A model generated the notes under the pieces. That model was not told where the DNA came from, searched no databases, and saw only the letters and a program-made list of their open reading frames with translations. Made by a program: the position numbers and the translations under genes. This document shows positions 1 to 64,000 of a DNA stretch of 64,000 bases, one piece after another (position 1 is the stretch's first letter; every line of letters starts with the position of its first letter). Where the stretch lies: positions 1-64,000 of IMG/VR virus record IMGVR_UViG_3300045988_116039. One strand, given 5' to 3'. Origin of the DNA: a virus.

Positions 1-201
1 TGTGGCTGCATTAATAAAGGACTGTCGTTACGCGACCGCACGTGGGTGTGCCCGGCGTGCGGCGCAGTCAACGACCGTGATGTTCTTGCAGCTCGTAATA
101 TACTTCGGAAGGGCATTTCCGAATTGGAGAGTATGGGTAATTCCGATGGTAGAAATACTAAGGTTCCATACGTTTGTATCCAAGAATCTGTCTCACTTTA
201 G
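1..201 (+). CDS. tnpB: TnpB (IS200/IS605 OrfB family) C-terminal fragment, truncated by the window start
   Basis: Frame 1 reads CGCINKGLSLRDRTWVCPACGAVNDRDVLAARNILRKG...PYVCIQESVSL*. This is a CxxC zinc finger plus the RuvC-III NAARNI motif. It is about 90% nt-identical to the reverse complement of 38946-39146. Confidence 0.8.
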   Translation, partial: CGCINKGLSLRDRTWVCPACGAVNDRDVLAARNILRKGISELESMGNSDGRNTKVPYVCIQESVSL

Positions 202-218
202 GAGATAGAGTATGTCAA
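1..218 (+). mobile_element. Right end of an IS200/IS605-family TnpB-only element (copy 1, partial); putative ωRNA scaffold 3' end
   Basis: Homology with copy 2 (38929-39146) continues past the tnpB stop through CTTTAG-N7-AGTATGTCAA and ends at 218. The two copies differ in a hairpin with compensatory changes (CTGTCTC/GAGATAG here, CCCAT/ATGGG in copy 2). Confidence 0.55.
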
Positions 219-438
219 AAATAGACGAAGAATATCGGACTTGCATTGTTTTTGTATGATTCCAATATGTTATATTAGCATCGTCAAAGAGTAGATTGTA
301 CGTTTTTTTGTTCTTACTTGAAAGATTATGTAGGTTTAATTTTTTCTGAAATTGTTTTCTTACCGGTTCTCAGTCAGAGATGATAGAGAACCGGTTTCTT
401 TTATGTTGTCAATTATTGCTATCTTGCAAACAAAAATC

Positions 439-1056
439 ATGAGACGAAGATTTCAAATAGGGATGGGGGTAAATCCCTCGCTTATGATCAATAAAGGCAT
501 ATACATCCAACATGTAGATGGAGGATTATATACAAAAGAAAATTGGTCTAATAAAGGATATTCCAATGATCTATGCAATGGAATAGCTCTTGTAGATAAA
601 GTGTGTTTTGTTATAGCCACCGAATATATTGGCACATTTCGTTGGGGTAAGGATGGAGAAATAGACAATATATTTGCACAAGATAGTTCTCATATGGGAA
701 CTATTAAAAAGGATTATTGGGGGCGTGAAAATCAGAATGCGTATCTTGAATATGATACCAGTAATACAGATTACGCTTTTAATAAAGCTAATAGCTATTT
801 ATTTAAAAATGGTCAAAATGGATATGTAGGTGGCGCCGGAGAGTTTTTTTTGATATCATTGTATGCTAATGAAATAAACGAATGCCTTTTAATGGTAGGA
901 GGTACGATAATGAGTAATAGAATGTGGACATCCACTCGAAATGAAAAATTTACCTATTCGTGGTATTATGATATAAACATCCAAGGAGATCATTTGGATA
1001 CAGGTTCAAGGGGTAGTTCACATTATGTCCGTCCTTTTACTGAATTAATTTTATGA
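439..1056 (+). CDS. Hypothetical protein with an MRRRF...IG-G N-terminal cassette. The C-terminus weakly resembles the DUF1566/Lcl-type adhesin domain (possible receptor-binding protein).
   Basis: ORF 352-1056; the likely start is the ATG at 439 (MRRRFQIGMGV). The C-terminal ...MWTSTRNEKF..SSHYVRPF resembles the DUF1566 ending (YWSST...VRcVR). Confidence 0.5.
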   Translation: MRRRFQIGMGVNPSLMINKGIYIQHVDGGLYTKENWSNKGYSNDLCNGIALVDKVCFVIATEYIGTFRWGKDGEIDNIFAQDSSHMGTIKKDYWGRENQNAYLEYDTSNTDYAFNKANSYLFKNGQNGYVGGAGEFFLISLYANEINECLLMVGGTIMSNRMWTSTRNEKFTYSWYYDINIQGDHLDTGSRGSSHYVRPFTELIL

Positions 1057-1060
1057 AATT

Positions 1061-1798
1061 ATGAGAAGAAGATATCAAAATAATGCTAAACTATATGAGT
1101 ATAAGATAGTTAGTAACTGTATAGGGGGGGGGTGTTATGTAAACAATGAACTTATCGGAACCGTCCCTGATGGTGGTGAGCTTATATACCAATCTTCTAA
1201 AAAACGGTTGGATACTGTGTATATTCGAGGAGGTATTCCAATGGAAGATAGGCAAGAGATCGATAGTCAGGTTGATACGACAGAGGAATTGCTTGAACAG
1301 GATTCTGTGGTTCTTGCTATTGCTTTAAAAACCTCTCCTTATGATGGATTTATAGTAAGTATAATAGCACCTGATGAGTTTACACTAAGAACAACCAATA
1401 GGATTTATAGAACCTTTTTAATAACAAGCTTCACTCCACCTGCTGCTATATACGGTGTAAACTTTGGTGATCCTATTGTCCTTAATTATGGTAGTGACCA
1501 ATATAAGATGCCAGATCTTGTAATTGATGGACCTCATGATAGGATAGTTAGGGCAGATCCTGATCTTGTTTTGGCTATAGAATGTACAGATGCCGACTTT
1601 ACACCTTTGCCATATCCAGAATCATGGTCTGGCCGAGGTTTAAATTCTATGTTCTTCCCAGAAATAAAGCGTCTTGCTCCTGGTGATCATCATGTATCAT
1701 ATACAGCTTATATTTATTTGGACTTGATAGATGATGGCGGAAGTAAAGTTCATACTGAATATCTGATATTAGAAAAAACATTTAATTTTACGATATGA
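1061..1798 (+). CDS. Hypothetical protein with an MRRRY leader and an in-frame G9 tract encoding GGG
   Basis: ORF of 245 aa. The start context AATTATGAGAAGAAGAT is identical to that of the minus-strand gene at 37598. ATA-GGGGGGGGG-TGT lies at codons 21-24. Confidence 0.6.
   Translation: MRRRYQNNAKLYEYKIVSNCIGGGCYVNNELIGTVPDGGELIYQSSKKRLDTVYIRGGIPMEDRQEIDSQVDTTEELLEQDSVVLAIALKTSPYDGFIVSIIAPDEFTLRTTNRIYRTFLITSFTPPAAIYGVNFGDPIVLNYGSDQYKMPDLVIDGPHDRIVRADPDLVLAIECTDADFTPLPYPESWSGRGLNSMFFPEIKRLAPGDHHVSYTAYIYLDLIDDGGSKVHTEYLILEKTFNFTI
1124..1132 (+). repeat. Homopolymeric G9 tract inside the CDS 1061-1798 (in frame, 'ON')
   Basis: Direct read: ataGGGGGGGGGtgt. Confidence 0.9.
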
Positions 1799-1887
1799 CA
1801 ACAATCCCCAACCGTACGCCTATTGTATGGTTGGGGATTGTTGTAGTTACCATCTTTTCTTGTATAAGCAGAACATGAAATAAGTTT

Positions 1888-2370
1888 CTAAGCATTAACT
1901 TCATGACCTGCCCTATCTGTGAAAACTAAACCAACACCTTCTATAATATGTCCTATTACAGAAGCTTTGTCAAATTCCTCTTTCGTAGCCCAAGTAGCAT
2001 TATCAGGCATCAGTTCCTTAAAGACTTTTGGAACATAGCCCTGACACCAGGTATTATTAGATACAACAATACCCTTTCCCTCGATGTTAATATACATCTT
2101 TCTCCCTCCGCATCCAAGAGCATTCCATCCACCTGGTACGATCGCTGCCATAGGTTTGATAATCCAGCTTACGCCATCGATTCTAACCCATCCTGGATTG
2201 TCTTTGTGTACGTTGTATATATTCTGCCAGCAGGCGCACTGAAAGCACCACCCACGTTCTTCCATAATGGTCCTAATGTCCCCTTCTATGAAATCCGAGG
2301 TATTCATTGAATGTGTAGAGTTGGGATTGTGCTTGGCACCACACTTAGGACATACGATTTTTAAATTCAT
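1888..2370 (-). CDS. Hypothetical Cys-rich protein
   Basis: ORF of 160 aa. It begins MNLKIVCPKCGAKH (zinc-ribbon-like N-terminus) and sits in the minus-strand gene chain. Confidence 0.5.
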   Translation of the reverse strand: MNLKIVCPKCGAKHNPNSTHSMNTSDFIEGDIRTIMEERGWCFQCACWQNIYNVHKDNPGWVRIDGVSWIIKPMAAIVPGGWNALGCGGRKMYINIEGKGIVVSNNTWCQGYVPKVFKELMPDNATWATKEEFDKASVIGHIIEGVGLVFTDRAGHEVNA

Positions 2371-3089
2371 GATACTTCCTCCTTGTTTTTAGATTCTGCC
2401 TCTTCAAGTATGCTGATCACCTTATCAACAATATACGAATCTGACATTTTCTCAATAAAAACATCCATTGCCTTAGTTATGTCATTGGCTTCTTTTTCTT
2501 CAAGAGCTATTTCTCCACCGGTAATAGCATCAGATAATGATGTAGATAAGTGTCTTATTTTATCAATGCTCATAAACGTAAATGGATTACCACCCCAGCC
2601 ACCACCCATTTCTTTCATGATCTGATATCCACCTGAAATAAGTCTGCCTGATGTCATGGCCAAGGAGGATACGATTAGGGACAGTACCGCCGCTTCCGTC
2701 CGCTCCTCGGACACGCCCTTCGACCACACGGCTGCCCTTATAGCGCCGGCCAGGTCGTCTATGTATGGCATGAGACAATCTTCCATCGCTTGTGTTATAT
2801 CAGCAATAACCTCACTACGTTCTTTGTTTATGTAATATATAGAGGCATTGTATCTTTTTATCTCTTTGTCCATCTCATTTAAAAGACGCTTGATATTGTG
2901 CTTATACATAGGACTGGTTTTAATTACCTCCTTTAGCTTAAGAATGTAATTATAAGCCTGGTCGTTTACAAATAATGTCATGGTCTCAACCGTCGAATGA
3001 AGCGTGTTAAGACTGTTAAGAATCTTATCGAAATTGTTTATCAAATAAGCTCTTCTGGTTTTTGCCGCGTAATTAATCATCGCATTCAA
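2367..3089 (-). CDS. Hypothetical protein
   Basis: ORF of 240 aa with a 4-nt overlap onto the downstream gene. Confidence 0.55.
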   Translation of the reverse strand: MNAMINYAAKTRRAYLINNFDKILNSLNTLHSTVETMTLFVNDQAYNYILKLKEVIKTSPMYKHNIKRLLNEMDKEIKRYNASIYYINKERSEVIADITQAMEDCLMPYIDDLAGAIRAAVWSKGVSEERTEAAVLSLIVSSLAMTSGRLISGGYQIMKEMGGGWGGNPFTFMSIDKIRHLSTSLSDAITGGEIALEEKEANDITKAMDVFIEKMSDSYIVDKVISILEEAESKNKEEVS

Positions 3090-3603
3090 ATTTTAGATTT
3101 TCAAGTTTATTCAATTGTTTCTTAATAGATTCGATCAGGTGCGCTCTCCGTTCCTCTGCATGTTTTAGAGCTTCTTCTTTGCTCTCAAAAGCATCCCTTC
3201 CTATTTCATAAGGAGCGAACCTATCGGGGATGTCGGCTAACAAAAGACCGCCATACTCTTCTATTTTAGCTTTTACTTTTCTTATTATACCGTCTCTCAG
3301 GCACGCATCCGTAACCCATATAAATCTATCACATTCTTCTAATTCCCTTTCGTACAATTCATACCATTCCGGCTTAGGAAATCTTAATGTGAATCTAATT
3401 TCGGTATCTTTCTCTAAGACATTAATATCATACGCCTCCGGCCACAGTTCTTTTATACTGTCTTCGTCTTCAGCATACGCTACCAATACAAATGAATTAC
3501 TGGATTCTGCACTACACCAATATGGATATTTTATGGGCCATTTAACTGGACGGTAATCATTGTCACAGTCATCCTTTCTAATGTAAAATCTTGCTCTGAT
3601 CAT
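3073..3603 (-). CDS. Hypothetical protein
   Basis: ORF of 176 aa in the minus-strand chain. Confidence 0.55.
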   Translation of the reverse strand: MIRARFYIRKDDCDNDYRPVKWPIKYPYWCSAESSNSFVLVAYAEDEDSIKELWPEAYDINVLEKDTEIRFTLRFPKPEWYELYERELEECDRFIWVTDACLRDGIIRKVKAKIEEYGGLLLADIPDRFAPYEIGRDAFESKEEALKHAEERRAHLIESIKKQLNKLENLKFECDD

Positions 3604-3604
3604 A

Positions 3605-3913
3605 TTATTTTACTTTTTTGATTCCACTTAAATCGTCTTCATACACCAAATAAGATCCTCTTCCAGGTCTTCCTTCTTTATTAACTTCCTGGATTGTAAA
3701 TATGACTGTTCCAGCACTCATGATTTGAACGCTCTTGAAGAAACCAACAAGAGGCTCTTTCGAACGTTTGTAAAGAACGTTCACTTTATCTCCCTTCTTG
3801 AATCCATAAACAGAATCGAAATATTCCTTTTTAATTCTTTCAATATTACTTCTATGTTTGTTCATTGCATCAAGCTCTGTGTCTAACTGTTGAATCATTT
3901 GTTCTTTTGTCAT
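3605..3913 (-). CDS. Hypothetical protein
   Basis: ORF of 102 aa. Confidence 0.5.
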   Translation of the reverse strand: MTKEQMIQQLDTELDAMNKHRSNIERIKKEYFDSVYGFKKGDKVNVLYKRSKEPLVGFFKSVQIMSAGTVIFTIQEVNKEGRPGRGSYLVYEDDLSGIKKVK

Positions 3914-4467
3914 TTCTTTTCCTCCTTATTTAATGGTATTAATCCTTTCCCGTGCTTATCATACCACAGCATAGCTATACAATTCCATGCACATTGTGCA
4001 AGATGAAAAGCTCCTGTATCTGAGTCTATTCTTTCTCCTTTCATGTATTCCATCATATGTCGAAACATTGCAGCGCGATACCGTTCAAACCCATTGTCAA
4101 GGTTCTGCCAATTGTTAGGTCCGTACTTTTTGGCGCCAGCATGATAGACTTTTACAATGTCTTCAATCTCTTCCATAGGAAGCAAATCCCATCGTAGTTT
4201 GTCGTCTATGATGTCATTTTTCACCGATTTGTTTTCTATGGATACTTTGACAGGAATAATACCCATAATGTCCGTTCCTACGATAAACGTCTCTCCATTG
4301 CAACAAACCTCCGCATATTCATCATCTACCTCTATGTCTGATACTGCCTCCACTATAGCTCCTCTGGCTATTTCTAATTCGGAACTGATTACATCACTTT
4401 CCAACATGCGAAAAATAGATCCTTTTGGATAAAGGATGTTTTTAGTATTATTGTCCATCTTTTCCAT
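3910..4467 (-). CDS. Putative phage dATP/dGTP pyrophosphohydrolase-domain protein (nucleotide pyrophosphohydrolase-like)
   Basis: Motifs AGAKKYGPNNW...ERYRAAMFRHMMEY...AFHLAQCAWNCIAM resemble the phage dNTP diphosphohydrolase N-terminal domain (KYG..NW / RH signature). This is recalled from memory, not searched. Confidence 0.45.
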   Translation of the reverse strand: MEKMDNNTKNILYPKGSIFRMLESDVISSELEIARGAIVEAVSDIEVDDEYAEVCCNGETFIVGTDIMGIIPVKVSIENKSVKNDIIDDKLRWDLLPMEEIEDIVKVYHAGAKKYGPNNWQNLDNGFERYRAAMFRHMMEYMKGERIDSDTGAFHLAQCAWNCIAMLWYDKHGKGLIPLNKEEKK

Positions 4468-4511
4468 TGTTTTATCGTTGTTTTAATCGCTTGATATAAT
4501 AATATAATCCA

Positions 4512-4850
4512 TCATTCTCCTGTAAAGCGGTCAAATTCTTCTCCGCTCATGACAATGCGGTTAATGATAATTATGCCGTTATCGCTATAATCATCATCTT
4601 TAATTCCCATATCATCAAGCTCTTTCTTTAAGTCTTCAAATGTGGGACCTTTCTTGTCTTTAGAAAATAAAGTAGCATGTACAACCTTTCCGTTGTTTAG
4701 TTTTACTCTCACGGTATAGAGATATCCTTTTTCTTCTTCATCCTTTTTATTGATACCATCAAGGATGCTATTTATCATATCCTTGTTCTCACGTGATAGG
4801 TTGGGTATAGCTATTCTGACCTTGAATCTAAATACTTCGTTTTCGTTCAT
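4512..4850 (-). CDS. Hypothetical protein
   Basis: ORF of 112 aa. Confidence 0.5.
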   Translation of the reverse strand: MNENEVFRFKVRIAIPNLSRENKDMINSILDGINKKDEEEKGYLYTVRVKLNNGKVVHATLFSKDKKGPTFEDLKKELDDMGIKDDDYSDNGIIIINRIVMSGEEFDRFTGE

Positions 4851-5134
4851 GACTTTCTGTTTTTATTGTTTTCAAAATATTGTCTTACGGCTTCTATGGC
4901 TTTATCATCATCAAAAACTTCTTCAAACTCCGTGTAGAACCTATCTCGCTCCATGCAGAATGTGTTTTTCCCTTCCGGTATAGGACGGAACACAACCATC
5001 CTCTCTTTGTCGTGATTGGTTCCTATTATGTTATTATCTAAGATAATAGAATACCTTCTTGAACTTTTGTTGATAACAACATCATGTTGAAGACCATACA
5101 ATTTAAGTATTTCCCTTAATTCATTTGTTTTCAT
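4847..5134 (-). CDS. Hypothetical protein
   Basis: ORF of 95 aa with a 4-nt overlap. Confidence 0.5.
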   Translation of the reverse strand: MKTNELREILKLYGLQHDVVINKSSRRYSIILDNNIIGTNHDKERMVVFRPIPEGKNTFCMERDRFYTEFEEVFDDDKAIEAVRQYFENNKNRKS

Positions 5135-5491
5135 TTATATTACTCCTTCCAAATTTACTTTAATAGAACCATTTATGGTTTTAATGCTCCCATCTATGGT
5201 TGAAATCACATCATCTATATCATTTATAATACTTTCCATGTCATCAACCACCTCCTCCATATCAGTTACAGCCTGATCTGATTCCCAATATCTTTCTGAG
5301 TCTTGTAACGATTCCGGTATATTATCTCTCGCCTCAGTCTCTTCGTCTAAAATCATATCAACATCATCTTTGGCTGAATTTATGTTGCACTTCAACTCCG
5401 ATAACTTTGATTTGATGTATTCAAAATCTGTTTTATACTTATTTACGTTGTTAATAACATCCGATATTTTTTTTCTTCTCTTGTTGTTCAT
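5135..5491 (-). CDS. Hypothetical acidic protein
   Basis: ORF of 118 aa. Confidence 0.5.
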   Translation of the reverse strand: MNNKRRKKISDVINNVNKYKTDFEYIKSKLSELKCNINSAKDDVDMILDEETEARDNIPESLQDSERYWESDQAVTDMEEVVDDMESIINDIDDVISTIDGSIKTINGSIKVNLEGVI

Positions 5492-6909
5492 GCTTTTATC
5501 CTATTATAATATTCTATAACCTTTTCTTTTCTATCTCCTGGTTTTACTGCCATATTCTCAGCCAAGAACCTAAAATACGACACCGGTATGTCCTTGAATC
5601 TAATTCCTTCATATTTTCCAAACCACATTATTATACTATCAAGATCGTCTTCTCTCCTACCATCTCCATTCACAGATTTAAGCGAGGCTGCCCGACGAAG
5701 GATCTCGTCTTTGGTAATAATATCACCCATCCTTATATTAGACAGAAGTTGATCGCCAGCAAACATACACCAGCCCTTAGAAGGGAATTGCTCGATTGTC
5801 AGGTCTTCTATCCGACCAAAGCGTCTCATGTTGTCGCAGCAATCAACTATCAGCGCCTCTTTCTTGTCAGGATGGATGCGGACGGCGCGGCCTAATATTT
5901 GGTAATAAGTTGAATATGAGAAAGTTGGTCGACCAAACATCACACAATCAAGTTCAGGAAAATCAAATCCGGTAGCAAGCGTTGAATAATTAAAAACCAC
6001 CTTCAACTTACCTTCTTTGAAATCGGATATGATTTGCTCTCTTTTCTTTTTGGTTGTTAGCGATGTTACGACACCGGTTATGGCTCCCATCCTGGCATTC
6101 ATGAACTCTGATATTCTATTACATGATTCGATAGAATCCATGCAAACCAAAATGGCTTTACGCTCGTTCATAAGTTGAAGAAGGCGCTTGTAGATAGAGT
6201 TGTTTAAGCCGTTTCGTACAATACTTTCTTTAATAGATTCGTTGGTGTATTCGGCTCCGGTACTGTTTAACATCAGAGCCGATTCATCAAACGACCATCG
6301 TTCGTACTTAAGTGGACACCAAAACCCTTGAGAAGTTAGTTCTTGTATTTGAGTCACATGAACTATTTTCTTGAAGAAGTTATGCTCGTCTTTCGTCAGC
6401 ATATTGAGCTTGCTATAGTTCCCTTCCAGCATGGAACTGTAGGTTCGGAGGCGGCAGGGAGTGGCGGTGAAGCCCAGTACCTTCGCCTCTGGGAACCTGT
6501 TCATAAACTCCATAAATTCAGAACCTTCTTCAGGAGAATATCCTGAATGACATTCGTCTATCAATAAGGTATCTATCCCTATATCCTTCAACCTCGCTAC
6601 ATCTTTCTTTATGCTCTTTAATGTTGCATAAGTCATAGCCGACAGCTCCTTTATACCACATGAAGCAGAATATATAGTAGGTTTAGAACCGAATGATACG
6701 GCCTTTGCATAATTCTGCTCCAGAATCTCTTTTGAGGGCTGTAATACTAATGTCGGTCTATTTATTTCATGTGCTATCTTGGATATCAGAAGGCTCTTTC
6801 CACATCCGCATGGGGCTACGATTATGCCAGGCTTCTTAGATCTTCCTGTAAGAAACTTAAGCCCGGCATCTACTGCTTCTTTTTGGTAAGGTCTAAGTTC
6901 AAAGCCCAT
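5488..6909 (-). CDS. Superfamily-2 DNA/RNA helicase (DEAD/DEAH-like)
   Basis: Walker A APCGCGKS, Walker B LLIDECH, motif III GFTATP, motif VI QILGRAVR. Confidence 0.8.
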   Translation of the reverse strand: MGFELRPYQKEAVDAGLKFLTGRSKKPGIIVAPCGCGKSLLISKIAHEINRPTLVLQPSKEILEQNYAKAVSFGSKPTIYSASCGIKELSAMTYATLKSIKKDVARLKDIGIDTLLIDECHSGYSPEEGSEFMEFMNRFPEAKVLGFTATPCRLRTYSSMLEGNYSKLNMLTKDEHNFFKKIVHVTQIQELTSQGFWCPLKYERWSFDESALMLNSTGAEYTNESIKESIVRNGLNNSIYKRLLQLMNERKAILVCMDSIESCNRISEFMNARMGAITGVVTSLTTKKKREQIISDFKEGKLKVVFNYSTLATGFDFPELDCVMFGRPTFSYSTYYQILGRAVRIHPDKKEALIVDCCDNMRRFGRIEDLTIEQFPSKGWCMFAGDQLLSNIRMGDIITKDEILRRAASLKSVNGDGRREDDLDSIIMWFGKYEGIRFKDIPVSYFRFLAENMAVKPGDRKEKVIEYYNRIKA

Positions 6910-7285
6910 CGCAATCTATTATATTATTTTTTGAAAGTTCTATTATCGCCTCTTTCAACATCTCCCTTGCTTTATTCTCATTATCTTCAAACAGGCATAC
7001 ACTGCATGTAGCACCTTTGGAGGGGTAGTCTCTGTAGGCTTCTGCTCTTTCTACAACGTACTCACAACAATAGTCGTGACTCATGTCTTTTGCTATACTT
7101 ATAAAATGATCTTCTCCATCCATCAACACGCAATATTCAGCATCGTTTTCGCATGCAATAACACCTTTGTTTTTTAAAATGGATAGCACTTTATTTCCAA
7201 AAAGTCCAATATAGACCCATATATCTTTCCCTGCATTTTTGTAAAAAATATCCATTCCTTCTTTGATTGTGACTTTCTTTTCCAT
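6899..7285 (-). CDS. Hypothetical protein
   Basis: ORF of 128 aa. Confidence 0.5.
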   Translation of the reverse strand: MEKKVTIKEGMDIFYKNAGKDIWVYIGLFGNKVLSILKNKGVIACENDAEYCVLMDGEDHFISIAKDMSHDYCCEYVVERAEAYRDYPSKGATCSVCLFEDNENKAREMLKEAIIELSKNNIIDCDGL

Positions 7286-7291
7286 AATCCC

Positions 7292-7642
7292 TTATTTTAT
7301 ATCAGTAATTAAAACATATATTTTAGCAATATCTTCAAGACTCACAGAAGAACGTATATATAGTTTTTCTTCGTACTCATATAGAGCGTACCCTTCTTTT
7401 ATGTCTAATATCTTAATCACATGCTTGCCTCTTTCAAATGGATCCTCAAAGTAGCTCTTATGTTCGTATCTTTGACCTACTTTGATTTTGTCAGTTTTCT
7501 TCTTCATCTTATAACGCTCTACTGCTCTACCTGTTTTTATGAAAGCTGTCGTGAGTAAGTATAATAAAACTAAATACAAAAGGATCGCTACTCCACATAT
7601 TAGATCTTCTTTCATTACACTCCTTTTAAATAGTTGAACCAT
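7292..7642 (-). CDS. Hypothetical membrane protein
   Basis: ORF of 116 aa with an N-terminal hydrophobic helix (ICGVAILLYLVLLYLL). Confidence 0.5.
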   Translation of the reverse strand: MVQLFKRSVMKEDLICGVAILLYLVLLYLLTTAFIKTGRAVERYKMKKKTDKIKVGQRYEHKSYFEDPFERGKHVIKILDIKEGYALYEYEEKLYIRSSVSLEDIAKIYVLITDIK

Positions 7643-7785
7643 ATATCCTCCAGCTTCTCCTGAAGCTCAAACGCTTTCTTGAAATTCCCGCATCTTACAG
7701 CAACGTCTCTCATGTATTCTACGTTTATAACTTCCGGATCTTGCCGGTATTTCGTTCTTAACTTTTGAACATCCTCGTATTTCAT
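7615..7785 (-). CDS. Small hypothetical protein (56 aa), not in the ORF track
   Basis: ATG at 7785 overlaps the TGA stop of gene 7782-8801 as ATGA. It encodes MKYEDVQKLRTKYRQDPEVINVEYMRDV... Confidence 0.3.
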   Translation of the reverse strand: MKYEDVQKLRTKYRQDPEVINVEYMRDVAVRCGNFKKAFELQEKLEDIWFNYLKGV

Positions 7786-8801
7786 CGTTTTATCTTTTTA
7801 GACGGATCCCAATCTGAAGAGAAAGGGCATTCGTTTTTGTTATGTAATCCAAAGTCACAATAATAACACAGTGCTGACGGGCAGGGTAGCTTGTTTTGCG
7901 AAACAGGCTGGCTTAGGGTGGCACGCCGCTTGCTATATCTGGCTCCTTCTGCTCCCTGGATGTACGCTTGAAATGATTTTACACTATTATCTTCAAAATC
8001 ATACATTTTAGATAAAGTGTCATTTAGCATTTCTATAGATTTTGTTTTACGCTCTTCATCCACCTTAACCTTTTGGTACTGTCTGGTCCTGGTAAAGAAA
8101 TAGATGTTCATATCTGGCAGAACTCCACCATATTTTCTATAGATGTAAAACGAATATATAGGATGCTGTAAATTCGTTTCCAACTTCTTAGAATCAAAAA
8201 CCTTATTCCCTGATTTCCAATCTATGACATAATGGTGAATTACGTTCTTGCTCTTTATAGCCAGATGAAGGTCTACTGATCCTACTATGTACACATGGGT
8301 ATGAATTACCCCATTTATGTCAACTGGCTTAGGAAGGCGGTACGGCAGCACAAAATCTTCTTCGACTCCAACTATAGCGCCGTGTCTGATAAGTTTCTCA
8401 CAAGGATTAAGATCACTATCAGCTATCATAAACCTATTGCCGTCTTTTTTAAACAGATCCACAATCCAAGCAAGAAGTTCCCCAGATTGTTTCATGGCTA
8501 TCATCATATTTTCCGGTGATTGCCAAGGTATGTCTTCTTGGTAAGCATAGTAACTTATTGCTTCTCCAAGGTCTTTGCCAGAAGGCTGCCTTCCGTTCTT
8601 GAAGAAGTATTCCAGTGTCTTATGAATAACCGTACCATAAGACGTAGCTTCTTGTTTTTCTGTAGACCTTTTGCCCTCTACGTAAGTCTTATACCATTTC
8701 ATTGGACAAGTAAGAAACGTATCTATCTGGGAATAAGAAATGGCAAGACGTTTCACACCATTAAACTCCTTATATAGCAAATGCGTTTCTGGGACCATCA
8801 T
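7782..8801 (-). CDS. Cas4/RecB-family PD-(D/E)xK exonuclease with a C-terminal Cys cluster
   Basis: N-terminal SYSQIDTFLTCPMKWY, a VIDWKSG (DYKTG-like) motif, and C-terminal CPSALCYYCDF...NECPF giving a 4-Cys Fe-S-like arrangement. Confidence 0.7.
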   Translation of the reverse strand: MMVPETHLLYKEFNGVKRLAISYSQIDTFLTCPMKWYKTYVEGKRSTEKQEATSYGTVIHKTLEYFFKNGRQPSGKDLGEAISYYAYQEDIPWQSPENMMIAMKQSGELLAWIVDLFKKDGNRFMIADSDLNPCEKLIRHGAIVGVEEDFVLPYRLPKPVDINGVIHTHVYIVGSVDLHLAIKSKNVIHHYVIDWKSGNKVFDSKKLETNLQHPIYSFYIYRKYGGVLPDMNIYFFTRTRQYQKVKVDEERKTKSIEMLNDTLSKMYDFEDNSVKSFQAYIQGAEGARYSKRRATLSQPVSQNKLPCPSALCYYCDFGLHNKNECPFSSDWDPSKKIKR

Positions 8802-9157
8802 AAGTCATTGTCTTTAAATCCTTCCGGGTAATATATGACATACTTCTTACCGTCTTCTGGTGTCATGGCAAACTGCATGTAGTTATTACGATTACGATGT
8901 TTGCCATCTAATCCTCGCTTCCAATACAGTATCCCGTCTATATCCACATAAGATCGGCCCCGGTCGGCTCTAACTACGTCCGTGTGTAGTAGATACCCGT
9001 CGGAAGACACGATCCACACTTTATCACCTTTGCTTAAATAAGATATTCTTTTTCTTACAACAACCTTTTTCTTATTATCCAATACAAATTCCTCATCAGT
9101 CATACTCTTCATCCTCCTCTTCTTCTGTTTCAAAATCAATTCCATAACACTGATCAT
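8798..9157 (-). CDS. Hypothetical protein
   Basis: ORF of 119 aa. Confidence 0.5.
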   Translation of the reverse strand: MISVMELILKQKKRRMKSMTDEEFVLDNKKKVVVRKRISYLSKGDKVWIVSSDGYLLHTDVVRADRGRSYVDIDGILYWKRGLDGKHRNRNNYMQFAMTPEDGKKYVIYYPEGFKDNDL

Positions 9158-9320
9158 AATGCTTGGTCAGTTCTTCTGGTTCTAAATCTTGTCCAAAATC
9201 CATGTTAAAAATATCGTAATTAGTAAAGCACTTAAAATCACTGTTCCCGCAGGCAGGAAATCTATGAATGCTGCTTTTATTTCTTCAATTAGGCCCAAGT
9301 GTAACCTTGGGCCATTGTAT

Positions 9321-11021
9321 TTATTTTTTGTCATCTCCTTTTAATTTCTTTAAAGTATCTGCAATCGGAAGCTGATCAATGACTCCCAATGCCGGAGCGA
9401 CGGTCTTGACAACATTGTTAAGGAAATTACCGGTGCTGTTTTGACCACCGTCAAATACCGTGATATTTCCGAGATTGATGTGCTCGAACGCCTTAACCTG
9501 TTCTCCAGCAATTTCTTTCCACTGATTAACCATCTTGTACTGAATGGCGATCTGAGGATTGGATTCTGCTGCTTCCACCATAGCCTTAAATCCGTCGGCT
9601 TCTGCCATTAACGACTTTTTCTTACCTTCGGCTTCTGCCTCCAGCTTCATCTGAATAGCCTTTGCCTCTGCCTCAGCTTTTGCCAAATGTGCTGCTGCCT
9701 CAGCCTCAGCCCGGCGTTTGATCTTCTCGGCCTCAGCATCAGCTTGTAATATAGCCTCTTCCTTCTGGGTTTCAGCCGGCACAATCTTTTCAGCCTTAAG
9801 CGCAGCCTGAACTTTCTTAGCCTTAGCTTCTTCCACTTCTTTATCAGCAAGCTCTTTTGCCGTTTTTACAGCCGCTTCCGATTTAACTTTTTCTTCTCCG
9901 GCCTTCTTTTCTGATTGAGCTTTGATAATCTGTAGTTCTGATACTGACACAGCAACCTCCTTCTGGGCATTGTTGTATCCTATAGACGCATTTTTCTCAG
10001 CCTCAGCCTTCTTAATCTGAGCTTCAGAGTCTTGTATTGCTATAGCTGCTTCCTTGTCAGCTTCAGCCTTATTCTTTCCGACTTCTTCCATCCTTTCAGC
10101 CTCGGCTTTATTTACTTCAAGTTCTGCCTTAGATCTTACGATCGCCGATTCCTTGTCGGTTAAAGTTTTTGCGATAACCGCAGCCCTGTCTCTATCTGCT
10201 TGAGCTACACCGATCTGTTTCTCCTTATCGGTTAAAGCTAAAGCTATTTCTTTTTCTTTCTTCGTTTCAGCTACTATCGTTTCCTTTTCTTTTTCAGTAC
10301 AAGCAATTTGAATCTCTTGTTCTTTTTTGGTATTAGCCACAGCCGTTTCTTTCTCCTTCTGCTGTACAGCAATCTTAATAGCACCCAGCTTCTCCTGTTC
10401 TTCGATATTAGCCTGTGCCTCGTTCAGAGCCCTACTTTCAGCTTCCTTACCAAGGTTCATAATATAACCGGCTTCGTCTCTGATGTCACTGATGTTGATG
10501 TTCAGGAGGTAAAGACCTAACTTGTTAAGCTCGTTATCAATGTTCTTTCTCGCCTTATCCAAAAACTCATCCCTGTCAGAATTAAGTTTTTCGATCGTCA
10601 TTTCAGCAATAATCAAACGCATCTGACCGTAAACGATGTCCGTAATAAGATTTTCAGTAGATTCGGTATCCATCCCCAAAAGTCTTTCTGCCGCATTTTG
10701 CATGATTTCGGGATTTGTACTGATAGCTACTGTAATGGTCGTAGGTACATCTACTCTAATATTCTGAGATGACAAAGCACCGGTAAGCTTGCAATCTATT
10801 TGCATAGGCTCCATTGACAAAACATCATAGCTTTGAATAATAGGCAAGACAAATGCCGCTCCACCATGATATAATTTCGCCGATTTCTTTTCCCCACCTG
10901 TCTTACCATAAACGACCAAGACCTGATTAGGCTTACATCTACGATACCTTGATAAGACTCCGATGATTGTCAAAATAATCACTACAGCTAAGATAGCTGA
11001 CACGTACATGATTGTTGTCAT
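9321..11021 (-). CDS. Flotillin-like SPFH (band-7) protein, YqiK/FloT-type
   Basis: N-terminal TM helix, an SPFH domain (VVYGKTGG...VDVPTTITVAIS...), a long E/A/K-rich coiled coil (flotillin repeats) and a conserved C-terminus. Size and architecture match YqiK/FloT. Confidence 0.8.
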   Translation of the reverse strand: MTTIMYVSAILAVVIILTIIGVLSRYRRCKPNQVLVVYGKTGGEKKSAKLYHGGAAFVLPIIQSYDVLSMEPMQIDCKLTGALSSQNIRVDVPTTITVAISTNPEIMQNAAERLLGMDTESTENLITDIVYGQMRLIIAEMTIEKLNSDRDEFLDKARKNIDNELNKLGLYLLNINISDIRDEAGYIMNLGKEAESRALNEAQANIEEQEKLGAIKIAVQQKEKETAVANTKKEQEIQIACTEKEKETIVAETKKEKEIALALTDKEKQIGVAQADRDRAAVIAKTLTDKESAIVRSKAELEVNKAEAERMEEVGKNKAEADKEAAIAIQDSEAQIKKAEAEKNASIGYNNAQKEVAVSVSELQIIKAQSEKKAGEEKVKSEAAVKTAKELADKEVEEAKAKKVQAALKAEKIVPAETQKEEAILQADAEAEKIKRRAEAEAAAHLAKAEAEAKAIQMKLEAEAEGKKKSLMAEADGFKAMVEAAESNPQIAIQYKMVNQWKEIAGEQVKAFEHINLGNITVFDGGQNSTGNFLNNVVKTVAPALGVIDQLPIADTLKKLKGDDKK

Positions 11022-11052
11022 AACTTTTAAAATTTAATTGTTGATAAAAAAA

Positions 11053-11547
11053 TTAGATACTTAATTCTCCTTCTTCATATTTTATATTCGCCTTGTCGCC
11101 GTTTTTGTAGGTTTTTCCAGACAAGCATTTTACTCTCATTTGCTCTTGTCTTCCATTTTTCGAAATATTTACCATATAATGATTCTTCCCTGATCTAAAT
11201 ACTATCTCCACTTCTCTTCCGTTTAAATCTTCCGGACATTCGTACACCATTTCTTGCTTTAACTTAAGAAGTAACTTATATACGTAAAACAAAACGATAA
11301 AGAAAAACGACCCTATCACAACCCCTACTAAATGGGAACCCGAAAAGTAGGTAGTCCAGCTATATCCAAGAATAAAATGTGTTATGCCCTTGAATGATAT
11401 AATGTCCGACAAAGACATACTTAAATCAGAAGCACTGTCAATGTCAATATCCGTATCCAGATCAGATCCTAATATCGATAACAAAAACTGTATAACAAAA
11501 GCAAATGACGCTATTAAAGCCATGCATAAAATTATGTCACTTCCCAT
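11053..11547 (-). CDS. NfeD-like membrane protein (YqiJ/YuaF-type partner of SPFH proteins)
   Basis: Several TM helices followed by a C-terminal OB-fold-like beta region (GREVEIVF...VKCLSGKTYKNGDKANIKYEEGEL). It lies directly upstream of the flotillin gene, as in yqiJK and yuaF-floT. Confidence 0.65.
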   Translation of the reverse strand: MGSDIILCMALIASFAFVIQFLLSILGSDLDTDIDIDSASDLSMSLSDIISFKGITHFILGYSWTTYFSGSHLVGVVIGSFFFIVLFYVYKLLLKLKQEMVYECPEDLNGREVEIVFRSGKNHYMVNISKNGRQEQMRVKCLSGKTYKNGDKANIKYEEGELSI

Positions 11548-11788
11548 ACCCTTCTGTTATTATTTTGTAAACAAGATCAGTCATATCTTTGATGGTCTCC
11601 ATATCATAATCAATAATAACAATATTGAATTTTTGTTCCACCATCACATCAAGCTCAATTCGATCAATAGAATCTAATCCAAGTTCTTTAAACGTCACAT
11701 CTTCTTCATGAACTATATCTATTTCCGAATTAAGAAACTGAGTAATAATTATATCCTCTATTATCTTTCTGATTCTTACTTTTTCCAT
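11537..11788 (-). CDS. Acyl carrier protein
   Basis: 83 aa with the ACP signature LGLDSIDRIELDVMVEQKFNI (a phosphopantetheine-attachment Ser in a DSL-like motif). Confidence 0.7.
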   Translation of the reverse strand: MEKVRIRKIIEDIIITQFLNSEIDIVHEEDVTFKELGLDSIDRIELDVMVEQKFNIVIIDYDMETIKDMTDLVYKIITEGYGK

Positions 11789-12489
11789 TGCTTTCTAATT
11801 TTGTTAAATAAATACGTTTTTATGTTTTTCAATCGCTCTTTGTCTGTTTCAGAACTTCCGGTAAACAAATAATCCGGATTGCCTTTAGCCGGCGGCGTAG
11901 GCAATTTAGATACGGCAAACAACCAATCCATTTCCTTATTCTTCTTAGACTCCAAATAAGGCTCGGTAGCGATCTTAAATTTTTCAGCTATTAAGTCAAA
12001 GAGCTTTGAATTTTTAAGGTTCATATGTACTGAAAAAGCCTGAGAAGGTGGTTTCCATATGAAGTTGCATAAGCTCATTGTATAATCTCCTGACTCTGCT
12101 ATATAAGATTCCGTTACCTGAAGTATGACCTCTTTCTTGAATGAGGTGTTACCCATAAACCAACACAATCTGGATTCTGCTTCTTTTCTGCTGACACCTA
12201 TGTCTTTTGAATATGATTCGTACATTCCTATCATAATCTTCAACGTTTCCAGAACCTCGTCTGTCATTTCCGGTGTCTCTATATAATTTACAAAAGACGT
12301 TCCTTTGTTGGTTAATCTCATCACGCCTGATTTTAATTTCTCAACCAGGCCAAGCTCTATATACCTCCCAGCATCTTCTTCCGGCATGGCTTCGATCATA
12401 ACCGAATCCTTCTGTCTTATGGCAAGAAGATTAGCAAGATCATTAGGAGTCATGTCTGATGCTGCAAGTTGTCTGAAATTGATGTACAT
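11776..12489 (-). CDS. Hypothetical protein
   Basis: ORF of 237 aa. Confidence 0.55.
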   Translation of the reverse strand: MYINFRQLAASDMTPNDLANLLAIRQKDSVMIEAMPEEDAGRYIELGLVEKLKSGVMRLTNKGTSFVNYIETPEMTDEVLETLKIMIGMYESYSKDIGVSRKEAESRLCWFMGNTSFKKEVILQVTESYIAESGDYTMSLCNFIWKPPSQAFSVHMNLKNSKLFDLIAEKFKIATEPYLESKKNKEMDWLFAVSKLPTPPAKGNPDYLFTGSSETDKERLKNIKTYLFNKIRKQWKK

Positions 12490-12491
12490 TC

Positions 12492-12689
12492 TTAATCAGC
12501 TTTAATGAAAATAACATTCTTGTTATCTTGTCTATCAACATGTTCACATGGACCAATAATTATGTCTGTACATGAACAATAATTGTAATTTTCGAATATA
12601 CACCTATCGCATGTATCACCTTCCACACATTTTAATCTTACAAGTCCGGCAGTAAACACTTCTCCTACTTTAAATTCCTTCTTTTCCAT
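12492..12689 (-). CDS. Small Cys-rich protein (CDRCIF motif), paralog of 30453-30722
   Basis: 65 aa. The ...CDRCIFENYNYCSC...C motif is shared with ORF 30453-30722. Confidence 0.45.
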   Translation of the reverse strand: MEKKEFKVGEVFTAGLVRLKCVEGDTCDRCIFENYNYCSCTDIIIGPCEHVDRQDNKNVIFIKAD

Positions 12690-12704
12690 ATTCCCTCCTT
12701 GTTT

Positions 12705-13307
12705 TTAACTGTTGTACCCTTCTTTAATAATCGAATTTCTACCGGTAGATACTGACTGTCGAAGATCGTCATGTACAGAATCTACCGTAGAATACTTGTT
12801 TCTGGTTGTAAAAATCACTTCCAGCATCTCCTTATAATCACCTAAAGCTACTTCATATCTCGGATCTACTTTGGCTTTTCTTTCGGCCTCGGCATTACTC
12901 TTAGCCAGCTCTCGGTCAAGAAGATCTTCTTTGATTCGGTCAGCAATCATATCAAGCTCTTTCTTGATTACTTCGCCGGCTGCCCGAAGTTGACCTTCTA
13001 CGTCGCCAAGCTGATCTTGGACGGTTCCTATTTCTTTCTTTAGACGATCGTATTCGTTAATCATACCCATATCACCTGCATAGCCGGAAAAGTCCTTGAT
13101 TATTCTGGTTCCTTCTTTAAGGAGCTCAATGACTCGTCTTTTGCGTTCTCTGCTTATTAAAGACGGAAGACGATAATTCATATCCGCCACCGCCTTGTCG
13201 TGTATGGAGTTGATTAAAAACATCTCTCTTTCATCCCCTGCAAATTCGGTAAGAACCAAAAGGAACTTACTTATCAGGTATTCGTTTTCTTCTACAGTAA
13301 GTCTCAT
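12705..13307 (-). CDS. Hypothetical coiled-coil protein
   Basis: ORF of 200 aa. Confidence 0.55.
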   Translation of the reverse strand: MRLTVEENEYLISKFLLVLTEFAGDEREMFLINSIHDKAVADMNYRLPSLISRERKRRVIELLKEGTRIIKDFSGYAGDMGMINEYDRLKKEIGTVQDQLGDVEGQLRAAGEVIKKELDMIADRIKEDLLDRELAKSNAEAERKAKVDPRYEVALGDYKEMLEVIFTTRNKYSTVDSVHDDLRQSVSTGRNSIIKEGYNS

Positions 13308-13320
13308 ACGTTTCTTTTTT

Positions 13321-14439
13321 TTAATATACTGACTGTTCTTCCTTTGTCTCTTGTTCTTGATTGTCCGTAACGTCTTCCACAGTATAGAGCTTGGGCGGCG
13401 TCGGCGGCTGGTTGGGGTTCACGAACTTCGTACCTCCCTCCCCGTACATCCATCCATGCCCCGGCAGAATCTCTGGGTGGATTGTGTTAGTAAGCTCTTC
13501 CATACTAACCTGCCTTACCTTCAGTATATGATGAAACACCAGTCCGGCTGTCCTGAATGATGTTTTGTTTTCAGTTTTAAACCTATCAAGAGTCTGATAC
13601 CAATCTTTCCCAAATATCATATACTTATCCAGTCCGTACCGACGAGGATTATGCAAACCTATCATTAACGTACATAACTGACCCAGCGTATCAGACTGGT
13701 AAAAATCAGAAAGACGCGGAGGTTGCTCTTGTGGGCTTTTTATCCTTCCTTCTATCTCTCTGTTGAATTGGGATATAATGAGGAAAAATATGTTTTTATA
13801 TACTAATTTAGCCTCATTCATAACCGCCACCAAATCATCTATAGCCGACTTAGGATCTAATCCCATTCTTTTTATTAAAGCAATATGATCGACTTTAAAT
13901 ATTATAAGACGTTTGTCTTTGTGTTTGGTAGCTATATGATACACAGCCGCCTCAAACTCTTTTACCGTACACGGAGCATCGATGTATATTATATTATTTC
14001 TGATTTCACCTTGAAGGATTTCAAACATCCTCATCTCTTCTACTGTATTAGAATCTTGCCTTCTTAATATTTCAGGAGCCCTCTTTTTCATATCCTGGCT
14101 CATTCTACGAAGAAGAAGATCTTGAGGATTCATTTCGAACTCGCAATTGACAAGAAAATAATCTTCTGCTTGCGGGTTGATCATCGGATTCATTACATTT
14201 TCCAATATCTTTTGGGCCACATACGATTTACCCACAGATGGCCGGGCTCCTATGGCAATAGCATGCTGAGGAAAAATACCTCCAAGCAAAGCCTCATCAA
14301 TATAATCGTATCCGGTTTTAGCGGGGATAAGCTCTCCCCGCCTGTATTTTAAGATATTCTCATACGCCTCTTCCATAACCTGTTTAGAGGTCTTGAATAT
14401 CCTTCTTATATCTATCCTATTTGCTATCTCCTCTTGCAT
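13321..14439 (-). CDS. DnaB-like replicative helicase (RecA-fold C-terminal domain)
   Basis: GYDYIDEALLGGIFPQHAIAIGARPSVGKSYVAQ matches the DnaB Walker A region. The ORF track starts at a GTG (14448); the more likely start is the ATG at 14439, preceded by AAAGGTGA. Confidence 0.65.
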   Translation of the reverse strand: MQEEIANRIDIRRIFKTSKQVMEEAYENILKYRRGELIPAKTGYDYIDEALLGGIFPQHAIAIGARPSVGKSYVAQKILENVMNPMINPQAEDYFLVNCEFEMNPQDLLLRRMSQDMKKRAPEILRRQDSNTVEEMRMFEILQGEIRNNIIYIDAPCTVKEFEAAVYHIATKHKDKRLIIFKVDHIALIKRMGLDPKSAIDDLVAVMNEAKLVYKNIFFLIISQFNREIEGRIKSPQEQPPRLSDFYQSDTLGQLCTLMIGLHNPRRYGLDKYMIFGKDWYQTLDRFKTENKTSFRTAGLVFHHILKVRQVSMEELTNTIHPEILPGHGWMYGEGGTKFVNPNQPPTPPKLYTVEDVTDNQEQETKEEQSVY

Positions 14440-14695
14440 TTTTGTCACCTTTTGTATCCGATTTGGACCCCCTATTAGCTTTTACTGATTTATACCTAAG
14501 ACCGTTCTTGGTATGAGAACAATCTTTACCTTTCCTCCAGCCCTTGCCTTTCTTTTTGTCCGTTTCGTAGTTTTTACGACCAAGCTCCCGGCGTTTGGCT
14601 TTCTGTTCTGGTCTGGCATTTATCTCCTTATCTTTTTTAGCCTTTTTTTTCCTGGCTTCAGGATGAGTCCTGTAGTACTCTGTTGAACGTCCCAT
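14417..14695 (-). CDS. Hypothetical highly basic (K/R-rich) protein
   Basis: 92 aa and very Lys/Arg-rich. It overlaps the 5' end of the helicase gene by about 23 nt. Confidence 0.4.
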   Translation of the reverse strand: MGRSTEYYRTHPEARKKKAKKDKEINARPEQKAKRRELGRKNYETDKKKGKGWRKGKDCSHTKNGLRYKSVKANRGSKSDTKGDKNARGDSK

Positions 14696-14745
14696 TTCTT
14701 TGTATTTTAAAAGTTAATGATACAAAGATAAGTATTAACAGATTC

Positions 14746-15312
14746 CTACTTTAAAAAGCCGTAACTCATATCTGGGTCACACCAAACATACCCATCTTTG
14801 TCATGATGTAAGTACGATGGGCAGCCATGACAGGCACTACTTCCACATACGATCTTACTGTTTTTGTTCTGACATTCATCACCAGGCTTATGCCATTCAA
14901 TGTTAGAACCGGACCGGCTTTTATTTACATGACAGAACTGAAATACTTTCCCCATCGTCTTTTCTCCGAACATACCGATGTGTGTATATTCAGGAGGTAA
15001 ATTTAGAAACTCAGATAGGTCTTCGTACATCTTCTTCCTTTCTTCCGGTGTAACCCATAACCTATCTAATTCAGCATGAACCCTCATCTTAAGAGATCGG
15101 AGCGAAGCATCTGCCAACCTGCCCAGCGCCTTACCTTTATTAGGACCGGTACCATGTACACCTACATAAGCATTGCACGGCTTACACATCATTACCATGC
15201 CTAATCCTTTTCTTTTATATATTTCGTCGGCATTAACCAGCTTCGTTTCCCTACCACAATAAGGGCATATTTCTCCGGCTAAAACCCGTTGTTGCTTTTC
15301 AGAGAGTTCCAT
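14746..15312 (-). CDS. Zinc-finger protein (DUF3268-like N-terminal zinc ribbon)
   Basis: CPYCG...MCKPCNAYVGVHG... plus further Cys/His clusters. Confidence 0.5.
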   Translation of the reverse strand: MELSEKQQRVLAGEICPYCGRETKLVNADEIYKRKGLGMVMMCKPCNAYVGVHGTGPNKGKALGRLADASLRSLKMRVHAELDRLWVTPEERKKMYEDLSEFLNLPPEYTHIGMFGEKTMGKVFQFCHVNKSRSGSNIEWHKPGDECQNKNSKIVCGSSACHGCPSYLHHDKDGYVWCDPDMSYGFLK

Positions 15313-15554
15313 ACTTTATCTTTTTGAGCTTCTTTAAACTTATCATATAGGCTTTTTTCGGTTTCCACTTCGGAAATCTCAATCTCCACCCCTTCTCTTT
15401 TTAATATTACTTTCTTGGCAGTAGGATACGCACATTTAGAGATACGAATAGCATTACGAATAGCGTAAACAAAATACGTTTCTGGTGATGATTCGATCAC
15501 CACTACCTCGTTTAAAGTGTTTTTGTAATTTTCCATGTTATCTACTTGCTTCAA
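15279..15554 (-). CDS. Hypothetical protein
   Basis: ORF of 91 aa. Confidence 0.45.
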   Translation of the reverse strand: MKQVDNMENYKNTLNEVVVIESSPETYFVYAIRNAIRISKCAYPTAKKVILKREGVEIEISEVETEKSLYDKFKEAQKDKVWNSLKSNNGF

Positions 15555-15891
15555 TTATATAACCCGGATGATCTTCACACGCCTTTTTATATTCGATAAG
15601 AAACTTAAGAAATGAATCATAAGACCCCCATCCGTTTTTCGGCTCGTATCTCAAAAGACTTTTTCTCTTGGAGATCATAATACATATACCTTTTGTAAGT
15701 ACATTCTTCATCTCATTGGTATATATTTCTCTATACAATTCTTCTGGTCTCCAAACATAATCGTACAGCGTTTCTTTATTTTCTGATACGAATATTCTTT
15801 GTGCCATCTTGTTCATGTTGTGGGTGATGTTTGCAACCCATTCACGATCCTCTTCCTTCTTCTTACTCTTAATATAAACATCCAGGCTCAT
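15538..15891 (-). CDS. Hypothetical protein
   Basis: ORF of 117 aa. Confidence 0.5.
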   Translation of the reverse strand: MSLDVYIKSKKKEEDREWVANITHNMNKMAQRIFVSENKETLYDYVWRPEELYREIYTNEMKNVLTKGICIMISKRKSLLRYEPKNGWGSYDSFLKFLIEYKKACEDHPGYIIEASR

Positions 15892-16882
15892 GATATTTTT
15901 CCTTTACCTTGTTACTAATTATTAAATCTGCCACATCATCTCCATCTCCTACATTTTCAACATTTTGAAGATAGTCCGATACTTTTATCCTTGACTTCAT
16001 CATCATTCCATCTATCTTTTTACTCCATGTATCAAATGCTTGTCCTTTGTCCGGAAAAGCTACAGTCTTTCTATCTTTTAAAACATCTATCACTTCCGGC
16101 CTTAGATTCTGCAACCCTCCGGTGGCCACAAATAATTCATCTGGTTTATTCACAGCGCATATAATAGCCGTCTTTTCTGATTCCACCAGATTAACCACCT
16201 TATCCGGATACTGGCTTAGAAGATGCTCTCCGAACAGGCATTGTCTAAACAAGAAGTCCCTTGCATGCAACGAGTGATAAAACATGACATGAGGCCGCTC
16301 ATTGTCACCGTCTTTTTCTTTCACTCTTTTTACATCAATCTCATTCCCCTGGCCGTCGGTCTTTATATAAAAGTCCATGATCTTGCCGGTTCTACATACA
16401 AAGTCCTTATCTATCTGCCAGAATATACAACACCCTTTCCATCCCCATAAGTCCATTGTTCCGACATGATATCTTCTAAATACGTCAGATACCCTTTCTT
16501 TTCCCCATAGAGACGATAAAAATCTAAATACAGTATTTCTATCATCTGGAACCACAGTCCTCTCAAACTCGCTAAAAGGTATGTAATTTACAACATCAGG
16601 GTTTACAGGAGGACGATAAGCTCTTATACACTTATTCCCAGAAATCCAAAGATCTTTGTCACCTACATCCTTGCCGGTAGGTCGTTTATCGTAACCGCAA
16701 GTCCGTTCATGATCGCATCTTCCGAACTCGTTTCCAACAATCTGACCTGTTGCCACATCAATATAAGGAGTAAGGCACCGGCCTTTCCCGCAGGCCGGGC
16801 AGGTTAGCTTCAGTCGGCTCCTGCCGGGTCTGCGGTCAAGTTGAAACCGGGGTACGTTTTCGTATTTTCTAAAATCAAGCAT
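15869..16882 (-). CDS. Putative DNA primase (N-terminal zinc finger plus TOPRIM-like core)
   Basis: CPACGKGRC...CDHERTCGY zinc-binding N-terminus and an acidic ESEKTAI / DGDD region. It sits 1.4 kb from the DnaB-like helicase (14.7 vs 13.3 kb). The family assignment is tentative. Confidence 0.45.
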   Translation of the reverse strand: MLDFRKYENVPRFQLDRRPGRSRLKLTCPACGKGRCLTPYIDVATGQIVGNEFGRCDHERTCGYDKRPTGKDVGDKDLWISGNKCIRAYRPPVNPDVVNYIPFSEFERTVVPDDRNTVFRFLSSLWGKERVSDVFRRYHVGTMDLWGWKGCCIFWQIDKDFVCRTGKIMDFYIKTDGQGNEIDVKRVKEKDGDNERPHVMFYHSLHARDFLFRQCLFGEHLLSQYPDKVVNLVESEKTAIICAVNKPDELFVATGGLQNLRPEVIDVLKDRKTVAFPDKGQAFDTWSKKIDGMMMKSRIKVSDYLQNVENVGDGDDVADLIISNKVKEKYHEPGCLY

Positions 16883-17225
16883 TTTTAACTCCTCTCATTG
16901 CCTCTATGACTCTATCTGCTATAGTTATAGACCATGACACCACATCTGGTACATATACTCCGCAATCTATTTCACCTTTTCTATTTTGTGCTTTAACAAA
17001 CTCAATAGAATAAGCCTTAATAAGATCGAATCTACGTTGCTCCCAGTCTACATCTTTGTTTTCGTCATTTACAGGAAGGGTATCGAGATAAAAATTTAAA
17101 CTCTCACTTATCACATTCCCATTATTATCATAGAACTGTATTCTGTCATGGTCGCTTCTTGTAGTTGAGCTACTGAAAGTGATTACTTCTATTATCTCTC
17201 CTGTTCTTCTAATTTTTCTTTTCAT
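16875..17225 (-). CDS. Hypothetical protein
   Basis: ORF of 116 aa. Confidence 0.5.
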   Translation of the reverse strand: MKRKIRRTGEIIEVITFSSSTTRSDHDRIQFYDNNGNVISESLNFYLDTLPVNDENKDVDWEQRRFDLIKAYSIEFVKAQNRKGEIDCGVYVPDVVSWSITIADRVIEAMRGVKNA

Positions 17226-17455
17226 ACTCTTCTTGTATTTCTGACCAATATAGGCATTATTATTTCGATGGTCTTGCCATATTTCTTATGAGATGCAAGT
17301 ACACATATTGCATATTTATCTCCTATTTTCAAATCTTTCGATAATCTTAATCTTGAACCCCTTTTGATGTTAATAAAATAATCACCAAAAGGATTGATGC
17401 ATATCGGTTTTACGATTTCTATATAATCTCCTTCAGGAATAACAATATCGTTCAT
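17222..17455 (-). CDS. Hypothetical protein
   Basis: ORF of 77 aa with 4-nt overlaps on both sides. Confidence 0.45.
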   Translation of the reverse strand: MNDIVIPEGDYIEIVKPICINPFGDYFINIKRGSRLRLSKDLKIGDKYAICVLASHKKYGKTIEIIMPILVRNTRRV

Positions 17456-18768
17456 ATTATGAATCTTTTAGACATTTCCTCTGCAATATCATACACGACC
17501 GTATGATCCTCTTCATTGTACGGCTTATTGATATTCAGCACTCCTTTTCTCACTTTGAACTTCTTATCTTTTCTAAGGTGATTCAACATACCTTGTTGGA
17601 ACACGCAGTCCGCCTTTTCAAGTGCTATACTGTCTTCTGTCCATTCTTTCAGCGTATATCCTTTGCTGCTCGTGCTTTTTGGAGAAAAGTTCATAATACG
17701 TGCATCAATCCCATACCATGCTTTAACCATTCTTCTTTCAGCTTCTAATTGAAATGCATATGATTCCCATATTCCCCCTGATTTAAAGTCGAGAATAACC
17801 ACTTCTTCCTTCTCCACGTCTCTTACCTCCTTCTTCGGATCACCTTTTTTGAACTGCCCTGTGGCCCTTTGATACACGGCTCCAAAATAACCTTCTTCTT
17901 TGTACTTGAATGTCATTTTAACCATCGCATCTATCGGCGTAGCTACCAAATAGTCTTCTAATGACAATATTCTTTCAATCATCATCGGCTTAACCTTATA
18001 CTCCGAACAAAATTTGGCAAACCTCATAATTCTGACAATCATATCATCAAGATCATCAATACTGTTAAAGAACCAATCAAGATTTTTCTTAGATATCTTC
18101 AGCTTACCTTCTTGCACTGTCTTAACTATAAAACTTCGATTTAAGACCATATCTCTACCTGTTAGGTACAATCCGTATAAGTAGTGCATGATCGTTCCCT
18201 TATCAGCTTCATACTGTGCCACCTCTTCCGGATTGCGACCAAGCATCTTCATCTCTTGCTTCCATTCCTGAAGTGCGGTCTTATCATCTACATACCCATC
18301 TTTGATTAAGGTTGTTACCGAAGCATATATCTTGGCCGTCCCATCATCCATCTTCCTTACATAAAAACGATTATCGTCTAATGTCAATCTTACGAATTTA
18401 GGAGTCTCAATCTTCTTCAACTCATCGCAGATATAAAATGGCTCTAATGTTTCCTGATTTTCTATAAACGGATTCGAATCTTCTTCTCCAGGGTTAGGAG
18501 CGGCTTCCTCCGCCTGAGCTTCCGGTTCCTCCTTCTGGGCCTGCTCTGGCTCAGGCGCCGGCTCTTCAACTACTGGAACCTGTCCACCTTTTTCTGCTAT
18601 GTCTCTGTTCTTTATTAAAGACATAACCTCCTTCTTCAACTGCTCTGGTGTTTGGTTAGGATCTGACACCGACATCACAACATCGTTCATTCTAAACAAC
18701 GTATTTCCTTCTCCTTCTACCATAGGCGCAAACCCTAAATCTGTCAATATTTTTATCTTCTCTTTCAT
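17452..18768 (-). CDS. Hypothetical protein, possibly a PD-(D/E)xK nuclease with an acidic Pro/Glu-rich linker
   Basis: 438 aa. The ILDFKSGG (DYKTG-like) and GTIMHYLYG motifs suggest a RecB-like nuclease fold. Low certainty. Confidence 0.45.
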   Translation of the reverse strand: MKEKIKILTDLGFAPMVEGEGNTLFRMNDVVMSVSDPNQTPEQLKKEVMSLIKNRDIAEKGGQVPVVEEPAPEPEQAQKEEPEAQAEEAAPNPGEEDSNPFIENQETLEPFYICDELKKIETPKFVRLTLDDNRFYVRKMDDGTAKIYASVTTLIKDGYVDDKTALQEWKQEMKMLGRNPEEVAQYEADKGTIMHYLYGLYLTGRDMVLNRSFIVKTVQEGKLKISKKNLDWFFNSIDDLDDMIVRIMRFAKFCSEYKVKPMMIERILSLEDYLVATPIDAMVKMTFKYKEEGYFGAVYQRATGQFKKGDPKKEVRDVEKEEVVILDFKSGGIWESYAFQLEAERRMVKAWYGIDARIMNFSPKSTSSKGYTLKEWTEDSIALEKADCVFQQGMLNHLRKDKKFKVRKGVLNINKPYNEEDHTVVYDIAEEMSKRFII

Positions 18769-18950
18769 GATCTTCCTCTAATCAATTCTTCTTTAATACA
18801 ATGTAACACTGTTTCCACTTCATCTTTATCTCTATCTTTCACTGCGATAGCTATATCCTTGCCATAACTCTCTCTTTGTATGTGAGCATAAAAGATAGTT
18901 TCATTGTCAGCTTCTATTCTTATTTTATAAAGCTTTCTCATATCTGTCAA
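18765..18950 (-). CDS. Hypothetical protein
   Basis: ORF of 61 aa. Confidence 0.4.
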   Translation of the reverse strand: MTDMRKLYKIRIEADNETIFYAHIQRESYGKDIAIAVKDRDKDEVETVLHCIKEELIRGRS

Positions 18951-19449
18951 TTATTTCAATAATTAATCTACCTCTTTCTTTAATCATCCCCCTGCTTTCC
19001 ATATCCAGCACCTTCTTTACTGCATACTTCCATACAAAAGGAAATTCTGTTTCAAGTTTATCAAATTCCATCCGGTCAAGATACATGTCGAATACCGTAT
19101 GCTCCGATTCATGTAGAAAAACTATATTATCTCTGCAAGTGGCAACCGACTTATATATCCTTTTTGGAAGTATGTGACAGACGTTACATACTGTAGGAAA
19201 ATGAATAGCCTTACCAGTCATAGACATTCGAATGCTACCCAACTCCTCCAACATAAGACGAAAAAACCCAGATAAATCCGGGTTCTCTAACTTTTTCTTC
19301 TTGCTGCTGTTTTTAATGGATGTAATTCTGTTTTTTTTCTTCGGAGTCAACTCTTTGCTCCTACAAGCCTGGCATAAGCCATGACTTCTTATCATCACTT
19401 TTCGTCCGCATCGTTCGCAGACGTATAGCTTCTTTTCCTTGCTTTCCAT
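18925..19449 (-). CDS. Zinc-ribbon protein
   Basis: CERCGRK...CQAC N-terminal zinc ribbon; 174 aa. Confidence 0.5.
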   Translation of the reverse strand: MESKEKKLYVCERCGRKVMIRSHGLCQACRSKELTPKKKNRITSIKNSSKKKKLENPDLSGFFRLMLEELGSIRMSMTGKAIHFPTVCNVCHILPKRIYKSVATCRDNIVFLHESEHTVFDMYLDRMEFDKLETEFPFVWKYAVKKVLDMESRGMIKERGRLIIEIIDRYEKAL

Positions 19450-19634
19450 TCGAATAATAATGATATTATTGAAAAGAACAATCCCGCTGAAGCCAGTAGA
19501 TAAGGTACGTTCATTAATAATTTAGATACCTCGTCTGTCTTAATCACTATCAGAAGGAAAGCGCCTGCTGAAAGCAATGATATTATCGCCACAACAAGCG
19601 CTATGTTGGAAACTACATCAGCCTTACTCTTCAC
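19395..19634 (-). CDS. Small two-TM membrane protein
   Basis: 79 aa with two hydrophobic helices. It overlaps the downstream gene by 55 nt. Confidence 0.4.
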   Translation of the reverse strand: MKSKADVVSNIALVVAIISLLSAGAFLLIVIKTDEVSKLLMNVPYLLASAGLFFSIISLLFEWKARKRSYTSANDADEK

Positions 19635-20094
19635 TCTTCTTCTCGCCTAATTTTTCAGCTCCCTTCTGAAGATCGTATTTGAATACATCAATGATCTTCG
19701 TTTCAGCAATAGCTTCGCAATTCCAGTCTCCTAACGTGCCCTGCATACCTTTAGTTAACACAGCCTCAGCGTCTTTCGGATTGCCGGCTTGGACATACAT
19801 ATAGCATGGCGTTTTCTTTTCTTTACCTTTCTTTTCATCCAGTGTAATGTAATTCACCTTGCACTTATACCAGTACTCAGCTTCTCCGTTGAAAAAGATT
19901 TCTGACACTTTAATAGGGTTAATTTTTACAACCTCGAAAGAATTGTACAAATCCTTAAAGATCTCCAACGATCTTGATTCTGCCTCTGTATAAGACAAGG
20001 CATCCACCAAATACTTTTCAGTTACTTTCTTTTTTTTGCCGTTCTCGATATTATCAATCTCGGCTTTTACCGTAATTTCAAACCAGCGATTCAT
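19624..20094 (-). CDS. Hypothetical protein (resembles DUF4494 of Bacteroidetes/phage)
   Basis: MNRWFEITVKAE...EKYLVDALSYTEAESRSLEIF...WYKCKVNYITLDEKKGKEKK pattern. This is from memory. Confidence 0.45.
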   Translation of the reverse strand: MNRWFEITVKAEIDNIENGKKKKVTEKYLVDALSYTEAESRSLEIFKDLYNSFEVVKINPIKVSEIFFNGEAEYWYKCKVNYITLDEKKGKEKKTPCYMYVQAGNPKDAEAVLTKGMQGTLGDWNCEAIAETKIIDVFKYDLQKGAEKLGEKKSEE

Positions 20095-20105
20095 TGTATT
20101 AATAT

Positions 20106-20366
20106 TTAATTAGTTGATTTCTTTCCTTTTTCTATACTGTTTTTAAATCTTTCAGAACACCACTGCAAAACATCCATCATCATCATCTCATTATTAGATA
20201 AGATACCTTTTATAACTAAAGCCAGTTGACGAGGAGACATACGCTGACTCATATCAAACCTACATTCTTCTTCGTTTACTATCGTGATCACAAAATATTT
20301 GCAACCTTCTAAATGTATCAAGGCTTCAGCCATAGCCTCTTTAATCTTTTCTTCTTCCTCTTTCAT
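20106..20366 (-). CDS. Hypothetical protein
   Basis: ORF of 86 aa. Confidence 0.45.
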   Translation of the reverse strand: MKEEEEKIKEAMAEALIHLEGCKYFVITIVNEEECRFDMSQRMSPRQLALVIKGILSNNEMMMMDVLQWCSERFKNSIEKGKKSTN

Positions 20367-20434
20367 GTTTCTTACTTTTCGGACAAAGATATGTCTTTTG
20401 TTGCTTAATAAGAAACAAAATGATTTAATGTAAA

Positions 20435-21103
20435 TTAATTTTCTTCCGGGTCAACACCGATAGACATATTGTATCTTTTCCTGATAAAGACTTCTGTTTC
20501 TTCATTAAACGGGTAGGCTTCTTTCAAGAAAGCCATAGCCCGCTCCGCATCTTTATCTGCTATCTCAATATATCTCTCGAAAGTCATGCAAAGGTCGATG
20601 TTGTACGCACGCTCCTGTTTTATCTTGTCCACGTATTTCAACACTCGGCTTCTTATGTTGTTGGCTTCCTCTACCGTCTTATTAAATGATCCTATTTTTT
20701 CTGATTCAGGATCATTGTTTTCTTTGTTAACTCTTTCAAATTCTTCATTGGTGTATCCTACGCAACCCTCTACTGCCGGCACGACGCCCTCGTTTATGAC
20801 GTTTAACCTCTCATAAGATCGGTTTAAATACTTTGAATTCACTTTAAAAGCCCTGGACCCGACCAGTAAATTCGCCACCTCTGTAGCGTCCTCTATCTTT
20901 CTAAATCCTACACCTATGTCTTTAATGACAAATATCGGAACCCCGCAATCCGGGTACACAACTTCCTTTTCGTTCTTTATATTCCAATTTTTAGCTTCAA
21001 TTGGAATACCCTTACCAGCAAGCTCTTTGTCTATATACAGACTTATCTCTTCGTCTGTCAATGCCACAATCTCATCTCTGCTTAAATCAAAAACTGTTTT
21101 CAT
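20435..21103 (-). CDS. Hypothetical protein
   Basis: ORF of 222 aa. Confidence 0.55.
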   Translation of the reverse strand: MKTVFDLSRDEIVALTDEEISLYIDKELAGKGIPIEAKNWNIKNEKEVVYPDCGVPIFVIKDIGVGFRKIEDATEVANLLVGSRAFKVNSKYLNRSYERLNVINEGVVPAVEGCVGYTNEEFERVNKENNDPESEKIGSFNKTVEEANNIRSRVLKYVDKIKQERAYNIDLCMTFERYIEIADKDAERAMAFLKEAYPFNEETEVFIRKRYNMSIGVDPEEN

Positions 21104-21303
21104 TTCTTTTTATTTATTAAATTAAACAATCTACCTCTTTGTTCAGGCTCCGTATATTCTACCCATATATCGGCTGCCACATTTCTAAGAAATTCCATAA
21201 AGTCATGATGATCCCTGTATTCAACAGAATCGACTTTTCTCACAAAACTTAGGATTTCCTTTAACATCTTATTGTTTTCTTCAAGAAGCTCTCTGTCGGT
21301 CAT
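21100..21303 (-). CDS. Hypothetical protein
   Basis: ORF of 67 aa with a 4-nt overlap. Confidence 0.4.
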   Translation of the reverse strand: MTDRELLEENNKMLKEILSFVRKVDSVEYRDHHDFMEFLRNVAADIWVEYTEPEQRGRLFNLINKKK

Positions 21304-21488
21304 AACCTTTCAAATTTTCTTCTTAATTTATTCATTCTTCTATTTTCTTTAAAACAAGGAAATGGCTTATCTTTTACCGATAAATAACCATCTTGAATAC
21401 AGTCGCTTATAGCTTTAGAGGATAGTATTTTTACTAATTTTGTACCCGATCTATCATTAGGATCGTCAAGTCCTAAAACGTTTTGCAT
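21300..21488 (-). CDS. Hypothetical protein
   Basis: ORF of 62 aa. Confidence 0.4.
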   Translation of the reverse strand: MQNVLGLDDPNDRSGTKLVKILSSKAISDCIQDGYLSVKDKPFPCFKENRRMNKLRRKFERL

Positions 21489-21693
21489 TCCGGTATTAGA
21501 CCTCGCCTCTACGAATTAAATAACATTCTCCTTTTTTATTAGGATGCTTCTTAAACGGATCTTTTGGCAAATATATGTATTCATACTTATCAGTACATTT
21601 TTTTTGTTTCTCCAAATTGGATGAAGTGTTTTTCCTTTTTTGTCTCATAACTCTAACTTTTAAAAATGAATAATTAATTGAGTATATAATTAC

Positions 21694-21960
21694 CTAAGGT
21701 AATAGATCATCCAAATAAGCCCATGATTCCATTTCATCTAATCTGCATAAAATACATCCTGGACGGCTGGATATAAAAGTTCTGTTCTCTTCCAATATAC
21801 CCATAATTGGATTCTTTGATCCTATTGTTGATTTCTTAGGGAGAAACACAATAAAACGGTGGCAATCTGGAATTACTGTTATAGAATGCCATACGCTGTT
21901 AATGCGCCACTCTGCACCAGCTTTAAAAAGAGGAACAGCATATTCTATATCTTGTTTCAT
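21694..21960 (-). CDS. Hypothetical protein
   Basis: ORF of 88 aa. Confidence 0.45.
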   Translation of the reverse strand: MKQDIEYAVPLFKAGAEWRINSVWHSITVIPDCHRFIVFLPKKSTIGSKNPIMGILEENRTFISSRPGCILCRLDEMESWAYLDDLLP

Positions 21961-22004
21961 GTCTTATTATTGTTTAATTAATTTAAATATTTTTAGTTTT
22001 GAAA

Positions 22005-22250
22005 TTATTTAATATGCTTATCGGCTGGATTGATTATCAATCCATCGTCACATGAAGGGAATGATATGTTAGATTCTCCATTATCAAGATTAGTCAGTTT
22101 AACCGTTCCAGCATATTCATCATCCACAAAAAACAATTGACCCGAAGAAACCACAAACCTGCATTGATATGCATTCATCATTGCTCCAAGCTGTCTAATC
22201 TTAGTTTTAATCTCTAAAAGTTGAGCGTTGTTGATTATATTCTTATTCAT
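22005..22250 (-). CDS. Hypothetical protein
   Basis: ORF of 81 aa. Confidence 0.45.
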   Translation of the reverse strand: MNKNIINNAQLLEIKTKIRQLGAMMNAYQCRFVVSSGQLFFVDDEYAGTVKLTNLDNGESNISFPSCDDGLIINPADKHIK

Positions 22251-22256
22251 ATTTTA

Positions 22257-22448
22257 TTAAAGTTTATCTATTATTTTGTCACCCATTTCCTGCCATTCAT
22301 CACTCACGCTTATAACCAATCCTATGACAGTGAATGATAATAACAACGTAAAAATAAGCCATAACAGAAAGCAGATAAAAACACATACACACCTCATGAT
22401 TTTTTTAGTTGTTAGATAAAAGCAAAATCGGTTCATTTGACCCCGCAA
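22257..22448 (-). CDS. Small membrane protein
   Basis: 63 aa, strongly hydrophobic. Confidence 0.4.
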   Translation of the reverse strand: MRGQMNRFCFYLTTKKIMRCVCVFICFLLWLIFTLLLSFTVIGLVISVSDEWQEMGDKIIDKL

Positions 22449-23151
22449 TTGCTTTTATTTGTTCTGGATTGATAAAACTCTTAACTTGTTCGCTTATATT
22501 ACAAATGGACTTGATCATATCAACGAATAATTTCGAGGTACATTCGTTACACTCCACTTCCATTACCTGTTTATATCTATTGTATGATATGCTCGTTACA
22601 CAATTCAGCCAGTGCGCATAGGTTCCTTTTTCTGTATTTAACCTGCTGTATTCTACTTTTGTCTCTCCATTTCCATATTCAATTACTCTTTTTAGAAATG
22701 GTTTTGCATAAACACTAAAACCGAAAGGTTGGGCGTTTAAGGCATCTAAACGGGAAGTTCCATCCCTCCATTCTCCATTTTCATCGCCTCCTGTCCATTC
22801 CTTAGAGGGGTTAGGGACAATATTTCCGTTTTTGTCATATGAAAACATGCAATTCGTTTCCAGTTGATACTTAATAACAGGCACTTCTTCTACTATTTTA
22901 TAACTCAAACATCTCTTCAGAACTTCCCTGATTTGACTTTCCAAATCAGAAAGTGCTATACTATTGAAATATCCTTCGTTGCCTAATCTGTTTGTAGGTA
23001 ATTTGATCCCATAAGAATGAATCTTGTCCACATCTTCTTTTGACAAGGTAGTGGTAAACACTCCTTCTTTGGTGACATTCACTTTAGCAGTTACAGACAA
23101 ACTGTTATTAGCGTTCTTTTCCGTTATATTTAGTGTTGTTAATGCTGCCAT
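22405..23151 (-). CDS. Hypothetical protein
   Basis: ORF of 248 aa. Confidence 0.55.
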   Translation of the reverse strand: MAALTTLNITEKNANNSLSVTAKVNVTKEGVFTTTLSKEDVDKIHSYGIKLPTNRLGNEGYFNSIALSDLESQIREVLKRCLSYKIVEEVPVIKYQLETNCMFSYDKNGNIVPNPSKEWTGGDENGEWRDGTSRLDALNAQPFGFSVYAKPFLKRVIEYGNGETKVEYSRLNTEKGTYAHWLNCVTSISYNRYKQVMEVECNECTSKLFVDMIKSICNISEQVKSFINPEQIKAIAGSNEPILLLSNN

Positions 23152-23169
23152 AATCAGATCTTTTTAAAA

Positions 23170-23421
23170 TCAATTCGAATAAATATAATACATTCCTGCT
23201 TCATATACCTTATGTACATCAGGGTCATTCTTGTCTTCCGGTTCCAATTCACTCTCTTCACAAGTATAATCCCATTCAGAGTTGTAGTACATATCCTCGT
23301 CTGTTTTCTCCAAGGAACAATCTTTCATTAGATTCATATTTTCTCCCCATACTGCAACTTCTTGTCGTTGCTCTTCTTCTGTCATAAGGGATATTTTGTC
23401 TTTTAATTCTTTCCAGGTCAT
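23170..23421 (-). CDS. Hypothetical acidic protein
   Basis: ORF of 83 aa. Confidence 0.45.
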   Translation of the reverse strand: MTWKELKDKISLMTEEEQRQEVAVWGENMNLMKDCSLEKTDEDMYYNSEWDYTCEESELEPEDKNDPDVHKVYEAGMYYIYSN

Positions 23422-23445
23422 GATTTCTAAAATATGATCAATAAT

Positions 23446-23829
23446 TCATTCTACATCAAAAAGTTGATCTAACACCAATAATTCTGCATCCATATCTTCA
23501 TCTTTCGGGAAACGAACTTTTATGTTTCCGAACTTAGATGTCTTAAACAAGATGTAGGGGTTCATGTCTTCGGCGGTCACCGGCTTATATTCCTTAACTT
23601 CCGACATCTTGAGATACCAGTCGCCTATTTTTACAAATCCGGAGAAGACAGAACACAGATGCGCTTTTACAGACTGTATCTCCTTTTTATCTTTGAAAGG
23701 TATAATTTCGTCCTTTCCCCTTATCCTGATTGACAGAAAAGGACGAATGTTATCTGTTTCATTTTGGAACTTGAAGCCTGTTATAGCTTGCTTGGGGATT
23801 CTTCTTCCCATTAATATAAAATAGCTCAT
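23446..23829 (-). CDS. Hypothetical protein
   Basis: ORF of 127 aa. Confidence 0.5.
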   Translation of the reverse strand: MSYFILMGRRIPKQAITGFKFQNETDNIRPFLSIRIRGKDEIIPFKDKKEIQSVKAHLCSVFSGFVKIGDWYLKMSEVKEYKPVTAEDMNPYILFKTSKFGNIKVRFPKDEDMDAELLVLDQLFDVE

Positions 23830-24140
23830 TGTGATAAGTGATTTTGTTTTATGTTAGGTAAGTAATTTGTAATAACATCAAGTGATATCCATAACTCTGG
23901 CTCTATGCTGTTTTTTATTCTATCACTGAAAAGAGAATTATCATCACAATCACAATGAGAGATTGTGATATAACAATCTTGATAATCCCACCAATGAGCC
24001 GATTTAAAATCGTCTCCTCCATTCCAAAACCCTATTCTTATACCTCTTGGGTTGAAATCTTCATCTATCCAACTTGGGTGATAAGCCAACACTTCTTCTC
24101 CCTCTGAAGGTTTTTCCTCTTTGTATTTCTTCCAGTCCAT
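23826..24140 (-). CDS. Hypothetical protein
   Basis: ORF of 104 aa. Confidence 0.5.
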   Translation of the reverse strand: MDWKKYKEEKPSEGEEVLAYHPSWIDEDFNPRGIRIGFWNGGDDFKSAHWWDYQDCYITISHCDCDDNSLFSDRIKNSIEPELWISLDVITNYLPNIKQNHLSQ

Positions 24141-24151
24141 TTCACTTTTAA

Positions 24152-24976
24152 TTAGTTAGATACAAATATACAAGTTTTACTAAGATACCCTTCTGTCATC
24201 TCTATAAAGTTCACACAATCTAATTTGCTTAACTTGTAAATCAATGCCGGATTGTGTACTATGGCTATAATTTGTGTTTGTGGTTTATGGAATGACAATA
24301 CATTATAAATTTGCATTATGTTGTCAATGTCAAGATTCCTATCTGGCTCATCCATGAGAACCGTGTATTCAAAACTGCTTTCTGTTAATGTTATGCGGTT
24401 TCTTTCATAATACTTCAACAGGTTATCAATTCTTTTAATCCAAAACGCATTTGATTTTTTCTTGTATTCTACAAGATCTTGTATTGGAAACGTATAATCC
24501 TTTTGACCGAACATTAAATTGAAAAGCGATTCCAATGATAACACCACTTTCTCTCCATAAGATCTTCGAATATTATTCACATACAAATCTAAGTTGCTGA
24601 TGTTTTTCAATACGCTATCTCGATTCATCTCCGCCGATGGCAATAAACGGAATACTTTCCCTGCATAATCGGATGATATGTCAATCCCATCAAGAACCTT
24701 GTCATCATCATCATCAAATATAGGTGGAAAATCCAGTGCCTCGATCGGTATTTCAGAACACATGGATTTCTCACATAACGCATACATTGCAATTTCTATT
24801 ATCACCGGAAACTGATCATCAAAGTCAAACGCATTATTATCTTCTCCCCATTTTTTAAATTTTAGCTTTATACTTCCACCATTCTCCACTAATGCCTCTT
24901 TGATGTACTTTAATCTTTTTGCATTCAGATCAATCTCTGCTTTTTCTATTTCTTTGTACAATTCATTCAGATCCAT
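24152..24976 (-). CDS. ABC/SMC-type ATPase-like protein with only the C-terminal motifs (Walker B, D-loop, H-loop) and no recognisable Walker A
   Basis: TVLMDEPDRNLDIDN...IIAIVHNP matches the AAA_21/ABC C-terminal half. No GxxGxGK[ST] is present in this ORF or in the 34-aa ORF immediately upstream. Confidence 0.5.
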   Translation of the reverse strand: MDLNELYKEIEKAEIDLNAKRLKYIKEALVENGGSIKLKFKKWGEDNNAFDFDDQFPVIIEIAMYALCEKSMCSEIPIEALDFPPIFDDDDDKVLDGIDISSDYAGKVFRLLPSAEMNRDSVLKNISNLDLYVNNIRRSYGEKVVLSLESLFNLMFGQKDYTFPIQDLVEYKKKSNAFWIKRIDNLLKYYERNRITLTESSFEYTVLMDEPDRNLDIDNIMQIYNVLSFHKPQTQIIAIVHNPALIYKLSKLDCVNFIEMTEGYLSKTCIFVSN

Positions 24977-25063
24977 ATTCCACTATATTTATATTGTCAA
25001 ATTTTTCTTTTATAATATCCAAAGCACCGCACTCGTTTGTTACCATAACATACTTTCCCGGCT

Positions 25064-25315
25064 TCATTCCTTTATTCTCCTTATCTTTAAATTGTTATTC
25101 CCACAGTATTCCTTCAGCCAACTATCCGTTAGATAACGATTAACTCTATCGTATTTCTTTTTCGGACCCTTGCTCCAGAATTTCCATTCGTTTGTGATAT
25201 TGTACCCATATTTATCAAACCAATAGATATAATACACTACGTTACCATATAAATCCACTCTTTTTCTTTCCTGTATGACTACCTCATAAGGTATCTCCTT
25301 GTCTCTTTTTCCCAT
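25064..25315 (-). CDS. Hypothetical protein
   Basis: 83 aa, preceded by AAGGAGGACAAAG-ATG. Confidence 0.45.
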   Translation of the reverse strand: MGKRDKEIPYEVVIQERKRVDLYGNVVYYIYWFDKYGYNITNEWKFWSKGPKKKYDRVNRYLTDSWLKEYCGNNNLKIRRIKE

Positions 25316-25392
25316 CTTTGTCCTCCTTCCTTGAATAAAAAAACGGCGCCTATCTTCGCAGACCAGTGCCGGTAACTAACTTACATGGAAAA

Positions 25393-25803
25393 CTACTTAA
25401 CCTCAACTAATTCTACAGAGCTGTAGAATTTAGTGAAGCTACCAACAAATTCTCTTATATTTTTATATTCTTCTGGTCGTTTTCTGTTACCATCTTTTAT
25501 ATAATTCACCCACAGTCTATCCTCTATGTTCTTAATCGCATTCTCTATCGTAAATTCGTCGCTGACGCTCATTAAACACGAAGACCCGGTTTTCTTATGT
25601 GGTTTATATATCCTTGAAAAAGACCACATTTTTATTCTATCATATATATATCCGTTGTTGGGATAAACGAATCCTATCCGGCTGTCACCTTCTTTAGCGT
25701 AAAACACACCTGGCTCCTTCCCGCCCTTTCTATATACTACAAATCCTTTTTCTTTTAGGATATTAACCACTTTATCTAATTTATTTTCTACGTTCATTTT
25801 CAT
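25393..25803 (-). CDS. Hypothetical protein
   Basis: ORF of 136 aa. Confidence 0.5.
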   Translation of the reverse strand: MKMNVENKLDKVVNILKEKGFVVYRKGGKEPGVFYAKEGDSRIGFVYPNNGYIYDRIKMWSFSRIYKPHKKTGSSCLMSVSDEFTIENAIKNIEDRLWVNYIKDGNRKRPEEYKNIREFVGSFTKFYSSVELVEVK

Positions 25804-26254
25804 GCAAAAATTTAAAAACGACCCTCATTATAGTTGCGAAGTTCTCTACCTTAACCCACTCATGAGCTACTGCTCTAAGTACAGACGTTTCATATGTTGG
25901 GACATTGTCTTCTTTAACCACCTTACAAGAAGCCAGAACTCCTTCAGTCGGCTTTAGTCCACGGTCATGCAGCTCGCATAGACCGTCCGGCCGGCGGAAT
26001 GCGCACCACCCGTCTTTCTCTGTTGGCTGGATCATCGCTATTGGTTTTTCTTTCACTGCAAGATACCCTACCATCCACATTGTTTCTTTTAACCTGTCAG
26101 CGTATCCGGCATCTATGATAGCCTCTATGTCTTTTGGCGTACCAATACAAGGAACCTTACACATGTTCTTGCATTTATCACATGTACAAGGTTGCTCCCA
26201 TCTGTTATGATCTATGCCTACCAACTTCTTTATCCGTTCTACTTCTTCTTTCAT
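25781..26254 (-). CDS. Hypothetical Cys-rich protein
   Basis: 157 aa with a CTCDKCKNMCKVPC cluster. Confidence 0.5.
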   Translation of the reverse strand: MKEEVERIKKLVGIDHNRWEQPCTCDKCKNMCKVPCIGTPKDIEAIIDAGYADRLKETMWMVGYLAVKEKPIAMIQPTEKDGWCAFRRPDGLCELHDRGLKPTEGVLASCKVVKEDNVPTYETSVLRAVAHEWVKVENFATIMRVVFKFLHENERRK

Positions 26255-26255
26255 A

Positions 26256-26537
26256 TTATACTATCTCTGTTAGTTTTTCATAATACAACTTCATTTCCGG
26301 TGAAGCATATTCCATGAATGCTTCGAATAAGTGGGGTACCTCTATTATCATATTCACATTACAACCTTCTGCCTGTGAAAGAGATTCAAGATCATTACTG
26401 TATGAACACGTTACATAAGCTCCTACATTAAACACATGTAAATCTAATCTTACATATTCCATACATAAATCTAACGCTTTAAACAAGTTCTCTACCTCAA
26501 TCTCCTGAAATAGGTCTATAAACATCCTTAAATCCAT
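26256..26537 (-). CDS. Hypothetical protein
   Basis: ORF of 93 aa. Confidence 0.45.
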   Translation of the reverse strand: MDLRMFIDLFQEIEVENLFKALDLCMEYVRLDLHVFNVGAYVTCSYSNDLESLSQAEGCNVNMIIEVPHLFEAFMEYASPEMKLYYEKLTEIV

Positions 26538-26920
26538 TATTTTACCACCCTTTCTACATGTTTAATTAATACTACTGCTATTCCATTGCCGGTTTTTATC
26601 GCACATTCCGATCCCCTTATCCATTCTACACACCCTACATACTTTTCCGTAGCATGAAATCCGGGATTGTATTTTCCAGATGTACTGAACTCTACCGTAT
26701 CCCCTACCCTCAGATCATCAAAAGCAATAGACCATGTGGTCCAAATTCTGTCATGTCTCCCAGGCTGAATGGCCCCGATTACGCCTTTTTTACGACCGTT
26801 TTTTATTGCCCTTAGTATTATCTTCCTATCACCTTCGATAAGGCTGCAAAAGCGCCCGTAAAAGGTCAAATCAACCTGTTTTCCTCCTATTTCTTCTCTT
26901 ATTTTTGTTATTCTGTTCAT
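26537..26920 (-). CDS. Hypothetical protein
   Basis: ORF of 127 aa. Confidence 0.5.
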   Translation of the reverse strand: MNRITKIREEIGGKQVDLTFYGRFCSLIEGDRKIILRAIKNGRKKGVIGAIQPGRHDRIWTTWSIAFDDLRVGDTVEFSTSGKYNPGFHATEKYVGCVEWIRGSECAIKTGNGIAVVLIKHVERVVK

Positions 26921-27164
26921 TTTCTGATTTTGTTTTATTTTTTTCTTTGTTTTTTCTATCTTCTATAGAAGATGATAATAACATTATCTTTTCTATGTTA
27001 CTTTTTGACTGTAAAAAAGAATCGCATTTCATTACTACTACCACCTTCTTAAGTTCCCCATTATCGTATAGCGATACACGCATCATGTTTTGCACCTCGT
27101 CCACTATCAGACCTGGAGTAGTCTTAGCCATTTTGCGTAGCTTATTATACTCCGGTCTTTCCAT
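26871..27164 (-). CDS. Hypothetical protein with a low-complexity K/N-rich C-terminus
   Basis: 97 aa. Its 3' end lies in a low-complexity T-rich stretch and overlaps the next gene by 50 nt. Confidence 0.35.
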   Translation of the reverse strand: MERPEYNKLRKMAKTTPGLIVDEVQNMMRVSLYDNGELKKVVVVMKCDSFLQSKSNIEKIMLLSSSIEDRKNKEKNKTKSENEQNNKNKRRNRRKTG

Positions 27165-27429
27165 TTCCTCTGTTTATTACTCTATAGTATTTATCCTTAT
27201 CCCCTTCTTTCAACTTCTCCAGATAGAAAATTCCATCATGTAAATGAGACAAACAAAACCTGTATCCGTATTTCTGTACTCTTCTTACATGATCCCGCAG
27301 TCTTATCTCTTCACTTTTGTCTTGTACTTTGATTTTAATACTGTCTCCTTCTTTGATTGTGTATAAAATAGTTTGAATCTCTTCTTTTTTCATCTTATAA
27401 AATATTTTAACGGCAGCACCTATACTCAC
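27145..27429 (-). CDS. Hypothetical protein
   Basis: ORF of 94 aa. Confidence 0.45.
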   Translation of the reverse strand: MSIGAAVKIFYKMKKEEIQTILYTIKEGDSIKIKVQDKSEEIRLRDHVRRVQKYGYRFCLSHLHDGIFYLEKLKEGDKDKYYRVINRGNGKTGV

Positions 27430-27456
27430 GCACCACTACTGCCTTATGTTTAACAA

Positions 27457-28266
27457 TTAAATACTTAACTCTTCAATGGTCAAGCCTTTTTCTTTTGCCC
27501 ACTTTAGCATCGCGCATAATTCTGTTTCTGACTTATATTTCGGATCACGCCACGCCCATCCGAATTTATCCAGGACATGATGATATAATTCGTCGGCCTT
27601 TGCCGTGTAAATGTCTTTGAATAAATGCTCCGAACCTTCCGGTATAAGCATCTCTGTTGTTGCAAAATCGGAATACGATAAACATCCGTAAGCATATTCT
27701 GTTATTTCACTCCATGCTTCTCCGGCTTTAAATCCAAATTCTTTTACAAAAGCCAAAGTTAGATACATATTTAATAATATTGTTACATCATATCCGGAAT
27801 CCGACTTTCTTTCTATTATTTCCTTTTCAAATTCCTTTAAATCTTCAGGTCCTAAAAAGATGTATCCTGATACCGACCGGTAATTAGTCTCCGCATACTT
27901 CTTGCATTTATCATCATTGACAATCTTACTAATGTTAGATAACATCTTTTGCCTCCATTCATCACAAAACTCTACCTCTACGTTCATCCAATCAGTACCA
28001 TAATTATATTCTTTCGGATATCCGACCGATGTTACCTTTATACTATTCACGCCATATCCGTAAAGGCGTTCACTTACCTCATTCGCCCATTCCTGTACAA
28101 AAGGAATAAACTTATTGTAATAAGAATCAAAATCAAAATCCGATTCCTCCTCATATTCTGGCATCTCTTCATAATCCTGTTCAAAGAAATGACGAGGATC
28201 TGCTATTGTTTCGTAGAAACTTACGTTAATGAAACAAAACTCGTTGGTTGTCGTTTTTAATATCAT
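27457..28266 (-). CDS. Hypothetical acidic protein
   Basis: 269 aa and Glu/Asp/aromatic-rich. Anti-restriction-like acidity was considered but cannot be supported. Confidence 0.55.
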   Translation of the reverse strand: MILKTTTNEFCFINVSFYETIADPRHFFEQDYEEMPEYEEESDFDFDSYYNKFIPFVQEWANEVSERLYGYGVNSIKVTSVGYPKEYNYGTDWMNVEVEFCDEWRQKMLSNISKIVNDDKCKKYAETNYRSVSGYIFLGPEDLKEFEKEIIERKSDSGYDVTILLNMYLTLAFVKEFGFKAGEAWSEITEYAYGCLSYSDFATTEMLIPEGSEHLFKDIYTAKADELYHHVLDKFGWAWRDPKYKSETELCAMLKWAKEKGLTIEELSI

Positions 28267-28517
28267 AACTTTTTGTATTTACGTACATTTTTCTTGCCAT
28301 AGAATCTACACATGGCACGAATCTGACTATAAAATACTTTTGTCCTCCTGGCCTCAAAGTATTTAAACATTTCTTCATTCTTTGTTTCCCAAACGTAATC
28401 CGTTTGGGAACTCATGCGATCTTTCTCCTTGCGTGAATAATGGTAATATGATACCACAACACGTTTCATACTATTCTTTACAGGTACGATATTTACGTCT
28501 ATACTATTCTCTGTCAT
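28263..28517 (-). CDS. Hypothetical protein
   Basis: ORF of 84 aa. Confidence 0.45.
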   Translation of the reverse strand: MTENSIDVNIVPVKNSMKRVVVSYYHYSRKEKDRMSSQTDYVWETKNEEMFKYFEARRTKVFYSQIRAMCRFYGKKNVRKYKKL

Positions 28518-28636
28518 ATTATTATTGTTTTATGCATTATACAAATACAAAGAGCGCATACCTTCACAGGCCGGCGCTCCTTTCAATAAAAATGAAAAAA
28601 CTAATATTACATAAACATATTGTTTTCTACTCTTTA

Positions 28637-28870
28637 TTACAATACTTTTGTTCCGCAATTATTATATCTTCCGTACTCTTTTTTCGTATCATTCAAGATT
28701 TCAAAAACCATCTTCTTGTGATCTTCGTTTGGTAACCTATCCTTAACAGCCGATATTACGCCCGCTATAGACGTAAAGCCTGAATCTGTTATTGAACACA
28801 GCAACACGCCTCTGTCGGCTCCGGTGTTTATTGCTGACGCCTTTATAATATCATTCTTATATATTCTCAT
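28637..28870 (-). CDS. Hypothetical protein
   Basis: 77 aa. The tRNA-like motif lies 13-38 nt upstream of its start. Confidence 0.45.
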   Translation of the reverse strand: MRIYKNDIIKASAINTGADRGVLLCSITDSGFTSIAGVISAVKDRLPNEDHKKMVFEILNDTKKEYGRYNNCGTKVL

Positions 28871-29045
28871 AACTTTTTTGTTTTATTGTTTGTGAGATGC
28901 CCAGAATCGAACCAGGACCGGCACATACGCACCGGCACGCCGCGTCATCCCCTCTATGATGCAGAAATAGGCATGCCTATCCTCACGAACCGACATGCCA
29001 AAACCCAAAACTTAATTTGATGAATAAAATAGATTAACAAAAATA

Positions 29046-29360
29046 CTATTCTAATTCTTTTATAATATCTTTCACAATATTCAGCCTTACCTCCTTCGTT
29101 TCTGGACTAAGACAACCAAACCACCCATAAAACGTTCTTGTTTCCTCTGGTTCTGTGGCCATACTTATCTTCTCTTCCAATTCCGGGAAATATATTCTCA
29201 CCATTTCGTCTGAACGAAACTCATAGATATTTTTATGTGTTTTGAAATACATAAACACTACATTTCTTAACGCAACACATATGTATTCCCCATCCTCTAA
29301 CCTATCAATCATCTCATATACCTTTTTCCATATGAATAATCGCTCTTCTTTTGCAAACAT
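29046..29360 (-). CDS. Hypothetical protein
   Basis: ORF of 104 aa. Confidence 0.5.
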   Translation of the reverse strand: MFAKEERLFIWKKVYEMIDRLEDGEYICVALRNVVFMYFKTHKNIYEFRSDEMVRIYFPELEEKISMATEPEETRTFYGWFGCLSPETKEVRLNIVKDIIKELE

Positions 29361-29386
29361 ATCTTTCTTTATTTTTGTGGTATTAT

Positions 29387-29716
29387 TTAACTGTACGCAG
29401 ACTTTTCCATGTACACAATACTATGCTCCTGTCCAAGTATTTTCTTTGCTGCTTCTTTCTTTATCGCGCAATATCTCCCTGTACGATACGGATTCTTTTG
29501 ATCTGATCCATCCTCAACTTCGATAATAAAACAACCTCCGTCATCTATTATCTTTTTGCAATTGTCACATATTTCTCCCGTGCATATATGATGCGGCGCC
29601 TGCCCTTTGATGTTATTCCCTAATAAAGCAATCCCCATCTCTTCACCGCATACTATGCATAGTTCTATGGATGGATTCAACCCATGCTCTGGATGCAATA
29701 CAATACCATCTTTCAT
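29387..29716 (-). CDS. Zinc-ribbon protein
   Basis: CIVCGEE...HHICTGEICDNCKK. Confidence 0.5.
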   Translation of the reverse strand: MKDGIVLHPEHGLNPSIELCIVCGEEMGIALLGNNIKGQAPHHICTGEICDNCKKIIDDGGCFIIEVEDGSDQKNPYRTGRYCAIKKEAAKKILGQEHSIVYMEKSAYS

Positions 29717-30117
29717 TTTCTATCCTCCTTTATTAATTCTATTATAAACTTTTTATCTTGTTCCCACAATGGCAGCCCTTCTTTTACTGTGTATGCCACT
29801 GTTTCCCTCTCTCCTATTAATCGCACGGCAATCTCTCTTGCTTTCAAGTCATCCTCCTCATGCGATTTGTTTATTAAATCATAGGCACATGATTCCACCT
29901 TTTGCCTTTCGATTATTATCGAACCCATTAACTCGCTTATATGCGATCCTAAAAACGATAAGACATTAATAGCTTTCCCAATATCATTTGAAATAGCACT
30001 TGCTAAATACATCTTATCCATATACTCCGGCAAAGCCTCGTATGCCGTTTCTATGTTTTTATACTGATTTTCGTTTACCTCCCTTTTAATCAGTTCTTCA
30101 AATTCTTCTTTTAACAT
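29713..30117 (-). CDS. Hypothetical protein
   Basis: 134 aa. The tRNA-like motif lies about 15-40 nt upstream of its ATG. Confidence 0.5.
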   Translation of the reverse strand: MLKEEFEELIKREVNENQYKNIETAYEALPEYMDKMYLASAISNDIGKAINVLSFLGSHISELMGSIIIERQKVESCAYDLINKSHEEDDLKAREIAVRLIGERETVAYTVKEGLPLWEQDKKFIIELIKEDRK

Positions 30118-30452
30118 GTTCTTCCCTATTTTAATGTTGTGTGAGATCGCCGGAATCGAACCAGCCTACCGCACCATGAATCCCATAAAGCAAATGCTCC
30201 GATCTTCGCAGACGGGAGCATTCTGTCTAAAGCATAAGAAAATTAATGAAGAAATTTTTCTCACTTACGCCATAGCATCTAAAATAGCTATCAGCACTAT
30301 TTCTATGACAAACATAATAGAAAATATCTTAAATGCCTTTTTCATATCGCTATCTCCTCCTTTTTATTTTTTTTAGTTCCACAATAAACTGTTCCGGCTC
30401 TGCTCCGAACTACGTTCCACCTACAACCGCAGGCCTTAGCCCAAGGCGCCGC

Positions 30453-30722
30453 CTACTCCCCCTCTATGGCAGCCTGTTCGTACCTACAAATCCAATCTCC
30501 ATCTATACAACTATCACTACGCGATAATAAACATTTATCCTTATAACAATCATAAAAAATACACCTATCACAACTGTAATCCTTAACGTCTACACAGCTA
30601 ACTACCTTAGCATATACTATTCCATCACTGCCTTCTATTCCTTTTACCCCGAAAATAGAACCTTCTACCTCCTTACTCAAATCTAAGTCAGGCGCAAAGT
30701 CATATACGTTCATACCATCCAT
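30453..30722 (-). CDS. Small Cys-rich protein (CDRCIF motif), paralog of 12492-12689
   Basis: ...YSCDRCIFYDCYKDKCLLSRSDSCIDGDWIC. Confidence 0.45.
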   Translation of the reverse strand: MDGMNVYDFAPDLDLSKEVEGSIFGVKGIEGSDGIVYAKVVSCVDVKDYSCDRCIFYDCYKDKCLLSRSDSCIDGDWICRYEQAAIEGE

Positions 30723-31624
30723 ATTTTAATTGTTAAACATCCCGCTTAAAAAAAAATACTCACATAATGCAGTCCTCAACCCTTAATCTGTTGGAAGGAA
30801 CCTATATAATGCTGTTTTAAACCCTTATCATATTGAATTTTGTGGAAATGATCTACAGAACACTGTTTTAAAACGCTTATCTATTGAATTTTGTTGGTAG
30901 GGAGTGCCCTCCCTCTCCCCCTCTCCAACCCCGGCTAATCCTCCGGCTTTCCGCATAGAACCTGCGCTCTCGGCCTCACTACCGGCATACGGAGAGCGCT
31001 ACAAGCTTATACTCTGGCATGAAGTATGGGGTATTTAGAGATAATATCATTCCATAGAGAGAATAGAGAGCCTTCAGCCCACGCCCTACCGCCTGCTCCT
31101 CCTATCAAGATAGATATTTAAGCCTATAATCAAAGCCAATAAAGAAAAGCAAAAGACCATTACAATATTATACTGATCCGGTCCGTACTCCAACATAGAG
31201 CGAATACCAACCGACAGAAAATACAAGTCAGCTACTAATAAAAACCACCACATAAAATAAAAAAAATACAATAAGTATGTCCGAAAATACGGGGATTATA
31301 AAACCTAACTAATTGATAATCAAGCATACATAATTTTTAAGAAAAGTACAATAAGCCTAATTTTCAATCCATAGAGACGAAAAAGGCGGAATCCGGAACC
31401 CTATTTTGGGCCAGAAAACCGCATAAAGTTTCGTTTTAGACCAATTTTAACGACATGATATAGACAAAATACCGGCATTATATCCAAACTATCCTATTTT
31501 AGTTTCGTTTTAGACCAATATAGCTTACATCCGCCGTTCACTCTCAGAATATCCTACCCGTAAATAGAAAGAGTAGGATACAAAAATAGGGCTGCTCCGA
31601 TATTCGAAACAACCCTACTCCTGT

Positions 31625-31831
31625 TTAAATACTGTTTATGTTTTCCTTCACGTAAGTTCGTGATGTATGGACTTTACGTTTGCATTTGTCCTTTCCCGTA
31701 TCGGCATGATACGCTTCTTTGAGATCACGATACAACATAAATTCCCGATACGCTCTTTTCCGCTTTTCTTTAGCTTCTTTCCTGGACAGACCGCGGACGT
31801 CTACCATATGAGATTTAAATTTCCTTTCCAT
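31625..31831 (-). CDS. Small basic hypothetical protein
   Basis: 68 aa and Lys/Arg-rich, in a gene-poor region. Confidence 0.35.
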   Translation of the reverse strand: MERKFKSHMVDVRGLSRKEAKEKRKRAYREFMLYRDLKEAYHADTGKDKCKRKVHTSRTYVKENINSI

Positions 31832-31861
31832 TTTCTTTATGCTTTAATTATGATTAACTCC

Positions 31862-32035
31862 AGCGGTTAAGAGCTTCGATATAGAAACCCTCCGCTTCTT
31901 TATACTCATTTTCACTGAGTGTTTCCACCGTCTCGATATAGTTACGCAATGTTATTTTTACGCAGATGTTTTTAGATTTATTGAACGCTTCAGTTAAAGC
32001 GTTGATCATTTCTTTCTTTTCCATGTTATTATATT
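31862..32035 (-). CDS. Small hypothetical protein (57 aa), not in the ORF track
   Basis: ATG at 32035 encoding MEKKEMINALTEAFNKSK..., directly downstream of the third tRNA-like motif. Confidence 0.3.
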
Positions 32036-32609
32036 GTTTATAATTTAGAGGTTGCTCCGGAATCGAACCGAACGCGCATTCCTATCCTGTACGAATTTTA
32101 TGCTACAACCAACAGCCCGTAATTAGTACGTAGTTCTTGTGTACAGGCCCGTACTATGTTGTTATTATATTTTCCGTCTGCTACACAACTTAGCCACAAA
32201 TAAAGGCGATTGTGTCCTTGCGCTTTGATATATCACGCTCCTACATGGTAGGCTACATGTTTATACCCTGTAATTTAATCTACAGCCTTGTCCTATTTTA
32301 CGTGTAGGCAAGTAAGACACGTTTCGGTCTGGAGATAAACCGCGTACAACGGTATGTTTTCCAAACTGTACTAACATACCTAACATAAACCACACTTATT
32401 TAGTGCAGTTCATGCAGCAATACCGTATTTTTAATTGCCAACGGCTTCGATACCGGTATATCTATCTCCAATATGTAAAATAACTCTCTGTTTTGTCAGC
32501 TTCAGTCTAAAGCATACGCGGGACGTGCACCCACTGACAACGGCGTACAGACGCGTTTAACGGTACGCGTCAAACCTTTGGAGAGCTTAACGGCGCTCTC
32601 CGTGCCTTG

Positions 32610-33155
32610 TTACTGCTGGTTGCTTTCATGTGCGAGGTATTCACTTACACACTTTGCCACAGTGCGAATAGAATAAGATTTGATCTTAACAGCCACATAA
32701 GTGGATTTGTACTCGTCGGTTTCTTTTACCAACCATTTAGTACTTTTTTTATTCTCCAATGATTCGGCAGTAGTAAAACCAAATGCTTTATATTCGCTAC
32801 CGTAAACCACATTCTCAGCGCACCAATCAGCCGTTTTAGCTTCAATTCCTTTTTCTTTGTCTACTTTGTTATCCTTATATACTTTAGAGTATAAAGTAAA
32901 CTTAACAAAGATATCATCTACTTTCGGTAACATTTGGCTACATACCGTCACCAGGCGTTTTTTATCTTTGGCGAGGGTTGCTACCTTTACGGCGTATTCT
33001 GCCGGTATTTCTAAAGCCTTACAAATAGCTTTCAAATCAGCACCATTAGAAAATAGAGCGTTGTACAACTTAACCGCACCTACCAAATTTGCAGCATTTT
33101 CTTTAATAACAGCATTCTGTAGTTTGTTTACATTTTTTTTCGTAATCATATCCAA
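32610..33155 (-). CDS. Hypothetical protein
   Basis: 181 aa, followed by two tandem hairpins. Confidence 0.55.
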   Translation of the reverse strand: MDMITKKNVNKLQNAVIKENAANLVGAVKLYNALFSNGADLKAICKALEIPAEYAVKVATLAKDKKRLVTVCSQMLPKVDDIFVKFTLYSKVYKDNKVDKEKGIEAKTADWCAENVVYGSEYKAFGFTTAESLENKKSTKWLVKETDEYKSTYVAVKIKSYSIRTVAKCVSEYLAHESNQQ

Positions 33156-33627
33156 TATATTTTAATTGTTAAACAAATGATATTCAATTTAATGACCCAC
33201 AACGCAGGCAATTACAGATACATATATAGTTCACCCAACGGGTACACTATATAGGTTCACTATGTTAACTCGTGATCTCTCTCGATCACGACGCAAATAT
33301 ACGACATTTATCAATACAACAAATATATATGCTATCTTTTTTTTGTTAACTTGTATTAATTTCGATTCTATTATATGATTATCAGCAAGTTATAAAACGA
33401 ACGAGAGTAGTATTATACGCGTACATTAATATGTAGAATATATGCTTATTTAAGCGGCTTATAATCAATATGTTATAATAACACATTGATTATCAATAAT
33501 TTAAATAAGTGATTGATAATCAGAGAGTTTGTGGGTTTGAGGTAAAAACGCGTTTTCGGTTTTCCAGTGAAGGGGGTGCGGGGGAGAAAACGCGTTTCGG
33601 GGGCGGGAGGTTCGTGATAGGTACCCC

Positions 33628-33745
33628 CTCTCTCCCATCACATAAACCTCTTTCTCATATCTCTCCCATCACATAAACCTCTTTCTCATATCTCTCCCAT
33701 CACATAAACATTTCACCATTCCTCTCCCTCATCACATAAAAATAT
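33628..33745. repeat. Tandem direct repeats, about 31-bp unit (CTCTCCCATCACATAAACCTCTTTCTCATAT) x about 3.7, with degenerate last copies
   Basis: Direct read of 33628-33745. Intergenic. Confidence 0.85.
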
Positions 33746-33811
33746 GGGGAACCTATCCAAAGTTCCCCATACTTATTTTACGACGGTAATTATTTACTTT
33801 CCCATATTAGT

Positions 33812-34183
33812 TTATCTTCGGCTATTCCGATCTTTACTTCCTCGCACTTTCTCCCTATCCATCCATTGAGATACGAGAATGGTTCTGAGTTTTTTTACTT
33901 CTTCTCCTAAGAAATTAAAAGCTTCAGTAGAAACATGGGATGCTTCATGGCAAACTGTTTCAAAATCAATTATTTTCTTATTAAGAAACCATATCAAAAA
34001 TCCCGTATTAGGATTTAATTTACACCCTCCGTATGGAACGGATACAGTTACAGCCTTGCTATTATCTACGTAACTAAAATCGTTATTGAAACATTCTACC
34101 ATGCCAGATACGTCTTTTCCTACGTATATCCACAGATTAAAAGGATAGACTTCCGGATAGAACTGATATAATTCACGCTTCAT
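33812..34183 (-). CDS. Putative small zinc metallopeptidase (HExxH)
   Basis: 123 aa with an HEASH motif (TVCHEASHVSTEAF). Confidence 0.45.
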   Translation of the reverse strand: MKRELYQFYPEVYPFNLWIYVGKDVSGMVECFNNDFSYVDNSKAVTVSVPYGGCKLNPNTGFLIWFLNKKIIDFETVCHEASHVSTEAFNFLGEEVKKLRTILVSQWMDREKVRGSKDRNSRR

Positions 34184-35136
34184 TTCGATAAAAGTTTTTT
34201 ACTTTCAAGGAAGTCCTTAAACTGGTCACTTGATACGTCTATAACGAATCCAGCAGCACCAGCATGTCCTCCACCACCGAATCTCTTACTTACCTCACAG
34301 CAATCTACGCTGTCTTCTACGCATTCGTAAAGAGAGAACCTAACTTTTCCACATGGCATGATACAAAATGGCATCAGGGCTTTAATTTTTCTACCGTCTA
34401 ACCAGTCCGGTGTAAGAGAATCAAATACCTTAGAGCTAAATTCAGCGGTATTCATAGCCATAACCTTAACCTCGTCGACGTAAGCTTCGAACGAGTACCT
34501 ACTTACCTCATCTTCGTTTTTACAAGCCATGTAATTAATTATAGCACGTCCTTCTTTAGCAAGATCATAAAAAATAAGATCAATTTCATTGTCTTTCATG
34601 TTTTCTTTAAAGTGATCATATAAATACGACAATGCAATCAATACATTGAGTCTTATTTTTGATCTCAAGGCATACTGGACAGCTACTACCGTATCCCAGC
34701 CTAAGCCAGATTCTTTATTCCACACATCGTAGTCTGACAGGCATCGGACGATCGCCGGCACCTTCCCCATAAGCAGGTCCGAAGCCAGAGCGCACGCACC
34801 GACACCGACCCTCCTCAACCCTGGAACTACGAACCCCCATGTCTTACTGTCCTCAATAATTCCCTTGTGGTGATCTATCCACATCAGGCTCTTCCCTTCA
34901 TCAAGCCACTTTTTGAAAACAGTTTTAGAATCGGCTCCAAAAGACACGTCAAGAACATAAACAACATCTAAGTCACGTACTTGGTCAACAACTTTCTTAA
35001 CATCATCTTCATACGAATACGGGATATAAACAACATCCTTGTTTTTACTGTTTTCGTACATGGTTGCGATGGCTGCCGATACAACGCCATCTAAATCCGA
35101 TTTATGATAAACTATCGCTGTTTTCTTTACTTTCAT
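34180..35136 (-). CDS. DHH/DHHA1-family phosphoesterase (NrnA/oligoribonuclease-pAp phosphatase-like)
   Basis: DHH motifs DLDGVVSAA and IDHHK, and the DHHA1 motif GGGGHAGAAG. About 318 aa, as in NrnA. Confidence 0.7.
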   Translation of the reverse strand: MKVKKTAIVYHKSDLDGVVSAAIATMYENSKNKDVVYIPYSYEDDVKKVVDQVRDLDVVYVLDVSFGADSKTVFKKWLDEGKSLMWIDHHKGIIEDSKTWGFVVPGLRRVGVGACALASDLLMGKVPAIVRCLSDYDVWNKESGLGWDTVVAVQYALRSKIRLNVLIALSYLYDHFKENMKDNEIDLIFYDLAKEGRAIINYMACKNEDEVSRYSFEAYVDEVKVMAMNTAEFSSKVFDSLTPDWLDGRKIKALMPFCIMPCGKVRFSLYECVEDSVDCCEVSKRFGGGGHAGAAGFVIDVSSDQFKDFLESKKLLSK

Positions 35137-35980
35137 GATATAAGCTTGTATATTTGATACTACCGTCTTTTAATGTTTCTATTTTTATAACATCACTATA
35201 TGAATTAAAATTCTGATCTTTATCAATCCTTATATTCAGCACATCATCTACGGTTGCAGTTTTTCCATCATCGGTTTCAATCTTATAAAAATCTTTTAAA
35301 GTGATTTTTATATTAAGACCAACCCCATATGGATTTTCAAGGATATATATATGATCGTTGTTTAGAATAACTATTCCTTCACTTGTATGTTCTTTGGACA
35401 ATACATATTCTAAATCAAGATCTTTATCCAAAAATGTAGTAATATCCATATAGTTAATACCGGAATTATAGGCACATACCTTATCCGAATCAGAGAACTG
35501 CCCTGGCAGACCACTGGCGTCCCCGACCATTAACGAACATCCCTTAAGTTGACTGAAGTTCATACCGCGCATTACCGTGTCTTTACACTTCATAAGAATA
35601 TCATCAATCATGCCCGTATTAGGCTTCCTCATCGGATTTTGTTCGTCATTTGAATAACACAACCTTTTTTCATATAGGACGCCTCTTATGCCTCTCTTTA
35701 CCGCCAGATCATGTACGGACCTCAGTACGTATTCTATCTTAGCTTCAATATCAGCTCCAGAAACAAACCCAGCTTCTACTCCTCCTTGATTGCTTACGAT
35801 AGCAAATACCTTAACACCGTTCTCCTGCATGAGGTCAAGAGCCTTATTCACCACATCCATCTTAATCCTCATATCTGTCAAGTCTGTAGCGAACGTATTC
35901 CCAGAAGCGGTTTCTATAAGCGTTCCATCAAAATCAAACAATAATATTCGTTTGGATTTTATATCAATATCTTGTACCAT
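35102..35980 (-). CDS. HAD-superfamily phosphatase (PNK 3'-phosphatase / GmhB-like) with a C-terminal extension
   Basis: LFDFDGTL (motif I), IVSNQ (II), RKPNTGM (III), MVGDASG...DSD (IV). The ORF track extends to 36043. An ATG at 35980 abuts the upstream stop and is the likelier start. Confidence 0.6.
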   Translation of the reverse strand: MVQDIDIKSKRILLFDFDGTLIETASGNTFATDLTDMRIKMDVVNKALDLMQENGVKVFAIVSNQGGVEAGFVSGADIEAKIEYVLRSVHDLAVKRGIRGVLYEKRLCYSNDEQNPMRKPNTGMIDDILMKCKDTVMRGMNFSQLKGCSLMVGDASGLPGQFSDSDKVCAYNSGINYMDITTFLDKDLDLEYVLSKEHTSEGIVILNNDHIYILENPYGVGLNIKITLKDFYKIETDDGKTATVDDVLNIRIDKDQNFNSYSDVIKIETLKDGSIKYTSLYHESKENSDSLS

Positions 35981-35981
35981 A

Positions 35982-36404
35982 TCATTCTCCTTTCTCAAAC
36001 TTACTTTTCTTAATCTCTTTCGGAACCAGGCAGAACACACCATCTTCGTCCTTAACCTTCACAATATCATAAACCGCATACTGATTATCACCGATATCCC
36101 AACCTAACGAAGACAGTACATCACGGAGGTAAATACGTCTATATTTCTCACCTTGTTTATTTAATAAAAACGATCTCTCGTCTTCTACCTTAGAAGGAGC
36201 TATATACAAATTAGAATCCAACACCCCTTTAAACTCAGCTCCTTCTTCCATACCAATAATAACCGCATCTTCGATACCCATCCATTTCAGATTGTCCACC
36301 GATATGGTCATAATCCGATCTTTGCTAATAGAAAGCTTTCTGATTTTAGCTTCTTTTGTCTTAGAACCTACATAGGTTTTACTGCTTAAAAAGTTTATCT
36401 TCAT
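35982..36404 (-). CDS. Hypothetical protein
   Basis: ORF of 140 aa. Confidence 0.5.
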   Translation of the reverse strand: MKINFLSSKTYVGSKTKEAKIRKLSISKDRIMTISVDNLKWMGIEDAVIIGMEEGAEFKGVLDSNLYIAPSKVEDERSFLLNKQGEKYRRIYLRDVLSSLGWDIGDNQYAVYDIVKVKDEDGVFCLVPKEIKKSKFEKGE

Positions 36405-36483
36405 GATATAATGTTTTTAAATTGTATCGCAAATATACGCAATAATATAAACAATACAATTTAAAAACAATTAAAATATGATA

Positions 36484-37470
36484 TTATAATACAGGTAATT
36501 TTTTGAACTGCTCTGGAGCCACCTCGGATATGATTCCACGGAAAGCAAGACGCGAACCGAAGTACGAACTCGCGCCCAACGCGTTGCGAGACGCATACGC
36601 ATACGCCACGCCACTACTCGTATCCGAGCCGCTATAGGAGCGCGCCAAAACAAGGGAGCTGTCTGATGACTGACTATAGTAATCTGAATAATGCATGGAA
36701 TCGTTACCGCCAACATTTGTCGGCACCACATCGAAAAACGGACCGTTTTCCGCTGCGATATTCGTTATCCAGCCATTGGAAGTTCCGGCGTTCACATTGC
36801 GAGTCGATCCGTCTGGGTCGGTGATTTTCCAAACTCGGTTGTTGATTTCTACACCTTCAACCCATTCATAGATACCACCAAAAACCCCTTCCAAACCTAA
36901 GCCGCAAACGTACTTTGAACTTTCGTTTTTGGTATCCGCACCGCCGGTTGCGTTGCTGCTTCCCGTTGTTGTAGCCGGATTATTATTTGCGCCACCTAAT
37001 CCTAATACAGATTGAATATTACGTGTTTTGTACTTAGCATACAACATCATAGCAATCACGCAATGTTGTTGAAAATCTATCATCTGAAACCCGGTACCAC
37101 GCGCTTTCGCATAACCTTCAAAATCGTTGAATGATTTTGAAGTTGTAGGACTAACACCACTCCAGCTATATAATCCATTCAAAGATACATATCCTTTATA
37201 TGCTCCAACAAGAGATTCCGGGACATGGATGTAAGTGCCGTCAATATCATGATCAGCAAAATGATAAAGAAATCTATTATCATCCACCTTATACCATTTA
37301 TACCAAAATTCTAAGAAAACGACCATCACATCACCTTCTGGTCCGGTAAGATTAGCCTGACTACCATCAAGATACAAATTGCTGTTGTCTTCCTTCAACC
37401 TACATACAAAAACCTCTCCTCCTCCCATAGCGCTCTTGCAAAGAACTCTATAAAAGCCACTTGTAATCAA
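36484..37470 (-). CDS. Hypothetical Gly/Ser-rich protein. As annotated it starts at a TTG, but it is probably the body of a longer gene beginning at 37598 (MRRRFFNKIGGG) that is frameshifted at a G8 tract.
   Basis: The frame is open upstream through the G tract to a TAA at 37579-37581. An ATG at 37598 in the +1 frame has a start context identical to gene 1061. Confidence 0.55.
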   Translation of the reverse strand: MITSGFYRVLCKSAMGGGEVFVCRLKEDNSNLYLDGSQANLTGPEGDVMVVFLEFWYKWYKVDDNRFLYHFADHDIDGTYIHVPESLVGAYKGYVSLNGLYSWSGVSPTTSKSFNDFEGYAKARGTGFQMIDFQQHCVIAMMLYAKYKTRNIQSVLGLGGANNNPATTTGSSNATGGADTKNESSKYVCGLGLEGVFGGIYEWVEGVEINNRVWKITDPDGSTRNVNAGTSNGWITNIAAENGPFFDVVPTNVGGNDSMHYSDYYSQSSDSSLVLARSYSGSDTSSGVAYAYASRNALGASSYFGSRLAFRGIISEVAPEQFKKLPVL

Positions 37471-37563
37471 CCTATTTAAAAAATCACTGTCTTCGCTTAT
37501 TGTTATATTAGCCGGATCTGATACAGATTTATCAAAAACTATAAAATTATCAGTAGGTAAATA

Positions 37564-37571
37564 CCCCCCCC
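37564..37571 (-). repeat. Homopolymeric G8 tract (C8 on the + strand) at the 5' end of gene 36484-37470; putative slipped-strand phase-variation site (currently OFF)
   Basis: Direct read: ataCCCCCCCCtat. G9 would fuse ATG-AGA-AGA-AGA-TTT-TTT-AAC-AAA-ATA-GGG... to the downstream ORF. Confidence 0.85.
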
Positions 37572-37714
37572 TATTTTGTTAAAAAATCTTCTTCTCATAA
37601 TTGTCTTATTTTGGGATAAAGATAACTTTTAATTTATGAATATGAATAATATGATTTTCGTATAATAAACCTATCTTTGTCAAGATATTAATTAACTACA
37701 AAATTATTTATATT

Positions 37715-38371
37715 ATGGCAGAATTGAAAATAGGTTTTGTAACCTTCAATCCGGGATCAGGTGACGGTGATCAGGCGGTTACCGTATCAGGTGAAAAATA
37801 CGAAGGTCGTGTACAGCGTACGTTACAAGTAGAATTTGGTGCCGAATCCGGGGATGTTAAGAAAAGTGCTACCATAAACCAAGCTCCGGTAGCTGAGTTC
37901 GTAAAAATAGATCCTACTGCATCAGTAGGAAAAGGAGGTGGTGCTGTAACGATCAACGGTACAAGTAACTCAACTAAATTAACGTTCTCCTTAACTCCAG
38001 ACGAGTCTCATCCTCTGACGCTGAAAATACCAGCCTCCTATCAGGCAGCAGGCAAGGCTACCAATAACGGTGCTGTTATTGCCGACGACCCTGGTGCAAC
38101 AGGGGGATTTGCTTTCAGTATCGTATTCTCCGGTATTGCAGCGAACACTAATATAAACGATCTGGTAAATACTCTTAAGGTGACGGCCGCTGGTGGTCAG
38201 ACAGCTAATACGGTTATTACCCAGACAGCAGGTGATCCGTTCTTGGAGATAGACAAGGAGGTAATTAACTTGGATGCAAACGGTACTCCTCAGACTATCA
38301 ATGTTAATGCAAACATCAGGTGGACTATCACGCAAGCTGTTTCTAAGTTGGTAAGGAAAGTAATGAAATAA
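37715..38371 (+). CDS. Hypothetical Gly/Thr/Ala-rich protein (beta-rich, possibly a virion or surface-exposed protein) with its own promoter and terminator
   Basis: 218 aa. A TATCTTTG -7 motif lies at 37672-37679 and a hairpin plus T-tract follows at 38395-38423. It is the only + strand gene in this neighbourhood. Confidence 0.6.
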   Translation: MAELKIGFVTFNPGSGDGDQAVTVSGEKYEGRVQRTLQVEFGAESGDVKKSATINQAPVAEFVKIDPTASVGKGGGAVTINGTSNSTKLTFSLTPDESHPLTLKIPASYQAAGKATNNGAVIADDPGATGGFAFSIVFSGIAANTNINDLVNTLKVTAAGGQTANTVITQTAGDPFLEIDKEVINLDANGTPQTINVNANIRWTITQAVSKLVRKVMK

Positions 38372-38394
38372 CAATTACTTACAGAAAAAGAAAA

Positions 38395-38423
38395 GGGGCG
38401 TCTATTTGGCGTCCCTTTTTTCT
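38395..38423 (+). terminator. Rho-independent terminator (GGGGCGUC-UAUUU-GGCGUCCC followed by UUUUUU)
   Basis: 8-bp stem including two G-U pairs, a 5-nt loop and a T-tract, 24 nt after the stop of 37715-38371. Confidence 0.55.
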
Positions 38424-38671
38424 ATGCATTGTATGTAGTATTTATCTTTTTGCCTACTGACAAAAATCTTTTTTAAAATCATCTGTTTTCTGATATGGAC
38501 TCTTTTCCCGTCATCTAATTCCCTCCATATTTCATTAAAGATCAAATCTATTAATTCCATGACCTTCTTATCGGAGACAAGATTCTTCCTACCGGGGCTG
38601 ACCCATCCATCATCAGTCATCTTACCGGCTATCCTATTAGCTATCCTGCTTAATTCACGTGGGGTACTCAT
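38402..38671 (-). CDS. Hypothetical protein
   Basis: ORF of 89 aa. Confidence 0.45.
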   Translation of the reverse strand: MSTPRELSRIANRIAGKMTDDGWVSPGRKNLVSDKKVMELIDLIFNEIWRELDDGKRVHIRKQMILKKIFVSRQKDKYYIQCIEKRDAK

Positions 38672-38922
38672 TTTAATCTGCTTTTAAATATTCTACCTTT
38701 TTCACACTGAAGTATGCAGTCTCTCATGGGATGATCTTGTTCGTGATCGTCACACATCGGAAATTCATTTCCATAGGGGAAAGCAATGTGCGGGCACTGC
38801 GCCCTGAACGCATCCCAGGCCGACTTCCTCACAGCCTCAGCTCCGGCACGCACGCCCTTCTCTCTTTCCTTGGCTGGGTCTGCATACACGTTTGAAATAG
38901 CTCTTTTCTTCCAAGTGAGCAT
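38668..38922 (-). CDS. Hypothetical Cys/His-rich protein
   Basis: The track ORF is 38668-39000. The ATG at 38922 (MLTWKK...) avoids the TnpB right end. Cys/His cluster CPHIAFPYGNEFPMCDDHEQDH...C. Confidence 0.4.
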   Translation of the reverse strand: MLTWKKRAISNVYADPAKEREKGVRAGAEAVRKSAWDAFRAQCPHIAFPYGNEFPMCDDHEQDHPMRDCILQCEKGRIFKSRLK

Positions 38923-38928
38923 ATTGTA

Positions 38929-40140
38929 TTGACATACTCCCATCGCTAAAGCAAATGGGATTCTTGGATACAAACGTATGGAACCCCTGCATTTCTGCAA
39001 CTGGAATTACCCATACTCTCCAATTCGGAAATGCCCTTCCGAAGTATATTACGGGCTGCAAGAACATCACGGTCGTTTACCGCTCCGCACGACGGGCATA
39101 CCCACGTGCGGTCGCGTAACGACAGTCCTTTATTAATGCAGCCACATTCGCAAGTTTTGGAAGAAGGATACCATTTGTCAATCTTGTGTACTATCACTCC
39201 ATACTTTGAAGCAACATACATTAGCTTATCAATAAAAGAAGAATGGCTAAGATCAGAAACCTTCTTTCCCCACAAACGCTTCATTCCTTCAATGTTTAAA
39301 TCTTCAATAAAAATATAATCATATTGTTTGCATAACTGATGAGCTAATTTCCATTGAAAATCTGATCGAAGATCGTTTATTTTACGATACGTTTGTTGTA
39401 GTTCAAACAGCCTCCTTCTTCTATTGTTAGATCCTTTCTTAGCATTAGAAAATTTCTTACTTAGTTTTCTAATCTTGTTTTGATATTGTTTGAAGAATAG
39501 AGGAGAATCGATTTTGCTACCATCGCTTTTAGTTAGATAAGTTTTCAGCCCAAAATCCAATCCTATAGATACACCATCATGTGTCTTTCTATAAGAGTTT
39601 ATAAGATTATGATCTGTAATAATTATCAGACTATATCGATGGCATGTTTCTCTAACTATTCTAATTTGTTTAACATTACCTTCATAAGGTCTACTGTATG
39701 AAAACTTAAAACGTTTCTTTCCTTTGTTAATTGTTAAACAATTACCATTTAGGGTAAACCCTCCTTGTTTAAATACAAAAGAATTGAATTTATCCGGTGA
39801 TTTAAACTTAGGAGGTCGTTTGGCCAATTTCTTGAAGAAACGATTGTATGATGAGTCTAATCTATGAAGGATTTCTTGTACTGTTTGAGAATGAAGTAGA
39901 TTTCTTTTAATCCTTTTGGAAAAATGCTTTTGTATCTTACCAACTGGTATGTATTTCCCAAACAGTCTATAATATCTACGTTGTAGAGCTAAAGCATGAT
40001 TCCATACAAAACAGCATTCGCGAAGCATCTTGTCAAGATACTTCGTTTTCTTTGAATGATAGATGTTGTATTTGTAGGAAATCATTTTTAACCACATTTA
40101 TAATACAAATATAATAATAACTTTTTGGCATATCTCAGAA
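38929..40140 (-). mobile_element. IS200/IS605-family TnpB-only element (copy 2). The right end is at about 38929; the left end is approximate.
   Basis: Homology with copy 1 ends after AGTATGTCAA (complement of 38929-38938). The left-end boundary was not determined. Confidence 0.5.
38946..40097 (-). CDS. tnpB: TnpB (IS200/IS605 OrfB family, RuvC-like RNA-guided nuclease), full length
   Basis: 383 aa. RuvC-I GLDFGLKTY, a CECG...CPSCG zinc finger and RuvC-III DRDVLAARNI. It is a diverged inverted copy of the fragment at 1-201. Confidence 0.85.
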   Translation of the reverse strand: MWLKMISYKYNIYHSKKTKYLDKMLRECCFVWNHALALQRRYYRLFGKYIPVGKIQKHFSKRIKRNLLHSQTVQEILHRLDSSYNRFFKKLAKRPPKFKSPDKFNSFVFKQGGFTLNGNCLTINKGKKRFKFSYSRPYEGNVKQIRIVRETCHRYSLIIITDHNLINSYRKTHDGVSIGLDFGLKTYLTKSDGSKIDSPLFFKQYQNKIRKLSKKFSNAKKGSNNRRRRLFELQQTYRKINDLRSDFQWKLAHQLCKQYDYIFIEDLNIEGMKRLWGKKVSDLSHSSFIDKLMYVASKYGVIVHKIDKWYPSSKTCECGCINKGLSLRDRTWVCPSCGAVNDRDVLAARNILRKGISELESMGNSSCRNAGVPYVCIQESHLL

Positions 40141-40208
40141 TCAATTATTAAAAAATACATATATGAATAAAAGAATCATTGAGCCCCTGCTTAAAAGCAG
40201 GGGCTTTG

Positions 40209-40649
40209 TTAAAGATAGTAAAACTTATCCACCAGTTTCCTACCCACTACATCAAACTTCTGTCTATGAATTAAAGGTGCGACCTTAACGACGTTCTTCC
40301 TATTTTTACTAACATCGACATAAATCAGCCCGGCATAAGACGGAACTTCATTTACGTCAATCATATTAGGCGGACAGGCGTAGTAGAAATAGTTTGGAGG
40401 ATAGCTTATGACACCACCTACCTTAATAATGCCGTCTTTAAGAACCTTATGTTTTTTATCCTTTTTGAAGTCGTTAAAGAAATCTTGTTTAGACATCTTG
40501 ACCTCTACTTCATAAGCGTACAATGATCTTGTTATGGCCAGGAAGTCAGATTCCCAATCATATATATGGAGATTGTTAATAACATACATCGGATTACTTA
40601 ACAGATCCCTATTAAGGATCTTAAGCATTTGTTGCTCTGGGTAGTTCAT
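40209..40649 (-). CDS. MmcB-like PD-(D/E)xK-fold protein (putative nuclease)
   Basis: YAYEVEVKMSKQDFFNDFKKDKKHK resembles the MmcB-like motif aiEvKvS..Dl..D.K. Confidence 0.4.
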   Translation of the reverse strand: MNYPEQQMLKILNRDLLSNPMYVINNLHIYDWESDFLAITRSLYAYEVEVKMSKQDFFNDFKKDKKHKVLKDGIIKVGGVISYPPNYFYYACPPNMIDVNEVPSYAGLIYVDVSKNRKNVVKVAPLIHRQKFDVVGRKLVDKFYYL

Positions 40650-41095
40650 TTTTTATTTTTATAATTTAATGTTTGAGAATGACAATTAGGGCATAATATT
40701 TGCAAATTTTCTATCCTGTTGTCACTTTTTATACCATTTATATGGTGAAGCTGTAATGATATATCCTTTTCCATCCATTTTGAAATACCACATATGTCAC
40801 ATTTTCGCTCCTTTAATCCCTCTTTTATTAATCTTCTTCTAAGACAATCAGTATTTAAATAATTTGAATTTTCAACAAGTATCTCATTAAGCGGTCTATT
40901 TATCCTAAATATTGACAATTCTTTAGATTTATAAAAATGAGAGGTATCTATTTTAAAAATAATAAATTTATGATGTAACGTTTTTATATTTCCAGAATTA
41001 GGATACAATCCAAGAGCTCTACATACATCTGAATATGTATGAACATTCCTTACTATACCTTCAAGCAATTCTTTTGTATATAAAATTCTTCTCAT
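40646..41095 (-). CDS. HNH endonuclease with an N-terminal HTH-like region
   Basis: HHINGIKSDNRIENLQILCPNCH (HNH motif). Confidence 0.7.
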   Translation of the reverse strand: MRRILYTKELLEGIVRNVHTYSDVCRALGLYPNSGNIKTLHHKFIIFKIDTSHFYKSKELSIFRINRPLNEILVENSNYLNTDCLRRRLIKEGLKERKCDICGISKWMEKDISLQLHHINGIKSDNRIENLQILCPNCHSQTLNYKNKK

Positions 41096-41100
41096 GTTAT

Positions 41101-41172
41101 ATTAATTTAGAGGCCGATGGCGGGATCGAACCGCCATAAAAGGTTTTGCGGACCTCCGGCTAAACCATTCAC
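41101..41172 (-). tRNA. tRNA, anticodon probably GCA (Cys); C at position 33
   Basis: The reverse complement folds as acceptor GGCCGAT/ATCGGCC, T-arm GGCGG-TTCGATC-CCGCC and anticodon stem GAGGT/ACCTT with loop CCGCAAA. Confidence 0.65.
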
Positions 41173-41178
41173 CCAATC

Positions 41179-41250
41179 GGCCATATTGTAGCCCAACCGG
41201 GAGTCGAACCCGGAACTAAAGTTTAGGAAACTTTTGTTATATCCGTTTAA
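41179..41250 (-). tRNA. tRNA-Arg (anticodon CCT)
   Basis: The reverse complement gives D-stem GTTA/TAAC, anticodon stem AAAGT/ACTTT with loop TTCCTAA, T-arm CCGGG-TTCGACT-CCCGG and acceptor AGCCTGG/TTGGGCT (with G-U pairs). Confidence 0.65.
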
Positions 41251-41328
41251 CTACCAGGCTATTTAATGTTTGCTATGTTCACACACCGCAAACACTGAGA
41301 TAATTAACATTTCCACAAAAACTTATCG

Positions 41329-41399
41329 TTATCCAAGGAGGATTCGAACCTCCGCTAACAGAACCAAAATCTGTTGTGCTACCACTACACCATTGGACA
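41329..41399 (-). tRNA. tRNA-Gln (anticodon TTG)
   Basis: Acceptor TGTCCAA/TTGGATA (U1-A72), D-arm GTGT-AGTGGTA-GCAC, anticodon stem ACAGA/TCTGT with loop TTTTGGT, T-arm GGAGG-TTCGAAT-CCTCC. Confidence 0.7.
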
Positions 41400-41403
41400 G
41401 TGG

Positions 41404-41480
41404 TCCGGTAGGAGGGATTTGAACCCACGTGTAACCAACTACCCTTTCTACAAGGTATAAGCTTGAGGGGATACTACCGG
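41404..41480 (-). tRNA. tRNA-like gene of uncertain identity (non-canonical; CCA encoded)
   Basis: Perfect 7-bp acceptor CCGGTAG/CTACCGG with a 3' A-CCA. T-arm GTGGG-TTCAAAT-CCCTC has one mismatch. The interior is 77 nt with no clean D/anticodon fold, and the best anticodon stem has a 6-nt loop. Confidence 0.4.
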
Positions 41481-41487
41481 ATAAAAT

Positions 41488-41994
41488 TTATGTATAAATC
41501 CTATTTTTACAAATATTAATTATGGTAGCGCGTGATAAATCAAAAATATCGGCTATTTCTCCATAAGACATATTGCGATTATTTCTCATATCCCTTATCG
41601 TTTTAGCCACATCATTATTTATCTTTCCACTATATAAATTTGACTCTTCACCCTTTCTTATTTTAAACAGCCCCAATCTTATGGCTTCCTTAGTATTATA
41701 AGAAAGTGTACACCATTCAAGATTATCATAGTTATTATTCAATTTGTTTCCATCTATATGATTTAAAACATTTAAATTTTCATCATATTTATCAACAAAG
41801 TAAATACCGACCAATCTATGAATACAAAATGATTTATACTTTCCATTTTTACATAAATTCACATAATAGTATCCTCCTTGATTTATCCTTTTCTTTAAGA
41901 TCTTACTCTTTCCTGATTTAAAAGAAAAAACATCTCCGCAATCAGAAATAAAATAATCTCCATCATATCCTTTAATTTCTACTAATCTACTCAT
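41488..41994 (-). CDS. HNH homing endonuclease (NUMOD4-like N-terminus plus HNH_3)
   Basis: N-terminal GYDGDYFISDCGDVFS and VLNHIDGNKLNNNYDNLEWCT (HNH_3). Confidence 0.7.
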   Translation of the reverse strand: MSRLVEIKGYDGDYFISDCGDVFSFKSGKSKILKKRINQGGYYYVNLCKNGKYKSFCIHRLVGIYFVDKYDENLNVLNHIDGNKLNNNYDNLEWCTLSYNTKEAIRLGLFKIRKGEESNLYSGKINNDVAKTIRDMRNNRNMSYGEIADIFDLSRATIINICKNRIYT

Positions 41995-42153
41995 TTTATT
42001 GATTAATTATAGAACAAGTAGGTATCTTTTCAGATACCTACTCATAGGACTTAATTTTAGATACTCACTTTATTAAAAAACTCTCTCTCAACGCAAAGTT
42101 AAGTACTAACCTAAAATATGGCAAACTTTAAAACATAAAAAGATTAAAATAAC

Positions 42154-42918
42154 TCACTTCTTTTTTTTCTTCTTCTTTTTAGTGTCTTTTACTTGTTCAG
42201 CTTCGTTTTCGGACTCCACTATATCACCGGCTTCTTCCTGAATCACATCTGTATCAAGAAGCGTATTGTATTTCACTTCTTTATTTTCATCAAATTTCTC
42301 CGATTCTGCCACATCCTTATCTGACTCCTCATCTTTATCCAATTCCGGCTCAGCGACATCGTTTTTGTCTTTACCGATTATACCTATCTGATAGCCTCTT
42401 AATTCTACTTGCATTGATTTCAGCTTAGATTCTAACTCCTGTATTGCCTTGGCTCCAATAGAAACCTCATTTTCCAAATCTCCGATTCTGATCCTGGCCT
42501 CAATCAATGCATTTGATTTCTTTTTTAATTCATATGATATACTGTTTTTCTTTTCTTCCAAGTTACTGATTTTGTAATTAGCCTCATCAAGATCGGACTT
42601 GACTTTGTCAAGATCAGCCTTGGCCGCATCAAGTTCTTCCGTTTTCTTCTTGACGCTTTTTATCAGCTTCTTCTGATTTTCCTTCAAGGCGTCAATCTTT
42701 TCCTTAGACTCAGAAAGATCTTTGCCAATAGATAAAATCTCTTTATCCTTTGAAGCGATATCTGACTTAAGTTCTGAAAGCCTTTCCTTGTAAAAATCAG
42801 CCTTATCCTGCATTTCCTCAATTTCTTTTGCAAGATTTTCGGATTTAATAGCTTTCTCCCTGTACATTGACAGCTTGCTGTCTGTGATGAATGTAAAACC
42901 TAACATGCTCATTTTCAA
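42154..42918 (-). CDS. Hypothetical coiled-coil protein with a poly-Lys C-terminus
   Basis: 254 aa with heptad-like E/K-rich sequence and ...KKKKKKKK at the end. Confidence 0.55.
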   Translation of the reverse strand: MKMSMLGFTFITDSKLSMYREKAIKSENLAKEIEEMQDKADFYKERLSELKSDIASKDKEILSIGKDLSESKEKIDALKENQKKLIKSVKKKTEELDAAKADLDKVKSDLDEANYKISNLEEKKNSISYELKKKSNALIEARIRIGDLENEVSIGAKAIQELESKLKSMQVELRGYQIGIIGKDKNDVAEPELDKDEESDKDVAESEKFDENKEVKYNTLLDTDVIQEEAGDIVESENEAEQVKDTKKKKKKKK

Positions 42919-42930
42919 AATATTTAAACA

Positions 42931-43602
42931 TTACTTAACTCCGGAACTACCAAGACCTTTTTCTCCACGTTCATTTCCGTCTTCTACCTCAATATCTGTC
43001 ACCTCTTCCAATACCATTTTGTATTGTGGAACGATTTCCATCTGAGCTATTCTATCGTTTTTATGGATTACGGTCGGTTTTTTATTGACTTTAGTAAGAT
43101 TAACCATATACTCTCCTTTGTAGGTAAATTCGCATTTACCGGGCGAGTTAGTAACTACCACTCCCTCGTCAAAAGAGAATCCCGATCTTCCTTCTACATT
43201 CACACACCATCCTTCTGGGATATTCAACTTGAAGCCGGTTCCGATTCTAACAGAATAACCTTGATATAAGGTGATTGATTCAAAATCGGAAGGAACATCT
43301 ATTTCCACTCCCATGTCATTCACCATCTTCACCACTCTATATGCACGAATATCACAACATGCATCACCATCATGCTTGTATTCAGGTATCACGACATCGG
43401 GATACAGCTTCTTAATACCTACCTGCACAGTCTTCTGATAACCTGGAGTCAAATACGATTCAGGTATTTTATTAACAACCTTATCTTCTTTTTTATGTTT
43501 GTTGTTCTTTTCAGAAACAGTATCCTTCTTGCTATCTTCTTTTTCAGAAAGAAGTCTTTCAATATCTTCTAACTTGTCCATAATTATATTTTTATAGTAC
43601 AA
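42931..43602 (-). CDS. dut: dUTP diphosphatase (trimeric dUTPase) with an N-terminal extension of about 60 aa
   Basis: Motifs DACCDIRA, GRSGFS, SPGKCEFTYKGE and the C-terminal RGEKGLGSSG. Confidence 0.8.
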   Translation of the reverse strand: MYYKNIIMDKLEDIERLLSEKEDSKKDTVSEKNNKHKKEDKVVNKIPESYLTPGYQKTVQVGIKKLYPDVVIPEYKHDGDACCDIRAYRVVKMVNDMGVEIDVPSDFESITLYQGYSVRIGTGFKLNIPEGWCVNVEGRSGFSFDEGVVVTNSPGKCEFTYKGEYMVNLTKVNKKPTVIHKNDRIAQMEIVPQYKMVLEEVTDIEVEDGNERGEKGLGSSGVK

Positions 43603-43841
43603 TAAACAATACCTTCTTTTTTTATATCCTTCGTTGATTCATAACACTCACGAAAAGTACTTATGTCTGCATCATTAGGATCATCGACCCACTCATCTCC
43701 TTGCTTATATTTTTCTCTGGTTTCTGAGTAGATCATACATAATTTATCCCCATGCTTCGCCATAATCCTTTCTTCTGTCACTTTCCTACGAAGTTTAATA
43801 AGGGGAAATCTTGTAACTATTTCTACCATCATTCTACACAA
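43584..43841 (-). CDS. Hypothetical protein
   Basis: ORF of 85 aa. Confidence 0.45.
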   Translation of the reverse strand: MCRMMVEIVTRFPLIKLRRKVTEERIMAKHGDKLCMIYSETREKYKQGDEWVDDPNDADISTFRECYESTKDIKKEGIVYCTIKI

Positions 43842-43887
43842 TCTTTAAAAGCCCAAGAGATGTTATTCTCCTGGGCTGATGTTTATA

Positions 43888-44835
43888 TTAAAATGGAAGG
43901 TCATCTTCTTCCATAGGAGGGAAGTTCGGCATCTGTGCTTGCGGCTGTGGCTGCGTCTGATGCTGAGGCTTGGTGCTCCTTGTAGTAGGTGCCGGGGCAG
44001 GTGCAGCCGGCTGAGCCGGGGCCTGATACTGAGCAGGCTGTTGAGCAGGCTGTTGGTAATTCTGATACGGAATAGCACTCGGAACAGACTGAGGTTGTTG
44101 AACCTGTTGAGGCTCGGCCGGCTGCTGGGTATAAGTCTGAGGAGCTACCGGCTCTTGCTGAGTATTTCCTCCTAAACCTAATTTAGCCATTATACCGGCT
44201 CTGATGTCTTTAATAGAAGCATTGAACCTGTTTGAATATTCAGTAATCTTCTGATAAGTAAAGTTGTTTTGAGCTGAATAATCGAGGCTTTTCTTGCCAT
44301 CAAATCCTGTAACTTCAACAGGGTCAGGCCAACCATTTACGCCTTTTTTATAAAAACGTTCAACAAGCTGATCATTTTCTCCGTCTACTCCGGCATATGC
44401 GATAATAAGTTCCGAAGATCCAAACTCATCATCTTTCTTCTTCTTAAAGACATTGAAATAAATTTCACGACTGAAATCGATGTTTTCGTAGTATTTTACG
44501 AAGCTCTTAACAAAGCCCTTGATATTTCCTTTTTGATTTACGAGAGGTATGGAAATACAATAGTTTTCATTAAGCTCGTAATCTTTCAACACGATAAGGA
44601 AATTAGTAACAGTATTTCCATTAGAGAAAGTACTTGTCTTTAACCCGATGTAGTTGATGTATCCAACTATTCCATTATAATACTCTTTCCAATACCCCGC
44701 CGGCTGACCGCTATTAGGATTTATGTGCTGAACAAAACCTTCTTTTGGTTCGTTACTTTTTTCATACAAGTTACCATCCGAATTAATATACAGATAATAA
44801 GTTGTACCAAAACTTCTGTTTTCTCTAAAAGCCAT
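43888..44835 (-). CDS. ssb: Single-stranded DNA-binding protein with a Q/P-rich linker and an acidic C-terminal tail
   Basis: The C-terminus ...MEEDDLPF matches the bacterial SSB DDDIPF tip. A long P/Q-rich disordered linker precedes it. The N-terminal fold was not verified. Confidence 0.55.
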   Translation of the reverse strand: MAFRENRSFGTTYYLYINSDGNLYEKSNEPKEGFVQHINPNSGQPAGYWKEYYNGIVGYINYIGLKTSTFSNGNTVTNFLIVLKDYELNENYCISIPLVNQKGNIKGFVKSFVKYYENIDFSREIYFNVFKKKKDDEFGSSELIIAYAGVDGENDQLVERFYKKGVNGWPDPVEVTGFDGKKSLDYSAQNNFTYQKITEYSNRFNASIKDIRAGIMAKLGLGGNTQQEPVAPQTYTQQPAEPQQVQQPQSVPSAIPYQNYQQPAQQPAQYQAPAQPAAPAPAPTTRSTKPQHQTQPQPQAQMPNFPPMEEDDLPF

Positions 44836-44846
44836 ATTATTATTTT

Positions 44847-45956
44847 TTATAGATTATACAATGTTTGATTTAAGACGTATGTTGATTCGTATTTAGGATT
44901 GAACATCTTTATCATCTTATACTGATCAGACCAATCCATAACAACATCTCCTTTTATAAGTGATTTTACGGAAGACAGTATATTTTCCTTACCGATAGAA
45001 AAATTAAAACACGGGCCTTCCAGCGCATTAAAAGGCATTGATTCCATTATCTTTTTTCTATTTCCAAAATCCTCAGACATTACTGTTATGCCGTTTTCTT
45101 CATCTACCTTAACATTGACAACATTATCCACTAAAGTCATGGAATTAAGAACCGATATAAGCAAATCCCTATCGAACTTAACACTCGAAGATTTTTCGAA
45201 TTTATTACATACGTATTCGTAGTTAGGATACTGTTGTTCTACGTTCATATCCGATATAATCACATTATCAAAGCATAAGAACGTCCTAACGCCATCTGTG
45301 GAAATACTGATCTCCGTATCCTTATCAGATAGAAAGCGGTATAAAATAGAAGCTGCGACCTCACTTAACATAATCGACCTTTCTTCTACTGCATTAGCAT
45401 ATTCTTTCCTGTTTATAAACAGACGGAACATATCAGTAGAAACAATGTCAATATAGTCCTTCTTCACATTAAGAAGAATCGAGCATATAGCCGGTCTAAA
45501 TTCATCCGATCCAACAAACGCAAAAGATCTTTTCATAGACTGAATGAAAGACGAGCTCATAACACGAATACCATCACCTACAGGATAAAAGAAATCAGGG
45601 AAAGCCTTATCCTCAATCCAAGTAGAAGAAAAAGATCCTCTATCGTATTTAAAAACGATACTGTAATCGTTTTTAATCTCTATCTCTATATCCTGGTTAT
45701 GATTTTTAAAAAATGAAATAAGAGTCCCGGCATCTACTAAAATAGTAAACTTCTGGTCACAAGAAATATCAGTATTCACATCGAAAATATCATCCGTATA
45801 TGTTATACGTTCGTTCATGGCTTGTATCCGGATATGATCAAAATATAAAGTAATTTTTATATTCGATGTTACACAATCCTTTAAGACCTTATCAAACATC
45901 TTTGAAATATTTGAAAGCTTCTCATTCATTAGTATGCCAGGAACTCTTACTTTCAT
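44847..45956 (-). CDS. Hypothetical protein, possibly a DNA polymerase sliding clamp (DnaN-like)
   Basis: 369 aa, next to SSB. The call rests on size and context only. Confidence 0.35.
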   Translation of the reverse strand: MKVRVPGILMNEKLSNISKMFDKVLKDCVTSNIKITLYFDHIRIQAMNERITYTDDIFDVNTDISCDQKFTILVDAGTLISFFKNHNQDIEIEIKNDYSIVFKYDRGSFSSTWIEDKAFPDFFYPVGDGIRVMSSSFIQSMKRSFAFVGSDEFRPAICSILLNVKKDYIDIVSTDMFRLFINRKEYANAVEERSIMLSEVAASILYRFLSDKDTEISISTDGVRTFLCFDNVIISDMNVEQQYPNYEYVCNKFEKSSSVKFDRDLLISVLNSMTLVDNVVNVKVDEENGITVMSEDFGNRKKIMESMPFNALEGPCFNFSIGKENILSSVKSLIKGDVVMDWSDQYKMIKMFNPKYESTYVLNQTLYNL

Positions 45957-46051
45957 TTTTAAAACTTACGATTATGATTATCTAACACTGCAAATGTATT
46001 ATTTTAAAATCTAATTTTGAATTAATTTGATTTAAAATGATTTAAAATAGA

Positions 46052-46585
46052 TTAAATACTTCTTCTTGCTGCTTCTGCTATCAGCATCGCATCAACTATA
46101 CCGTCATGAGCGGTCTTACATCTTTCGTTTTTAACGAAAGTATCGTTTGGCCACAGCCTTTTAGCGCAAGCTAATGACGTTTTCTTAGTATTTACCTTAC
46201 TGGCTTCCATAACCTTATCAGAATGTGTCCAAACCAATTTCTGCCATGTTTTAGGAGCTATGAAATTAACGGAACAACTTATGTCCGTAAATGCCATGCA
46301 GAGGGAGAGGAACAGCCCATGCAGTTGGCCTTTGTTCTCCATGAGGGAGGCTGTAGAGGACGTGCTGACCCCGTACAGGGCGTGGACGTCCTCTATGACA
46401 AATACTACCCTATCAGGATTGTTTTCTACGATCGTATCCCGGCAAAAAACATATTCTTTAGTCAAGTCTACCGGCCCTGAAGCTGATATTCTTGGAGTGG
46501 AGATTCTTGATATTAGTTTGCTGTCTTGATCGATGCAGGCTATGGCTCCATCTTTTCCTGGATCTGCTGCTATATATAGTATCAT
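46052..46585 (-). CDS. RuvC-like Holliday-junction resolvase (phage type)
   Basis: ILYIAADPGKDGAIA (catalytic D), IEDV and HDGIVDAMLIA motifs. Confidence 0.65.
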   Translation of the reverse strand: MILYIAADPGKDGAIACIDQDSKLISRISTPRISASGPVDLTKEYVFCRDTIVENNPDRVVFVIEDVHALYGVSTSSTASLMENKGQLHGLFLSLCMAFTDISCSVNFIAPKTWQKLVWTHSDKVMEASKVNTKKTSLACAKRLWPNDTFVKNERCKTAHDGIVDAMLIAEAARRSI

Positions 46586-46591
46586 AATGCA

Positions 46592-47026
46592 CTAATTTAG
46601 ATTCATGTCGATTTTACCAATGCTATCGTCATTTTCAAAGCCTCCATTGTCTGTAAGTTCGTAATCAATAGCCACAGCACCATTACTAAGAATGTAAAAT
46701 CCTTTAAACATCTTTCCTATTTCAATAGGATACACAACATTTACGTCCCTTCCAACATCCTCAAACGGCATAGCGATATCTTCTGTTTTAGCTTCCTTTT
46801 GTTTTGCTAATACACCAACAGGTATATTTTTACCTTTTATAGAGGCGTATGTAACCATATACAGAATATCGTTATTGACAAACGCCCTATCACTGCTTAC
46901 CTTATCCAAGCTGACATATATAATGTGTTTTATAAAACTATTGATATCTCCACATATGTTAATAGCTTCTATTTCTTTAGGAATAACGACTTCCACTTCT
47001 TCTGGTTTTATATTTTTCTTTTTCAT
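46592..47026 (-). CDS. Hypothetical protein
   Basis: ORF of 144 aa. Confidence 0.5.
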   Translation of the reverse strand: MKKKNIKPEEVEVVIPKEIEAINICGDINSFIKHIIYVSLDKVSSDRAFVNNDILYMVTYASIKGKNIPVGVLAKQKEAKTEDIAMPFEDVGRDVNVVYPIEIGKMFKGFYILSNGAVAIDYELTDNGGFENDDSIGKIDMNLN

Positions 47027-47301
47027 TGCATTAATCTTTTCGTATTTTGTTTTACTTCTTCAACAAGATCCTGATCTTTCATCATCTCTTGCTTAAGTTC
47101 CTCATTCTCCTTAATTCTTTTCACTCTATCGGCAAGAATCTTTTTGTATCTTTTATCCGAGATCTTTATAAACCAAGGACAGTTCCTTGATGGAATCCTT
47201 TTACATGGGTAATCAGTGAGACCGTTCGGTCCAAACTGCTCACATCTGTTACATTTCTCTTCTCCTGTCATTACATTATATTTTAGGAAAACATTCTTCA
47301 A
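47023..47301 (-). CDS. Hypothetical Cys-containing protein
   Basis: ORF of 92 aa. Confidence 0.45.
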   Translation of the reverse strand: MKNVFLKYNVMTGEEKCNRCEQFGPNGLTDYPCKRIPSRNCPWFIKISDKRYKKILADRVKRIKENEELKQEMMKDQDLVEEVKQNTKRLMQ

Positions 47302-47578
47302 GTTCTCTATAAGAGCACTCTACTACAACAGAATCTCCTTTAGGAAGAAATACTAAAATAGAATCGATAGAAAAAACACTATCTACTTTTCTTACAAGTT
47401 GGCCATGCTTGTAAGAAGACATGACCAACCTAATTCCATACGCATCTGAATAAGATCCTTTCCTACATGGAATTATGTTTTCAACAACATAATCAAAACC
47501 TCCGATATTAACTTCATCTCCGGCATTGATTTCCATGATAGGAACCATCTTAACCCTTCTATCTATGCTTATTTTCAT
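47276..47578 (-). CDS. Hypothetical protein
   Basis: ORF of 100 aa. Confidence 0.45.
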   Translation of the reverse strand: MKISIDRRVKMVPIMEINAGDEVNIGGFDYVVENIIPCRKGSYSDAYGIRLVMSSYKHGQLVRKVDSVFSIDSILVFLPKGDSVVVECSYRELEECFPKI

Positions 47579-48447
47579 TTAGCTACTTCGAATTTTATTT
47601 GCTCCTTCGGTTCATAATTCCATACCTCAAAATCATCAGCTACAAAATCATAAAATCCTTTCCCTTCCATACGAGACGAGATAGTAACCTGTGGAACCGG
47701 GCCGAATAGGGATCGACGAAGGAGCTCGTTTGCCTGCTCTTCGTGCCGGTCATATACGTGCATATCTTGAATGAAGTGCGTAAAAATAGCCGGCTTCAGG
47801 CCTGCGTCGTGAGCGAACATCATCATAAGTGCAGCGTACTGTGCTACATTCCATAGGCCGGCAACAATAGCATCCTGGCTGCGCTGATAAAGCGTCATAT
47901 ACAACTCATCTCCTTTAACAGATAAATTTACCTGAAACGCACATTCTTGAAGAGGTTTTAGTCCATTGGTTTCAGGATCAAACATAGATGCTACGATCCT
48001 TCTTGATGAACGATCATTCTTGAGTGACCAAAGAATGAAGTCTGTTTGGTTAAGAAAACCGTAAAGACCATCATGGATGTCTATCATACCCTCTGGAGCT
48101 TTTCCGGTTCCCATATAAACATGTCTGTTCACCATATCTCCATAACATCCTTCGATCTTTCCATTATCATCAGCCCACTGATCCCATATATGAAGACCAA
48201 GATCTTTGATATCTACCGATCTTTTTTGCCAAATCCACAAAATTTCTTTTATGGAGTTTTTAAGATTAGTAGGTCTAAGCGAACCAAGAGGAAATTCCCG
48301 GCGAAGATCGTACTGGTTGCATACTTGCAGGATACGCTTCACCTTGACGCCTGTCCCGTCACCGTAGACCGGTCGCTTTACCTCTTCCCACGGCTGGCTC
48401 ATTATAAGAGCCAAATTGTCTTGAAATATTTTATCTACTCTTGCCAT
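47575..48447 (-). CDS. Thymidylate synthase (ThyA) family enzyme, divergent; either dTMP synthase or a dUMP hydroxymethylase-type paralog
   Basis: LYQRSQDAIVAGLWNVAQYAALMMMFAH...QDMHVY aligns to ThyA LYQRScD..LGLPFNIASYALL...GDtHLY. The Asn is retained (uracil specificity). WNP is replaced by FDP and the PCH context by ECA. Confidence 0.75.
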   Translation of the reverse strand: MARVDKIFQDNLALIMSQPWEEVKRPVYGDGTGVKVKRILQVCNQYDLRREFPLGSLRPTNLKNSIKEILWIWQKRSVDIKDLGLHIWDQWADDNGKIEGCYGDMVNRHVYMGTGKAPEGMIDIHDGLYGFLNQTDFILWSLKNDRSSRRIVASMFDPETNGLKPLQECAFQVNLSVKGDELYMTLYQRSQDAIVAGLWNVAQYAALMMMFAHDAGLKPAIFTHFIQDMHVYDRHEEQANELLRRSLFGPVPQVTISSRMEGKGFYDFVADDFEVWNYEPKEQIKFEVAK

Positions 48448-48512
48448 GTTATGAAAAATATTAAATTCAATAAAACTTATTAAATTTCTTTATAAGTTTC
48501 AAAATGTACTTC

Positions 48513-49745
48513 TTAGCAAAATACATTCGTAATCCTTACCGGGTTAAACAATAACCCTCTATCGATTATCCTACGAATTGATTCACAGGAATCACCGACT
48601 ACTTTTCTCATAATGTTTAATGCTCCATTTACGTCTGCATTTATGAGTTTTCCTACCGAGGATTGAAACAATCCTCGGTTCTTCCTCTTTCCTAAATAGC
48701 TATCATGTTTTTCTATCTTCTCAAATGCCAATGAATCACATTTTGAAGTATATGATTCTTCATGAATAACTATTTCAATACCAGCTAATTCGCATTTGTA
48801 TTCTAAGTAACTCACCAATCTCGCAAAAGGGATTTGTGTGAATTTCTGGTTATTCCTTTTTCCCATATTCACATTCTGTTTCCATCCCTTGTTATAGCCT
48901 ACAACTAATTTTGTTATCTTGGAATCGATAAGCAAATCAACTATCTTTCTACTGATTTTATGAAAGACATCTTCTATGTACTGTTCTCTATCATAATATA
49001 ATTTCTTTATTCGTTTTGTTGTTCCTTTTATCTTTTGTAAATCTTTGATACTATTTAATTTAGCAAGTGTTTTATTAAATAATTGATTGTATGATTTAAC
49101 AAATTTACCACTAAACAAAACAGCAAAATCCTCACTTATCAATGTTGCAAGATTGTCAATCCCTAAATCAATCGAAGCGACTTTCTCTTCCTTACCTTTA
49201 GATACTCCAGTATCTTTTACCTCATAAATGATTTCTATTTTATATCCACATGATAATGGTTTTATTCTAATCTGTTTGAAATCTTTTATCAAATCAGAAT
49301 ACTTCTCATATTGAGGAATGCTTATTGAAAGATCTTTTGATAGGATTATTTTTCCATCTTTTATTTTACAACTCTGATTCGGATAATACAAATTAAATTC
49401 AGAACCTCTCTTTTTATAATTTGGAAGACCTGGTTTTTCTTTGTATTTGTTGGGATTTTTCTTGTAATCTTGGACCGATTTGTAGTAACCTTTAATGTTT
49501 TTATCAAGAATACGAAGAATTTGTTGTGAACATTGCGCCTTTAATAATTTGTAATTAATATCTCCATCCAAATTCTGGTTATTTTTCATGATAGCATCAA
49601 GTTCAAAATAGGACAACCACTTATCTTCTTTAGAAAGTGTTTCTCTGAAAATATACAATGCCTGATTGTACAAGTTGTTGCTAATCTTGCACAAAAATGA
49701 TATATTTTCATTTTCCCCTATGTTGAACTTATATACTAATATCAT
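48513..49745 (-). CDS. TnpB-like RuvC nuclease (IS605 OrfB-like) with a degenerate zinc finger
   Basis: RuvC-I ASIDLGIDNLAT, E in IEIVIHEESYTS, RuvC-III INADVNGALNIM. Only one Cys lies between the motifs (no CxxC...CxxC). Confidence 0.7.
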   Translation of the reverse strand: MILVYKFNIGENENISFLCKISNNLYNQALYIFRETLSKEDKWLSYFELDAIMKNNQNLDGDINYKLLKAQCSQQILRILDKNIKGYYKSVQDYKKNPNKYKEKPGLPNYKKRGSEFNLYYPNQSCKIKDGKIILSKDLSISIPQYEKYSDLIKDFKQIRIKPLSCGYKIEIIYEVKDTGVSKGKEEKVASIDLGIDNLATLISEDFAVLFSGKFVKSYNQLFNKTLAKLNSIKDLQKIKGTTKRIKKLYYDREQYIEDVFHKISRKIVDLLIDSKITKLVVGYNKGWKQNVNMGKRNNQKFTQIPFARLVSYLEYKCELAGIEIVIHEESYTSKCDSLAFEKIEKHDSYLGKRKNRGLFQSSVGKLINADVNGALNIMRKVVGDSCESIRRIIDRGLLFNPVRITNVFC

Positions 49746-49925
49746 GATTTTTAATACATTAAATATTATCTATAAATCATATTTCTAAGATACATATTCC
49801 ATTTATATTACAGAATAGAATCAATTATTTTTAATGTTATTTTGCATCATATTCTTATTAGGTACTTATATACTATAGTATCACCATCTCAAGGTTATGC
49901 CAACAAACAAGGATCATTGAAAATT

Positions 49926-50147
49926 CTAAGAGGAATGGTTATAAAGACGATTAATTTCTTCTTGTTCTAAACACGGACCACCTACAACTTTCTCTGTCGC
50001 TTTTCTTTGTCTAACAAAATCTTCAGCTTCGGAAAAAGTTGTAGCATAAATATATCCGCCATACTTTTCTCCATTGATTTCAAATTCTGTCACAAACTTC
50101 TTTTGTTTTTCTTCTTTTGTTTCCATAACTGTAATTTTTAAAAGCAA
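49926..50147 (-). CDS. Hypothetical protein
   Basis: ORF of 73 aa. Confidence 0.4.
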   Translation of the reverse strand: MLLKITVMETKEEKQKKFVTEFEINGEKYGGYIYATTFSEAEDFVRQRKATEKVVGGPCLEQEEINRLYNHSS

Positions 50148-50198
50148 ATAATTGATTGATTTATAAAAAGAAATAAAGCGGTGATAAACTAAGTTACC

Positions 50199-50510
50199 TT
50201 AACCAACTACCATCCAATCATCAGCCAACATATCTGATTGAGAAGCTAACCATCCATTTACAATATTATCGTTAGCATCTTTCATGCACAGATAAGAACA
50301 GAATTTAATCATGTTGGTTTCATCTATGTCATAATAATCTTTTACGTACTTTTTAAACGAATCCGGCAATGACTTTACTTTATTAACTATCGTATCAGTA
50401 GACAACCAATCTTCCGGGCGCTGAAAGACAAACATTCCCTTACCGTTCCATCCTGAACGTGCAATTAACTTACCTTCTTTTACTGCCTCTAAAGCTTCTC
50501 CAAATTTCAT
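50199..50510 (-). CDS. Hypothetical protein (DUF2829-like phage protein)
   Basis: MKFGEALEAVKEGKLIARSGWNGKGMFVF resembles the DUF2829 N-terminal pattern. From memory. Confidence 0.4.
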   Translation of the reverse strand: MKFGEALEAVKEGKLIARSGWNGKGMFVFQRPEDWLSTDTIVNKVKSLPDSFKKYVKDYYDIDETNMIKFCSYLCMKDANDNIVNGWLASQSDMLADDWMVVG

Positions 50511-50521
50511 AACTGTATTTT

Positions 50522-51949
50522 TTATAAATTAAACTCTTCAAAATCTATTTCAGATCCGGTTGACAAATTGATCATTGACTTCTCAAGTTCTTCCATTGGA
50601 ATAGGATCAACAATTCCATCGTTTGAAAGTGTTTTCTTGTAGAAGTCGTTTACCACCGGATCGCTTGTTTTTATTGTCTTAGGAATAGGTTGACGAAGAT
50701 ACATTCCTTCAAGCGATTTTACTCTTGAAAGAGCTGTATATAACTGACCTGTTTCGAAAGAGTTGGATACGTCCATCATCGCCGCATCTAAAGTTAGGCC
50801 CTGGCATTTATGGATAGTTATGGAGTAACCGATTTTTATCGGATACTGAGTAATAGATCCAATTACCTCAGACTCCACTTTATACCCGTTTCTGACGTAT
50901 TTTACTTTATCAAACGAACATGGAGTAATAATAACCTTGGTATGTTCTTCATCTTTAGGACGATCAAGAACTACTTCAATCTCCCCATTTTTAATAGAAG
51001 ACACAACGCCAAGAGAACCATTGACATACTCTCCTCCGTTTCTAGTGATCATAACCCTGGAACCTTCTTTTATAAGAAGCGTCTTTTCAACAGGAGCTTC
51101 TTTAGGATAATCACCTTTTATAATAGCTTCGAATTTTCTTAATGATCCAGGTACCGAATTTATTCTCATTTCATTAATGGCCGTAGCCTTAGCGTTGGTT
51201 GTAACGATCTCAACATACCCGGCACTATTTTCAGGCTGAATACATCTGCTATTTAACGTACTAAACACATCATCGTCCATCTGACCATCACGTACCTTAT
51301 TAAGGATGCTGATAAATTTCTCATCTTTCTGGCGATATATTTTTTCAAAAGAAACCATTTCCATGCCAGAAGCCATAAGAGACTTAGAGCTGAAGAAATA
51401 AGATGTATCGTATATTTCTCTAAAAAAATCCTCTTTAATCACAGGAGGAAGCTGAAACAGGTCTCCTACCATAATAAGTTTCACACCGCCAAACGGATCC
51501 TTGTCTCCTCTTGCATGACGAAGAACGTCAGCTACATTATCAAGAAGATCAGGTCGAACCATAGAAATCTCGTCTATGATAAGATATTTTATATTCTGTA
51601 AAATCTTTTCGGATTCTCCTCTGAACTTGTTTTCACAATTGCCCATAAACTTGCCATTCCTTATCTCTGGAATGTAAGGTTGCATACCGATTCTGAAAAA
51701 AGAATGAATGGTTTGACCGCCTGCATTAACAGCAGCAATACCGGTAGGAGCGACAACAACCGCATTTTTTAATGCCGGTATAATACGTTTAAGGAAGAAC
51801 GTCTTCCCTGTACCTCCTTTCCCTGTAATAAAAAGCGGTTTAGGTGACTTACAAATAGACTTAATAGCCTTTCCTTGAGCGACATTACCTTCAGACATAA
51901 CTGAACGAAGAACGCATTCCATTAGTTTTTTGTTGTAACTTATAGCCAT
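50522..51949 (-). CDS. PIF1/RecD-family (Dda-like) SF1B DNA helicase
   Basis: Walker A GKGGTGKT, Walker B LIIDEISMV, and GDLFQLPPV (motif III). Confidence 0.8.
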   Translation of the reverse strand: MAISYNKKLMECVLRSVMSEGNVAQGKAIKSICKSPKPLFITGKGGTGKTFFLKRIIPALKNAVVVAPTGIAAVNAGGQTIHSFFRIGMQPYIPEIRNGKFMGNCENKFRGESEKILQNIKYLIIDEISMVRPDLLDNVADVLRHARGDKDPFGGVKLIMVGDLFQLPPVIKEDFFREIYDTSYFFSSKSLMASGMEMVSFEKIYRQKDEKFISILNKVRDGQMDDDVFSTLNSRCIQPENSAGYVEIVTTNAKATAINEMRINSVPGSLRKFEAIIKGDYPKEAPVEKTLLIKEGSRVMITRNGGEYVNGSLGVVSSIKNGEIEVVLDRPKDEEHTKVIITPCSFDKVKYVRNGYKVESEVIGSITQYPIKIGYSITIHKCQGLTLDAAMMDVSNSFETGQLYTALSRVKSLEGMYLRQPIPKTIKTSDPVVNDFYKKTLSNDGIVDPIPMEELEKSMINLSTGSEIDFEEFNL

Positions 51950-52083
51950 ATTTTTCTGATTTTGTTCTATAAAACAAAAGTATGAAAATAAGATAAAACA
52001 TAAAACATAAAATGAATTAATTAGAATTAAAAAGAAATAATAAATTAGATAAGTGGCTTTGTAACAAATTCTAATATTCTATT

Positions 52084-53076
52084 CTAACATATCATTTCAA
52101 TAATCATATCATCTTTATTTTTAGGCATTACCATATTAACAACATGCCCCAATACAGAATAAGACCATTGCCTATATTTTCGAATAAGTTTTCGAACAAA
52201 GAACTCGTCATAATCCTCCTCCATATCATATATAGCACATTCTTCTAATATTTGTTCCTTTTTTATATTAAGGAATAATAATGCTTCTCTTATATAATCT
52301 CTTATTCTTCTGAACTTCAAATAATCTCCAAATTTCCTAAATATCAAATCCTTAATTTTAATAAGTAGATTTATTTTAAATCTTCCATCTTTAGTCATAA
52401 ACTTCCTCACCCCCCTTCTCTTCTTTAGGTTTTGAAGAATAAATTCAGCTACAGCACATACCTTCGATTTCGTCCTCTCCTTTCTTGCTGTATCACATCT
52501 TCTCTCTCCCCTTACTTTTTTAACACAACGAAACCTGGTTTTACTAACAAACATATCTCGATATTTCTCTCTGGCATTCTTGAGATATCTTGCGTACCCT
52601 ATTCTTTTTACTTCTCTTATCTCACTTATGACAACATTTGTTATATAATTAAGATCCTCTATGTGAGTAGTTGTAATACCAAAATATGTCACTCTGAAAA
52701 AATAAACAATACCAGACGCTAACTTATCATAATCTACTTGAATGCTTGAAAACGGGTTTGCATTGGCTAAAATATACGCTACTGTTTGCATCTTGAACAT
52801 CCAATACATATTGGAAGGAGCCTCCCATACACCAGTCTCTTCAAACTTTTTAATTCTATCTTTATGCCACTCATCTCTGGCATATTTAGGAATACCAGGA
52901 AAAATCAATGAGTTTTTAGACTGCCTGATAGCCATCTTCCCTTCCGATACCTGACGAGCCTCAGAAGGTGTAAGCGAGAAATTTCTCCTTAAAAGCGAAA
53001 AATTTGATTCACCATTAATTGTAATTGAAATTATGTCAATATCTTTGTCCATATTTAAGTTTTTTAATTTCTGCAA
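52084..53076 (-). CDS. Hypothetical basic protein, first gene of the minus-strand block; possible DNA-binding or replication-initiation role. Speculative.
   Basis: 330 aa and K/R-rich. It sits next to the divergent intergenic region containing iteron-like repeats. Confidence 0.5.
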   Translation of the reverse strand: MQKLKNLNMDKDIDIISITINGESNFSLLRRNFSLTPSEARQVSEGKMAIRQSKNSLIFPGIPKYARDEWHKDRIKKFEETGVWEAPSNMYWMFKMQTVAYILANANPFSSIQVDYDKLASGIVYFFRVTYFGITTTHIEDLNYITNVVISEIREVKRIGYARYLKNAREKYRDMFVSKTRFRCVKKVRGERRCDTARKERTKSKVCAVAEFILQNLKKRRGVRKFMTKDGRFKINLLIKIKDLIFRKFGDYLKFRRIRDYIREALLFLNIKKEQILEECAIYDMEEDYDEFFVRKLIRKYRQWSYSVLGHVVNMVMPKNKDDMIIEMIC

Positions 53077-53394
53077 ATATAGCAGAAATTAATATACGAT
53101 GTATGATACATGTATATTAATTTAAAGCTCCGGTCTGAGATAGATAGGAGCTTTTATTATTGTTGACATTATTTAACACACAAGGCGGTTGGTAATAGCC
53201 TCATTTTCAGCAAGTGGCAATTTGGATATATAACATACTTCGTATGTATATAGCAGAAAATAAATTTTCAACTATATAATAGCTTAAATGGATTTAATCT
53301 ATTTACTTTCGGGAACACTCATGCGGTTCCCGCATTCGTATTCCCTTCTATGTATAATTATTACACTACATATGGATTTATAATAAATATTTCA

Positions 53395-53449
53395 TTTTGT
53401 CATCATATGTTCGATTTATCAACATATGATGACAAATATGATGACAAAA
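53395..53449. repeat. Operator/iteron-like site: a 14-bp inverted repeat TTTGTCATCATATG / CATATGATGACAAA followed by a tandem TATGATGACAAA
   Basis: Direct read of 53395-53449 in the divergent intergenic region. Confidence 0.8.
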
Positions 53450-53664
53450 TGGATAGTAAAATACAAAATGTTATTACAAACTAATTCCATGAGATAAGCT
53501 GGACAGGCGGCAGGCACAGGGCAGGCCCGTGTCACCGCACCGACAGCCCCGGCAGCAGGGATAGCTTTTTATGTGGAACGATTAACCTTATTATATATAT
53601 AAAATACGTTAATTTTAAATTTATAAATCCTTAATCCTTATCTTTGTATCAAAACGATAATCTC

Positions 53665-54105
53665 ATGAAAGAAAGTGATAATAAAGATGTTAGTAATAGA
53701 GCTTATAGGCTTTTAGTACCTTATTCCAATACGGTAGATATGGCGAAGAAGATACTTCTGTTTTATAACGGATACTTAATGGCTTCCGGCAATGAGAAGA
53801 ATGTCATAGATGCGAGGCACTTAAATCTTCTTGCCTATTATTTTGTGTTTGGATATTCGTATGAGACGAAGAAGAAGTTTTCTCATTGTTTCAGTACCGA
53901 TCTTCAATATGTATCGGTTTTGGATACGGAGATGAAGAAGCGTGGTATTTTGATTGACCGTGAAGGGAATTACAGGACCAGGTGTTTGTGCCCGGATATA
54001 GAGAACATGCGCCGTCTTTTTGTATTGGAGGGTTCAAGAGATCAATGTGCGTTGGTTTCTTTATTTTACAGAAAAAAAACTTTTGAAGCCGATGGCGAAG
54101 AATAA
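53665..54105 (+). CDS. Hypothetical protein
   Basis: The track ORF starts at a TTG (53644). The ATG at 53665 is preferred. Confidence 0.5.
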   Translation: MKESDNKDVSNRAYRLLVPYSNTVDMAKKILLFYNGYLMASGNEKNVIDARHLNLLAYYFVFGYSYETKKKFSHCFSTDLQYVSVLDTEMKKRGILIDREGNYRTRCLCPDIENMRRLFVLEGSRDQCALVSLFYRKKTFEADGEE

Positions 54106-54541
54106 TTTCCCTATATCATTTGAGTCACATATTATAGATGATGTGATGGATAAGACCGGGAGCGTTTACGACCGAAACCAAATACGTGACGTTTTTAGAG
54201 CCAGTATTTCTTATGCTAATAACTTATGTACGTACACAGATAACGTGTCTGTATCGTTTCCGTATGTGGGTGATATGGTTTGTAACCTTCATGAGATGGA
54301 GAGGCGCAAACACAATCTTGAGCGTCTTAAATCCAAGGTAGAAAAATTATCTAAGTATCAGGAAAAAGAACTTCAGTGCCTTGATATTAAGATAAGGATG
54401 ATAAAGGATGCTTATGACTCAGGTGAGATAAAAGGTGGGGATATGTTGATAAAACACAACAAATTATCTATCTTTAAATCTCGTAAGGGTCATAGTTTTA
54501 GTGAAATACAAAATATTCAAGAACAGGAATTTAACAGATAA
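54092..54541 (+). CDS. Hypothetical protein
   Basis: The ATG at 54092 (MAKNNFP...) gives a 14-nt overlap with the upstream gene. Confidence 0.5.
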   Translation: MAKNNFPISFESHIIDDVMDKTGSVYDRNQIRDVFRASISYANNLCTYTDNVSVSFPYVGDMVCNLHEMERRKHNLERLKSKVEKLSKYQEKELQCLDIKIRMIKDAYDSGEIKGGDMLIKHNKLSIFKSRKGHSFSEIQNIQEQEFNR

Positions 54542-54544
54542 GTC

Positions 54545-55282
54545 ATGAAAAAGATTTTGCAAGCGGAAGTTATATACGATGCTTTTATGGATACGATATT
54601 AAAAAAACTTCCAAGAAAAAAAGAAGATTATCCTGATTGGTACAAGGAACGTCTTGAAAAGTGTGAGGGATGTAAATTCAATACTAAGAACGTCCCTAAC
54701 TCTATGCTTCCTCTTTCTTTATACGTAAGCAAGAAAATAGGTAAAAATCGTTGTTCGGTATGTACGTGCTTCATCAAGCAGAAGGCCTGGAGCAAGACAG
54801 AGGAATGTGCGCTTGGGGAGGGGCTTCCCCGTCCTTCGTGGATGGATCGTCAGTATTCTATTGATTTTTATGATGAGAAGTCAAGATGGAACAGGTTAGA
54901 GCTTATTACAATGGATTCTGATGAGTTTAATGTTATTTCTACAGATGACAAGCAATATAATATTGACCTATCTAAAGACGGTAAATCATTTGAAATTATT
55001 TTTGAACCGGTAGAGAAAGGGAACAGTATAAGGTTTTCATTCGTTCTTGAGTCGAAGCATGATATGAAGATAACAGCATCAGAGACATCTTGTGGATGTA
55101 CGTCTTCTAATTTGAATATCATAGACTCCCGTCACTTTAAGTTCAATATAGAGATACATACAGCAGGATTTGGAATAGGAAGATTCGTAAAACATATGAC
55201 TGTTCACTATCAAAAAGATGGATCTCAAAAAGAGGAAAAGATTCCGTTTAATTTCGAAGGTATTATAATCCAAAAAAGTTAA
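54545..55282 (+). CDS. Hypothetical protein with an N-terminal Cys cluster
   Basis: 245 aa with a CEGC...CSVCTC cluster. Confidence 0.55.
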   Translation: MKKILQAEVIYDAFMDTILKKLPRKKEDYPDWYKERLEKCEGCKFNTKNVPNSMLPLSLYVSKKIGKNRCSVCTCFIKQKAWSKTEECALGEGLPRPSWMDRQYSIDFYDEKSRWNRLELITMDSDEFNVISTDDKQYNIDLSKDGKSFEIIFEPVEKGNSIRFSFVLESKHDMKITASETSCGCTSSNLNIIDSRHFKFNIEIHTAGFGIGRFVKHMTVHYQKDGSQKEEKIPFNFEGIIIQKS

Positions 55283-55287
55283 GTATT

Positions 55288-55569
55288 ATGAGCGGCTGTG
55301 GTAAAGCAAGGCATTTACAATGCGAAGATAAAAGGAAATCCTTATTTTCTATGTTGCAGGCATCTTGTGACGATCTCCCTGATTATTCTGCCGGGGACAT
55401 TCTCTATGCCGTACTTAGATCTTTTGCCAAGAAAAGAGGATTATCTGTTTCTTTTTTAAGGACGTTGACAGACAGCGAGCTTTTTGAAGTGGCTGATTAT
55501 AATTTGTCAATGGAGTTGATGGACGTTATTATTTACGATAAAAAGGTTATTGATAATGAAGAAGATTGA
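55288..55569 (+). CDS. Hypothetical protein
   Basis: ORF of 93 aa. Confidence 0.45.
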   Translation: MSGCGKARHLQCEDKRKSLFSMLQASCDDLPDYSAGDILYAVLRSFAKKRGLSVSFLRTLTDSELFEVADYNLSMELMDVIIYDKKVIDNEED

Positions 55570-56077
55570 TTTTGATTCAGATATAAAACATCTTATTTCT
55601 TATTACAACCATCTACTGTCTGCACAAGATAAGGTGGGAGAGGAGATGGAAGAGCTAACTAAGGATATTATTAGAAAGAAGGATGAGGAAAACAACATAG
55701 AGTTGGAAGACTTTATTGATTTAGAAGAAAAGTCGTTTATGACCAACTTGTATCAACAAGAGATAATGAAAGTATCTTCTTCTGTCAAGACAGTTTACCG
55801 GTTGTCTATTAATGCCGGTCATGATCTTAATATAGATGATGACAGCAAGAAGGTTCTTGACAGGATAGTAAACGACGGAGAATCGGATTTTATTATGTAC
55901 GTTGACAATAATACTGATTCTGTTATGTTCAAGGAAGAATCTGTTGAGGAAGGAATAAAAAACATGTGCAAGTATCGTGTTGATCCATCTTCTCTTGAAG
56001 ACAGATTTAATATGCTTAAGTCTCAGTATGAGGCTTTTTTAAAAATTATCAACAATGAAAGCAAGAAAGCCGACTAA
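55556..56077 (+). CDS. Hypothetical acidic protein
   Basis: About 173 aa, starting MKKIDFDSD. Confidence 0.5.
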   Translation: MKKIDFDSDIKHLISYYNHLLSAQDKVGEEMEELTKDIIRKKDEENNIELEDFIDLEEKSFMTNLYQQEIMKVSSSVKTVYRLSINAGHDLNIDDDSKKVLDRIVNDGESDFIMYVDNNTDSVMFKEESVEEGIKNMCKYRVDPSSLEDRFNMLKSQYEAFLKIINNESKKAD

Positions 56078-56393
56078 CGATGATGTCTCTTACGTAGATC
56101 GAAAACTTCTTGTGCTAAGGGATCAGATAGATAAAGCTGAACGTTATCTATCTGAAAACCCTTGGGATAAAATAGAAGATTCTGATAAGAGGGAGAAAGA
56201 ATTTAGGTTTCAAAAAAGCTTGTCTGATAGCTTAATGCAATGGACTGAATCTTATATTAAGATGTGTGGGATAATGGATGTCTATAATCAGCTTGAGGCT
56301 GCCAAAAACAAGAAAAGCCTAAAAGGAGGACAAACAGTATCAGGTATTCAGTCTTTTGTCAAGAATGAAGCTAAGAACAAGCTCGATAAATAG
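56055..56393 (+). CDS. Hypothetical protein immediately upstream of terL (a candidate small terminase subunit by position only)
   Basis: 112 aa, next to TerL. No motif support. Confidence 0.4.
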   Translation: MKARKPTNDDVSYVDRKLLVLRDQIDKAERYLSENPWDKIEDSDKREKEFRFQKSLSDSLMQWTESYIKMCGIMDVYNQLEAAKNKKSLKGGQTVSGIQSFVKNEAKNKLDK

Positions 56394-56400
56394 TTTTGTC

Positions 56401-59169
56401 ATGAATTTTAACAGTAAAGAACTTTATATAAATATGGGTAACGATATCCCGTTATGGAATGACCTGTATTCTTATGAAGAGCAAGACGATGATGTCAAGC
56501 AATTCTGGGAGAATGAGGCTATGAAACTCCTTAACGGTGTTACCATAAATGGGGTATTTATACATCCTTGGTTATATTGGCATATCAATTTCTGGAAGAT
56601 GATGATTGACGTAGGAGATGATCGTATTCCTGGAAATTCTCAGCTTCGTGATAATGAATGGATGTTTGCCGAATTTCTAAAGCAGGCGGAAGAAGAGAAT
56701 AAAGGAATATTCATGTTCGGGTGCCGTCGTTTTGGGAAAGCCCTTCTTGATTCTGAGATACTTTATCTTGAGGACCGGGAAAAGATGATAGGAAATATTG
56801 TTGTAGGGGATAAGATATATGACGATAAAGGGAATTTGGTAGAGGTCGTAGGTGTTTATCCCCAAGGAAAAGTAACTACCTACAGAGTCGTATTTGAAGA
56901 CGGTCGTAATGTTATTTGCTGCGGTAATCATCAATGGCGTGTCAATCATGGAGGAAAATGGCATGTTAGGAGTCTTAGATCCATAGCCGGATTAGATTAT
57001 AAGAGTATGTCTATTCCAGTAGGTGAGGCCCTGAACTACCCTACGGCAAAGCTGCCGGTTCCGCCGTCAGCCTACGCCTCGATGCTGGCGGCTTATCTCG
57101 GTGGCTATGGTGGGGATATGTTTTTTGATAAATACGTTTGTAAGAAATTTTTAAGATCGTCCATAGATCAAAAAAAAGATTTTATAGAAAACTTCATTCG
57201 TTCTTTCAGAAACGTAGTAACCGGAGAAGAAGAGCTTACGTTGTCTCATATTGACATGGATGTCATAAATTTTGTACAACGTATGTTTTGGGCTTCAGGT
57301 TGGTATGCTAAATTGGAGGGGAACAAACTTATACTATCAAGGAATCGTAAGGAATTAAAAATAAGATCCATATCGATATACGGAAAGGAGCATGCCACTT
57401 GTATAACCGTTGATAATGATTCTCATTTATTTTTGACCACCAATTACATCGTTACTCATAATACGGCCATAATGAGTTCTCTTCTGGCTCGTAATGCTAC
57501 AATGACGTACAATTTGACGCATAATGTTATTGGAGCAAGTAAAGAAGACCTTGCCAATATGGGAGAGTATCTTGAGTTTGGACTTGATAATCTTCCTCCT
57601 TATCTTACTATAAACAGGACTGGTAACGACTGGACTAAAGAAGTTGTTTTAGGTACAAGAAACATCAATAACCAACGTGATGTTCATGCCAGAATAAGAA
57701 TCACCAACGTTGATGATGGAAAGACGCGAGGCTCATTGAAGACCGCAGGTGGAACTCCATATACGTCTATATATGATGAGGTAGGTAAATTTCCGGTGCT
57801 TGGAGCATGGCTTGCCGGTAGGCCGGCTCATATGATGCATGGTAGAATGAGGGGCGTTTGTTTGATGGCGGGAACTGGAGGTAATGTAGAAAAGTCTCAA
57901 GATGCCCAGAAAATCATGAACTCTCCGGACGAATATGGATTCATTATAATGAATTATGATATTCTAAATAAGAGAGTTATTAAACCAACATGGCGTATAT
58001 GTAAATCCGGATGCTTTGTTCCGGCCCAGATGTCTCATGCGTATGAAAAGAAAGAAACGACTCTTGATAAGTATCTTGGAGTAGAGAATGCTCCCGGTCT
58101 TAAGAAGATAAAAATAAAAGTTTCAGACTTTGATAAAAATACTGGAATAATAAAATCGCGTCTTGACGAACTTGTCAAAAAGGATAGGGCTTTATACGTC
58201 CAGGAACGAATGGCATTCCCTTTGTCTATAGATGATTGTTTCCTTAATACGAACGTAAATAGGTTCCCTGTAGAAGATGCGTTGAAGCACAAAAGCCGTC
58301 TTCTTGAAGAAGGTAGGCCTGGTAAAACAGTGGATATTTATCAGATAGACGGCATGAAAATGGGGTATAATTTTAGTGATAAGCAGCTTGCTGATTATCC
58401 GTTCCAAGGTGGTAACATAGATGCTCCTGTTGTTATATATGAGGATCCACCAGAAGATGGGGGTGTTTTTGATTTTACGTATGTGAGTGGGCAAGATCCA
58501 TATAAATCAGACAAGGCTGATACTGATTCTGTTGGTACGTTTTATGTACTTAAAAGATATGTAAAAATCAACGATCCATTTGCTTATTGTATAGTAGCAT
58601 CATACGCATCACGTCCTCCATCATCAGATGATTTTTGTCGGAATTGTGAAATACTTCAAGAAGCGTATGGAGCCAAGTGTCTTATGGAAAATGCCGACCG
58701 AATGTACGAGTTGTATCTTACAAGACGAAATAAGCAGCTTATGTTGCTGGAAGACGGTGAACGTCTTGCCGGTAAGATTATCCGTGCTGGCGCCCGTCAG
58801 AACAACAAGCTAGGTTTGGCCCCTACGGTTCCCAATCAGCGCATGCTTTTCAATACCGTTATTCAATATTGTTGGGAGGATGTTGTTGTCGGGTATGATG
58901 ATGACGGTAATGAAATAACACAGAAAGGTATTTACCGTATCCCTGATATAGAACTTCTTGATGAAATCATAGCCTTCGGCCCTGGGGTCAACACCGACCG
59001 TATCATAGCCTTTGGCCACGCTCTTCTCCTGGCTAAGTATTATGATGATATGGGTTACATGCCTGAAAGTACGACTCAGAAGGAGAATCAAAAGAAGAGG
59101 GAACGTAAGAAGATGGAACAGGTTAAAGGATTTACGGTAAGAAGACATAACCCTTACAAAATGAGATAG
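56401..59169 (+). CDS. terL: Terminase large subunit (ATPase plus nuclease) interrupted by an intein in the P-loop
   Basis: Walker A GCRRFGK | intein | TAIMSSLL, Walker B TSIYDEVG and a downstream nuclease-like region. The ATG at 56401 is preferred over the track start at 56356, which overlaps the upstream gene. Confidence 0.8.
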   Translation: MNFNSKELYINMGNDIPLWNDLYSYEEQDDDVKQFWENEAMKLLNGVTINGVFIHPWLYWHINFWKMMIDVGDDRIPGNSQLRDNEWMFAEFLKQAEEENKGIFMFGCRRFGKALLDSEILYLEDREKMIGNIVVGDKIYDDKGNLVEVVGVYPQGKVTTYRVVFEDGRNVICCGNHQWRVNHGGKWHVRSLRSIAGLDYKSMSIPVGEALNYPTAKLPVPPSAYASMLAAYLGGYGGDMFFDKYVCKKFLRSSIDQKKDFIENFIRSFRNVVTGEEELTLSHIDMDVINFVQRMFWASGWYAKLEGNKLILSRNRKELKIRSISIYGKEHATCITVDNDSHLFLTTNYIVTHNTAIMSSLLARNATMTYNLTHNVIGASKEDLANMGEYLEFGLDNLPPYLTINRTGNDWTKEVVLGTRNINNQRDVHARIRITNVDDGKTRGSLKTAGGTPYTSIYDEVGKFPVLGAWLAGRPAHMMHGRMRGVCLMAGTGGNVEKSQDAQKIMNSPDEYGFIIMNYDILNKRVIKPTWRICKSGCFVPAQMSHAYEKKETTLDKYLGVENAPGLKKIKIKVSDFDKNTGIIKSRLDELVKKDRALYVQERMAFPLSIDDCFLNTNVNRFPVEDALKHKSRLLEEGRPGKTVDIYQIDGMKMGYNFSDKQLADYPFQGGNIDAPVVIYEDPPEDGGVFDFTYVSGQDPYKSDKADTDSVGTFYVLKRYVKINDPFAYCIVASYASRPPSSDDFCRNCEILQEAYGAKCLMENADRMYELYLTRRNKQLMLLEDGERLAGKIIRAGARQNNKLGLAPTVPNQRMLFNTVIQYCWEDVVVGYDDDGNEITQKGIYRIPDIELLDEIIAFGPGVNTDRIIAFGHALLLAKYYDDMGYMPESTTQKENQKKRERKKMEQVKGFTVRRHNPYKMR
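56740..57462 (+). other. Intein (Hint domain plus LAGLIDADG-like homing endonuclease insert), 241 aa, inserted between GK and T of the terminase Walker A
   Basis: N-terminal Hint blocks (ALLDSEILYLED...GRNVICCGNHQW), a LAGLIDADG-like MLAAYLGGYGGD, and a C-terminal ...IVTHN followed by +1 Thr. Splicing out restores GCRRFGKTAIMSSLLA. Residue 1 is Ala rather than Cys/Ser. Confidence 0.7.
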
Positions 59170-59210
59170 GTAGAACAATTTACCTATCTTTGTGAAAAAA
59201 CATATGGCTC

Positions 59211-61970
59211 ATGGAGTATTTTAACAGAGATCAGGCTTTTCCGGCCAGAGGAGTATTTTCAGGTTTGCCGGTACAGGCGATACCTACCAAGAGAAAAACC
59301 AAGGAGTGGTTTAAAGCCACTATGGATTCTCTTGAATTGATTGGTTTGAAGCAGCTTGATGAGAACCAGAAGTTCAAGGATTTTTATAGAATGATGGAAG
59401 GTAAGTTATCCTTTATGGAGCTGAAAGACGTAATTCCTTATCTTAAGGATGTTCAGTCTATAAGGGACAATGTAAATATTCCATCATTCTTACGTCATTA
59501 TGATATAATAGGTACGATCGTAAACGCTTTTGTAGGATGGTTGGGCAACCTTTCTGACAAGTATAATGTAGTTGGATTGGACGAATCTGAAGTGAATCAG
59601 TATTCTGCCACGAAGGAGAATCTCCTTCATAATTACATTAAAGAGGAATTGGACAGAAGGGTTAGGCAAGAATTGTTAAATAGGGGATTGGATCCGGATT
59701 ATAATAATTTTGCAAGCGAAGAAGAAAAGCAGGCTTATGCTCAACAGATACAAGAGGTGAAAGCATCTATGACCCCTCCTGAGATAGAGAATTTCATGAA
59801 TACAAAATGGAAGACTGCCGAGGTTATATGGGGTTCTCATACGCTTGAAGCAGACAGGGGGCGTTTTTACATGGATGAGATAGACACCGAGAATTTCATC
59901 GACTATCTTCTTACCGGTCGTTGTTTTAGAAACTATCATGTAGGATACGACTATTATAAGCCGGAGAGATGGTCTCCGTTGAATACGTTTTATTCTAAGA
60001 CATTAGATAGCAAGTATCCGCAGTACGGTGATTATATTGGTCGTGTTCATTATTATACTGCCAATGATATTATAGTAAGGTGGGGGCATCTTCTTACGGC
60101 AAAAGACAAGCAAAAGCTTATAGGAGGTGCTGATAATTTCAATGGTACTTATAACAATGGTGATAATGGAAGCTATGTAAGTTTATCCAAATCGGCGAGT
60201 GTAGGGATGTTATATCAGAATAAGGTAATACCTTGGAAAGGATATAATGATTATGCTTCTATAAAAGCTTATGAGGATTATTACGGTATTCCAGCCGGCA
60301 CATATACCGGATACGATAGTAATGGCAACGAATATCACAGAACCAGATTCATGCCAAATTTAGAGCATGGTAATTATTATAACCGTGCCCAGAGTTTAAG
60401 CGACGAGCATGTTCGTAGTGATTTGTATCAGGTAACTGAATCATATTGGGTATCCCCGGCTCAGGTGTATGTAATTACCTACCAAACTGAAACCGGATTA
60501 GTAACTACCGAAATGGTAACCGACGAGCTTCTTCAGGACTTTTTACAGGAAAATGGTATTAAGAAAATTACCAGAACCATGAGTAAGGGAATGGAGAACC
60601 CGGAGATTAATACCTATTTCGTAGATTACGTTCCACAGGTAAGGTACGGGGTTAAAATAAGTGGAGGTGCCCTCGCTCAGGACAACCTGTATCTGGATGG
60701 AGAACCTATCGATCACCAGATAAAAGGGGATAGCAACATCTATGACTTTGTTTTACCTGTTGCCGGATATATCGGTACTTCTATGGCTAACAGGATTCAG
60801 CCATATCAAATATTCTATAATTTCTCCATAAACCAGATAAACAATATTCTTGAAAAGGAGATCGGTAAATTCTTCTTAGGAGATATAAATCTGGTTCCGA
60901 GTGAATACAAGGATTTGGGTGAAGATGTGGCTGATATATGGGCAAACCTTCTTGATGTAGCTAAGTCTGTAGGTGCTCTTACATTAGATACCTCATCTCA
61001 AAACACGAAAGGTGGTGTCCCTTTCAACCAGTTTGCTGTCTATGATTTGTCCCAGACAGAGCAACTTAAAACAAGAATGGAACTTGCTGAATGGTCGAGG
61101 ATGAAATGTTTTGAAATGGTTGGTATCACGCCTCAAGTAATTAACGGCCCCAACAGGTATGAGACCGCCACCGGGGTCCAGCAGGGCGTTACAGCATCTA
61201 TGTTACAAACACAGATATACTTTGATAACTTCGGTTACTTCAAGAAACGCGCTTTGGATCTTCATCTGGCTGTTGCTCAACAATGTCAGGAAGAAGGAAA
61301 GGATATTTCTGTAATGTACACAAAAAGTGATCTTACCAGAGCGTTTTTATCTATAGGAACCGACGGTCTTAGTCTAAGGCATCTTGGTGTTCAGGCATTA
61401 TCTAATTCCAAGAAAAGGGATGAGCTTGAGAAATTTAAAACTTTCATGTTGCAGCTAAATACAGCCGGAGGCGATATTTACGATCTTGCATCTATCTTCA
61501 CATCAGATTCTATGGTGGAACTTATACAGAATGCAAGGAATACTCGCGCATACAACGAGCGTCAGATGCAGCAGCAACAACAGAATCAGATGCAGCTTAA
61601 CCAGCAACAGATACAAGCTGAAGCTGCTGAGAAGGATAAGCAACGTCAGCATGAACTTGCTTTGGAAGACAAGAAAGGTCAATACAGGATACTTCAAGAG
61701 AAGATTCAGGCGGCAGGCAGGGCGGCAGACGCCAAGAGCGACGCCACCTCCCTCAACTTCCTGGCTTCTGTTTCAGATCAGACCGTAAGGCAAGCTGATA
61801 TAGAAAGCAATGAAAGGATAGAGGATAAGAAAATTGAAAACGATTCCAAACTTCATGATGATGAAATGAGAATGAAAATGGAAGAGTTAAAATTAAAATC
61901 CAAAGAGCTTGCTCAACGAGCGAGGGAAGATGCCACCAAAAGGTATGTAGCCGGAATCAATAAGAATTAA
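59211..61970 (+). CDS. Putative portal protein (large, about 920 aa, crAss-like-type)
   Basis: Immediately downstream of terL and of the size typical for large-podovirus portals. Q-rich coiled-coil C-terminus. Assigned by position and size only. Confidence 0.5.
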   Translation: MEYFNRDQAFPARGVFSGLPVQAIPTKRKTKEWFKATMDSLELIGLKQLDENQKFKDFYRMMEGKLSFMELKDVIPYLKDVQSIRDNVNIPSFLRHYDIIGTIVNAFVGWLGNLSDKYNVVGLDESEVNQYSATKENLLHNYIKEELDRRVRQELLNRGLDPDYNNFASEEEKQAYAQQIQEVKASMTPPEIENFMNTKWKTAEVIWGSHTLEADRGRFYMDEIDTENFIDYLLTGRCFRNYHVGYDYYKPERWSPLNTFYSKTLDSKYPQYGDYIGRVHYYTANDIIVRWGHLLTAKDKQKLIGGADNFNGTYNNGDNGSYVSLSKSASVGMLYQNKVIPWKGYNDYASIKAYEDYYGIPAGTYTGYDSNGNEYHRTRFMPNLEHGNYYNRAQSLSDEHVRSDLYQVTESYWVSPAQVYVITYQTETGLVTTEMVTDELLQDFLQENGIKKITRTMSKGMENPEINTYFVDYVPQVRYGVKISGGALAQDNLYLDGEPIDHQIKGDSNIYDFVLPVAGYIGTSMANRIQPYQIFYNFSINQINNILEKEIGKFFLGDINLVPSEYKDLGEDVADIWANLLDVAKSVGALTLDTSSQNTKGGVPFNQFAVYDLSQTEQLKTRMELAEWSRMKCFEMVGITPQVINGPNRYETATGVQQGVTASMLQTQIYFDNFGYFKKRALDLHLAVAQQCQEEGKDISVMYTKSDLTRAFLSIGTDGLSLRHLGVQALSNSKKRDELEKFKTFMLQLNTAGGDIYDLASIFTSDSMVELIQNARNTRAYNERQMQQQQQNQMQLNQQQIQAEAAEKDKQRQHELALEDKKGQYRILQEKIQAAGRAADAKSDATSLNFLASVSDQTVRQADIESNERIEDKKIENDSKLHDDEMRMKMEELKLKSKELAQRAREDATKRYVAGINKN

Positions 61971-62096
61971 GGATTAAACATCCCCAAATTTCATTAGAAA
62001 ATCTCTAATAAAATTTGGGGATATTTAATTTTTAGTGAAGATTAAACACTTATAAGTTTTTTGTCTGAAATATAGGTATTTAAATATTTTTGCAGT

Positions 62097-63263
62097 ATGG
62101 GAAAATTAGAAAAAAATGGAATAGTAGAATTGGACGATATTTTTAGTATCGGTCCGGTTGATGATGTTTATAATAGGGAAGAAGATATTCTGCCTATTAA
62201 TGGTAATGAACCGGCTAAAAAAGATGAGAAGCCTGTAGAAGAAGGTTCTCAAATTAAAGAAGAGCTGGTTGTTGATCCTACTCCTGATCCTAAAGAGGAT
62301 AAAAAAGGAGAAGAGAATGTAGTTGATGTTAATCAGGATCAGGTAGAGACCCCGGTTGTCAATTACAGAAAAGTATTGGATGCCCTTTCTTCAAGGGGAA
62401 TTATTCCCGATTTGAAAGATGTGGTGTTTAGCGGTGAAAACGGCGAAGAGATTACTATCAATGATCTTGATTTTAGTAAAGAAGATTCGTTGTGTGACAT
62501 ACTATCTACAGTCCTTGAAAGCCAGAAAGAGGATATTGTTAAGGATAAGATAGATGTTACCTCTGTTTCTGATATTACTAAGAAGCTTATCCAGGCTGAT
62601 AAGGCCGGCGCGAATATCGTTGATATTCTTAAGCAATATGATACGAATGTCGCTCCTATAGAAAAGCTTGACATTGAAAACAAAGCAGATCAGATAAAGA
62701 TCGTTCGCCATTATGTTGATCTTCTTGGATTGCCTAAAGATGAAGCTGATGAGTTTTTCAAAGGCATTATCAATAAAGGTGAAGAGTATGTTGAAGCAAA
62801 GGCTATAAAGTACAAGGCTGAGCTTGATAAGAGAATGGATGATATTATCCAGCAACGTACTAAAGAGGCTGCCGAAAAGAAGGCGAAGGATGCAGAAGAT
62901 TTTAGAAGGTATAAGAAAGACCTTAAGTCTTCTATCCAGGAAAAGTATCAGCTAAATGACACTATGGTATCTAAAGCTCTTGATTTTGCCCTAAAACCTT
63001 CTGAATCGAATCCCGGAATTACCAAAGCATTTAATAGGGTAAGGGAGATGATGATGAATCCGGAAGAAGCACCAGATTTGATTATGTTTCTTATGAACCC
63101 AGGAGAGTTCATAAAACAGAAGTCGAATCAAGCTGTAGTTGATGAGAAGAAAAAAATTTATAAGCTCATCAGCCATACAAATAAAGACAAGAGGGTGGCT
63201 CCGGTAGATGATAAAGGTGATCAAGTTCAAGGTGTGAAGTTCGATGAAATCAGTATAGATTAA
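62097..63263 (+). CDS. Hypothetical acidic protein (possibly scaffold or head-associated)
   Basis: 388 aa, D/E/K-rich. A TATTTTTG -7 motif lies 14-21 nt upstream of the ATG. Confidence 0.55.
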   Translation: MGKLEKNGIVELDDIFSIGPVDDVYNREEDILPINGNEPAKKDEKPVEEGSQIKEELVVDPTPDPKEDKKGEENVVDVNQDQVETPVVNYRKVLDALSSRGIIPDLKDVVFSGENGEEITINDLDFSKEDSLCDILSTVLESQKEDIVKDKIDVTSVSDITKKLIQADKAGANIVDILKQYDTNVAPIEKLDIENKADQIKIVRHYVDLLGLPKDEADEFFKGIINKGEEYVEAKAIKYKAELDKRMDDIIQQRTKEAAEKKAKDAEDFRRYKKDLKSSIQEKYQLNDTMVSKALDFALKPSESNPGITKAFNRVREMMMNPEEAPDLIMFLMNPGEFIKQKSNQAVVDEKKKIYKLISHTNKDKRVAPVDDKGDQVQGVKFDEISID

Positions 63264-63285
63264 AAATTAAAACATTTTTTCGTTC

Positions 63286-64000
63286 ATGGCTAATGTACTT
63301 TTAACAAAAAATTTCCCGGCCACCATGAATGGTGACACGGTGATTGGATATACCGACGCTAAAGTCGTTAAGCAAAGTATCGTAGAACACGATCTTAGCT
63401 CTTTAGAAGATTGGTACTACGAAGATCCGGATAAGAATCATCTGGGTATGCTTGAGTTGTTTTCTAACATTACAAACTATCCTCTGCCTATGTATATGGG
63501 TATGATTAAACAGGATGCTACTATTACCGTAAATGGTATCAATGGTTCATTCCGTTATGATCTTCCGGTATCAGAAACGTATGAGGTGGTTACAGTAGAA
63601 GACACGTCTTTGAAATATGCAAAACCTGGTATTGATGAAAGCTTCTTCGAAATTGTGTTGAATGCACAATTTAAACAAGGAGATGTTATTACTTACGATG
63701 TGATTAACGGTTGCCAGGCTCTTATCTCTACAGAGCGTCCTCCTAAACAAGAAGGTGAAAACTGGAGATACTGGTGTAAGCTGTGGGGTCGTTCTCGTGC
63801 TAAATACTTCCCGAAAGACATGCTTCGTGCCGGTATTAAATACTGGAAGGTAACAAACGTTCTTGGTGAGTTCTCTACTCAGTTCTCTGGTGTAGGAGGT
63901 GCTTCTAAGGCCGGTTCTATGACTTGTGAATTTACGCTTGGTGGACACCGTGGTGTTGAAGGTGAAACGACTATGTACGCTGGTATTAAGTCTTTGGCTT
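63286..64000 (+). CDS. Structural-module protein, 5' partial (it runs off the window end); possibly the major capsid protein
   Basis: ATG at 63286. The frame is open to 64000 (MANVLLTKNFPATMNGDTVIGY...). The function is inferred only from its position after the portal. Confidence 0.5.
   Translation, partial: MANVLLTKNFPATMNGDTVIGYTDAKVVKQSIVEHDLSSLEDWYYEDPDKNHLGMLELFSNITNYPLPMYMGMIKQDATITVNGINGSFRYDLPVSETYEVVTVEDTSLKYAKPGIDESFFEIVLNAQFKQGDVITYDVINGCQALISTERPPKQEGENWRYWCKLWGRSRAKYFPKDMLRAGIKYWKVTNVLGEFSTQFSGVGGASKAGSMTCEFTLGGHRGVEGETTMYAGIKSLA

Follow-up and report, generated by a model that had tools for sequence, protein, structure and literature searches.

The window analyzed here, a stretch of 64,000 nucleotides corresponding to positions 1 to 64,000 of the IMG/VR virus record IMGVR_UViG_3300045988_116039, belongs to an abundant epsilon crAss-like phage of the human gut. 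Single alleles of the genes described below occur on up to 1000 contigs. Three open reading frames (ORFs) lie side by side at 9321..11021 (566 aa), 11053..11547 (164 aa), and 11537..11788 (83 aa), all on the minus strand, as are all other features given below. They had been predicted to encode a flotillin, an NfeD/YqiJ-like membrane protein, and an acyl carrier protein (ACP), respectively, and the three ORFs, the 11-nt overlap between the last two, and the ELGLDSIDRIEL signature of the ACP are all present. The predicted setting in the phage replication region also holds, the block being found among early genes, with a DnaB-like helicase on one side and a PD-(D/E)XK exonuclease on the other. 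The overlap had been taken for an unusual coupling; it is ordinary rather than distinctive, since 25 of the 48 adjacent gene pairs of the block overlap, 11 of them by at least 11 nt. The label ‘lytic phage’ is likewise unproven; epsilon crAss-like phages were reported by their describers to have a repressor and two anti-repressors, with a discussion of whether their lifestyle is temperate or pseudolysogenic (PMC11054128).

The gene order (a 237-aa ORF, the ACP, the NfeD-like gene, the flotillin, and an ORF of about 50 aa) is common to both epsilon genera. The conserved 237-aa ORF (11776..12489) lies directly upstream of the ACP gene, which it overlaps by 13 nt. It is found in all phage loci, with a sister-genus copy that is 76% identical, has no match in Pfam, PHROG, NCBIfam, or PADLOC, and was not found near cellular NfeD-flotillin operons. 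Judging from these comparisons, it can be considered as context of the neighboring genes, and as a candidate member only. The 50-aa ORF (9182..9334), which has a hydrophobic C-terminal segment, overlaps the flotillin stop by 14 nt. Indels of a length that is not a multiple of three occur in 30 of 76 loci, and the identity with the sister genus is only 34%; that it is a real gene is doubtful.

The flotillin (9321..11021) begins with a membrane anchor, read from the translation as the hydrophobic residues 4-24 (10950..11012), IMYVSAILAVVIILTIIGVLS, and followed by the basic RYRRCK. This N-terminal stretch contains invariant residues common to phage and cellular homologues. The SPFH/Band_7 domain (residues 30-211, 10389..10934) matches PF01145 with 91.7 bits (cut-off 23.6, E 7.6e-26). 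It is followed by a Glu/Ala/Lys-rich segment (residues about 212-449, 9675..10388), judged to be a coiled coil from its composition (E, A, and K make up 57% of residues 200-480), and by a C-terminal Flot domain (residues 450-559, 9345..9674; PF15975, 38 bits, cut-off 27, E 2.1e-09). The predicted architecture, with anchor, SPFH domain, and E/A-rich coiled coil, is thus borne out, with Band_7 and Flot both above cut-off, and the protein is collinear with E. coli YqiK over its full length (24% identity, E 1e-20). Searches with phmmer against the solved human flotillin-2 and flotillin-1 yielded E values of 6.8e-23 and 4.9e-19, respectively. The score against NCBIfam NF058507, the B. subtilis FloT equivalog, was 144.5 bits, and the cut-off of 700 was not reached. 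By these profile comparisons, the phage protein is a member of the flotillin family, and not a FloT orthologue.

The coiled coil is polymorphic in length across the phage population, with close variants of 410-533 aa. These result from in-frame deletions of 33-156 residues, all located within residues 306-461, and no tandem DNA repeats were found that would explain the length changes. In three of 80 flotillin genes, TAG is present at Gln codons, which could represent knock-outs or recoding.

The gene directly upstream encodes a short and divergent NfeD-like membrane protein of 164 aa (11053..11547), designated as such from its family, synteny, and fold. In an AlphaFold2 model (m80d067977a68), the membrane part (11245..11544) consists of predicted helices at residues 2-25, 52-69, and 72-101, with an acidic loop, DLDTDIDIDSASD, at residues 28-49, modeled with low confidence, and it carries a conserved SFKG..HF motif. 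The C-terminal OB fold that had been predicted appears in the model as an OB-type beta-barrel (residues 105-164, 11056..11235) resembling the solved soluble domains of NfeD proteins. A Foldseek search against the PDB returned generic OB folds only (E ≥ 0.03), and none of the first 50 matches was an NfeD domain. The family of the 164-aa protein comprises 410 cluster representatives, most of them 160-180 aa long, and the architecture (membrane region plus OB domain) is conserved across 80 family members.

The 164-aa protein has no Pfam, PHROG, or NCBIfam match, including NfeD (PF01957), even at E up to 10, with E. coli YbbJ as a positive control that matches PF01957 at 3.5e-12. Two of the 80 family members do reach Pfam NfeD (best 6e-5), neither of which was recovered by a Pfam search of the ten members closest to YbbJ. 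With hhalign, the family aligns with YbbJ at E 0.0012 over 107 columns; with HMMER, the match is marginal, and takes third place when ranked with 1000 shuffles. For E. coli YqiJ, the HMMER score was indistinguishable from shuffles, hhalign gave E 0.045 with a probability of 1%, and the phage protein had no match to Pfam YqiJ_N or YqiJ_OB. When the family profile was searched against the whole PDB, the best non-transmembrane match was a YuaF entry, in register, at E 0.34; a profile built from six close homologues gave no match. A viral homologue, 34% identical, carries the name NfeD-like in UniProt. The fold, the family profile, and the synteny therefore support an NfeD-like nature for this protein, so that the NfeD part of the original assignment stands, and the Pfam NfeD, YqiJ_N, and YqiJ_OB matches that it would have suggested are absent. 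Among the Pfam families proposed for checking the locus, Band_7, Flot, and PP-binding were found above cut-off, and NfeD was not. The short NfeD proteins of Bacteroidales, as sampled here, constitute a large, previously unmodeled branch, almost without Pfam coverage.

The third gene (11537..11788) encodes an orphan ACP of 83 aa (pI 4.35), adjoining the pair. Its identity, as predicted, is supported by PF00550 PP-binding (28 bits, cut-off 20.8; 32.7 bits for the sister-genus ACP), by a match to the phage ACPs of phrog_5934 (1.4e-8), and by a profile matching 107 solved ACPs (best 1.5e-11). Ser40 (codon TCT, 11669..11671), within ELGLDSI, corresponds in the alignment to the serine in the LGADSLD motif of solved ACPs and is the predicted 4’-phosphopantetheine site. 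The AlphaFold2 model, obtained from a shallow alignment, has a pLDDT of 45, and the four-helix fold is proposed from sequence homology. No PPTase or acyl enzyme was found in the reference annotation (which was covered apart from record positions 100-107.6 kb), nor any PPTase or acyl-handling enzyme in 30 further ORFs of the window; phosphopantetheinylation of this ACP would have to fall to the host AcpS. In addition to the phrog_5934 ACPs, the protein matches canonical AcpP-type ACPs, and it has no close homologue in other deposited phages. It differs from the phrog_5934 proteins in being an orphan, with partner enzymes absent, and in its hypervariable helix II and recurrent knock-outs.

These knock-outs are frequent. 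In seven of 79 phage genomes, the ACP gene has been disrupted, which took no fewer than five independent events, and the pair is intact in each of the seven; four neighboring control genes show no disruption in the same genomes. Stop-codon recoding was ruled out as an explanation, the stops being TAA and TGA. None of the 81 IMG/VR loci lacks Ser40, nor does the sister genus, but 16 of 114 database variants, spread over several haplotype backgrounds, have Phe, Pro, or Tyr at this position. A diversity-generating retroelement (DGR) was also rejected as the origin of the ACP variation, because the gene has no similarity to the template repeat of the phage and the changes at Ser40 show no specificity for adenine.

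The origin of the flotillin and its partner can be traced by comparison with cellular genomes. Throughout gut Bacteroidales (Bacteroides, Parabacteroides, Phocaeicola, and Prevotella), a 165-aa protein/flotillin operon shows the same gene order, spacing, and architectures; it differs from the phage copy in that the latter is located in a replication block beside an ACP, and has a coiled coil of variable length. In 81 of 82 cellular loci, the gene immediately preceding the flotillin is the NfeD-like homologue (median gap 43 nt), and all phage loci have the NfeD-like gene in this position too, co-oriented. Flotillin relatives with 49-62% identity are located on contigs carrying housekeeping genes. 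Between phage and Bacteroidales chromosomal copies, the flotillins are 65-70% identical and the partners 30-44%. The identity levels point to a common history: phage-cell identity is 0.39 for the partner versus 0.685 for the flotillin, and equally distant cell-cell partners share 0.40, so that the partner/flotillin identity ratio is the same in both comparisons, and the two genes therefore moved and evolved together. The phage copies group in a separate clade that falls outside every sampled cellular genus. On sequence comparison, the pair is thus a Bacteroidales host operon captured by the phage, and no phage invention. All 80 genome loci of the cellular flotillin are from Bacteroidales; because they were found via two peptide patterns, the survey samples donors within Bacteroidales only.

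The captured pair has been maintained since. The sister lineage has the same gene order, and with synonymous divergence between the two phage genera saturated, dN/dS is 0.042 for the flotillin and 0.035 for the NfeD-like gene (0.023 for DnaB). At about 0.04, these estimates indicate that the pair is kept under strong purifying selection. The possibility that it is functionless passenger DNA from the host, not yet lost, would agree with the known deletion variants and with the TAG codons of the three flotillin genes. It is contradicted by dN/dS values equal to those of replication genes, by the conservation of the pair in both genera despite saturated synonymous divergence, by coiled-coil indels that remain in frame, and by the absence of any NfeD-like gene disruption in 80 phage loci, and hardly any credence can be given to it. 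The pair is nevertheless accessory rather than essential, because natural deletion variants exist: the pair was removed, and the ACP kept, by a 1630-bp and a 1747-bp deletion, which have different junctions and arose independently.

The pair can be compared with several known systems. The B. subtilis yuaF-floT (yuaG) operon shows marginal sequence similarity (the E of 0.34 mentioned above for the partner, and about 144 bits against the FloT equivalog cut-off of 700 for the flotillin), and the phage module has no yuaI-like third gene. In E. coli yqiJ-yqiK, an OB-domain membrane protein also precedes a flotillin, of 553 aa, that is collinear with the phage one; both YqiJ and the phage partner have acidic loops in the membrane region, but only YqiJ matches Pfam YqiJ_N and YqiJ_OB. 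Human flotillin-1/2 and other SPFH cages (PDB 9bq2, 9l3g; HflK/C) share a homologous SPFH domain and proximal coiled coil (E 6.8e-23), and a ring or cage is therefore expected for the phage flotillin, whose anchoring is of bacterial type, outside the eukaryotic lipidation context. Phage-encoded SPFH proteins of unknown role have been described, such as the ‘flotillin family protein’ of Vibrio phage KIT04 and phrog_200 (PMC13239085). The KIT04 protein is 29% identical, has no Flot-domain match, and is accompanied by a small 3-TM partner without an OB domain, and the phrog_200 SPFH ‘lipoproteins’ of N4-like phages are stomatin/QmcA-like. No NfeD-type family was detectable in PHROGs with E. coli probes. 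The literature searched contained no description of a phage NfeD-flotillin pair, nor of these genes in crAss-like phages.

The reading that we prefer, with a probability of about 0.6, is that of a two-gene, host-derived membrane-scaffold module with a separate, neighboring orphan ACP. The NfeD-like protein (three transmembrane helices and a cytoplasmic OB barrel), followed by the flotillin, would constitute this module, the scaffold role of the phage pair being suggested by homology. By analogy with solved SPFH assemblies, and with yuaF-floT and yqiJ-yqiK, the flotillin would assemble as an oligomeric ring or cage at the inner surface of the cytoplasmic membrane of the host, and its partner would bind it via the OB domain; the topology and physiological role put forward here are likewise inferred. 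Since the host already has a pair whose flotillin is 65-70% identical, the phage copy most likely boosts the host scaffold, or co-assembles with and redirects it. The membrane and the complexes in it would thereby stay functional through a long or persistent infection. The orphan type II-like ACP would merely neighbor the pair; being fast-evolving, recurrently inactivated, and devoid of cognate phage enzymes, it is likely to target ACP-binding proteins of the host or to work by way of them.

The original prediction had treated the three genes as one system. In this interpretation, the ACP, the NfeD-like protein, and the flotillin (perhaps joined by the 237-aa and 50-aa ORFs) make up a single system specific to the phage, in which the ACP supplies acyl or lipid groups to a platform scaffolding replication or remodeling host lipids. 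The trio is indeed adjacent and conserved in order in both epsilon genera, in a tightly packed or overlapping block of the replication region, and some functional link has a small probability on account of this adjacency. Against the single system, the pair and the ACP are lost independently of each other, by the pair deletions and the ACP knock-outs. No ACP of any kind occurs within 5 kb either side of the 82 cellular NfeD-flotillin operons, and the three genes evolve at very unequal rates (38% identity between the two phage genera for the ACP, versus 63% for the NfeD-like protein and 82% for the flotillin). The loss of Ser40 in some circulating variants, the lack of a PPTase, acyltransferase, or synthase in the reference annotation and the 30 further ORFs, and the commonness of overlaps of at least 11 nt in the block also count against it. 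The ACP thus appears, from these comparisons, to be a separate, fast-evolving, recurrently inactivated accessory gene, and not the third part of the pair’s system; an attractive but unsupported three-part model is thereby corrected, and we consider it improbable. Even less credit is due to a bolder version, in which the 237-aa protein, the ACP, the NfeD-like protein, and the flotillin would be a single phage-evolved membrane platform, the ACP delivering acyl or lipid groups or docking host lipid-synthesis enzymes. If it were true, a captured flotillin cage would have taken on a new task, such as exclusion or the formation of a membrane-attached compartment for replication or assembly, and the hypervariable recognition helix and the knock-outs of the ACP would reflect an arms race with host factors sensing or resisting takeover.

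Two other explanations accept the two-gene module and assign it a different role. Membrane proteins often mediate superinfection exclusion, and the scaffold might alter the inner membrane to block the DNA injection or receptor function of rival phages. The module is accessory and dispensable, as genes for inter-phage competition would be, and is found among early genes; moreover, the flotillin of the unrelated T5-like phage KIT04 is also preceded by its small 3-TM protein. This role is nevertheless unlikely, though worth keeping in mind, as PADLOC returned no defense-system match for any protein of the block, and as very strong purifying selection on a host-like sequence contrasts with the rapid turnover typical of exclusion genes. 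The HflK/C proteins, which belong to the SPFH family, are known to regulate FtsH, and B. subtilis flotillins have been linked to this protease. By corralling or modulating a host protease such as FtsH, the pair could stabilize phage regulators and so influence the choice between lysis and persistence, an idea favored by the repressor and two anti-repressors encoded by epsilon crAss-like phages (PMC11054128). However, the phage protein is of flotillin type rather than HflK/C type, its partner is a short NfeD form without a protease domain, and the analysis revealed neither a phage substrate nor a link to FtsH, which makes such a role as improbable as the three-gene system. The membrane-scaffold module, with the ACP as a mere neighbor, thus remains the preferred reading.

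With this host-derived NfeD-flotillin operon, kept under strong selection, membrane-microdomain scaffolds can be added to the host functions borrowed by phages. The phage pair also offers a naturally occurring perturbation for work on bacterial flotillins, the role of which is under debate. The natural variants of the phage in which the pair or the ACP is missing can be followed in metagenomes.

This phage carries a probable NfeD-flotillin operon with an acyl carrier protein (ACP) gene beside it. The three minus-strand open reading frames (ORFs) are confirmed where they had been predicted, encoding a 566-aa flotillin (9321..11021), a 164-aa NfeD-like protein (11053..11547), and an 83-aa ACP (11537..11788), the last two overlapping by 11 nt. 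In Pfam, the 566-aa protein matches Band_7 at 91.7 bits (cut-off 23.6) and, in its C-terminal part, Flot at 38 bits (cut-off 27). The 83-aa protein reaches PP-binding at 28 bits (cut-off 20.8), and PHROGs and NCBIfam concur on an ACP. The Pfam expectations of the original prediction are borne out for these two proteins, but not for the 164-aa protein, for which none of Pfam, PHROGs, and NCBIfam gives a match, including under relaxed thresholds.

At 97.6% identity, the region corresponds to GenBank OR575929, the 151-kb genome of the human-gut phage crAssE-Sib (entered there as ‘csAssE-Sib’). The individual gene annotations are already known, since this record bears the labels ‘flotillin family protein’, ‘transmembrane protein’, and ‘acyl carrier protein’. 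New are the reading of the ‘transmembrane protein’ as an NfeD, the derivation of the pair from a host operon by joint transfer (argued for below), the selection data, and the separation of ACP and pair. According to Pfam and PHROGs, the flanking genes encode a PD-(D/E)XK exonuclease and a DnaB-like helicase. The phage had been called lytic, which is not established, as a repressor and anti-repressors are reported for its group (PMC11054128); the same description makes no mention of flotillin, ACP, or membranes.

The 164-aa protein belongs to a family of 410 cluster representatives, mostly 160–180 aa long, retrieved by exhaustive profile search. In its AlphaFold2 model, three membrane helices and an acidic loop of low confidence precede a C-terminal beta domain modelled with confidence (pLDDT 82–88); Foldseek of this model against the PDB returns generic OB folds only. 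For the profile of an 80-member family set, the top non-transmembrane match in the whole PDB is the YuaF entry, aligned in register (E-value 0.34 over 177,635 sequences, i.e., ~2e-6 per comparison). Pfam NfeD is reached at 6e-5 by two of the 80 members, a BFVD viral homologue (34% identity) is named ‘NfeD-like C-terminal domain-containing protein’, and hhalign with E. coli YbbJ gives an E-value of 0.0012. Against an NfeD count the generic Foldseek matches and the marginal or null HMMER comparisons with E. coli YbbJ and YqiJ. Taking the profile, fold, and homologue-name evidence together with flotillin synteny, the protein is probably a divergent short NfeD of the YuaF type (probability roughly 0.75–0.8). 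The ‘NfeD/YqiJ-like’ claim is retained in its first half, but membership tests for the YqiJ type failed.

Flotillin relatives with 49–62% identity sit on contigs full of housekeeping genes, each preceded by a 165-aa ORF that shares 41–42% identity with the 164-aa protein of the phage. Scanning a single genome for each species yielded 80 loci, all from Bacteroidales (Bacteroides, Parabacteroides, Phocaeicola, Prevotella, Leyella, and Xylanibacter). The partner gene lies directly upstream of flotillin in 81 of 82 cellular loci (median gap 43 nt), the sole exception being cut by a contig end. Flotillin identity is 65–70% between phage and cells versus 70–100% among cells, and phage-cell partner identity is 30–44%. 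Cell-cell pairs with equally distant flotillins also show a partner identity of ~0.40, from which it follows that the two genes were co-transferred and differ only in evolutionary rate. The phage clade is placed outside every sampled cellular genus, so no donor genus can be named. Of the Bacteroidales flotillin partners (e.g., L083:7480-7977 and L084:7349-7846), Pfam NfeD/YqiJ models match only 2/80; the 410-representative family, almost wholly missed by Pfam, constitutes an annotation gap in gut Bacteroidales genomes.

Among phages, the block is carried by 80/80 IMG/VR loci. Its order (237-aa ORF at 11776..12489, ACP, NfeD-like protein, flotillin, ~50-aa ORF) is kept in a relative with a shortened flotillin and in a sister lineage, probably a second genus, with identities of 82% for flotillin, 63% for the partner, and 38% for the ACP. 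The dN/dS ratios of flotillin (0.042) and partner (0.035) are comparable to that of DnaB (0.023). Close phage variants have flotillins of 410 to 566 aa, owing to in-frame deletions of 33–156 residues in the coiled-coil region (9675-10388), all confined to flotillin residues 306–461, with the SPFH and Flot domains intact; no tandem DNA repeat accounting for these changes was found. Such variation could alter cage height, if flotillin forms a cage. TAG replaces CAG (Gln) in the flotillin of three of the 80 phage genomes (L047, L076, and L077), at codons 405 and 490 (window ~9809 and ~9554). Either these alleles are truly nonsense, or they point to TAG being recoded as Gln, as known from some crAss-like phages.

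The flotillin, NfeD, and ACP genes had been read as one system, and the gene order maintained in the 80 IMG/VR loci and the sister lineage agrees with a conserved trio. The ACP and the pair are, however, lost separately. Two independent natural deletions, one of 1630 bp (window 11208 to 9581, with ATGG microhomology at the junction) and one of 1747 bp (11305 to 9558), remove the OB domain and ~85% of flotillin, leaving the ACP and flanks intact. Conversely, the ACP is disrupted in 7/79 IMG/VR genomes, by five or more independent events (stop codons TAA, TGA, and TAA at positions 22, 43, and 52, respectively, plus two frameshifts), with the pair intact in all seven; no disruptions were found in the 237-aa ORF, NfeD-like gene, exonuclease, orf200, or DnaB of the IMG/VR genomes. 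A profile able to detect canonical ACPs found no ACP of any kind in the 5 kb flanking each side of the 82 cellular operons. No phosphopantetheinyl transferase (PPTase), acyl-ACP synthetase, acyltransferase, or synthase occurs in the reference genome annotation (record positions below 100 kb and above 107.6 kb) or among 30 further window ORFs. The 11-nt overlap is not distinctive, as overlaps of at least 11 nt occur in 11/48 neighbouring gene pairs. These results, and the lack of a close homologue of the ACP in any other deposited phage, argue against a functional unit of ACP and pair. Less probable rival roles for the pair are superinfection exclusion, FtsH modulation, and a genuinely integrated three-part system including the ACP, none of which has direct support. 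The pair itself is advantageous yet dispensable to the phage. Homology with the yuaF-floT and yqiJ-yqiK operons and with solved flotillin assemblies predicts that flotillin forms a membrane-attached oligomeric scaffold, on which the NfeD-like protein would dock through its cytoplasmic OB domain. Because the host already encodes a 65–70% identical pair, the phage pair plausibly boosts the host scaffold, or co-assembles with and redirects it, which might keep the membrane intact or organise the complexes in it over a prolonged infection. In the deletion variants (L173/L174 and L175), the N-terminal NfeD-like part is fused in frame to the last ~80 flotillin codons; database ‘homologues’ P0020, P0027, P0031, P0028, P0033, P0046, and P0047 are such fusions.

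The ACP identity is upheld by the PP-binding match, by matches of a phage-ACP profile to 107 solved ACPs (best 1.5e-11; E. coli AcpP 2.4e-9), and by the alignment of Ser40 (codon 40, 11669-11671, minus strand) with their phosphopantetheine serine; its AlphaFold2 model has a pLDDT of 45. The ACP is the fastest-evolving gene of the block. On several haplotype backgrounds, 16/114 database variants have Phe, Pro, or Tyr in place of Ser40, some of them present on 10–20 large contigs. Helix II, the recognition helix, carries an excess of amino-acid polymorphism, especially around codons 40–48 (Fisher p 1.3e-4 in the database set, for a stretch chosen post hoc, and 0.03 among IMG/VR haplotypes). A diversity-generating retroelement (DGR) origin was rejected, the pattern not being DGR-like. 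The variation looks like an arms race or counter-selection and, with no cognate enzymes found, the ACP more likely acts on host ACP-binding proteins.

SPFH proteins in phages were noted earlier, without explanation (PMC13239085). The unrelated, T5-like Vibrio phage KIT04 (LC487410, 4680-6350; locus L082) encodes a 29% identical flotillin-family protein matching Band_7 only. Immediately upstream lies an 82-aa protein with three TM segments and an acidic loop; lacking an OB domain, it may represent a minimal analogue of the NfeD-like partner.

The 50-aa ORF (9182-9334), which overlaps the flotillin stop, may not be a stable gene, given non-3n indels in 30/76 related loci and 34% sister-genus identity; a 65-aa ORF (12492-12689) behaves similarly (10/56 loci). 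Downstream of the block, variant L175 carries a ResIII/Helicase_C helicase (6882-8480) with a Hom_end_hint (intein/homing endonuclease) domain missing from the window's own 473-aa helicase (5488..6909). Two TnpB/IS605 OrfB-type genes with a Cas12f1-like TNB domain (38946-40097 and 48513-49745) and an HNH endonuclease ORF (40646-41095) are also present. The tRNA cluster (41110-41399) holds Cys-GCA, Arg-CCT, and Gln-TTG genes, to which the reference record adds a fourth, Met. Judging by coordinate offsets, the window genome seems to lack ~6 kb relative to crAssE-Sib, at some point between window 12.5 kb and 41 kb. GC skew switches sign at ~2 kb and ~54 kb, the points at which coding changes between plus-strand structural genes and the long minus-strand early/replication block.
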